Assembly (NCBI GenBank): GCA_038065415.1
Contig: JBBTRA010000005.1
Coordinates: 74,079-109,584 of the forward strand
DNA from: Patescibacteria group bacterium
GTDB lineage: Bacteria; Patescibacteriota; Minisyncoccia; Phycocordibacterales; PALSA-1337
Length of the DNA: 35,506 nt
Reading direction: 5' to 3'
This document shows positions 1 through 35,506 of the stretch, in pieces (the first letter of the stretch is position 1; each line of letters opens with the position of its first letter). A program made the translations under genes and the position numbers. Under the pieces are notes generated by a model. That model worked only from the letters and a program-made list of their open reading frames with translations, ran no database searches and was not told the DNA's origin.

Positions 1-14
1 GAGCGCTAGAATAA

Positions 15-434
15 TTAATTTTTGAATGCCAACGCTGGTCGTATTGGGGCAATGCGGCGGACACCTCTCCTGAGAGAGTTTGTCAGGAGGAAGAGTGCGC
101 CAACTGAGATGGTAGCACCCATGATGGGAGCAGACTCCAGTATGGAGATTCCCAGCTCTTTCCAGCTTGAGATGAGAAGTGATCCATCAGAAGCAAGGAG
201 CGAGACATACTCATAAAAACCCGACTGACTCGCCTCCGCACCGGCATATTGCAGGGCAGGAACGAAGACCACGATAGATCCAATAATGACTGCTCCGTGC
301 ACAGCGATATGCACGCGATTCCTGATGGTGCGCGCATGTTGTATGCGCATGCTGATGCGCATGGCGAGATCTCGAGGAGGCTCGGATGCCTCTAGTCGGA
401 TGATGATCTGTTTGTATGAATCAGGGCTGGTCAT
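15..434 (-). CDS. Membrane protein, putative anti-sigma factor partner of the upstream ECF sigma
   Basis: 139 aa, with an N-terminal 'PPRDLAMRISMRI' segment and two hydrophobic helices. Starts 15 nt after the ECF sigma stop, on the same strand. Confidence 0.65.
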   Translation of the reverse strand: MTSPDSYKQIIIRLEASEPPRDLAMRISMRIQHARTIRNRVHIAVHGAVIIGSIVVFVPALQYAGAEASQSGFYEYVSLLASDGSLLISSWKELGISILESAPIMGATISVGALFLLTNSLRRGVRRIAPIRPALAFKN

Positions 435-449
435 GTCATATATACGATG

Positions 450-1016
450 TTAGGCCGTATTTTGGTGCAGTAGGTTGCGTATCTTGATCAGTGCGCGACG
501 ATGCCAACTTTTGACGGTATTCATGGGTTTTCCGAGTACATCGGATATCTCCTCGAACGTGAGGCTCTCGCGATAGTGAAGAATGAGTACTGAGCGATGG
601 TCCGGATGAAGTATCTCCATCAGTTCGGTAAGTTGTGCAGAGAGCTCTTCACGTTCGAATAGTTCTGGCTGAAGAGGCTCAGTATCTTCGAGTGTCTCGG
701 CGAAAGAGATATCTGTCTCATCGCCGTCAAGAGTAGAGAACGCATGAACTTTTCGCTTCTTGAGAAAGTCGAGTGCAGTATTACGGGCGATAGCGAAGAT
801 CCACGGCTTGAATGGTTTCCCCTTGGCGTGTCTCTTGATGTGTTTCCATGCTTTATAGAAAGCGTCCTGAGAAATATCTTCAGCATCTTCTGGGTTGCGC
901 GTGTAGTGTAGAGCGAAGCGATATATTGGTGCGACATATCTGTGCACCAATTCTTCGAATGCAGTATCGTCGCCCGTCTTGCTGAGTTCCGCAAGTTGTT
1001 CATCAGATATATCCAT
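450..1016 (-). CDS. ECF-family RNA polymerase sigma-70 factor (SigW/RpoE-like)
   Basis: Region 2 motifs 'AFEELVHRY', 'AEDISQDAF' and 'FKPWIFAIARN'; region 4 'LTFEEISDVLGKPMNTVKSWHRRA'. Confidence 0.95.
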   Translation of the reverse strand: MDISDEQLAELSKTGDDTAFEELVHRYVAPIYRFALHYTRNPEDAEDISQDAFYKAWKHIKRHAKGKPFKPWIFAIARNTALDFLKKRKVHAFSTLDGDETDISFAETLEDTEPLQPELFEREELSAQLTELMEILHPDHRSVLILHYRESLTFEEISDVLGKPMNTVKSWHRRALIKIRNLLHQNTA

Positions 1017-1183
1017 GGGGGCATCATATCATTAAAAAATGTTATCCTCCTCCGAGGATTGCTCCGTGATGACGCATCACGGGTTATACACAGTTTTGCA
1101 AAAAAACGCTCGCATTCGTGCGCACATGCTCTATAATAGATGATGGTCGAGCATTGGCAGTAGTAATTTAGCTCACTCCTATC

Positions 1184-1270
1184 ATGGCAACAAAGAAAAA
1201 GAGAAAGGTCGCGAAGAAGACGACCAAGAAAGCTTCGAAGAAGAAAAAGTCTTCAAAGAAGCGAAGGTAG
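1184..1270 (+). CDS. Ultra-basic 28-aa peptide MATKKKRKVAKKTTKKASKKKKSSKKRR (histone-H1/protamine-like composition)
   Basis: Hand translation, ATG 1184 to TAG 1270. Upstream TATAAT at 1132-1137; followed directly by a terminator hairpin. Confidence 0.7.
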   Translation: MATKKKRKVAKKTTKKASKKKKSSKKRR

Positions 1271-1276
1271 TTCTCG

Positions 1277-1311
1277 GAAAATGTGCGCTTCACAGTGCAC
1301 ATTTTCTTTTT
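1277..1311 (+). terminator. Intrinsic terminator after the 28-aa basic peptide
   Basis: GAAAATGTGCGCT-tcac-AGTGCACATTTTC, a 13-bp stem with one G-U pair, followed by TTTTT. Confidence 0.8.
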
Positions 1312-1347
1312 GAATAATCGCGGAACCCGTGCTATACTATTTTCATC

Positions 1348-1458
1348 ATGGCAAAAAGAGCATCAGTACAGAAAAAGGCATCGCGTTCACGCAAGACCAA
1401 GAAGCGTGTTCTCGCAAAGCGCGCTCGCCTCGCGCACAAGCATACCAAGAAGCGCTAA
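1348..1458 (+). CDS. Ultra-basic 36-aa peptide MAKRASVQKKASRSRKTKKRVLAKRARLAHKHTKKR
   Basis: Hand translation, ATG 1348 to TAA 1458. Extended -10 TGcTATACT at 1330-1338 just upstream; terminator at 1484. Confidence 0.7.
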   Translation: MAKRASVQKKASRSRKTKKRVLAKRARLAHKHTKKR

Positions 1459-1483
1459 CGCCTCTTGCATGCTTCGCGTTTGA

Positions 1484-1509
1484 AAAACACCCGGTATACC
1501 GGGTGTTTT
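1484..1509. terminator. Bidirectional terminator (perfect 26-bp palindrome)
   Basis: AAAACACCCGGTATACCGGGTGTTTT between convergent small ORFs. Confidence 0.85.
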
Positions 1510-1511
1510 CG

Positions 1512-1679
1512 TTACCAGCTGGCGAGTTTGAAGCCTATATATATTCCTAGAACACCGCCGATCATGCTGCCGACGATCCCCGATAGAGAGAAGGCTCCAG
1601 CTCCCCACAGCGCTGGTACCCAGCCACCGATGGCCGATCCTACCACTACGCCGATCCAAATGAGGTGACGTGGATTCAT
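1512..1679 (-). CDS. Small Gly-rich membrane protein, 55 aa (MNPRHLIWIGVVVGSAIGGWVPALWGAGAFSLSGIVGSMIGGVLGIYIGFKLASW)
   Basis: Hand translation; two GxxxG-rich hydrophobic helices. TGgTACAAT lies 6 nt before the ATG, and the ORF ends at the palindromic terminator. Confidence 0.8.
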   Translation of the reverse strand: MNPRHLIWIGVVVGSAIGGWVPALWGAGAFSLSGIVGSMIGGVLGIYIGFKLASW

Positions 1680-1731
1680 ACATGTATTGTACCACTGCGC
1701 GTGATAAAACGCTGGGTGCTATACTAGAGTC

Positions 1732-2277
1732 ATGAATGGTGTTAAAACTAATGTCGCTGTATTTGCAAACGGATGCTTCTGGTGCACCGAGGCAGTGTTC
1801 TCTTCGCTCAAAGGCGTTTCTTCCGTGAAGTCAGGATATGCTGGTGGACATATCACTGATCCTACCTATGACCAGGTCTCGAACGGAGACACTGGTCATG
1901 CGGAAGCTATCAGGATCGAGTATGATCCAGCCACCATCACCTATGATGATCTACTTGCGGTGTTTTTCAATACGCACGATCCGACAACTCTGAATAGGCA
2001 AGGGAGTGATGTTGGTACGCAGTATCGCTCAGCGATCTTCTATACAGATGATGAGCAGAAGATAAAAGCGGAAGCACTTGTGAAAGAGTTGAATGATACG
2101 CAAGCGTACGACAAGCCAGTTGTCACCGAGGTTCATAAGCTAGAAAAATTCTATGAAGCAGAAGGATATCATCAGGAGTATTATAAGACTCATTTAGATC
2201 AGCCCTATTGCCAGCTCGTGATCGCGCCGAAGTTGGAGAAATTGGAAAAGAGGTTTGGGGAATTGTTGAAAGGGTGA
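1732..2277 (+). CDS. msrA: Peptide-methionine (S)-S-oxide reductase
   Basis: GCFWC active site; 'GHAEAI', 'RQGSDVGTQYRSAIF' and 'AEGYHQEYY'. Confidence 0.98.
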   Translation: MNGVKTNVAVFANGCFWCTEAVFSSLKGVSSVKSGYAGGHITDPTYDQVSNGDTGHAEAIRIEYDPATITYDDLLAVFFNTHDPTTLNRQGSDVGTQYRSAIFYTDDEQKIKAEALVKELNDTQAYDKPVVTEVHKLEKFYEAEGYHQEYYKTHLDQPYCQLVIAPKLEKLEKRFGELLKG

Positions 2278-2297
2278 TATTTGAATAACAGAAACAC

Positions 2298-2675
2298 ATG
2301 AACGAAGAAGAACTCAAAAAGAAACTGACTCCCGAGGAATATCATGTGCTTCGCGAAAAGGGCACCGAGGCTCCTTTTTCTGGAAAGCTCCTACATGATG
2401 ATCGCTCAGGTATGTATATCTGTAAGGTGTGTGGCTCACCATTATTCTCATCGGATGCGAAGTTCGACTCGGGTACTGGTTGGCCATCGTTCGATCAGGC
2501 CTTGCCAGGTTCAGTGAAAGAAGTTGCGGACGATTCGATGGGTTCGCGTCGCACAGAGATCGTCTGCGCGAAATGTGGTTCGCACCTCGGGCACGTGTTC
2601 GATGATGGTCCGACTGAAACAGGTAAGAGGTATTGCCTCAACTCGGTGTGCTTGGATCTTGAGGAGAGTAAATAA
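2298..2675 (+). CDS. msrB: Peptide-methionine (R)-S-oxide reductase
   Basis: Two CxxC Zn motifs; 'KFDSGTGWPSF', 'HLGHVFDDGP' and 'RYCLNS'. Confidence 0.98.
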   Translation: MNEEELKKKLTPEEYHVLREKGTEAPFSGKLLHDDRSGMYICKVCGSPLFSSDAKFDSGTGWPSFDQALPGSVKEVADDSMGSRRTEIVCAKCGSHLGHVFDDGPTETGKRYCLNSVCLDLEESK

Positions 2676-2699
2676 GAGTATTCATAACCTATACAAACC

Positions 2700-3098
2700 A
2701 TGTCACCAACCTATTCTTGGTACGCAACGCTCATCAAGCCCTCATTCGCTCCGCCTTCATGGATATTTGGTCCTGTATGGACTGTGTTGTATGTGATCAT
2801 AGCCATCACTTTCCTCCGCGTTTTCTATTTGGCGGCAACGCACAAAATCGCTGGTATCGTTGCGCTTCCATTCGCCCTCAATCTCATATTCAATTTTGCA
2901 TTCACGCCGCTCCAATTTGGATTGCAGAATAACTATCTCGCGGCTGTCGATATTGTTCTTGTGTTCGCGACAATCATCTGGATGATGGTCGCTATCTGGC
3001 CCTATTCTCGTGGACTCGCATATGCACAGATTCCATATTTACTCTGGGTGACATTTGCGATGGTGTTACAACTTACTGTCACTTGGTTGAATAGATAA
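2700..3098 (+). CDS. tspO: TspO/MBR family tryptophan-rich sensory protein
   Basis: 'WYATLIKPSFAPPSWIFGPVWTVLY' and 'PYLLWVTFA' signatures. Confidence 0.92.
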   Translation: MSPTYSWYATLIKPSFAPPSWIFGPVWTVLYVIIAITFLRVFYLAATHKIAGIVALPFALNLIFNFAFTPLQFGLQNNYLAAVDIVLVFATIIWMMVAIWPYSRGLAYAQIPYLLWVTFAMVLQLTVTWLNR

Positions 3099-3101
3099 AT
3101 A

Positions 3102-3126
3102 AAAAGTGCCCGCGAGGGGCACTTTT
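3102..3126. terminator. Bidirectional terminator between tspO and aspS
   Basis: AAAAGTGCCC-gcgag-GGGCACTTTT. Confidence 0.8.
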
Positions 3127-3137
3127 CACTGTGGAGA

Positions 3138-4553
3138 TTACTTCTTCTTCCTGATGTCGATACCAAGCTCTTTCCACTGTCTCTCGGAAATCTCGCTCGG
3201 AGCATCCATCATGAGGTCGCGACCTTCTCCGGTCTTTGCAAAAGCGATGGTCTCACGGATGGATGCGCTTCCAGTGAGCAATGCAACGAGACGATCAAGT
3301 CCCCAGGCGATGCCGCCGTGCGGAGGAGTTCCTGATCCAAGTGCACGGAGCATGTGTCCAAAGTTAGCCTCAATAGTCTCTGTGGGATAGCCCATAATCT
3401 CGAAGACTTTTTTGAGTGCCTCTGGGTTATGGTTGCGGATACTGCCACCACCGATCTCAAAGCCGTTGAGTGCCACGTCATACTGTGTGGTGAGGATGTC
3501 GCCAACGTTCTCCTTGTTCATGAGCATTTCCATATGTTCTGGCTTTGGAGCTGAAAAAGGATTGTGTGTGAATGTCCAACCACCTTCTTCAGTCTTCTCA
3601 AAGAAAGGAAAATCAATCACCCAACAGAAGGCGAGCAAATTTGGATCATTCTTGTCAGTACGGATATCAGGACGATCATTTCCATACTTTTCCATCGCTT
3701 CTTTGTAGGTGATGCGCGGGAATGGGACAGCCTGAATTTTCTTTTCAGGGAAAAGTGTGGTGACGATCTCGATGAGCATGGCTTCATTGACGGCCATGAC
3801 ATCCTCGCGTTCGACGAAGCTCATCTCGAGGTCCATCTGGGTGAACTCTGGCTGACGGTCCGAGCGAGTATCTTCATCACGGAAGCAACGGGCGATTTGG
3901 AAATATTTCTCGAAACCTGAGGTCATGAGAAGCTGTTTGTACTGCTGAGGAGACTGGGGGAGCGCGTAGAATTTGCCTTGTTCGAGTCGGGACGGAACTA
4001 CATAGTCGCGCGCACCTTCGGGTGTAGATTTTGTCAGTATTGGTGTTTCGATCTCAATGAAACCTTCTTTGTCCAAGAAATCACGAACATGTTTGATGAT
4101 TTTGTGACGGGTACGGATAGTTTGTTGCATTCTCGGGCGGCGCAGGTCGAGATAGCGGTATTTGAGGCGTGCTTCTTCACCGATTTCCATACCATCACTG
4201 CGTACGTCGATAGCAGGGGTCTCTGCTTCGTTGAGAACCTCAAGCTTCTTGAGTTCGATCTCGATGTCTCCGTTCGGTTCAATCTCGCCAGTCTCCTTAT
4301 TTTTGGAAATCATCCTCTCGGGACGTTTGTTGACGATACCGGTCACGCGGACTACCCACTCAGGGCGGACTGTGCCTGCTACTGCGTGTGCCTCGGCATT
4401 GTTCGGAAGGGCGACGGACTGTACCTTGCCGGTCATGTCGCGGAAATCGATGAAGATGAGTTTGCCGTGATCGCGGCGAATGTCTACCCAGCCAGAAATA
4501 GAGACTTCTGAGCCGACATGGTTCTTGAGATCACGGATATAGATGCGGGGCAT
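3138..4553 (-). CDS. aspS: Aspartate--tRNA ligase, short form lacking the GAD insertion, probably non-discriminating Asp/Asn type
   Basis: OB fold 'RRDHGKLIFIDFRD'; 'YRYLDLRR' and 'LPQSPQQYKQLLM'; motif 2 'FRDED..DRQPEFTQ'; motif 3 'PPHGGIAWGLDR'; 471 aa. Confidence 0.97.
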   Translation of the reverse strand: MPRIYIRDLKNHVGSEVSISGWVDIRRDHGKLIFIDFRDMTGKVQSVALPNNAEAHAVAGTVRPEWVVRVTGIVNKRPERMISKNKETGEIEPNGDIEIELKKLEVLNEAETPAIDVRSDGMEIGEEARLKYRYLDLRRPRMQQTIRTRHKIIKHVRDFLDKEGFIEIETPILTKSTPEGARDYVVPSRLEQGKFYALPQSPQQYKQLLMTSGFEKYFQIARCFRDEDTRSDRQPEFTQMDLEMSFVEREDVMAVNEAMLIEIVTTLFPEKKIQAVPFPRITYKEAMEKYGNDRPDIRTDKNDPNLLAFCWVIDFPFFEKTEEGGWTFTHNPFSAPKPEHMEMLMNKENVGDILTTQYDVALNGFEIGGGSIRNHNPEALKKVFEIMGYPTETIEANFGHMLRALGSGTPPHGGIAWGLDRLVALLTGSASIRETIAFAKTGEGRDLMMDAPSEISERQWKELGIDIRKKK

Positions 4554-4638
4554 GGCTCCTAATATAGCATGGAAATAGGAGTTTTGGGAGAGATGACGCC
4601 CTAGGGATTATTACCGTCGAATATGATAGATTGTATTC

Positions 4639-5115
4639 ATGAAAATCAAACATATAGGCTGGTTCCTGGTTGCTTTGGTGGTCATTGTGGTGGTGGCTGT
4701 TTTTGTGTCGCAGAAATGGGCACATGCCCCTATCGATCTGGCCACCGCACGACCTGTCGCGTATTCAGGTGGCGCTACTGTAGATATGATCGAAGTGACT
4801 ACACCGTTGCCTGGGACGGCTATATCGTCTCCGCTCGTCATCTCTGGATTTGCCCGTGGCCCCTGGTACTTTGAAGCGAGCTTCCCGGTGACTCTCACTG
4901 ATGGTGATGGTCTCATCATTGCAGAGGGACCCGCTCAAGCACAGGGGGAATGGATGACCACAGATCGTGTGCCGTTCACTATATCTCTCAATTTTGCTGT
5001 ACCCGCCAACGCTGATGCGTTTGGACGCCGCGGCACTCTCATTCTCAAGAATGACAATCCTTCAGGAGATCCGGCGCGGGACATGGCTGTAGAGATACCT
5101 GTCCTGTTCAAGTAG
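4639..5115 (+). CDS. Gmad2-like immunoglobulin-domain membrane-anchored protein
   Basis: N-terminal TM; 'ISSPLVISGFARGPWYFEASFPV', 'WMTTDRVPF' and 'NDNPSG'. Confidence 0.85.
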   Translation: MKIKHIGWFLVALVVIVVVAVFVSQKWAHAPIDLATARPVAYSGGATVDMIEVTTPLPGTAISSPLVISGFARGPWYFEASFPVTLTDGDGLIIAEGPAQAQGEWMTTDRVPFTISLNFAVPANADAFGRRGTLILKNDNPSGDPARDMAVEIPVLFK

Positions 5116-5121
5116 TGTGCC

Positions 5122-5856
5122 ATGGACGCGGTTTCTGTGAAAAAGGTGCTGCAATCACAGGGCGATCCCCTCAAAGCCGTTGGCGCTCTGAGTTTCTTCA
5201 AGACAGGGAAGGGTCAGTATGGAGAAGGGGATCGATTCTTCGGTATTACGGTGCCCACACAACGGAAGACTGCTCGTCGATTTGTTAGTATTCCTCTCGA
5301 TGAAGTTGAGAAACTGCTCAAGGATGGTATTCATGAATGCCGATTCACTGCTCTTGAAATCTTGGTTATGAAGTTCGAAGCTGCTGCAAAGGTGGGGAAC
5401 AAGGCAGAATGTACTCGTCTCGCCAAGTTCTATCTATCTCATGCAAAGCATGCTAACAATTGGGATCTAGTTGATACATCTGCTCCCTATATTCTCGGGC
5501 GGTATCTATTTGAATATGTGAAGGATCGAACCGTGCTGTATCGCTTGGCAAAATCGAAAAACCTCTGGGAGCGGCGCATAGCGATCGTCTCGACGTACTA
5601 TTTTATCGGCGAAAAAGATTTCAAAGATACGATACGCATCGCCGAGATTTTGCTCGATGATGATCATGACCTGATCCATAAGGCGACTGGTTGGATGCTC
5701 CGCGAAATGGGAAAGAGGGATGAACAGTTGTTGGTGTCATTCTTGGAAAAGCACGCCGCCACTATGCCGCGCACGATGCTCCGCTATGCCATCGAACGCT
5801 TTGCCAAAAAAGAGAGGGTGTATTACTTGGCGCTGAAGGCCTCAGCAGGTCAGTAG
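5122..5856 (+). CDS. DNA alkylation repair protein (AlkD-like HEAT-repeat family)
   Basis: 'FFKTGKGQYGEGDRFFG', 'NNWDLVD', 'LWERRIA', 'HKATGWMLREMGK' and 'MPRTMLRYAIE'. Confidence 0.92.
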   Translation: MDAVSVKKVLQSQGDPLKAVGALSFFKTGKGQYGEGDRFFGITVPTQRKTARRFVSIPLDEVEKLLKDGIHECRFTALEILVMKFEAAAKVGNKAECTRLAKFYLSHAKHANNWDLVDTSAPYILGRYLFEYVKDRTVLYRLAKSKNLWERRIAIVSTYYFIGEKDFKDTIRIAEILLDDDHDLIHKATGWMLREMGKRDEQLLVSFLEKHAATMPRTMLRYAIERFAKKERVYYLALKASAGQ

Positions 5857-5885
5857 GCATATTTCATGCTACTATAAATTCCACT

Positions 5886-6908
5886 ATGAACGACACCACA
5901 CCACGTATTAGAGAAAAAGCCCCGCTCATCCTCGCTGAAATACAGAAGGCGAAATCCATTCTTCTGCACTGCCATCCGTCGCCGGACCCAGACTCTGTCG
6001 GTTCTGCGCTTGCTATGAAGCTCGCCCTTCTCGGCATGGGCAAGAAAGCGACCGTCATCAAAGGAGATTCCGAGATCCCGCATGCATTCATGCATTTTCC
6101 GGGGGCAACAGAGATCGTCAGTAAGAGCTTTTTTGATATTGACCCGACTGACTTTGACCTCTTCATCGTTCTTGATAGTGGCTCACTGCAGATGGTCTCT
6201 CGCCTCAGGGAAACGGGTATTGCTGACGTACTGCCCATGATTGTAATCGATCACCATCCTACGAATGAGCAATTTGGCATGGTCAACTTGGTCGAAGACT
6301 CGTACCCATCGTGCACACAGGTGATCTATGATCTCTTCCGGGAATGGAATGTTGAGATCACTGCCGATATTGCGCGAAACCTTTTTATTGGAACCTACAC
6401 AGATACGGGAGGCTTCAAATATGGTAAGACTACAGCAAAGACTCTAAGTATGGCTGCTGATCTAGCACGAATCGCTCCAGATTTTACTGGAGTAATCTCG
6501 GACATGGAGAATACCAATACACCCACTTCTATCGCGCTCCAGGGATTAGCATTCAGTTCCATAGAAGTTTTTCTCAACGGACATCTCGCCATATCTCTGG
6601 TTACTCATCAAGCTTTGGTTGCGCGGGGCATCGATCCTAAAGATATAAGTATGGGCACGGGCTCTATCTCTGGTGCACTTCGCAGTGTTATTGGGTGGGA
6701 TGTAAGTATCGCATTGATCGAGAGCGAGGCTGGCAAGGTAAAAGCCAGCTTCCGTACTCGCGATGCGGAGAAGTTCGATGTTTCAAAGCTCGCAGTATGC
6801 TTTGGTGGCGGGGGGCATCGTGCTGCAGCTGGAGCAACTCTGGTTATGCCATTCGATGAGGCCAAACAAAAAGTTGTCGCCAAAGCTAAAGAGCTTTATA
6901 ATCTTTGA
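5886..6908 (+). CDS. nrnA: DHH/DHHA1 phosphoesterase (nanoRNase/pAp phosphatase NrnA-like)
   Basis: 'HPSPDPDSVGS', 'IDHH', 'YTDTGGF' and 'GGGGHRAAAG'. Confidence 0.92.
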   Translation: MNDTTPRIREKAPLILAEIQKAKSILLHCHPSPDPDSVGSALAMKLALLGMGKKATVIKGDSEIPHAFMHFPGATEIVSKSFFDIDPTDFDLFIVLDSGSLQMVSRLRETGIADVLPMIVIDHHPTNEQFGMVNLVEDSYPSCTQVIYDLFREWNVEITADIARNLFIGTYTDTGGFKYGKTTAKTLSMAADLARIAPDFTGVISDMENTNTPTSIALQGLAFSSIEVFLNGHLAISLVTHQALVARGIDPKDISMGTGSISGALRSVIGWDVSIALIESEAGKVKASFRTRDAEKFDVSKLAVCFGGGGHRAAAGATLVMPFDEAKQKVVAKAKELYNL

Positions 6909-6927
6909 GTAAAAATCTTTTATCATC

Positions 6928-7656
6928 ATGGAAAACACAGAACAACCAAAAAAATTCCCTTGGCTTGTGACGATTGTCATCGTAATCATTGTTCTTGCGG
7001 GGCTACAATGGTGGCAGACTCGCCCAGATGATGCGTCTACTGCACCGGAGAGTAGAGCTGATGCATATTCGACGAGTACAGATGTCTCGGTCCCATTGGG
7101 CAACCCGGAGCCGCAGACAACCACAGGTCAACAGTCTCAAACACCTTCTACAAATAATCAGACAAAAAATCTCATGCATACCGTAACTATAGAAACCACC
7201 AAAGGAACCATTGTATTCGAGACCTACGATGCAGATGCGCCAAAAGCTGCTGAAAATTTTGTGAAGCTGGCACAGCAAGGATATTACGATGGAATCATTT
7301 TCCATCGTGTAATTGAAGGCTTCATGATTCAAGGCGGCGATCCAACGGGTACTGGCATGGGAGGAAAATCGTTTGAAGGTGGTAAATTTGCAGATGAACT
7401 GAACCCAGCTACAGAATCATACAAGGCGGGCTATGCGCGTGGTACAGTGGCTATGGCAAATGCCGGACCGAATACCAATGGCAGTCAATTTTTCATCATG
7501 CACAAGACCGTTCCTCTCGACCATAACTACACGATCTTTGGTAGGGTAGTGAAGGGTTTGGAGGTCGTTGATGCTATTGCAACAACACCGGTCGGACCTG
7601 GTGATAGGCCGATTTCTGAGGTGGTCATGAAGAAAGTCACTGTCACTCCTAAATAA
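6928..7656 (+). CDS. Cyclophilin-type peptidyl-prolyl isomerase with N-terminal TM anchor and S/T/Q-rich linker
   Basis: 'FHRVIEGFMIQGGDPTGTG' and 'AMANAGPNTNGSQFFI'; N-terminal hydrophobic helix. Confidence 0.95.
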   Translation: MENTEQPKKFPWLVTIVIVIIVLAGLQWWQTRPDDASTAPESRADAYSTSTDVSVPLGNPEPQTTTGQQSQTPSTNNQTKNLMHTVTIETTKGTIVFETYDADAPKAAENFVKLAQQGYYDGIIFHRVIEGFMIQGGDPTGTGMGGKSFEGGKFADELNPATESYKAGYARGTVAMANAGPNTNGSQFFIMHKTVPLDHNYTIFGRVVKGLEVVDAIATTPVGPGDRPISEVVMKKVTVTPK

Positions 7657-7672
7657 GGATAAATTACGGAGG

Positions 7673-7700
7673 AAAAAAGCAAGGTAAGCCTTGCTTTTTT
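7673..7700 (+). terminator. Intrinsic terminator after the cyclophilin
   Basis: AAAAAAGCAAGG-taag-CCTTGCTTTTTT. Confidence 0.85.
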
Positions 7701-7755
7701 GATGTATCTATGGTTTAATATATATGAATTTGAACCATCAAAATAAGGAGTTTGT

Positions 7756-8187
7756 ATGAAAAAAAGATCTCAGGGTCCCTGGTTTTTTGTAAAGCCGGGT
7801 GATTCATTGTCCAATCAACGATTGGTCGAACTGCTGGGGCAGGATGTCTCGACAAGTGAGCAGCGGGATCAGTCCTGTGTAGGACGTGAACCTCAGGACG
7901 GCTACGAAGTATCGCAAGAGAAACTGGCGCTCGCATTTAGTTGTGCGCGACGATCTTCCGGTGATCTCAATTTTCAGTACTTCGTCCGTATCGATGGTGC
8001 ACTGAAACCGCTCAAAGTAGATCCGACAGCGGATCTAGGAACGGTCCAGTCCATCGCACATATCGTCAGTGGCATGCTGAAGAACATGCATCGGTATCGC
8101 CTCGCTCCCAAACGGAGGAAGCGACTTGTGCGAGGAGCCTTCCCCAAGAATGCTCTGAGCTCTTCAGAAGAAAGGAGGAGTACATGA
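7756..8187 (+). CDS. Hypothetical protein (orphan, 143 aa, basic C-terminus)
   Basis: AAGGAG SD-like site before the ATG; stop overlaps the next start (ATGA). No family recognised. Confidence 0.7.
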   Translation: MKKRSQGPWFFVKPGDSLSNQRLVELLGQDVSTSEQRDQSCVGREPQDGYEVSQEKLALAFSCARRSSGDLNFQYFVRIDGALKPLKVDPTADLGTVQSIAHIVSGMLKNMHRYRLAPKRRKRLVRGAFPKNALSSSEERRST

Positions 8188-8606
8188 ACACTATAGGCAA
8201 GAATCCCTTGCTTGTTGGAAGTCTTGCTCGTCTTGCGTGCGTTGTAGTTTCTGTGCCACGGGATCGTAGCTTCCTCCACGAGCTCATCGGAAGCATCAAG
8301 CAAAAAGGCGCCGCGGATGTCGTGATCGTCGATCAGGCAACGGCTGACTCTCTGAAAGGCCTTGGTCCGGAGGAGATAGCGGAAGTCCTGATTCAAAAAA
8401 TCGGCAAGAATGCCGAACCTATCGAGGTCATCGTAGAACAGAAGATCAGTCTCCCCGAGCTTTCAGTCGCACAGCTTGCTCGGAATGACTTCTATGGCGA
8501 TGATGTCCCGCTCAGGTCTGAGCCGTTTTATCGCGGTCTCCGATCCGTCCGTCGTCAACAGCGTATTCCGCGCAAGATCGCCGCAACCCGCACAGCCTCT
8601 CGGTAG
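8184..8606 (+). CDS. Hypothetical protein (orphan, 140 aa)
   Basis: AAGGAGGAG SD; ATGA overlap with the upstream ORF; terminator-like hairpin at 8585-8622. Confidence 0.7.
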   Translation: MNTIGKNPLLVGSLARLACVVVSVPRDRSFLHELIGSIKQKGAADVVIVDQATADSLKGLGPEEIAEVLIQKIGKNAEPIEVIVEQKISLPELSVAQLARNDFYGDDVPLRSEPFYRGLRSVRRQQRIPRKIAATRTASR

Positions 8607-8645
8607 GATGTGCGGTTTTTTATTGGAGGATGCTACACTGTCTTC

Positions 8646-8906
8646 ATGAAAACAACCTCATTTACCGAAAAAGTATTTTCCATTGTGCGCCGCATTCCTA
8701 AAGGTAAGGTTTTAACTTACAAAGAAGTTGCACAAAAAGCCGGTCAGCCAGGGGCATCTCGTGCTGTAGGAAATATCTTGAGTACCAACTATGACTCCAA
8801 GATTCCGTGTCACCGTGTTATTCGAACAGATGGGAAGATGGGTGGATATAACAGGGGTGTCGAGAATAAGATCAAGATTTTGAAGAAAGAAGGGGCACTG
8901 AAGTAG
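8646..8906 (+). CDS. Single-domain O6-methylguanine-DNA methyltransferase (MGMT/Ogt family)
   Basis: 'IPKGKVLTYKEVA', 'ASRAVG' and the PCHRV active site. Start set at ATG 8646 (TGcTACACT 6 nt upstream). Confidence 0.9.
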   Translation: MKTTSFTEKVFSIVRRIPKGKVLTYKEVAQKAGQPGASRAVGNILSTNYDSKIPCHRVIRTDGKMGGYNRGVENKIKILKKEGALK

Positions 8907-8956
8907 TTTGACAGGTTATGTTCGGCAGAGTAGCTTTCAAGTAGAAAGGTACCGCA

Positions 8957-9286
8957 ATGATCATACCGATAAAGTCAGGTGAACTCATGTCATTTTTTCA
9001 TGTAGTTGGCGCTGTTCAGGATGGTTGTAAAGGATGTCACTTCAACGAATTACGCATGAGGACCGTAATTCGGGGACTTGAACTCATGCAGGCAGACTAC
9101 CTGTGCAAACCGTCTCTCCCGGGCATGGCGGAGGCGGTGGAAGGTCGATTTATCCTTGGGCAACTGGTGTTTCCTGATAGGTTTGAGCATCTCTTGCAAT
9201 TCGTGCGTTACTACTTTCCAGGAATACCTTTCCAAGAAGTGTTTCTGGGCACTGATCCAGGAGGCTATCTCGTTATTTCACGGTAA
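8957..9286 (+). CDS. Hypothetical protein (orphan, 109 aa, CxxCH motif)
   Basis: TTGACA(8908)-17-TAGCTT(8931) promoter, GAAAGG SD-like site, terminator at 9306-9337. Confidence 0.6.
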   Translation: MIIPIKSGELMSFFHVVGAVQDGCKGCHFNELRMRTVIRGLELMQADYLCKPSLPGMAEAVEGRFILGQLVFPDRFEHLLQFVRYYFPGIPFQEVFLGTDPGGYLVISR

Positions 9287-9383
9287 GTTTTGGTACTATT
9301 CACTCGGCCGCTGAGCATCTCTGTTCAGTGGCTTTTTATGTACAGAACTTTCCACTTTCCACTTTTCCCTGTAAACTTGGGCC

Positions 9384-10166
9384 ATGTCTGACTACTACAA
9401 TTCCCGCCGTACACGCAATATCTTCGACCCTTCTAGTGATGAGGCCTTCAAGGTGAGTCGCTCCAAGATAGACCTATTCCTCAATTGTCCCCTTTGTTTC
9501 TATCTTGACTCTCGCCTTGGTGTTGCGCGTCCACCAGGATTTCCATTTGCACTCAATTCCGCTGTGGATACACTCCTTAAGAAGGAATTTGACATTCATC
9601 GTGCCAAGAAACGCCCACATCCTCTCATGCATGCATATGGACTCAAAGATGTAATTCCATTCCAACATGAGGATCTCGAGCTATGGCGCAGCAATTTCAA
9701 AGGCATCAGATATGTGCACGAACCGAGCAATCTGCTGGTGACGGGAGCTATCGACGATATATGGGTGGATAGCACTGGGGAAGTCATGATTGTAGATTAC
9801 AAATCAACAAGCAAGGAGGAGAAGGTCTCACTCGACAAAGAATGGCAGATCGGCTACAAACGCCAGATGGAGGTGTATCAGTGGCTTTTTCGCATGAATG
9901 GCTTCAAGGTCTCTCCCACAGGATATTTTGTGTACTGCAACGGTAAGCTCGACCGGGAGGCGTTCGATGCTAAACTCGAGTTCGATATAGATGTGATCCC
10001 CTATACGGGAGACGATTCGTGGGTGGAGAAGGTATTGCCTGAGATCAGGAAATGTTTGATGCAAGACAAAGCACCGGCTCCCGCGAAGGCATGTGACTAC
10101 TGCGCATATCGAAAAGCTGCTCGTGATGTGCAGTCTGAAGCTAGTAAAGGGAACTTAAAGAAGTAA
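9384..10166 (+). CDS. PD-(D/E)XK nuclease superfamily protein (RecB/AddB/Cas4-like fold)
   Basis: 'SRSKIDLFLNCPLCFY', 'GAIDDIW', 'IVDYKS', 'RQMEVYQW' (QxxxY) and C-terminal CDYC. Confidence 0.9.
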   Translation: MSDYYNSRRTRNIFDPSSDEAFKVSRSKIDLFLNCPLCFYLDSRLGVARPPGFPFALNSAVDTLLKKEFDIHRAKKRPHPLMHAYGLKDVIPFQHEDLELWRSNFKGIRYVHEPSNLLVTGAIDDIWVDSTGEVMIVDYKSTSKEEKVSLDKEWQIGYKRQMEVYQWLFRMNGFKVSPTGYFVYCNGKLDREAFDAKLEFDIDVIPYTGDDSWVEKVLPEIRKCLMQDKAPAPAKACDYCAYRKAARDVQSEASKGNLKK

Positions 10167-10170
10167 CTAT

Positions 10171-10335
10171 ATGGAAGATGTCGGATTTTGGGCTTGGATC
10201 GTACTGTATATCGAGACGGTATCAGGTGTGGGTATAGAGAAGGTTGCTGTCGCATTTTTTCTGATTTTTTGTATTGTTGTTATCATTGTCAGTTTTAAAT
10301 TTGGCACATCGTTCCGGCACAAGCTTCCGTCGTAG
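10171..10335 (+). CDS. Small membrane protein, 54 aa (MEDVGFWAWIVLYIETVSGVGIEKVAVAFFLIFCIVVIIVSFKFGTSFRHKLPS)
   Basis: Hand translation; starts 4 nt after the nuclease stop; one strong TM helix followed by a basic tail. Confidence 0.6.
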   Translation: MEDVGFWAWIVLYIETVSGVGIEKVAVAFFLIFCIVVIIVSFKFGTSFRHKLPS

Positions 10336-10350
10336 TTTCGTCATGGCTGG

Positions 10351-10379
10351 TTGACTTCATTTTCCGCGGACGGTAGGCT
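10351..10379 (+). promoter_or_regulatory. Sigma-70 promoter of the NUDIX-like gene
   Basis: TTGACT-17 nt-TAGGCT. Confidence 0.6.
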
Positions 10380-10399
10380 AGCGGACAGAAAGGCGAAGC

Positions 10400-10987
10400 A
10401 TGAAAACTCAAAAACCGCAGCATGTCGGTAATATCACTTTGGCGTACGATGCGCACAGCTGGTCGCCAGACAGGCATCTCTTCTTGGTCAAGAAAGCACC
10501 CAAGGGTGAAGAGGACAGAGATCGTGTCAGGAAAAGGGTTGGTATCGGAAAAAGGTGTCTTACTGGCGGGGGCCGTGATCCAGGTGATCGTAGCCACAAA
10601 CAGGGGGCTCAGCGAGAGCTATTCGAGGAATCCGGCAATGCGTGGAAGATCCCTCTGGGAAACTTGTATCGAGTCGGAGTGATCGAGAGTTACCGGACAG
10701 TAAGAGGTTTTCCTCGTTCATTTGAACACGCCACCTTGAAGTGGGTCGTGCACCTCTATGAAACCATCATCCCCGAGCACCTGCTCGACAAGCATGGGTT
10801 GAGTGAAGGTATCGTAGAGACGGGCTGGTTTTCGGTACATGATCTCCCGTGGAGTGAGATGATGGATGACAGCAAGCTGTGGATTCCGCGCATGATTGAC
10901 GGTGAGCAGTTGCGTATCCGTATCCTCCGTCACTACAAGCATGAAAAGCTCATGGAGCACCAGATAATCACTGAACAATTCTCTTGA
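10400..10987 (+). CDS. Divergent NUDIX hydrolase (MutT/MTH1-like)
   Basis: Nudix-box-like 'GGRDPGDRSHKQGAQRELFEESG'; C-terminal 'WFSVHDLPWSEMMDDSKLWIP' resembles NUDT1/MTH1. Confidence 0.75.
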   Translation: MKTQKPQHVGNITLAYDAHSWSPDRHLFLVKKAPKGEEDRDRVRKRVGIGKRCLTGGGRDPGDRSHKQGAQRELFEESGNAWKIPLGNLYRVGVIESYRTVRGFPRSFEHATLKWVVHLYETIIPEHLLDKHGLSEGIVETGWFSVHDLPWSEMMDDSKLWIPRMIDGEQLRIRILRHYKHEKLMEHQIITEQFS

Positions 10988-11083
10988 TCAGTATCGAGGC
11001 CGATGTATCGGCCTTTTTTAGTGGTAATTTGGACTCAATATGGGTAAAATGGACGGTATATAAATAATTAATCATATAAACTT

Positions 11084-11488
11084 ATGAAAAATCCTTCATG
11101 GCTCAACGCGGGCACAGGCCTCTTTATTTTGAGGATTGGAGTTGGTGTGTTATTCCTTGTTCATGGTATTGCCAAGTTCTCTGATATCAGTGGCACCGCA
11201 GGATTCTTTGGCATGATAGGCCTTCCCGCATTCATGGCATATGTCATCGCGTTCATTGAGACAGTTGGTGGTATAGCGCTCATACTGGGTGTATACACTC
11301 GCATTGCATCAGTACTTCTTGCTGCTGTCATGATCGGAGCATACTTTAGCGTCAAACTCGGTAAGCCGTTCATGGGTGGATGGGAACTCGATTTCATTCT
11401 TTTCATGGCAAGCGTCACGATCTTGGCTTCAGGTCCTGGTTCATGGGCTCTCAAGAAGAGGGCGACACAGTCGTCTCCTGTACTTTAG
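11084..11488 (+). CDS. DoxX family membrane protein
   Basis: 'LRIGVGVLFLVHGIAKF', 'IETVGGIALILG..TR', 'GWELDF' and 'GPGSWAL'. Confidence 0.93.
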   Translation: MKNPSWLNAGTGLFILRIGVGVLFLVHGIAKFSDISGTAGFFGMIGLPAFMAYVIAFIETVGGIALILGVYTRIASVLLAAVMIGAYFSVKLGKPFMGGWELDFILFMASVTILASGPGSWALKKRATQSSPVL

Positions 11489-11493
11489 AATTA

Positions 11494-11626
11494 GACACCC
11501 CGCACACGAGCACGTGCTTCGAGATACATCCACAGAAAATTTCTAGCAAGAAATTTTTGAGGACTAGAAAATCCCCTGCAGGGGATTTTCGTGTATCGAG
11601 GAGCACGTACTCGTGTGCGGGGTGTC
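11494..11626. repeat. 133-bp cloverleaf palindromic element (REP/MITE-like)
   Basis: About 36-bp imperfect terminal inverted repeats (first 17 bp perfect) enclosing two internal hairpins, one a perfect 24-bp palindrome. Confidence 0.8.
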
Positions 11627-11635
11627 CTTCCTTCC

Positions 11636-12049
11636 TTAATACCATCCACCGATGATTGATCCACCGATGATCCACGAAACGAGCGCACATATAGAAGTGA
11701 TAAGGACGAACTTGAGAGATCTCTTCTCCCATAACATGCTGCTCATAGCTCCGGGTACTACGAAGCCTACCCACGCGATGAGTCCGACGAACGCTCCGTC
11801 GCGGGCGCTATATGCACCGACTTCCGAGATGGCGAAAGCCATGACCGTGAAGGTGATGACGGTAGCGATGAGCTGTGCGATGTAGGACTTCGCCATTCCT
11901 TTTGCTTTGGCTTCAGCGATATCCTTATCGGTCGAACCTATGAGAGTCATCCATTCTTTACCGAAGAGAAGTGGAGAGTACCAGATGGCTCCGATGACGA
12001 AGGCAGCTATAGATGCGACGATGACAGGCCAGATTGCGGAGGTGTCCAT
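11636..12049 (-). CDS. DUF1761 family membrane protein
   Basis: 'AFVIGAIWYSPLLFGKEW' signature; four TM helices. Confidence 0.88.
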   Translation of the reverse strand: MDTSAIWPVIVASIAAFVIGAIWYSPLLFGKEWMTLIGSTDKDIAEAKAKGMAKSYIAQLIATVITFTVMAFAISEVGAYSARDGAFVGLIAWVGFVVPGAMSSMLWEKRSLKFVLITSICALVSWIIGGSIIGGWY

Positions 12050-12089
12050 GGTGTTTGATGGTTATGCTTGTATGGTAAAATGCTACCAC

Positions 12090-12659
12090 ATGCGCCCATC
12101 ACAGACAATTTTCCTCGCAGCGGTCGTCATCAGTATCGGGGTACTTTTTTACTTGGCTGATTATGGCATCTCGACACAAGCACTTCCTTCGTTCCGTGAA
12201 TACATTGCGAGCACGACACCCGAGACCGCTTCCACGACTCTGTTCGCTGAGTATTCGGCGAGTGCCACATCGTCGCCCGTACTCCTCAGTGAAGATGAGA
12301 AGCAAGGGTTGCTTCCACTTTATGCTCCGACTGGTCTTATCTATACTCATGTTGCCAAGACGCCGTCTACTCGTGCGCTTGGATTGAGCGGGTATGCACC
12401 GCTCGCATCTGATGAAGGTATGCTTTTCATGTTCCCGCAGCCCGGGGCGCATTCATTTTGGATGAAAGATATGAATTTCAGCATAGACATTATATGGATT
12501 TCGTCCGACAAGAGGATTATCGGTGTTTTGGAGGGAATTTCTCCCGAAACATACCCAGAAACCTTCCTCCCACCCGAGCCAGCACAATTTGTTCTTGAGG
12601 TTACGGCTGGGGGCGCAAAAAAATTTGGCATAAAAGAGGGCAGTACGGTCGCTTTCTAG
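12090..12659 (+). CDS. DUF192 family protein with N-terminal membrane anchor
   Basis: 'LGLSG', 'EGMLFMF', 'FWMKDMNFSIDIIWI' and 'FVLEVTAG'. Start ATG 12090 chosen to avoid overlap with DUF1761. Confidence 0.88.
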   Translation: MRPSQTIFLAAVVISIGVLFYLADYGISTQALPSFREYIASTTPETASTTLFAEYSASATSSPVLLSEDEKQGLLPLYAPTGLIYTHVAKTPSTRALGLSGYAPLASDEGMLFMFPQPGAHSFWMKDMNFSIDIIWISSDKRIIGVLEGISPETYPETFLPPEPAQFVLEVTAGGAKKFGIKEGSTVAF

Positions 12660-12803
12660 CAACACTTATAGACAAGGTGTAATTTTATGATCTAAAGCGC
12701 TATCCACATCTTTTTTTATGACGTGCTCGGGAGTACAATGAGAGTAAATTAGGAGTGATTATTAAATTAGTGTCGCCGGCAGACGAGAGCTGTCGTTAAA
12801 AAT

Positions 12804-15128
12804 ATGCCCAAGAAACAAAAAACCGCATCAAAGGGGTCGGCTAAAGCCGCCTCTATCCCTACGATTATCAAACGTGACGGAAGGATCGTGCCATTCGATC
12901 TGGAGAAGATTGCAGGCGCTATATGGAAAGGTATGAACACCGTCAAGGAGGGATCTCTCGAGGATGCGCAGATGGTCGCCCAGCAAGTACTTTCCGAACT
13001 TACTCGCATCAAGAGGAAGTTCGCCAATTTCGTGCCGACTGTCGAGGGTGTACAGGATATCGTCGAGGCTGAGCTCATGCGCTCCGACTATGTGAAGACT
13101 GCTAAGCACTATGTGATCTACCGTGAAGAGCGTGCCAAGCTCCGTGCGGTCGGATTTGAGGTTCCTGAGCATGTTCGCAAGCTCGCTACCGAGTCCAAGA
13201 AGTCTTTCCGTACCGCTCTGGGCGAACTCGTGTACTATCGTTCATACTCGCGCTGGATCGAAGCAGAAAATCGTCGCGAAACTTACATCGAGACGGTCAA
13301 TCGATACATGGATTTCATGAAGGAGAATCTTGGCTCCAAGCTCAAGGATGCCGAATACAAAGAAGTTCGTGAGGCTATCATCAAGCAGGAAGCAATGCCT
13401 TCGATGAGACTCTTCCAATTCTCCGGCAAAGCCGCCCGAGTCACCAATGTGTGCGCGTATAACTGCTCGTTCATCGCCCCAGAATCATTCCAGGATCTTG
13501 CTGAGATTATGTACATCTCTATGTGTGGTACTGGTGCTGGATGGGCCGTTGAACCGACCAACGTCGAGAAGTTCCCTCAGATCATCATGCAGACGGGCGA
13601 GAAGCTTTCGACACATGTCATTCCTGATCACAAAGAAGGTTGGTCCGACTCTCTCACTGTCGGTATGAAGGCGTGGGCCGCAGGAAAGGATATCGAGTTT
13701 GATTATTCTCAGATTCGTCCAGAAGGTGCTCGTCTTAAGGTTATGGGAGGTAAGGCGTCAGGTCCCGCTCCGCTTCAGAGGCTCCTCAATTTTACCCGCC
13801 AAGTCATGCTCACTCGCCAGGGCAAGCGTCTGCGCCCGATCGATCTTCACGACATCATCTGTATGATTGGGGATTGCGTAGTTGCTGGTGGGGTCCGTCG
13901 CAGCGCCATGATATCGCTTTCAGATCTGAGTGATGATCATATCCGCGATGCCAAGAAGGGCGCATTCTACATGACTCATCCTCATCGTATGTTGGCCAAC
14001 AACTCAGCTGTATATATCAATAAGCCGACCAATGAAGAGTTTCTCAAAGAATGGATGGCTCTCGTCGAAAGCCGCTCTGGAGAGCGTGGCATATTCAACC
14101 GTGGATCCTTGGCAAAAACCCTTCCCGAGCGCCGTATAAAGGCTCTCAAGGAGTACAAAGGCTACTTCGACTCTACAGGTCAGCATATCGTCGGTCCGAT
14201 CGGTACCAATCCATGTGGCGAGATCATCCTCCAGTCCAAACAGTTCTGCAACCTCTCTGAGATCGTAGCTCGTGCAGAGGATACCGAGAAGACGCTCATG
14301 AAGAAGATACGCATCGCCACCATCCTCGGAACATATCAGTCTACCCTCACCAATTTCCCGTATCTTTCCAAAGAATGGAAAGAGCATTGTGATCGCGAGC
14401 GCCTGCTCGGAGTGTCTATCACTGGACAGTGGGATAGCCCGGCCGTCCGCAAGCCTGAGGTCATGAAGAAGCTCAAGGCAGAAGCTATCCGCGTCAACAA
14501 GGAGTATGCAAAGAGATTTGGTGTCAACGAGTCCACTGCTATCACGTGTGTTAAGCCATCAGGAACTCTGTCTCAGACTGTCGACTGTTCATCAGGTATG
14601 CACCCTCGTCACTCCAAGTTCTACATCCGCCGCATCCGCATTGCAGCAACTGATGCTCTCTTCAGGATGCTCAAGGATCAGGGGGTCCCATATTATCCAG
14701 AAGTAGGACAGACTGAAGAGAATGCGACTACCTATGTACTCGAGTTTCCAGTCAAAGCTCCGTCTGGTTCGATTTTCCGTGACGATCTCACTGCTATCGA
14801 ACAGCTCGAGTACTGGAAGATGGTCAAAGAGAATTTCACGGAGCACAACCCATCTGTGACGATCTCGATCGGAGACAATGAGTGGATCGCTGTGGCAAAC
14901 TGGGTCTACAACAATTGGGACATGGTTGGTGGACTCTCATTCTTGCCACGCGAGAATACCGTTTACAAGCTTGCTCCATATGAGTCTATCGATGAGAAGA
15001 CCTACAAGGAGCTCGCCAAGAAACTTGAACATGTGGATTATTCCAAGATCACTACATATGAGAAACAGAATGAGACTGATCTCAAGAAGGAGTTGGCATG
15101 TGTATCAGGAGTTTGTGAGATTGTGTAG
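12804..15128 (+). CDS. nrdJ: Class II (adenosylcobalamin-dependent) ribonucleotide reductase with N-terminal ATP-cone
   Basis: ATP-cone 'IIKRDGRIVPFD'; 'MPSMR', 'YNCSF', 'GGVRRSA', 'TNPCGEI' and 'CVKPSGT'; C-terminal 'CVSGVCE'. Confidence 0.95.
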   Translation: MPKKQKTASKGSAKAASIPTIIKRDGRIVPFDLEKIAGAIWKGMNTVKEGSLEDAQMVAQQVLSELTRIKRKFANFVPTVEGVQDIVEAELMRSDYVKTAKHYVIYREERAKLRAVGFEVPEHVRKLATESKKSFRTALGELVYYRSYSRWIEAENRRETYIETVNRYMDFMKENLGSKLKDAEYKEVREAIIKQEAMPSMRLFQFSGKAARVTNVCAYNCSFIAPESFQDLAEIMYISMCGTGAGWAVEPTNVEKFPQIIMQTGEKLSTHVIPDHKEGWSDSLTVGMKAWAAGKDIEFDYSQIRPEGARLKVMGGKASGPAPLQRLLNFTRQVMLTRQGKRLRPIDLHDIICMIGDCVVAGGVRRSAMISLSDLSDDHIRDAKKGAFYMTHPHRMLANNSAVYINKPTNEEFLKEWMALVESRSGERGIFNRGSLAKTLPERRIKALKEYKGYFDSTGQHIVGPIGTNPCGEIILQSKQFCNLSEIVARAEDTEKTLMKKIRIATILGTYQSTLTNFPYLSKEWKEHCDRERLLGVSITGQWDSPAVRKPEVMKKLKAEAIRVNKEYAKRFGVNESTAITCVKPSGTLSQTVDCSSGMHPRHSKFYIRRIRIAATDALFRMLKDQGVPYYPEVGQTEENATTYVLEFPVKAPSGSIFRDDLTAIEQLEYWKMVKENFTEHNPSVTISIGDNEWIAVANWVYNNWDMVGGLSFLPRENTVYKLAPYESIDEKTYKELAKKLEHVDYSKITTYEKQNETDLKKELACVSGVCEIV

Positions 15129-15159
15129 TCGAACCTAGCAAAGTATTTTCGTCTAGAAA

Positions 15160-15214
15160 AAAACCGCTCTCTTCCGTTTACGCTAGCTGGCGAACGACGG
15201 AGGAGGGCGGTTTT
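15160..15214. terminator. Long hairpin / bidirectional terminator between nrdJ and the convergent ORF
   Basis: AAAACCGCTCTCTTCCGT ... ACGGAGGAGGGCGGTTTT, an 18-bp stem with G-U pairs. Confidence 0.7.
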
Positions 15215-15228
15215 GCGTTGAAAGAGAT

Positions 15229-15441
15229 TCAGATGTTCGATAGTCCCCAGATTAAGAAAATGACGATACTGACCAGTGCGAGCGAAAAGGCAGTGATCAG
15301 TAAGGTGCGAAGAGCCGTTTTCCAACTTTTCTGTCGGTGCCTGTTGTAGCCGAGAACGCAGTAAAGCAGGAAGCAGCAGATCCCAATCACCAAGAGGGCA
15401 GATGCACTCAAGGGAATCACGTCGGAAGCATTCGAAGTCAT
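15229..15441 (-). CDS. Small two-TM membrane protein (70 aa)
   Basis: MTSNASDVIPLSASALLVIGICCFLLYCVLGY...; promoter TTGACA-17-TATAGT on the minus strand at 15495-15467. Confidence 0.65.
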   Translation of the reverse strand: MTSNASDVIPLSASALLVIGICCFLLYCVLGYNRHRQKSWKTALRTLLITAFSLALVSIVIFLIWGLSNI

Positions 15442-15488
15442 AGAGAGTGCGAGATTTTCTGGTGTCACTATAATAGGAAACAAGGAAC

Positions 15489-15517
15489 TTGTCAAATATA
15501 TTCAATCATGATATAAT
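15489..15517 (+). promoter_or_regulatory. rnpB promoter
   Basis: TTGTCA(15489)-17-TATAAT(15512), with a TG extension. Confidence 0.85.
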
Positions 15518-15524
15518 ATGTGCA

Positions 15525-15872
15525 GCTGTATCAAGCAACCGCGCCTGGTCCATCAGGATCAGGTGAGGAAAGTCCGAACACTGGCATTGTGGGAATGAGC
15601 AATTGCTCCCATAACGCAGACAGGTAGCAGGTAATTCCTGCCAGGGTAATACCCAGAGGTGCGAACAGTGACGCCCGAGCCGAAAGGTAGAGGCCCCTCG
15701 CAAGAGGGTGAATCTCATGGCAACATGAGGGTGCAACGGCAAAATCCTTACTTCAGTGCAAGACCGTGCTCTGCTTCGCCGCAAGGCTTTGCAGAGAGAG
15801 TCGCTCGAGGTGCATGGTGACATGCATTCCAGATAAATGGTTGCGTAAACAGAATTCGGCTTATGGTATGGC
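15525..15872 (+). ncRNA. rnpB: RNase P RNA
   Basis: Conserved GAGGAAAGTCC near the 5' end and ACAGAATTCGGCTTAT near the 3' end; P1 pairing GCTGTATCA/TGGTATGGC; flanking promoter and terminator. Confidence 0.96.
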
Positions 15873-15877
15873 GACAT

Positions 15878-15909
15878 GAAAATGCCCTCGAGAAATCGGG
15901 GGCATTTTC
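15878..15909 (+). terminator. Terminator after rnpB
   Basis: GAAAATGCCCTCGA-gaaa-TCGGGGGCATTTTC. Confidence 0.8.
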
Positions 15910-15992
15910 TCGTCTGAATACACGAATACACAGTTTGATATTTGAGTGAGTATTGATACAATAGAGTTCATTACAAATAAGCGCCCAGCATC

Positions 15993-18416
15993 ATGTCAAT
16001 TACCACAGAGTACATCCCAGAGCCAACTCGAGAGTCAGAGATCGACAGTTCTCCTGTCTCCGTGCCAGACAAACTTGAATCGTCCGCTTTCTATATTTTT
16101 TTGGCTACGGTGATACTCGCTCCGATCGCATTTTTGCCGACTCCGTATGTGGCGCTCGATGTGGTCAAGACGCTCGTCATCGGGATCGGTACGATCATCT
16201 CAGCTGCTCTCTATGGCATCATTGCATACAAGCAGAGGAAGGTGATTTTGCCTCCAAAAAGTGTTTTCTGGGCAAGTATCGCAGTGGTTGTATCGCTGGT
16301 GGTATCCTCGTATACCGGTCTCCACGCAGGAAAATCATTTTTTGGTCAGGGATTCGAACTTACCTCGGCAAGCTTTTCACTCATTCTTTTTGTGGCGGCT
16401 CTGGTGGCCTTCACTGTTCTGCGGAGCAGGATCGAACGCGCAACGGTTATCTATGTGGGCATGATGGCATCGTTCTTGATACTCGCTGCATTTCATGGCC
16501 TTAGGTTTATTTTCGGAGCATCCTTTGCTACGCTCGGGGTACTCGCGAGTCCGACCGCCACAGTTCTGGGTACATGGTACGACTTGGCTTCGTACGCTGT
16601 GGTCATAGCACTGATTGTCATCTCGGCTCTCATCTTCCTACCACTTTCACGTCGTATGAAGAGTCTGTACTTCCTCCTCCTGATTGCAGCGTTCGCAGGC
16701 GCTTTCTTGATCAATAGCGTGACAGTCTGGGTTTCTGCAGCGGTCGTACTTGCAGGGCTCGCTATATACGCCACTTCCATCCGCTATCAGTCTGGTGGAT
16801 TCTCCCTGCTCATCAAGAGTCTCGCGTGGATACCGGTGTTTGCATGTCTCGTTGCAGTCCTCTTTTCATGGAAAGGTACCACCATAGCCGGCCCAGTCAT
16901 TACCAAGATGGGCACACAGCATACCGCCTTGAGTTTGCCCTGGCAGATCAGTCTTGATGTGGCTGTGGGGGCGCTCAAGGCTCGTCCAGCATTTGGTGTT
17001 GGTCCCAACCAGTTCAGTAAGGCATATATTGCCTATAAGCCGTTGGCGGTGAATAGTACTTACGCATGGAGTGCTGAGTTTGCATACGCATTCAGTCTTC
17101 TTGCTACCGCTGTTGCCACGCAAGGATTCTTCGGTGTTATCGCTTGGGGTCTCTTCATTGTGCTAGCAATCGTAGCTGTTGGTCGTGCATTGCGCCGGCT
17201 ACCATCTGATCCGTATGTTCGATTCACTATTGTATCGTCTTCTACTGCTGCAGCATTCTTGTGGATACTGTCGGCAATATCGGTTCCTTCGCACACTATG
17301 CTTTTCTACACCTATGTCCTCACCGCAATCGCACTCGGTTCGAGCGTGAGTTCGGGAGTATTGAGTCCATATATGATTGCGCCTCGTATCGGTGCACGAT
17401 CCCGAGGATTACTCAGTGTGGCCTTGGTGCTTGTAGTCGTCGTCGCCATTGTGTGGGGAGCAGTTTATGTCAAAAATAGCATCGCGCTCGCATATTTCGG
17501 ATCTGGAGTGAAGGCACTTACTGTTGCTGGTGATCCTGTCGCCGCAGATGCAGCCTTCGCCTCAGCAGAGCGATTCAATGCGTCAGACATCTACTTGCAA
17601 GCTCGTGCTGAAGCGGGAATAGCTCGTTCGAACCAGCTTATCGCTCAGGCGAATGCTTCAGCGACGGGTACAACATCACAGGCGCTTATCGCAGAGATTA
17701 CTGATACGATGGGTAAGGCAATTTCGTATGCACAGAGTGCGGTAGCGCATGATCCTTCGAACTACTATAACTATGTATCCCAGGCTCGTGTCTTTGAGCT
17801 TGCGACGAACATACAGATGGAGAATGGATATGACAATGCGGTCAAAGCGTATACCAATGCCATACAGTTGAATGCATTCAACCCAACACTCTACCTCAAC
17901 CTTGCCCAACTCCAGGCTTCCCAGAATAAGCTCGATGATGCTCTCAAGACGGTCGGCATGGCTCTCCAGGTCAAGAATAACTATCTCGATGCTGTATTCC
18001 TCCTTTCTCAGATCACGGCTGCTCAAGGCAACCTCGCCGACGCTATTACGGCTGCTCAGGTGGGTACACAGATCAATCCGCAGAGCCCAGTCCTCTTCTT
18101 CCAACTTGGATTGCTCCAGTACACGAACAAAGAGTACGCCGCAGCCGCAAAGTCGCTCGAGACTGCGGTCAAACTCCAGCCTGATTATGCGAATGCACAG
18201 TACTTCCTTGGTCTCTCGTATACACGTACAGGTGACATAACCAACGCTATAGCGCAGTTCGAGCGACTTGCAGCGACCAATCCCGAGAATGAAGAAGTTG
18301 TTCTGATACTCGCAAATCTGAAGGCTGGCAAATCTCCATTCGCGGATGCCCGTCCACCAGTTACTCCGACCCCGGAGAAGCGATCTTCCTTGCCGCTCAA
18401 CGAAAAGAAGAAATAG
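15993..18416 (+). CDS. Polytopic membrane protein, O-antigen-ligase (Wzy_C)-like region plus C-terminal TPR repeats
   Basis: More than 12 TM helices; 'WQISLDVA..LKARPAFGVGPNQF'; C-terminal TPRs ('AVKLQPDYANAQYFLGLSY'). Confidence 0.85.
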   Translation: MSITTEYIPEPTRESEIDSSPVSVPDKLESSAFYIFLATVILAPIAFLPTPYVALDVVKTLVIGIGTIISAALYGIIAYKQRKVILPPKSVFWASIAVVVSLVVSSYTGLHAGKSFFGQGFELTSASFSLILFVAALVAFTVLRSRIERATVIYVGMMASFLILAAFHGLRFIFGASFATLGVLASPTATVLGTWYDLASYAVVIALIVISALIFLPLSRRMKSLYFLLLIAAFAGAFLINSVTVWVSAAVVLAGLAIYATSIRYQSGGFSLLIKSLAWIPVFACLVAVLFSWKGTTIAGPVITKMGTQHTALSLPWQISLDVAVGALKARPAFGVGPNQFSKAYIAYKPLAVNSTYAWSAEFAYAFSLLATAVATQGFFGVIAWGLFIVLAIVAVGRALRRLPSDPYVRFTIVSSSTAAAFLWILSAISVPSHTMLFYTYVLTAIALGSSVSSGVLSPYMIAPRIGARSRGLLSVALVLVVVVAIVWGAVYVKNSIALAYFGSGVKALTVAGDPVAADAAFASAERFNASDIYLQARAEAGIARSNQLIAQANASATGTTSQALIAEITDTMGKAISYAQSAVAHDPSNYYNYVSQARVFELATNIQMENGYDNAVKAYTNAIQLNAFNPTLYLNLAQLQASQNKLDDALKTVGMALQVKNNYLDAVFLLSQITAAQGNLADAITAAQVGTQINPQSPVLFFQLGLLQYTNKEYAAAAKSLETAVKLQPDYANAQYFLGLSYTRTGDITNAIAQFERLAATNPENEEVVLILANLKAGKSPFADARPPVTPTPEKRSSLPLNEKKK

Positions 18417-18425
18417 CAGATAGTC

Positions 18426-20105
18426 ATGGTAAAGAAGTGGTTTTCAGTCATCGGAAGGGAGATACGCGGCCTACATGAGGCCGCGTATCTCCTCGCAGGT
18501 TTTGCCTTCTTGTCGCAGATACTAGCACTCGTCCGCGACAAACTGTTGGCGTACAGTTTCGGTGCTGGCCATGCACTCGATGTCTACTATGCGTCATTCC
18601 GTATCCCTGACCTCATCTTCGTCTCTATAGGTTCGCTCGTGTCCGCATCAATACTCTTGCCGTTTTTCGTCGAGCGCTTCGACAAGGGTACAGAGGAAGG
18701 AAGGAAATTCTCGGACTCGATATTCACGGTATTCTTTGCGGCCATGGTGGTTGCGAGCGCTATTGCATATGTGCTTGTTCCAAAATTGGTCCCGTTCTTG
18801 TTGCCGGGATTCGCAGATGATCCATCTCTGCCTGATCTCATCCTGTCCGCACGCATCATGCTCTTGTCGCCATTCTTGCTCGGTCTCTCAAATCTCTTCT
18901 CGAGTGTGACACAGATGCACCGTCGTTTTCTGGTGTATGCCGCAAGTCCACTTTTCTACAACGCGAGCATCATCATCGGCGTTGTTGCTCTCTATCCGAT
19001 ATTCGGTATATCCGGCCTCGCTATCGGTGTTGCTCTTGGAGCTTTCTTCCATATGGCCATACAGATTCCATTCATGCTCGAGAGCGGGCTTTTGCCGCGC
19101 TTCACCTGGACTATTGATTGGGAACATATCAAGAAGGCAGTCTTCCTGTCTCTGCCGCGTACAGTCACCATGTCTGCAAACCAGCTTGCAACATTCTTTC
19201 TGACTGCACTGGCATCACTCATGACCAAGGGTTCCATCGCCGTCTTCAGTCTCTCGTTCAATTTGCAGTCAGTACCTCTTACCATCATTGGTGCCAGCTA
19301 TTCGTCAGCGGTATTCCCAGATCTCTCCAAGCTCTATGTTGCGGGCAATAAGGCAGAATTTCTAGAAAAAATGATTGCCGCGGCGAGGCATATCATATTC
19401 TGGTCTACGCCTATCATGGTGCTCTTTATTGTTTTGCGTGCCCAGATTGTACGCACGGTGCTCGGCGCGGGAAATTTCGACTGGGCGGATACTCGTCTCA
19501 CCGCAGCGTCGCTTGCTATATTCATGATATCGGTCATCGGACAGAGCTTGATTGTGCTCTTCGTTCGCGCTTTCTATGCGGAAGGGAAGACGACAGGACC
19601 GCTCCTTATCAACGTCATCTCTGCGACTGTTATCGTAGTAGGTGGATACGTCTTTACCAAGCTCTTCTTCATGTATCCTGTTTTCCGCTATTTCCTCGAG
19701 GATCTGCTCAAAGTAAGTGGTCAGGCGGGGACGAGTGCACTGGTCCTTGCGCTCGCCTACTCGATTGGTATCATTCTGAATACATTCATGCACTGGTGGA
19801 TGTTCGAAAAGAAGTATCGTGGATTTTCCAAGCCGGTCCTCTCGACACTTCTACACTCTTTTTCTGCATCGATCATTATGGGGTATGCGGCATTCTTGAG
19901 TTTGCGCCCGTTCGCCATCATATTTCCACTCACCAAGGTTTGGGGAGTATTTTTGCAAGGTCTTTGTGCTGGATTGGTCGGTATTGGAGTGGGTATCCTC
20001 GTGCTCATGCTCCTCAAGAACAATGAGCTTGCCGAAGTCTGGCGCACGCTCCACCGCAAGATCTGGAAAGCCAAGGTACCTCCTGCGGAAGTGGAGCATC
20101 TCTAG
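18426..20105 (+). CDS. murJ: Lipid II flippase MurJ (MviN)
   Basis: 'SQILALVRDKLLAYSFGAG', 'YYASFRIPDLIF', 'PLFYNASII' and 'VRAFYA...T.GP'. Confidence 0.92.
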   Translation: MVKKWFSVIGREIRGLHEAAYLLAGFAFLSQILALVRDKLLAYSFGAGHALDVYYASFRIPDLIFVSIGSLVSASILLPFFVERFDKGTEEGRKFSDSIFTVFFAAMVVASAIAYVLVPKLVPFLLPGFADDPSLPDLILSARIMLLSPFLLGLSNLFSSVTQMHRRFLVYAASPLFYNASIIIGVVALYPIFGISGLAIGVALGAFFHMAIQIPFMLESGLLPRFTWTIDWEHIKKAVFLSLPRTVTMSANQLATFFLTALASLMTKGSIAVFSLSFNLQSVPLTIIGASYSSAVFPDLSKLYVAGNKAEFLEKMIAAARHIIFWSTPIMVLFIVLRAQIVRTVLGAGNFDWADTRLTAASLAIFMISVIGQSLIVLFVRAFYAEGKTTGPLLINVISATVIVVGGYVFTKLFFMYPVFRYFLEDLLKVSGQAGTSALVLALAYSIGIILNTFMHWWMFEKKYRGFSKPVLSTLLHSFSASIIMGYAAFLSLRPFAIIFPLTKVWGVFLQGLCAGLVGIGVGILVLMLLKNNELAEVWRTLHRKIWKAKVPPAEVEHL

Positions 20106-20164
20106 CATATATAGGTAAACCGATTATTGGTAAATCGGCACATTTCTGCTATATTCACTGGGCA

Positions 20165-21961
20165 ATGAATCCTGCCCACATACGCAACTTTTCGATTATA
20201 GCCCACATCGACCACGGCAAGTCTACGCTTGCCGATCGTCTGCTCGAGATAACTGGCACCATAGAAAAGAGGAAGATGCAGGAACAGGTCCTCGATAGCA
20301 TGGAGTTGGAAAGGGAGCGTGGCATCACGATCAAGATGCAGCCGGTCCGCATGCGTTGGACTACAGGGGGTACTGAATATGCCCTGAACCTCATCGACAC
20401 CCCTGGTCACATCGACTTTTCATATGAAGTGTCCCGCTCGCTCAAGGCGGTCGAGGGGTCGATCCTCCTTGTCGATGCGACCCAGGGTGTTCAGGCGCAG
20501 ACACTCACCACTCTCAATATGGCGCGTGAAGCAGGACTCACCATTATCCCAACGGTAAGTAAGATTGATTCTCCATTGGCCCGTACTGACGAAGTCATTG
20601 CTGAGGTCTGTCAGCTTCTGGATTGTTTGCCTGAAGATGTTTTGAGAGTTTCCGGCAAAACAGGGGAAGGCGTCGAGCATCTCCTGAATGAGGTTATCCG
20701 TCGCGTGCCTGCACCGAGTTCTCCTGATGCGACCACTGAATTTCGCTCGCTGATTTTCGATTTTCAGTATTCTAACCACACCGGTGTTATCGTATATGCC
20801 CGTGTGATGAACGGTTCCGCCCATCGCCGCGAAAAACTCAAGTTCAAGATCGCTGACAAGATATTCGAACCGATCGAGATTGGCATATTCGCGCCAGATA
20901 ACACACCTACCGAATCTCTGTCTGCAGGTGAGATTGGCTATATTGTCACCGGCATCAAGGAGCCAGGCATCGCTTCAGTCGGAGACACGATTGCCTCGCT
21001 CAAAGACGTACTGCCTCCGCTCGACGGCTACAAGAGCCCGCGACCCGTCGTATGGGCCTCGATATACCCTGAGAGTCAGGATGATCTCGCCTTGCTCCGC
21101 CAAGCCCTCGGCCGTCTTCGGTTGTCTGACTCATCATTCACGTATGAGGAAGAAGCCTCGGGTACGCTCGGCAAAGGATATCGCTGTGGATTCCTCGGCA
21201 TGCTCCATATGGAGATTGTGACCGAGCGTTTGCGTCGCGAATTTAACCTCGAGCTCGTTATTACCCAGCCGAGCATTACGTACACGGTCGAACTCAAGAA
21301 TGGTAAGAAAAGCACAGTTTACTCACCTTCGCTCTTTCCTGATGAACAAGATATCAAGGAAGTTCAGGAACCTATTGTCACCCTGAAAATAATCACGCCA
21401 CCTGCGTACTTAAGCGCCATCATGAAGTCTATATATGAGCATGAAGCTGAGGTCACTGGTACTGAGAACTTTGGAGATAATCGCACACTCCTCACCATGC
21501 AGATGCCGCTTCGCGAACTCATGCGTAACTTCTTCGATGAAGTCAAAAGCGTGTCTTCGGGGTATGCATCGATCTCATACGACATCACTGAGAGTCGCAT
21601 CGCCGATGTGGTACGTATGGATGTACTCGTCGCGGATGAGCCAGTGCCCGCTTTTACTCGCGTAGTTTCGCGTCGCCGTGCTGAACAAGAAGCCGAGGCT
21701 ACCGTCGAGAAACTTCATGGCATCATGCCTCGTGAGCTTTTCACCTACAAGATTCAGTCCAAAGCCCTTGGCCGTATCATTTCATCCCGATCCATCTCTG
21801 GCAAGAAAAAAGACGCCGCGGGCACGCTTTCCGGAGGAGATATTACACGCAAAATGAAGCTCCGTGAGAAGCAAAAAGAAGGGCGCAAGCGCCTCAAAGA
21901 GCACGGAACTGTGACTATCCCTCAGGATGTGTTCGTCAAGATGATGCGCGCAGGCGAATAA
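20165..21961 (+). CDS. lepA: Translation elongation factor 4
   Basis: 'IRNFSIIAHIDHGKSTLADRL', 'LERERGITIK', 'CGFLGMLHMEI' and 'GGDITRKMKL.EKQKEG'. Confidence 0.98.
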   Translation: MNPAHIRNFSIIAHIDHGKSTLADRLLEITGTIEKRKMQEQVLDSMELERERGITIKMQPVRMRWTTGGTEYALNLIDTPGHIDFSYEVSRSLKAVEGSILLVDATQGVQAQTLTTLNMAREAGLTIIPTVSKIDSPLARTDEVIAEVCQLLDCLPEDVLRVSGKTGEGVEHLLNEVIRRVPAPSSPDATTEFRSLIFDFQYSNHTGVIVYARVMNGSAHRREKLKFKIADKIFEPIEIGIFAPDNTPTESLSAGEIGYIVTGIKEPGIASVGDTIASLKDVLPPLDGYKSPRPVVWASIYPESQDDLALLRQALGRLRLSDSSFTYEEEASGTLGKGYRCGFLGMLHMEIVTERLRREFNLELVITQPSITYTVELKNGKKSTVYSPSLFPDEQDIKEVQEPIVTLKIITPPAYLSAIMKSIYEHEAEVTGTENFGDNRTLLTMQMPLRELMRNFFDEVKSVSSGYASISYDITESRIADVVRMDVLVADEPVPAFTRVVSRRRAEQEAEATVEKLHGIMPRELFTYKIQSKALGRIISSRSISGKKKDAAGTLSGGDITRKMKLREKQKEGRKRLKEHGTVTIPQDVFVKMMRAGE

Positions 21962-22028
21962 CCTAACGAGGGTTATTCAGTCCTGTGCCAGCAGGCGCAG
22001 GACTGCTAGAGTGCTCGATATGATTGCG

Positions 22029-22133
22029 TTATGCGATCGGGAAATACACGAGCATCATGCTGATAATCACCAAGATGGCGACAATGAACATGACTACGCG
22101 AACAGCTTTCTTGGAATTTTCGTGAAATAACAT
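22029..22133 (-). CDS. Small single-pass membrane peptide, 34 aa (MLFHENSKKAVRVVMFIVAILVIISMMLVYFPIA)
   Basis: Hand translation; basic N-terminus plus one TM; -10 hexamer just upstream, shared with the divergent ftsB-like gene. Confidence 0.65.
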   Translation of the reverse strand: MLFHENSKKAVRVVMFIVAILVIISMMLVYFPIA

Positions 22134-22157
22134 AGTGAATCTAGTATACTGTAGAGC

Positions 22158-22556
22158 ATGAAATACGGCAACCGCTCTCTCGCGAAGCGCATCATTGCCT
22201 CACCGCTCACTATGATAGCTGCAGCGGTGCTTGTTGTTATTCTGGCTAAAGCCGGTTGGAACATATATGGCAAGACGCGGCTTACGAGTGAGCGTCTCGG
22301 TCAGGCGCAAGCTGAAATCACCAAGCTTCGTGATCGCCAGGCAACCCTCGCAGCGCGCGTAGGATATCTATCGACCGAGCAGGGTATAGAGACAGAGATT
22401 CGCACCAAGTATCATGCTGTCAAAGAGGGGGAATCGGTGGCAGTGATTATTGACGAGTCGAAAACAGCCGCAGTTGTCAATGCTGAGCCGGTTCAGGCGA
22501 CGTCATCAGTTGGTTGGTTCAGGAAACTATTGCAGAAAGTCGGTTTTTGGCGATAG
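22158..22556 (+). CDS. Septum formation initiator (FtsB/DivIC-like)
   Basis: Short cytoplasmic N-terminus, TM, coiled coil, and 'STEQGIETEIRTKYHAVKEGE'. Confidence 0.8.
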   Translation: MKYGNRSLAKRIIASPLTMIAAAVLVVILAKAGWNIYGKTRLTSERLGQAQAEITKLRDRQATLAARVGYLSTEQGIETEIRTKYHAVKEGESVAVIIDESKTAAVVNAEPVQATSSVGWFRKLLQKVGFWR

Positions 22557-22587
22557 TATTATACGGTTGCAGAGGCAGGATCAAAGA

Positions 22588-22661
22588 GCGGGTATGGTTT
22601 AGTGGTAGAATGCGGCCTTCCCAAGGCTGAGACGGGAGTTCGATTCTCCCTACCCGCACCA
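22588..22661 (+). tRNA. tRNA-Gly(CCC)
   Basis: Acceptor GCGGGTA/TACCCGC; anticodon arm CGGCC-TTCCCAA-GGCTG; GTTCGATTC T-loop; encoded CCA. Confidence 0.97.
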
Positions 22662-22678
22662 TAAAGTTTTCTCGTTCT

Positions 22679-22709
22679 AACAAAAAACACCCTCAGGGTG
22701 TTTTTTGTT
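22679..22709. terminator. Bidirectional terminator between tRNA-Gly and the glutaredoxin
   Basis: AACAAAAAACACCC-tca-GGGTGTTTTTTGTT. Confidence 0.85.
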
Positions 22710-22716
22710 TCGGTAC

Positions 22717-22953
22717 CTATTTCAGTCCGAGGGATGACTTGATTTTCTCCTCATCAAACCCCACGATAACCTCTTTGCCTGTATCGATGACAGGAACTCC
22801 CATCTGTCCGGTCTTATCGATCATCTCTTTGCGCTTCTCGAGATCTGAAGCGACATTGTGTTCGGTGTACGTGACATCATTGGCCTTGAAGAAGGTCTTG
22901 GCCATGTTGCAGTAGACGCAAGTTGGCGTCGAATAAATAGTTACGGTGCTCAT
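22717..22953 (-). CDS. Glutaredoxin-like protein (NrdH/YruB family)
   Basis: 'YSTPTCVYC', 'GQMGVPVI' and 'IVGFD'. Confidence 0.93.
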   Translation of the reverse strand: MSTVTIYSTPTCVYCNMAKTFFKANDVTYTEHNVASDLEKRKEMIDKTGQMGVPVIDTGKEVIVGFDEEKIKSSLGLK

Positions 22954-23067
22954 ATGGTGGTAAATGATTAGTTACGGGTAAACATCACTCTTAGTGATTG
23001 CCATTGTAGCATACCTATTAAATATGCAATGGAGGGGTGTGTTTAACATGTGGTATAATGGTCGGAA

Positions 23068-24342
23068 ATGCCGTATATCCACATATTTTCGGCCTTTGTG
23101 AGCCATATTGAAGAGCTTATTTCTCAGGGAGGCTATGTCTTCCTTTTTGTTACGACTACCTTTGAAGGTGTACCGCTCATCGGGGCCCTCATACCTGGCC
23201 ACATAACAATAATTGCTGGTGGATTTTTGGCGAAGATGGGTGTACTCAATCTCTGGCTCGTATTACTTATATCTGCGGTTGGAGCTATCATCGGTGACTA
23301 TATCGGTTTCAAAATTGGTAGGAAATACGGACTGTCATTCATAGATCGTTTGCGACCGTACTTCTTCATCACTGACGCGCATATCGAAAAGACCAACGCA
23401 GTGCTCGCCAAGCATACAGGTAAGGCCATGATTATTGGACGCTTCAGTCCTATCACGCGTGCGCTCATGCCGTTCCTCGTCGGTGCTAGTTCCGCTCCCG
23501 TCAAGAAGTTTTGGCTTTTCAATGTAATCGGAGGTGTTACTTGGACCACGTCCTCTATCTTTGTGGGGTATATTTTCGGGGCTGGATATCATGTAGCTGC
23601 CGGATACGTTGGCAAGTTTGCTTTATTTGCGATTATTGCAGGCCTCATCATTATCTGGGGATATCGTTTTGTGAACATGAGATTCCATATTTTTAAGAAG
23701 TATGAGTTGTTCATGCTCATTCTTAATCTTGTTTCGCTCTATGTCTTGGCACGAACACTCCAGGATGCGTGGTCGCCCAACTCGTTCATGGCAAACTTCG
23801 ATGTGTATGTTAATGCCTTGATGAACGGCATCAATCAGACGCACTATTGGATACGAGTGGTTGCGGTTTGGGTGACAACTATCGGAGGCACTGTTGCAAC
23901 AGGAGGCCTGGGTCTTGCTGTCGGCATCTATCTCATCATGAAAAAGCGTTGGCGATCCGCTGTGATCATGCTCACATCGGTGGGCTCGACCGCTCTGGTC
24001 GTCGGACTTGTAAAAGCATTTTTCCTGCGCGCACGTCCCGAGAATGCGCTCGTCGATATGCTGGGCGACCCCAGCTTTCCGAGTGGTCATGCCGCCCTCG
24101 CCGCAGCTTTCTTCGTTATTGCGGGGTATCTTCTAGTGCGTATGCTGCACTCATGGGTGTATCGCGAGATCGCTATTGTGCTCTGTGTGGTGGCAATCGT
24201 CGCCATTGGCCTGTCCCGTGTAGTACTCAATGTCCATTGGGTTTCCGATGTTGTTGCTGGCTGGTCACTGGGTATATTCATAGCATCGGGATCGATACTA
24301 TTCGTGAGGTATGTGGGAGCGTTACTAGTGAAGAAGAACTAA
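23068..24342 (+). CDS. Bifunctional DedA / PAP2 phosphatase membrane protein
   Basis: DedA 'GAIIGDYIGFKIG' and 'GRFSPITRAL'; PAP2 motifs K..F.RARP, PSFPSGH and SRVVLNVHWVSDV. Confidence 0.93.
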   Translation: MPYIHIFSAFVSHIEELISQGGYVFLFVTTTFEGVPLIGALIPGHITIIAGGFLAKMGVLNLWLVLLISAVGAIIGDYIGFKIGRKYGLSFIDRLRPYFFITDAHIEKTNAVLAKHTGKAMIIGRFSPITRALMPFLVGASSAPVKKFWLFNVIGGVTWTTSSIFVGYIFGAGYHVAAGYVGKFALFAIIAGLIIIWGYRFVNMRFHIFKKYELFMLILNLVSLYVLARTLQDAWSPNSFMANFDVYVNALMNGINQTHYWIRVVAVWVTTIGGTVATGGLGLAVGIYLIMKKRWRSAVIMLTSVGSTALVVGLVKAFFLRARPENALVDMLGDPSFPSGHAALAAAFFVIAGYLLVRMLHSWVYREIAIVLCVVAIVAIGLSRVVLNVHWVSDVVAGWSLGIFIASGSILFVRYVGALLVKKN

Positions 24343-24343
24343 G

Positions 24344-25876
24344 TTATTTTTTGGTGACGAGTGATGTTCCGATCATTGCCTTCGGTGATTTTTGGCCAAA
24401 TAAATCAAGAACCGTCGGTGCAAGATCAAATAGTGCACCCGCTTTCAATGTATAGTCATGACTCGTGATGATCAGTGGTACAGGATTGGTTGTATGGGCA
24501 GTATGATTTGTACCGGTGATTGGATCGATATTGAGCTCGGCATTTCCGTGATCCGCGGTTATAAGACCTATGCCACCAGCCTTCTCTAGCGCTTCGACGA
24601 CTCGCTTCAGCTGCGCATCCACAGTTTCAACAGCGGTGATGATGGCCGGCACGTTGGCCGTATGTCCTACCATGTCCGGATTGGCGAAGTTCACAAAGAT
24701 GAAATTAGTTCCTTGCCTGATCTGTTCTATGACCGCATCGGCGATGGCTTCTGCACGCATCTCAGGGGCCTCATCGTGGGTCTTCACATCTTTGCGGCTT
24801 GGGATGAGCACATCAGTCTCACGCTCAAATTTTGCTTCACGACCGCCATTTAAGAAATATGTCGCGTGGGCGAACTTCTCCGTTTCGGCGATACGAGCTT
24901 GTGAGAGTCCTGCTGCGGCCACTTCTTGTCCGATGGAAGTCTCAATCTTGAATGGGGGGAATGCGGTCGTGCAGGTGAAGTCGACGCAATATTCGGTGAG
25001 GGTGACGAAAAGGATATTCTGGTTTTTTGGTATCTGAAGCATCTTTTCTGAAAGCATGCGAGCGCGATCCGCGCGGAAGTTGAAGAAGAAGACAGCGTCG
25101 TTCTCTTCGATGGCACAACCAGTGCCTTCTGGTGTTGCACATACGGTAGGAGGGAGGAGTTCGTCGCGCTCACCTTTTTGATATTGTTCAGATAGGTATT
25201 CAGATGGTTTGATCTCGCAGACATTGCCTTTGCACTCGAACATTGCTTGTTCAGTCTTGGCGAGGCGGTCCCAGTTGTTGTCACGATCCATTGCAAAGTA
25301 GCGGCCAGAAATCGTGGCGATGAAGAAGCGGGGCTTGGCGAGGTCTGCATTCAGGATGTCGAGGACGGCCTCGAGCTCTTTCACATATGCCGAAGCGCTT
25401 TGTGGGGCAGTATCACGACCATCAGTGAAGACATGGATTGCGACTTGGGGAACATCATTCTTCTTGGCGAGTCGAAGGAAAGCATAGAGATGATTTTGGT
25501 GACTATGTACACCGCCGGGACTCAAGAGTCCTTGTACATGCAAGGTGGAACCATTTTTCTTCACATGGTTGAAGAGTGAAATGAATGCAGGATTCTTGTC
25601 GAAATCTCCCGAGCTGATGGCTTTGTCGATGCGTACGAGATCGGTGTCTGCAGGTTTGCCCGCACCGATGGTCATATGACCAACCTCGCTGTTGCCCATC
25701 TGTCCCTCGGGAAGTCCGACGGCATCGCCAGATGCTTTGAGTAGGGAGTGGGGGTAGGTTTGCCAGAGATGTTTGAAGGTGGGTGTATGTGCGGCGGCGA
25801 TGGCGTTGTCCTTTGCTTCTTCGCGGTAGCCCCAGCCGTCGAGGACGATGAGGGCGATGGTTTTCTTGATGTTCAT
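24344..25876 (-). CDS. gpmI: 2,3-bisphosphoglycerate-independent phosphoglycerate mutase
   Basis: 'LIVLDGWG', 'GQMGNSEVGH', 'GRYFAMDRD', 'AETEKFAHAT' and 'TADHGNAE'. Start at MNIKK (25876). Confidence 0.97.
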   Translation of the reverse strand: MNIKKTIALIVLDGWGYREEAKDNAIAAAHTPTFKHLWQTYPHSLLKASGDAVGLPEGQMGNSEVGHMTIGAGKPADTDLVRIDKAISSGDFDKNPAFISLFNHVKKNGSTLHVQGLLSPGGVHSHQNHLYAFLRLAKKNDVPQVAIHVFTDGRDTAPQSASAYVKELEAVLDILNADLAKPRFFIATISGRYFAMDRDNNWDRLAKTEQAMFECKGNVCEIKPSEYLSEQYQKGERDELLPPTVCATPEGTGCAIEENDAVFFFNFRADRARMLSEKMLQIPKNQNILFVTLTEYCVDFTCTTAFPPFKIETSIGQEVAAAGLSQARIAETEKFAHATYFLNGGREAKFERETDVLIPSRKDVKTHDEAPEMRAEAIADAVIEQIRQGTNFIFVNFANPDMVGHTANVPAIITAVETVDAQLKRVVEALEKAGGIGLITADHGNAELNIDPITGTNHTAHTTNPVPLIITSHDYTLKAGALFDLAPTVLDLFGQKSPKAMIGTSLVTKK

Positions 25877-25927
25877 GGCGACAACTATACCACAGTTTTG
25901 GCTATATTTTAAGCCATTTTCGAGATA

Positions 25928-25957
25928 TTGACTTACATGCATAAAATATGGTATAAT
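25928..25957 (+). promoter_or_regulatory. Sigma-70 promoter of the orphan membrane gene
   Basis: TTGACT-18-TATAAT with a TG extension. Confidence 0.75.
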
Positions 25958-26066
25958 ACACTACAGAATAGCTGCCGACCTATTCCGGATGACATGAAGT
26001 ATCTTTCTGATCGCAAGTCAGAAAAGATGGCCGCAAGCCCATGTTCCGCAACAAGGCATTTGAAAA

Positions 26067-26780
26067 ATGAATAGTATTAACACCGAAGAAGTTGAGCGTT
26101 TGATGCGCGTTGTCTCTGAACCGCTCCGGCATAGCTGGGAAGCGAAAAATAATCACGGAAGTCTTAGGGTCCTTCAAAAATCATGGAACCAGGCCCTCAT
26201 TGATGCGGATCGCTACAGCAAGAAGGAAGATAAATGGGAAACATGGTCTGTCGTGGGAGCCGTTACAGTTCTGATTTCAGCATGGATCTTTGGTTATTTG
26301 ATGAAGGATCAAAGTATGCTCATTAGAGGTCTTTTCCTGGCGGTTATCCTAGGAGCTTGTGGTCTGATTTTTCTACGCGTGAATTATTATGAAAGGAAAA
26401 TCAAAACAGTGTTGCCCTTGATTCAAAATGGTAATACCGTCTTCGGAAGCTTCAAAAAATCAGTCGATGCACTCAATCCACTTGGCACCGGAAACTCGTA
26501 TCACGATGTCGTCACCGATAAAGTGGTACGTGAAAGACTCGTCAGTCTCGCATACAGAACGCTTGATGCTCAGGCTGGGTTTGACAAGTCTCGTCTAATA
26601 CCTGAAGCATGTAGGTACGACATTATCCATTCTGGTCAATGGATCGAAAAGTGCGAGAATTGGTTTGACCAGGTCTGGAATGTTGCGACACAGGATTTTG
26701 CTCTTGTGTTTGATAAAACGAAGATCTTCGAAGATGCAGCTGCTGAACTTGCACGTAGTAATGCGGCTCGCAAAGCTTGA
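26067..26780 (+). CDS. Hypothetical protein with two TM helices (237 aa)
   Basis: Open ORF with its own promoter and terminator (26817-26844). No family recognised. Confidence 0.75.
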   Translation: MNSINTEEVERLMRVVSEPLRHSWEAKNNHGSLRVLQKSWNQALIDADRYSKKEDKWETWSVVGAVTVLISAWIFGYLMKDQSMLIRGLFLAVILGACGLIFLRVNYYERKIKTVLPLIQNGNTVFGSFKKSVDALNPLGTGNSYHDVVTDKVVRERLVSLAYRTLDAQAGFDKSRLIPEACRYDIIHSGQWIEKCENWFDQVWNVATQDFALVFDKTKIFEDAAAELARSNAARKA

Positions 26781-26981
26781 ATATCGTAAACACTTTCGAG
26801 GCTGAATGTAACCTCGAGCCCTGCAGGCAACTGCAGGGCTTTTCCATTCCAAAAAACCACACCACGTGTTCTAATATTTGACCACATTACACCATGCCGC
26901 CAGAGTTCGGAAATGGGCCACTATTCTGATATAGATTTTGACGAGTGGTCAAGAAAATGACGGAACAGGGGAGGTGCTTGC

Positions 26982-27101
26982 GTGAGGCGTATAATTCTCG
27001 GGCGAGACATAACCCCCTCGCAAACTACCATGCTTCACAAGAAGCCAGATCAGCAGGCTCCTGCAGCGCCGCAGCAGCCGCAGACTCCTCCGACTGTATA
27101 G
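26982..27101 (+). CDS. Putative Pro/Gln-rich micro-protein (39 aa from GTG, or 23 aa from the internal ATG at 27030)
   Basis: GGAGGTG 5 nt before the GTG; MRRIILGRDITPSQTTMLHKKPDQQAPAAPQQPQTPPTV; followed by a strong terminator. Confidence 0.4.
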   Translation: MRRIILGRDITPSQTTMLHKKPDQQAPAAPQQPQTPPTV

Positions 27102-27116
27102 TTTGTGAGGAATGAG

Positions 27117-27152
27117 AAAGCTCCTCTGCCACATCGGCAGAGGGGCTTTTTT
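27117..27152 (+). terminator. Intrinsic terminator
   Basis: AAAGCTCCTCTGCC-acatc-GGCAGAGGGGCTTT followed by TTT. Confidence 0.85.
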
Positions 27153-27190
27153 ACACTTGCGGTATGTGGGGATAGGGGTATAATTCGTAT

Positions 27191-27454
27191 ATGCCATTCA
27201 TCTTATTAATCGGAATATTCTTGCCTCGTCTTGTATCGGCACTGCTCTATTTCTTCACGGGCTGGTTCAGTGGGGTATTCAACACCTGGTATTGGCCGGT
27301 GCTCGGATTCATATTCATGCCCTATACCATGCTTTGGTATAGTGTGATTCAGAATTGGTATGCAGGATCATGGGATCTCTGGCATATCGTGGTACTCGTC
27401 ATTGCTGTGGTTGCTGATTTGTCTTCTGGAGCAAAGAGCTCCCGAAGGTCATAA
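27191..27454 (+). CDS. Small Trp-rich membrane protein (87 aa)
   Basis: 'PRL', 'WYWPVLGFIFMPYTMLWY', about three TM helices; TATAAT 6 nt before the ATG; hairpin at 27470-27499. Confidence 0.8.
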   Translation: MPFILLIGIFLPRLVSALLYFFTGWFSGVFNTWYWPVLGFIFMPYTMLWYSVIQNWYAGSWDLWHIVVLVIAVVADLSSGAKSSRRS

Positions 27455-27572
27455 ACATAATTCGAAAACGAAAATGCCCCTCGTGCAAGGGGCATTTTCT
27501 CTATTTGTCTAATCAGTATATCATGCGGGCGTAGAATATGCAAAAAAATCCTAATTACACTACAAAATAGGT

Positions 27573-27601
27573 TTGACATCAAGTAAATAATGTATTATTA
27601 T
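27573..27601 (+). promoter_or_regulatory. Sigma-70 promoter of the ABC exporter
   Basis: TTGACA-17-TATTAT. Confidence 0.75.
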
Positions 27602-27617
27602 ATAGCGAGATACTCAT

Positions 27618-29480
27618 ATGAATAACACATACTCATTCAAGGCCTTTGTCAAACGACTCCTCGGATTGTACCGCCCATTCGGGCGACAATTCACGGTAGT
27701 CTTCATATTCGTCCTCGCCGGAGGGCTGGTGACTGCGACATACCCATTCTTTTATGGGCAGTTGGTCAACATGCTCTCTACTCAACGATACACGTTGTTT
27801 TTCTGGTTCGCGGGTGCCTGGTTCGCGATGCGAGGGGTTAACACCCTCATCGTCATGTTCCGGGAGCACTACGAGCTTCACAAGATAGACTTCAGGTTCC
27901 CCGAGTTCATCGGCCGCATGTCTCTCGAGCATATGTTCAACTTCTCGCTCGGACAACATGTCAGCCAACATTCCGGGATCAAACGCTCTATCCTCAAGGA
28001 TGGAGAAGATTCCATTCACGAGCTTGGCAAGCTGCTCATATACGACATCATTCCTATAATACTCGGTACGGTCATACCCGTGACTATCTTGCTGTGGATC
28101 TCGTGGCCGGTAGGACTTCTTGTCCTCGGTGGACTCGTTACGTATCTGACCTTCCTTGTTAAGATCAACAAACCCTTCGTGCCCAAGTACATACGTTTCA
28201 GGAAACGGGCGCAAGAGTCGAGCAGGGTGACTTCGGATGTACACTCGAACAGAGAACTCGTGATCATCGAGGGGCAAGAGAAGAAAGCTGTGTCCATGGT
28301 CGCAGATGAGCGGAGAGCGGTGAGCGATATTGGTATCAGTCTCTGGCAATGGCATCATCGCGGCTTCTACGCCGGGCAAGGCATCATCCTTCTCTTCAAT
28401 GCGGCAGCGGTATTCCTGACTGGATGGTTCGCCATGAATGGACAGATAGGGTTTGGCCTCTTCGTCTCTCTCGTGTCCTGGATCGGCCAGGCGCTCGGAG
28501 AACTCGGGAGGGTCAGTCGTATCCAACGAGAAGCTGTCAGGCACTATGGATCCATCGTCCGGTACTTCCAAACTCTGGATATCGAGCCGGAAGTTCGTGT
28601 GCCAGAGTCTCCGCTCCTTCTCGCCTCGTACGCCGCGGACATATCGTTCAATGATGTCGTCTTCTCGTACCCTCGCCGGTCAGTGCCGTTATATAAGGCG
28701 GGCATGCTGAATAAGTCAGGCGACGATGAGGAGAAACATGTAGTCTCGGGTCCTGAGGAAAATGGCCAGGCGAAGTTGCCAGCGGTCAATGGAGTCTCGT
28801 TCACTGTGCAAGCCGGCAAGCGTCATGCATTTGTAGGAAAATCAGGTGCATGTAAATCGACGTTGGTATATCTCCTCGTTCGTGCGTGGGATCCACAGGG
28901 CGGATCAATCACTATCCGTGATGTGAACCTCAAGGCACTGGACTTCCGTGAGTTGCGCAGGCATATCGGAATAGTTCCTCAGCAGGTCGAGCTCTTCGAC
29001 ACGACACTCAGGGACAACATACTCTTCGGCATCGATGATCCGTCGAAGGTGTCGGAAGAGGAGTTGCGACGTGCGTGCACGATTGCGCGTGTGGCTGAGT
29101 TTGCTGACAAGCTTGAACACGGTTTGGATACTCAGATCGGTGAAAAGGGAGTCAAACTCTCAGGTGGTCAGCGTCAGCGCATCGGTATTGCACGAGCCCT
29201 CGTCAAAAAGCCAGACATACTGGTATTCGATGAGGCGACGAGCAATCTCGATGCGGAGAATGAGCGGTTGGTACACGATGCAATCGAGGAGGCTTCTCGT
29301 GGAGTCACGACGATATTCATCGCCCACCGCCTCGCTACGGTAGTGAATGCGGACACGATCTTCGTCTTTGAAGAAGGGAAGCTCGTGGGTAGTGGTAAGC
29401 ATGCCGAACTCCTCCAGCAGAACAAAGTCTATCAGAACCTAGTACAAAATCAGCTGATCAGCAATAGATCGATCGAATAG
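27618..29480 (+). CDS. ABC exporter, fused TMD-NBD (MsbA/MdlB-like)
   Basis: N-terminal 6-TM domain; Walker A variant GKSGACKST, Q-loop 'IVPQ', LSGGQRQR, 'LVFDEATSNLD' and 'IAHRL'. Confidence 0.93.
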   Translation: MNNTYSFKAFVKRLLGLYRPFGRQFTVVFIFVLAGGLVTATYPFFYGQLVNMLSTQRYTLFFWFAGAWFAMRGVNTLIVMFREHYELHKIDFRFPEFIGRMSLEHMFNFSLGQHVSQHSGIKRSILKDGEDSIHELGKLLIYDIIPIILGTVIPVTILLWISWPVGLLVLGGLVTYLTFLVKINKPFVPKYIRFRKRAQESSRVTSDVHSNRELVIIEGQEKKAVSMVADERRAVSDIGISLWQWHHRGFYAGQGIILLFNAAAVFLTGWFAMNGQIGFGLFVSLVSWIGQALGELGRVSRIQREAVRHYGSIVRYFQTLDIEPEVRVPESPLLLASYAADISFNDVVFSYPRRSVPLYKAGMLNKSGDDEEKHVVSGPEENGQAKLPAVNGVSFTVQAGKRHAFVGKSGACKSTLVYLLVRAWDPQGGSITIRDVNLKALDFRELRRHIGIVPQQVELFDTTLRDNILFGIDDPSKVSEEELRRACTIARVAEFADKLEHGLDTQIGEKGVKLSGGQRQRIGIARALVKKPDILVFDEATSNLDAENERLVHDAIEEASRGVTTIFIAHRLATVVNADTIFVFEEGKLVGSGKHAELLQQNKVYQNLVQNQLISNRSIE

Positions 29481-29489
29481 ATCGGACGC

Positions 29490-29520
29490 ATCGCACCCTG
29501 ACCTTGGGGTGCGATTTTTT
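29490..29520 (+). terminator. Terminator after the ABC exporter
   Basis: ATCGCACCCTG-acct-TGGGGTGCGAT followed by TTTTT. Confidence 0.8.
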
Positions 29521-29569
29521 GCATCCATATGCACAAAGACCCGCCAGAGCGGGTCGCTGTGCCATAGGG

Positions 29570-29697
29570 TAGGCACTCGTCCATTATAAAGAATCCGAAA
29601 TATATAAGGCGGAATCTAGATCCGGCCCGGAGGCCAAGGATACGTATGTGATTCCTATGAAATTGATTTAAGGATCTTTTGTATAAACGAGAGCCTA
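29570..29697 (-). ncRNA. Putative compact 6S-like RNA
   Basis: Rod fold with closing stem, central AU-rich bubble and terminal stem-loop. Promoter TTGACT-16-CATAAT (29730-29703) places the TSS at the rod 5' end; downstream hairpin at 29531-29562. Confidence 0.6.
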
Positions 29698-29809
29698 TAG
29701 TTATTATGGACTCTTCCTTTTCGAAGTCAATATGTATTTCAGTGAATTTCGGGGGTAAGCTGTAGATAAGCTGGGTATAAGTACGCTTTTTCTGTGGATA
29801 GGTTTTTTT

Positions 29810-32800
29810 CTACAAACTCTTCACTCTTTCCAGCACAAATCCCTTCTCGCCGTTTCGGGTATTCAGGGTAACCTTCACCGCAAGACAAGAGTCCGGGACA
29901 AGGGAATTCTTGAATTCGTTGTATATACGAGGGAATGCAACGGCTTCAACGATGCCACTGAAATCAGCAAGCGTAATGAAGGCCATCGTATCATTCTTCT
30001 TGGTCTGGACGAGGCGTACTTCATTGACGATACAGCCGAATATAGTCTGCCCACCTTCTTTGAGCTCTTCAAGAGCCTTCTTGATAGTCATGCCATTTTT
30101 GGAGATCTGTTCGCGGTAGCGTTCGAGGGGGTGTCCGGAAATATAGAGGCCGAGAAGCTCTTTCTCCCAGGCGAGACGGTCACGAGCGTCGACAGGTGGA
30201 GCAGGGATAAGGCGCAAGCCCGGTACACTCGAGGCATCGGCCATCGCACCAAAAAGGGAATCCTGATCTGCGTGTTGCTTGCTGCTCTCCTTGTTGTACT
30301 CGAGCATGAGGTCGATATTGGCGAGGAGAACACCGCGATCTTCACCGAAGCAATCAAGTGCTCCGGCCTTGATGAGGGATTCGAGGGATTTTTTGTTGAG
30401 ATTTTTGTCCTTCACGCGGTCAAGGAAGTTGATCAGAGAAGTGAATGTTCCTGTTCGAGTGCGTTCGTCAATGATTGCGGTCGAGATGCCTTCGCCGAAA
30501 TTTTTGATGGTCACAAGTCCAAAGCGGATACGGTATGAAGATTCCTCCTTGATGACGGTGAATTGGCTGAAGCTTTCGTTCACATCTGGTGGTAATACCG
30601 GAATACCTATGCGCGTACATTCTGCGATGGTCTCGGCAACTTTCTCGGTATCTCCTTGCTCAGAGGTAAGAACAGCCGATAGATAGATAGCAGGAAAATG
30701 CGCTTTGAGATATGCGGTGATGTAGGCGACGCGACCATATGATACCGAGTGCGCTTTGTTGAATCCGTAGGCTGCGAACGGCTCGATCCACTTCCAGACC
30801 TCTTTTGCCTTCTTCTCAGGCCATTTGCTGTGCTCGATGCACCCTTTGATAAATTTTTCTTTTTGCTGTGCCATCTCTTCGGGAATCTTCTTGCCCACTG
30901 CCTTGCGGAATTTGTCCACTTCGCCCCAGGTATAGCCAGCAATCTTGTGCGCCATCATGAGGAGGTCATCCTGGTAGACGAGAATGCCGTAAGTTTTCTC
31001 AAGGATCTGTTCGAGCATTGGATCGAGATACTTGATGAGCGATCTATCATGTTTCCTGGCGATATAGTCCGGGATGAATCCAATCGGGCCAGGGCGATAG
31101 AGCGCCACCATAGCGTTGATGTCGTGGATGGTGGTCGGTTTGAGATCCTTGAGGAACCTAGTCATACCGTCGCCGTTGAGCTGGAATGTGTCAGCAGTTT
31201 CGCCGCGCGCCAACATTTCGAATGTTGCTGTATCTGTGACGGGTATGTTGTCTGGGTCGATATCGACACCCGCAATCTTTTTTATCTTGTCTACCGTATC
31301 AGCGATGATGGTGAGGTTCTTGAGTCCCAGGAAGTCGAACTTGAGCAAACCCGCCTCTTCGATGGAGTACATGTCGTATTGGGAGATGACCTTACCCTCG
31401 CCCTTGGGGTCGAACTGGAGCGGCGTGAAGTCGGTGAGGGCTGTCGGAGATATGACCACGCCAGCGGCATGGACGCCGATGTGTCGTGCACAGCCTTCAA
31501 TCTTACGTGCCATGTCGACGATACGGCGCGTATCTGCATCGGACATGTAGAGTTCTTTGAGCTCGGGAACTTCGTCGAGCGCACGCTCGATAGTCATGGG
31601 GAATCCCTGTGCGCCCATCGGGATGAGCTTGGAAATGCGGTCACCGACTTCATAGCCAAAGCCCATGGCACGAGCCACATCGCGCACGGATCCGCGAGCA
31701 GCCATAGTTCCGAAGGTTCCGATCTGTGCCACCTTGTCAGCACCGTACTTCTTGCGGACATAGTCGATGACTTCGTCGCGACGGTTATCAGCATAGTCCA
31801 TATCGATATCGGGAGCAGATGGACGGTCAGGATTCAAGAAGCGCTCGAACGGGATTTCATAGACGATAGGGTTAATATTGGTGATACCAGCTAGATATGT
31901 GACCATGGATCCAGAGACTGATCCGCGGATGTTGGAGAGGATACCGTTCTCGCGGGCGAAGCGGAGCATGTCGGCCACTACCAGGAAGTATGGCGAGTAC
32001 CCCTTATCTTTGATCACTTTGAGCTCATATTCGGCGCGTGCGGTAAGTTCGGGAGTCTGTCCGATTCCGCGACGCTCGAATCCTGCGAAGACGATGCGTC
32101 GTAACTCTTCGTCCGGGGTGAGACCGCTCTCTACTTTGAGTGCAGGGAAGACCCACTTGCCGAGCTCGATAGTCAGATTGCACGCATCGACAATCTTGGT
32201 GGTGTTCTCGAGAGCTTCAGGCAGATCGCGGAAGAGCTCTTCTGCGCGTTCGGTGGAAATGAATGAAAAGTCATCTTCGTCACTATCAGATATTTTATCG
32301 GAGGCGTCACTATGAGAATTCACGCGGACGAGGGTTTCGCGGGCGAAGCGGTCCTCTGGTTTCAGATAGTAGACATCATGTGCGGCCATGACGGAGATAT
32401 TCTGGCTCTTGGCAAAATTCAAGAGGGTTTTCATATTTGTCTCATGACCGTCGATCTCGGGATGCCGGGTGATCTCTATGTAGAGACGATCGTCAAAAAC
32501 TTTCTTGTAGAAAGCCGCAACTTCTTTGGCTTTGTCCTGATTTCTGCTATTGAGGGATTGGGCGATTTCACCTGAGAATGACGGGGAGATAGCGATGAGT
32601 CCTTCATTGTGGAGCTCGAGCAACTCACGATCGATGCGGGGCTTGTAGTAAAAACCTTCAAGGTGAGATTTGGTGACAAGCTGAACAAGGTTCTTGTACC
32701 CAGTTTCATTCATGGCAAGAAGTACCAGTCGGCTCCGACGGTTGTCGACGCCCGCTTGCATGTCCTTCCTCGATCGTACTGCCACGAAGAAATCAACCCC

Positions 32801-32992
32801 GATAATCGGTTTTATGCCTTTGGCCTTACATGCTTTGTAGAATTCGATGGCACCGTAGAGGTTACCGTTGTCAGTGAGAGCGAGCGCCTCCATATTGAGT
32901 TTCTTGGCCTCGCCGACGAGGTCGTCTATCTTGGGGAGTGCCGCGAGGAGGGAGTAGTGGGAGTGGGAGTGGAGGTGGGCAAAGCGGGACAT
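29810..32992 (-). CDS. dnaE: DNA polymerase III alpha subunit
   Basis: PHP 'HLHSHSHYS'; 'FERFLNPDRPSAPDIDMD', 'HAAGVVI', 'KFDFLGL' and 'YGFNKAHS'; C-terminal OB fold. Confidence 0.98.
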   Translation of the reverse strand: MSRFAHLHSHSHYSLLAALPKIDDLVGEAKKLNMEALALTDNGNLYGAIEFYKACKAKGIKPIIGVDFFVAVRSRKDMQAGVDNRRSRLVLLAMNETGYKNLVQLVTKSHLEGFYYKPRIDRELLELHNEGLIAISPSFSGEIAQSLNSRNQDKAKEVAAFYKKVFDDRLYIEITRHPEIDGHETNMKTLLNFAKSQNISVMAAHDVYYLKPEDRFARETLVRVNSHSDASDKISDSDEDDFSFISTERAEELFRDLPEALENTTKIVDACNLTIELGKWVFPALKVESGLTPDEELRRIVFAGFERRGIGQTPELTARAEYELKVIKDKGYSPYFLVVADMLRFARENGILSNIRGSVSGSMVTYLAGITNINPIVYEIPFERFLNPDRPSAPDIDMDYADNRRDEVIDYVRKKYGADKVAQIGTFGTMAARGSVRDVARAMGFGYEVGDRISKLIPMGAQGFPMTIERALDEVPELKELYMSDADTRRIVDMARKIEGCARHIGVHAAGVVISPTALTDFTPLQFDPKGEGKVISQYDMYSIEEAGLLKFDFLGLKNLTIIADTVDKIKKIAGVDIDPDNIPVTDTATFEMLARGETADTFQLNGDGMTRFLKDLKPTTIHDINAMVALYRPGPIGFIPDYIARKHDRSLIKYLDPMLEQILEKTYGILVYQDDLLMMAHKIAGYTWGEVDKFRKAVGKKIPEEMAQQKEKFIKGCIEHSKWPEKKAKEVWKWIEPFAAYGFNKAHSVSYGRVAYITAYLKAHFPAIYLSAVLTSEQGDTEKVAETIAECTRIGIPVLPPDVNESFSQFTVIKEESSYRIRFGLVTIKNFGEGISTAIIDERTRTGTFTSLINFLDRVKDKNLNKKSLESLIKAGALDCFGEDRGVLLANIDLMLEYNKESSKQHADQDSLFGAMADASSVPGLRLIPAPPVDARDRLAWEKELLGLYISGHPLERYREQISKNGMTIKKALEELKEGGQTIFGCIVNEVRLVQTKKNDTMAFITLADFSGIVEAVAFPRIYNEFKNSLVPDSCLAVKVTLNTRNGEKGFVLERVKSL

Positions 32993-33111
32993 GGACCTAG
33001 TTTACAGTTTACGCGGCGAAATGAAAAGTTTGACGCGAGGCTTCTTTGGGCGTATAAATAGCCCAGAAAAACAAGGATCCCGCGACTGGTTCGCGAGGTC
33101 AGAAAGGCACC

Positions 33112-33729
33112 ATGTCAAAGGTAGCGTTCAAAGAGAATCCCATTATCGAGCTTGAACGGAGGATGTTCAGAGCGAATCTCATGATGGATGTAGCTGTTCC
33201 CCAAAAAGATCCCGATTTCGTGTTGATGCCGTCAGAACGGCCGCCTGGTTGGATTGCATATCAGGATCGCGTCGCATTCATCATTCGCGATCAGCGAGGC
33301 GGTTTGAGGATTCGCACGGGACATATCGCGAGTACGGCCGGTACGAGTCATGCGGGCGTCGACAATGTTTCGAAGACAATTGTATGGTGTGACCAGCGAC
33401 TCAATGATCTCGCTGATAATGCCGATGATGCGCACGAAGAGTGCTTCGATCCGAAGGATCCGCGCCTGATACGGCTTGATGAGGTCAAAGCCCTGCGCTA
33501 CCTCAATCGAATCACTGCTTGGTTTCAAGGGGTATATTCTTCCGAAGAGATTCAGCGCCTCAGCGAACTCTTTCTCACGTTCGACTTTGGTCGCCAGCAG
33601 GAGCTTGAAGAAGAAGCTGAGGCATGGCGTCTTGGGATGGAAGCTGCCCGGAAGAAGCTCGGTTGGTACGGTGAGGATGGCCAGTTCCATCCACCTGTCA
33701 ACGATAGCTCAACTATCGTTGTGGCATGA
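33112..33729 (+). CDS. Hypothetical protein (orphan, 205 aa)
   Basis: TTGACG(33030)-17-TATAAA promoter, GAAAGG SD-like site, terminator at 33743-33773. Confidence 0.7.
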   Translation: MSKVAFKENPIIELERRMFRANLMMDVAVPQKDPDFVLMPSERPPGWIAYQDRVAFIIRDQRGGLRIRTGHIASTAGTSHAGVDNVSKTIVWCDQRLNDLADNADDAHEECFDPKDPRLIRLDEVKALRYLNRITAWFQGVYSSEEIQRLSELFLTFDFGRQQELEEEAEAWRLGMEAARKKLGWYGEDGQFHPPVNDSSTIVVA

Positions 33730-33842
33730 GTCCGACGTACATATGCTCGACGCTTCTTGTGTCGGGCATTTTTAATATAATACAACAGGGCATAGCGGCT
33801 CAGCCCCATTGTGTTCTTTTGATTTTCTGCCAGAATTGAGTA

Positions 33843-34448
33843 ATGAAAGCCAGATTCACTATCGGTATCGACGAAGTTGGCCGCGGTCCCATCGCCGGCC
33901 CTGTCGCCGTGGGCGCTTTTGTCTTCCTGGATGAAAAAGCCAAGAAGCTATTTCGTGGAGTCAAAGAATCGAAGCAACTGAGTGAGCTGAAGAGGGAGGA
34001 ATGGTTTGTGTGTATTCAACAAGCCAAGAATGATAGACTCGTTGATTTCCAGGTGACATTCCAGAGTGAAAAAATAATTGATGGTAAGGGCTTGTCATAT
34101 GCTATACGGACCGCATTGAAATCTTCTTTGAATGTTGTAGCGAGGCGCAATCGAATCAAAGTAATGCAGACGAAAGTATTGCTCGATGGTGGTTTGAAGG
34201 CACCTGTTGCTTATGTGAATCAAAAAACAATTATCAAGGGTGATGAGAAAGAGATGACGATCGCCCTTGCTTCTATTTGTGCCAAAGTTCTTCGCGATCG
34301 GAAAATGAATCTTTTGGGAAGAAAGTATTCAGGGTATGGGTTTGAAAACCACAAAGGGTATGGTACGAGATCTCATTATGCCGCGATAAAGAAGTCTGGC
34401 CTCTTGAGCACACATCGTCGAAGTTTCTTGAAGAATATTCTGAGCTGA
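33843..34448 (+). CDS. rnhB: Ribonuclease HII
   Basis: 'GIDEVGRGPIAGPV', 'KESK', 'LLDGG', 'IIKGD', 'ASICAKVLRD' and 'HKGYGT'. Confidence 0.96.
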   Translation: MKARFTIGIDEVGRGPIAGPVAVGAFVFLDEKAKKLFRGVKESKQLSELKREEWFVCIQQAKNDRLVDFQVTFQSEKIIDGKGLSYAIRTALKSSLNVVARRNRIKVMQTKVLLDGGLKAPVAYVNQKTIIKGDEKEMTIALASICAKVLRDRKMNLLGRKYSGYGFENHKGYGTRSHYAAIKKSGLLSTHRRSFLKNILS

Positions 34449-35027
34449 CTAATCTTTGAGGCCTCTCTTGATGTAGGTTGAGACGAGGTGTTTGATGACG
34501 AAGAACGCTACAAGGGCTATAAGTAGACCGATCTCTGCATGCTTCACATCTTGTGCAGTGATGCTGAAGAATGAGCCAGATCCATAACCAACTGCTCCCA
34601 CGATGGCGAGCCAGATGAGTGTGGAGATTGCATCGATGAAGAGAAAACGACCGAATGGCATGCGGAGCTGACCAGCACGAACGATGATGGCGCAGTTGAG
34701 TCCGTAGACAAACTTGGTGAGGAATATGGTGCTCCAGGTGCGATCCTTGAGATGATGGTCGAATGGCTTGGAGATCATGTCGGTGATCCGGGTGTAGCGG
34801 TTCGGTTTGCGTGAGGCAGCATATCCGATCCAGTAGAAGAGGACATTTCCGGCCATTGAGCCGACGAGTGCAACGGGGATGAGGATGCTAAGCTCGAGGA
34901 GGTGCTGTTCCGCCAGGAACATGGTGCTGAAAAGGACTGTATTTGCTTCAAGCATGAAGCCAATGAAGATGCCTCCGTACATGAGGAGGGGAGAAAGTGT
35001 GGTTATATAGGATATGAAGGACTCCAT
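34449..35027 (-). CDS. DedA/VTT-domain membrane protein
   Basis: 'GSMAGNVLFYWIG', 'IFLTKFVYGL' and 'MPFGRF'. Start at MESF (35027) because the longer ORF overlaps tRNA-Leu. Confidence 0.85.
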   Translation of the reverse strand: MESFISYITTLSPLLMYGGIFIGFMLEANTVLFSTMFLAEQHLLELSILIPVALVGSMAGNVLFYWIGYAASRKPNRYTRITDMISKPFDHHLKDRTWSTIFLTKFVYGLNCAIIVRAGQLRMPFGRFLFIDAISTLIWLAIVGAVGYGSGSFFSITAQDVKHAEIGLLIALVAFFVIKHLVSTYIKRGLKD

Positions 35028-35039
35028 ACTGTATCTGTG

Positions 35040-35123
35040 TGCCGGGGGTGGGACTCGAACCCACAAGATCTTGCGATCGGGAAATTTTAAGTCTCCTGCG
35101 GCTACCAATTACGCCACCCCGGC
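35040..35123 (-). tRNA. tRNA-Leu(TAA), CCA not encoded
   Basis: Acceptor GCCGGGG/CCCCGGC; anticodon arm GGAGA-CTTAAAA-TTTCC; long variable arm; GTTCGAGTC T-loop. Confidence 0.96.
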
Positions 35124-35206
35124 GGGTGGATAGTACGAAATGTACCACTTATTTGAAGTTTCGTAAACAAAAACCTCGCCGGGAGATAGGGCGAGGATGG
35201 GATATT

Positions 35207-35410
35207 TCAGTCTTTGGTACTCACAATATACGGCTTGGCAAGTTCGTGTTGCAATTCTCGTTCTGCTGCAGCTATCGGTCCATCGAAGATTCGTTGGAGG
35301 GATTCCATGTCCATCGGTTGGTTGTCTCTGCAATGCATCGCGAAGATGCCGAACTGGTTTGGGGGCACGGGATGCGTGCATGGAGCAAGTGTGTTTTTTA
35401 ATGTACTCAT
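35207..35410 (-). CDS. Hypothetical small protein (67 aa) between tRNA-Cys and tRNA-Leu
   Basis: AAGGAAGG SD-like site, TGcTAGACT extended -10, and minus-strand terminator at 35169-35196. Confidence 0.5.
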   Translation of the reverse strand: MSTLKNTLAPCTHPVPPNQFGIFAMHCRDNQPMDMESLQRIFDGPIAAAERELQHELAKPYIVSTKD

Positions 35411-35450
35411 GATGAACCTTCCTTTTTCAAAGTCTAGCACAGTCTATTTT

Positions 35451-35506
35451 TGGAGGCCACGGCGAGAATCGAACTCGCGTATAGCTCTTTTGCAGAGAGC
35501 CGAATT
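35451..35506 (-). tRNA. tRNA-Cys(GCA), 5' end cut off by the window edge
   Basis: Anticodon arm GCTCT-CTGCAAA-AGAGC; GTTCGATTC T-loop; 3' GGCCTCCA. Confidence 0.93.

Follow-up and report, generated by a model that had tools for sequence, protein, structure and literature searches.

The window analysed here is a stretch of 35,506 nucleotides from the 0.79-Mb genome (G000) of a tiny groundwater bacterium, and positions below refer to it unless a contig is named. The RNA studied, designated type B, is encoded on its minus strand in a spacer of 329 nt between dnaE, a 1060-aa open reading frame (ORF) with DNA_pol3_alpha, PHP and finger domains, and a convergent ABC-transporter gene. The features of the locus are listed below in the direction of type B transcription.

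29810-32992, minus strand: dnaE, on the same strand as type B, stop codon at 29812-29810
29761-29801, minus strand: array of three 9-mers resembling the DnaA box, all oriented alike and situated between the stop codon of dnaE and the promoter: CTATCCACA (29801-29793), TTATACCCA (29780-29772) and TTATCTACA (29769-29761)
29703-29730, minus strand: sigma-70-type promoter with 10 of 12 matches, consisting of -35 TTGACT (29730-29725), a 16-nt spacer and -10 CATAAT (29708-29703)
29531-29696, minus strand: type B RNA, predicted to start at the A at 29696 and to stop where the conserved 3' hairpin ends
29672-29696, minus strand: 5' strand of the closing stem (putatively downstream DNA-like), ending in the conserved GAUCC and pairing with 29596-29571
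29656-29671, minus strand: 5' strand of the central bubble, UUAAAUCAAUUUCAUA, 16 nt, the presumed template for product RNA
29611-29655, minus strand: upper arm (putatively upstream DNA-like), with GGAAUC/GAUUCC, AUCC/GGAU and GGCC-UCCG-GGCC
29597-29610, minus strand: 3' strand of the central bubble, GCCUUAUAUAUUUC, 14 nt, genus consensus (C)CACYU-UAnAU-UUUY
29571-29596, minus strand: 3' strand of the closing stem, GGAUUC...GCCU, from the MFE structure and covariation
29563-29570, minus strand: conserved single-stranded tail, ACCCUAUG, corresponding to invariant alignment columns
29531-29562, minus strand: 3' hairpin, GCACAGCGACCCGC-UCUG-GCGGGUCUUUGUGC, from the MFE structure and covariation, with no U-run behind it
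27618-29480, convergent on type B: ABC-transporter gene, with its own terminator at 29490-29515

The promoter TTGACT-16-CATAAT, which the initial annotation had placed at 29730-29703 of the minus strand, is present and is the sole sigma-70-like site that a promoter scan found within 29300-29950. The A at 29696 lies 7 nt past its -10 hexamer, and among type B homologues TTGAC-N17-TAnAAT-like hexamers stand at a constant distance from a conserved 5' AGG. On the opposite side of the gene, the ABC-transporter terminator (29490-29515, plus strand) is a strong hairpin of 11 pairs with a T-run. It lies only about 15 nt beyond the type B 3' hairpin and could also block read-through out of the type B gene. 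Nine sequencing runs from three studies contain the stretch, and those listed are DNA contigs with no RNA run among them.

Folding of 29700-29531 with RNAfold gave -63.3 kcal/mol, compared with -39.8 ± 4 kcal/mol for 200 dinucleotide shuffles (z = -5.88; none of the 200 was as good). The MFE structure consists of a 127-nt rod (29696-29570), seven unpaired nucleotides (CCCUAUG) and a 32-nt hairpin (29562-29531). It contains every pairing originally listed, namely the closing stem, GGAAUC/GAUUCC (29655-29650 with 29616-29611), AUCC/GGAU, GGCC-UCCG-GGCC and the downstream hairpin, the last of which proved to be longer than claimed, extending from GCACAG to CUUUGUGC. The proposed bubble is present as an internal loop, but the MFE structure closes part of it with four A-U pairs (AAAU/AUUU). 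These positions (helix 5) show almost no variation in 63 homologues, so covariation neither supports nor excludes pairing there. In the 3' bubble strand, a UAnAnU motif resembling a -10 hexamer was considered as evidence and rejected: frequent though it is, variants such as UUGCAU and UUGCCU show that it is not invariant.

The length of about 130 nt estimated at first is too short, since the conserved unit comprises about 166 nt (29696-29531) and includes the CCCUAUGG tail and the 3' hairpin. These two elements are the most conserved portion of the gene; GCCUACCCUAUGGCA of the tail is invariant in the first nine homologues, the covarying 3' hairpin has the genus core CCCGC-UUCG-GCGGG, and the sequence at the apex of the upper arm differs between relatives. 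The hairpin, having no U-run, was not called by the terminator scan. By eye, no more than about 4 bp (CCUA/UAGG) are conserved between the tail and either the 5' end of the bubble or the 5' end of the RNA; both partners are invariant, and covariation therefore cannot test pairing of the tail.

Several other features of the window and genome relate to RNA or transcription. RNase P RNA (RF00010) lies at 15523-15878 of the plus strand (G000:C5:89601-89956) and scores 85.2 bits, below the RF00010 gathering score of 100, which is why the scan of the window at gathering level did not list it. Two minus-strand ORFs that overlap or adjoin it, 15038-15505 and 15506-15961, are probably not genes. Both RNase P RNA and tmRNA of the genome were found at places other than type B. 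A Sigma70_r2 match (G000:C5:74828-75028) falls in a 188-aa ORF at 450-1016 of the minus strand, and this is one of four sigma-70-family genes in the 0.79-Mb genome, with frames of 188, 415, 315 and at least 139 aa, the 415-aa frame encoding the primary sigma.

Conservation of the type B gene

A blastn search of 60 relatives matched the RNA over its full length in three genomes of the genus; in a further six the match was confined to the 3' part, and the flanks of these six matches revealed that the whole type B RNA and its promoter are conserved there too. A covariance model made from three type B copies (R1) was used to align nine. In this alignment 92% of the cells are paired and double-sided changes are found at 32 of 56 pairs, a result equalled by none of 500 shuffles. 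A second type B covariance model (R2) has exactly one strong match in each of 64 of the 93 genus genomes, or 43 of the 59 high-quality ones, and finds a single copy (150 bits, E = 3.8e-35) in the genome studied. Since 29 of the 93 genomes lack it, type B is dispensable.

In 63 aligned copies, 89% of the cells are paired, compared with 39-48% when the partners are slid by 1-3 columns. Double-sided changes occur at 52 of the 56 pairs, and no shuffle out of 500 reached any of five measures. All of helices 1-4 of alignment A5, which form the closing stem, have double-sided changes, as do 13 of the 14 pairs in helices 6 and 7 (upper arm) and 12 of the 13 in helices 8 and 9 (3' hairpin), where 96-99% of the cells are paired. 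The motif CCUUAA in the 5' bubble strand is nearly invariant among type B copies. The homologue search and covariation check proposed at the outset have thus identified a conserved RNA gene, on the strength of the 64 genomes that carry it and the changes at 52 pairs, and covariation rules out a chance hairpin or terminator region.

The position directly behind dnaE could in principle point to a cis element or 3' untranslated region of that gene. The initial description of the RNA as lying downstream of dnaE is correct for the window but does not hold as a general rule: dnaE stands upstream of type B in only 11 of the 31 homologous loci examined, and the neighbouring genes vary. The promoter of type B is its own and is itself conserved. 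Together with the conserved fold and the changing neighbours it indicates a free-standing gene, not a dnaE 3' UTR.

No SRP RNA is detectable in the genome, so an unrecognised SRP (4.5S) RNA was also a conceivable identity. The families RF00169 and RF01854 gave no match in the genome, nor in any of 31 relatives. The genome also yielded no M domain (PF02978), no SRP54-type GTPase (PF00448; Ffh or FtsY) and, in a six-frame motif scan, no frame with the SRP GTPase G1 motif followed by the G3 motif. PF00448 was found in none of 41 relatives and none of 61 genomes sampled across the phylum, whereas 14 of 14 controls were positive. The absence of SRP subunits from many CPR bacteria is mentioned in an earlier paper (PMC8080830) and is therefore already known, although its breadth here is striking. 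As for the RNA itself, the apex is the conserved part of SRP RNA, yet it is the variable part of type B. Neither a domain IV apex nor Ffh was found, and the lack of a protein partner together with the variable apex excludes SRP RNA. Taken as a group, an SRP RNA, a dnaE element and a chance structure are extremely improbable as explanations of the locus.

Relationship to 6S RNA and the more canonical 6S gene

A search of the window against Rfam (4227 families) at gathering score returned three tRNAs and nothing else, and at E ≤ 10 nothing relevant was found in 29400-29850. The 6S RNA family, RF00013, has no match in the window at its gathering score (46.4 bits) and none at E ≤ 10 either in 29400-29850 or in the whole genome, which bears out the expectation that standard models may miss this RNA. 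The gathering score is a detection criterion and not a biological one, and a second RNA of the same genome, the type A 6S RNA described below, fails it too. Across a sample of 151 genomes of the phylum RF00013 had matches in 22, of which 7 passed the cut-off; all the RNAs matched are compact, with 142-197 nt.

In its architecture type B has a closing stem, a large bubble and an upper stem-loop, with covariation, as proposed when it was first likened to 6S RNA. The bubble and its surroundings compare with the RF00013 consensus as follows.

Helix below the bubble, 5' strand: RF00013 uGAgCC; type B (genus) aGAUCC
5' bubble strand: RF00013 16 unpaired nt; type B median 16, range 14-17 (63 copies)
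Inner stem: RF00013 GGG-a-gcccuc...gagggc-a-CCC; type B AGG-stem...stem-CC
3' bubble strand: RF00013 13 unpaired nt, starting ACCU; type B median 13, range 12-16, starting ACYU
Helix below the bubble, 3' strand: RF00013 GGuUCa; type B GGAaUC

The nucleotides flanking the bubble accordingly read GAgCC...GGG-stem...CCCACCU...GGuUC in RF00013 and GAUCC...AGG-stem...CCACYU...GGAAUC in type B, so that the likeness extends to both bubble sizes and flanks. The copy in the window has bubble strands of 16 nt (5') and 14 nt (3'), the latter starting with GCCU, not ACCU. The phylum's 6S RNAs also have a CCUGG..CCAGG-type hairpin (CCCACCUgg..CaGG) in the 3' bubble strand. This small hairpin is not part of the RF00013 consensus structure, and it is not found in type B, in which the strand reads CCACYU-UAnAU-UUUYGG.

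A relaxed RF00013 search of 40 genus genomes gave weak matches to the core of the model (positions of about 39-148; the best with 23.4 bits, E = 0.0025). These sit off the R2 loci, including in the type B carriers G005, G009 and G023, and belong to the type A RNA. Type A has a promoter followed by ACAGGYU, then AAAUCC, the bubble, a GGGAG-stem and the apex GCACCUUGGUGU; its 3' half comprises CACCCACCU(R)G with the small 3'-bubble hairpin, the closing stem and a U-tailed terminator. The copy of the genome studied was found on contig C6 by pattern search (G000:C6:51065-51207, plus strand; locus L137:1566-1709). It possesses a TTGCAC-N17-TACAAT promoter, a GGGAG..CACCCACCUAG core with the 3'-bubble hairpin and a U-tailed terminator, and RF00013 misses it at E ≤ 10. 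Two side features of the type A loci are a conserved ATGTC(R)YAACTAC about 10 nt before the -35 hexamer (L137, L139, L140, L143, L147 and L148) and a conserved ...LDGIL at the end of the product of the preceding gene.

A covariance model built from eight type A sequences only (R3) finds one copy in 86 of the 93 genus genomes and in 58 of the 59 high-quality ones, the copy of the genome studied having E = 4e-22. Run with filters off, it also agrees in place and strand with 18 of the 20 6S loci that RF00013 recognises in the phylum (E = 4.7e-7 to 0.55), which makes type A the ordinary 6S RNA of this lineage. Both types are present in 58 of the 93 genomes, type A alone in 28, type B alone in 6 and neither in 1. 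The initial annotation had named a canonical 6S gene elsewhere, coupled with failure of this RNA to bind RNA polymerase, as evidence against its reading. Such a gene does exist, on contig C6, and type B is consequently a second, divergent 6S-type gene and not the main one.

The two types, and the 6S RNAs accepted by RF00013, were further compared by covariance models. R2 matches the type A 6S of G131, a member of another family, with a per-genome E of 2e-7. With default filters it misses all 20 of the phylum's RF00013-positive 6S loci. With filters off it matches 7 of the 20 at the right place and strand (E = 0.018-3.8), among 38 matches at E ≤ 10 of which 31 lie elsewhere, the best one (L088:1903-1996) being off target. 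In the reciprocal search R3, which contains no type B sequences, was run on 30 type B loci and gave 13 matches at E ≤ 10. The seven best of these and one more fall on the type B RNA, on the right strand (E = 0.19-7.4); at this threshold 22 of the 30 type B loci, the window copy (L034) among them, are unmatched. Kinship of type B with accepted 6S RNA is detectable at the level of sequence models, the links being individually weak yet consistent.

Outside the genus, type B-like RNAs were found as one copy in G182 and as two tandem copies beside a type A gene in G141. In the latter, which belongs to another family of the order, the tandem copies lie at L071:1268-1418 and L071:1501-1662 (R2, E = 4e-8 and 1.6e-5), and each has its own 3' hairpin. 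The type A-like 6S of G141 is at C1:289692-289876 (RF00013, 20 bits), which brings the 6S-type genes of this roughly 0.7-Mb genome to three.

The weakness of the cross-family matches could be taken to mean that the likeness to 6S RNA is convergent. Type B would then act in trans, by base pairing or as a sponge, its stable rod exposing the conserved loops CCUUAA and CCACCU to RNA or protein targets. The conserved unpaired motifs could indeed serve as seed regions. Against this, the RF00013 consensus shares these motifs together with their order, spacing and flanking helices, the top seven R3 matches are all on type B, and R2 finds a type A 6S at 2e-7. Convergence on all these 6S features is unlikely, and a base-pairing or sponge function is quite improbable.

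Possible function and DnaA-box-like array

The mechanism of 6S RNA, which occupies the RNA polymerase holoenzyme as an open-promoter mimic, is established for Escherichia coli and Bacillus subtilis. On balance type B is probably, though by no means certainly, a second, divergent 6S-type RNA, a paralogue of type A, that acts in the same manner. By analogy, the RNA, presumably expressed from its own promoter, would enter the DNA channel of an RNA polymerase holoenzyme of the sigma-70 family and dock there as a rod. The closing stem would take the place of the downstream DNA, the 16/14-nt bubble that of the melted region and the upper arm that of the upstream DNA, and the 5' bubble strand with the adjoining GAUCC/GGAGAAGAUCC stretch may template short product RNAs. 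Sequestration of RNA polymerase by type B we infer from the same analogy. The four sigma-70-family genes of the organism mean that two 6S-type RNAs could serve different holoenzymes or conditions, in the way reported for the pair of Bacillus paralogues (PMC3923129, PMC4793215). Because type B has no 3'-bubble hairpin and has the conserved CCCUAUGG tail with its hairpin, its structure suggests a mode of release or turnover other than that of type A.

A rod of this size is compatible with such a function. Truncation of 6S-1 RNA to the bubble plus two short arms is reported to leave the 6S cycle operating in vitro (PMC8876501), and this activity, together with the 142-197 nt of the phylum's RF00013 matches, makes compact 6S forms plausible. 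Several points count against the 6S-paralogue reading besides the missing RF00013 match, the individually weak cross-family matches, the absence from 29 genomes and the lack of the 3'-bubble hairpin. The function of 6S RNA is not vacant in this genome, as a more canonical 6S is already there; the bubble may be partly closed by about two to four A-U pairs; and the 3' tail and hairpin are strongly conserved, which is without counterpart in known 6S RNA and could indicate another partner.

The last point leads to an explanation in which a 6S-derived RNA has kept the ancestral rod and changed its partner or job, working through the single-stranded CCCUAUGG tail and the 3' hairpin. Instead of sequestering holoenzyme, it might have core polymerase as its partner, as Ms1 does, or another protein, or it might act in a DnaA/replication circuit. 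Such a change would fit the fact that the tail and hairpin are the most conserved part and were alone matched by blastn in six further genomes, that the hairpin is a non-canonical terminator lacking a U-run and uncalled by the scan, and that the 3'-bubble release hairpin has been lost. Of the 64 genomes with type B, 58 also carry type A, a redundancy that would favour a new function, and the DnaA-box array described below is specific to type B. The bubble lengths (16/13) and flanks are, however, held as tightly as in bona fide 6S RNA, which is hard to explain unless a polymerase-fitting core is under selection, and no candidate partner gene is linked to type B, whose neighbours vary. We hold a changed partner to be rather unlikely.

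The region upstream of the promoter was scored for 9-mers similar to TTATCCACA, which we take to be the DnaA-box consensus. In 62 type B loci, boxes with at most one mismatch number 0.81 per 100-nt upstream region, compared with 0.021 in shuffles. At least one box is present at 41 of the 62 loci, and all are on the strand of the RNA at -100 to -50. The upstream regions of type A 6S, RNase P RNA and tmRNA contain no such array. In the genome studied the boxes are degenerate, and type B is one of 14 loci with at least three boxes (at most two mismatches) in 70 nt.

The densest box clusters of this genome flank dnaA on both sides (G000:C7:78000-79700), with five boxes within 90 nt at about 78113, which makes the motif credible as the DnaA box of this organism. 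The dnaA gene itself is a 452-aa frame on the minus strand (C7:78684-79169 matched), and the region around it is the probable replication origin. The type B locus was also considered as oriC and rejected: GC skew is positive on both sides, the flanking genes converge and the densest boxes are at dnaA on C7.

The orientation of the array and its position directly upstream of the -35 hexamer suggest that transcription of type B is tuned by DnaA. A more far-reaching proposal is that DnaA bound to the boxes at -100 to -50 sets the level of a polymerase-occupying RNA and so couples replication initiation to global transcription, with a different route of release or decay owing to the lost hairpin and the CCCUAUGG tail. 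We regard this full scheme as unlikely, but if the box array is functional it would tie polymerase sequestration to the control of replication in a way not described before.

6S RNA and 6S paralogue pairs are already known. What is new is a 6S-type family undetected by public models, with a distinct 3' module and a DnaA-box array. Full-text searches, confined to literature outside subscription journals, turned up no treatment of 6S RNA in CPR/Patescibacteria and none that named 6S RNA together with the DnaA box; in the one paper they found with both '6S RNA' and 'Patescibacteria' the former denotes SRP RNA. Few RNAs regulate transcription globally; 6S RNA is among them, and regulators of this kind tend to be lost from small genomes. 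Here a 0.79-Mb genome has two 6S-type genes, both invisible to Rfam, and standard annotation therefore under-reports 6S RNA in this huge, uncultured branch of bacteria. Type B is in addition a natural experiment on which parts of 6S RNA are needed, having kept the bubble and its flanks, lost the 3'-bubble hairpin and gained a 3' module.

Comparison with known systems

Type B and 6S/SsrS RNA (RF00013) have in common the closing stem, the bubble (16 and 13-14 nt) and the upper stem-loop, the flanks GAnCC / (A/G)GG-stem / CC-ACCU / GGnUC, a sigma-70-type promoter and the presence of one copy per genome. Type B differs in scoring below every RF00013 threshold tried, in lacking the small 3'-bubble hairpin, and in its extra CCCUAUGG tail and 32-nt hairpin without a U-run. 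It also has an oriented DnaA-box-like array upstream and exists alongside a more canonical 6S.

Type A, the nearest relative, also starts with AGG 6-7 nt past a TAnAAT hexamer and has the same core layout and a similar rod length. The GGGAG..CACCCACCU(R)G motif, the 3'-bubble hairpin, the conserved GCACCUUGGUGU apex and the U-tailed terminator distinguish type A from type B. In the type A RNA of G131, the hairpin at the position of the type B 3' hairpin bears a U-tail.

Both Bacillus 6S RNAs are recognised by standard models, and we know of no DnaA-box array or conserved 3' tail associated with them. The 6S-1 (bsrA) and 6S-2 (bsrB) RNAs of B. subtilis are described as paralogues that share an architecture and differ in details (PMC3923129, PMC4793215), and as such offer a precedent for paralogues with partly different behaviour. 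B. subtilis belongs to an unrelated lineage and has a much larger genome than the organism studied here.

Ms1 RNA is about 300 nt long and binds the core enzyme. It is reported from actinobacteria as a 6S-like rod associated with RNA polymerase (PMC11077062) and, compared with type B by description, illustrates that 6S-like RNAs can partner a different form of the enzyme.
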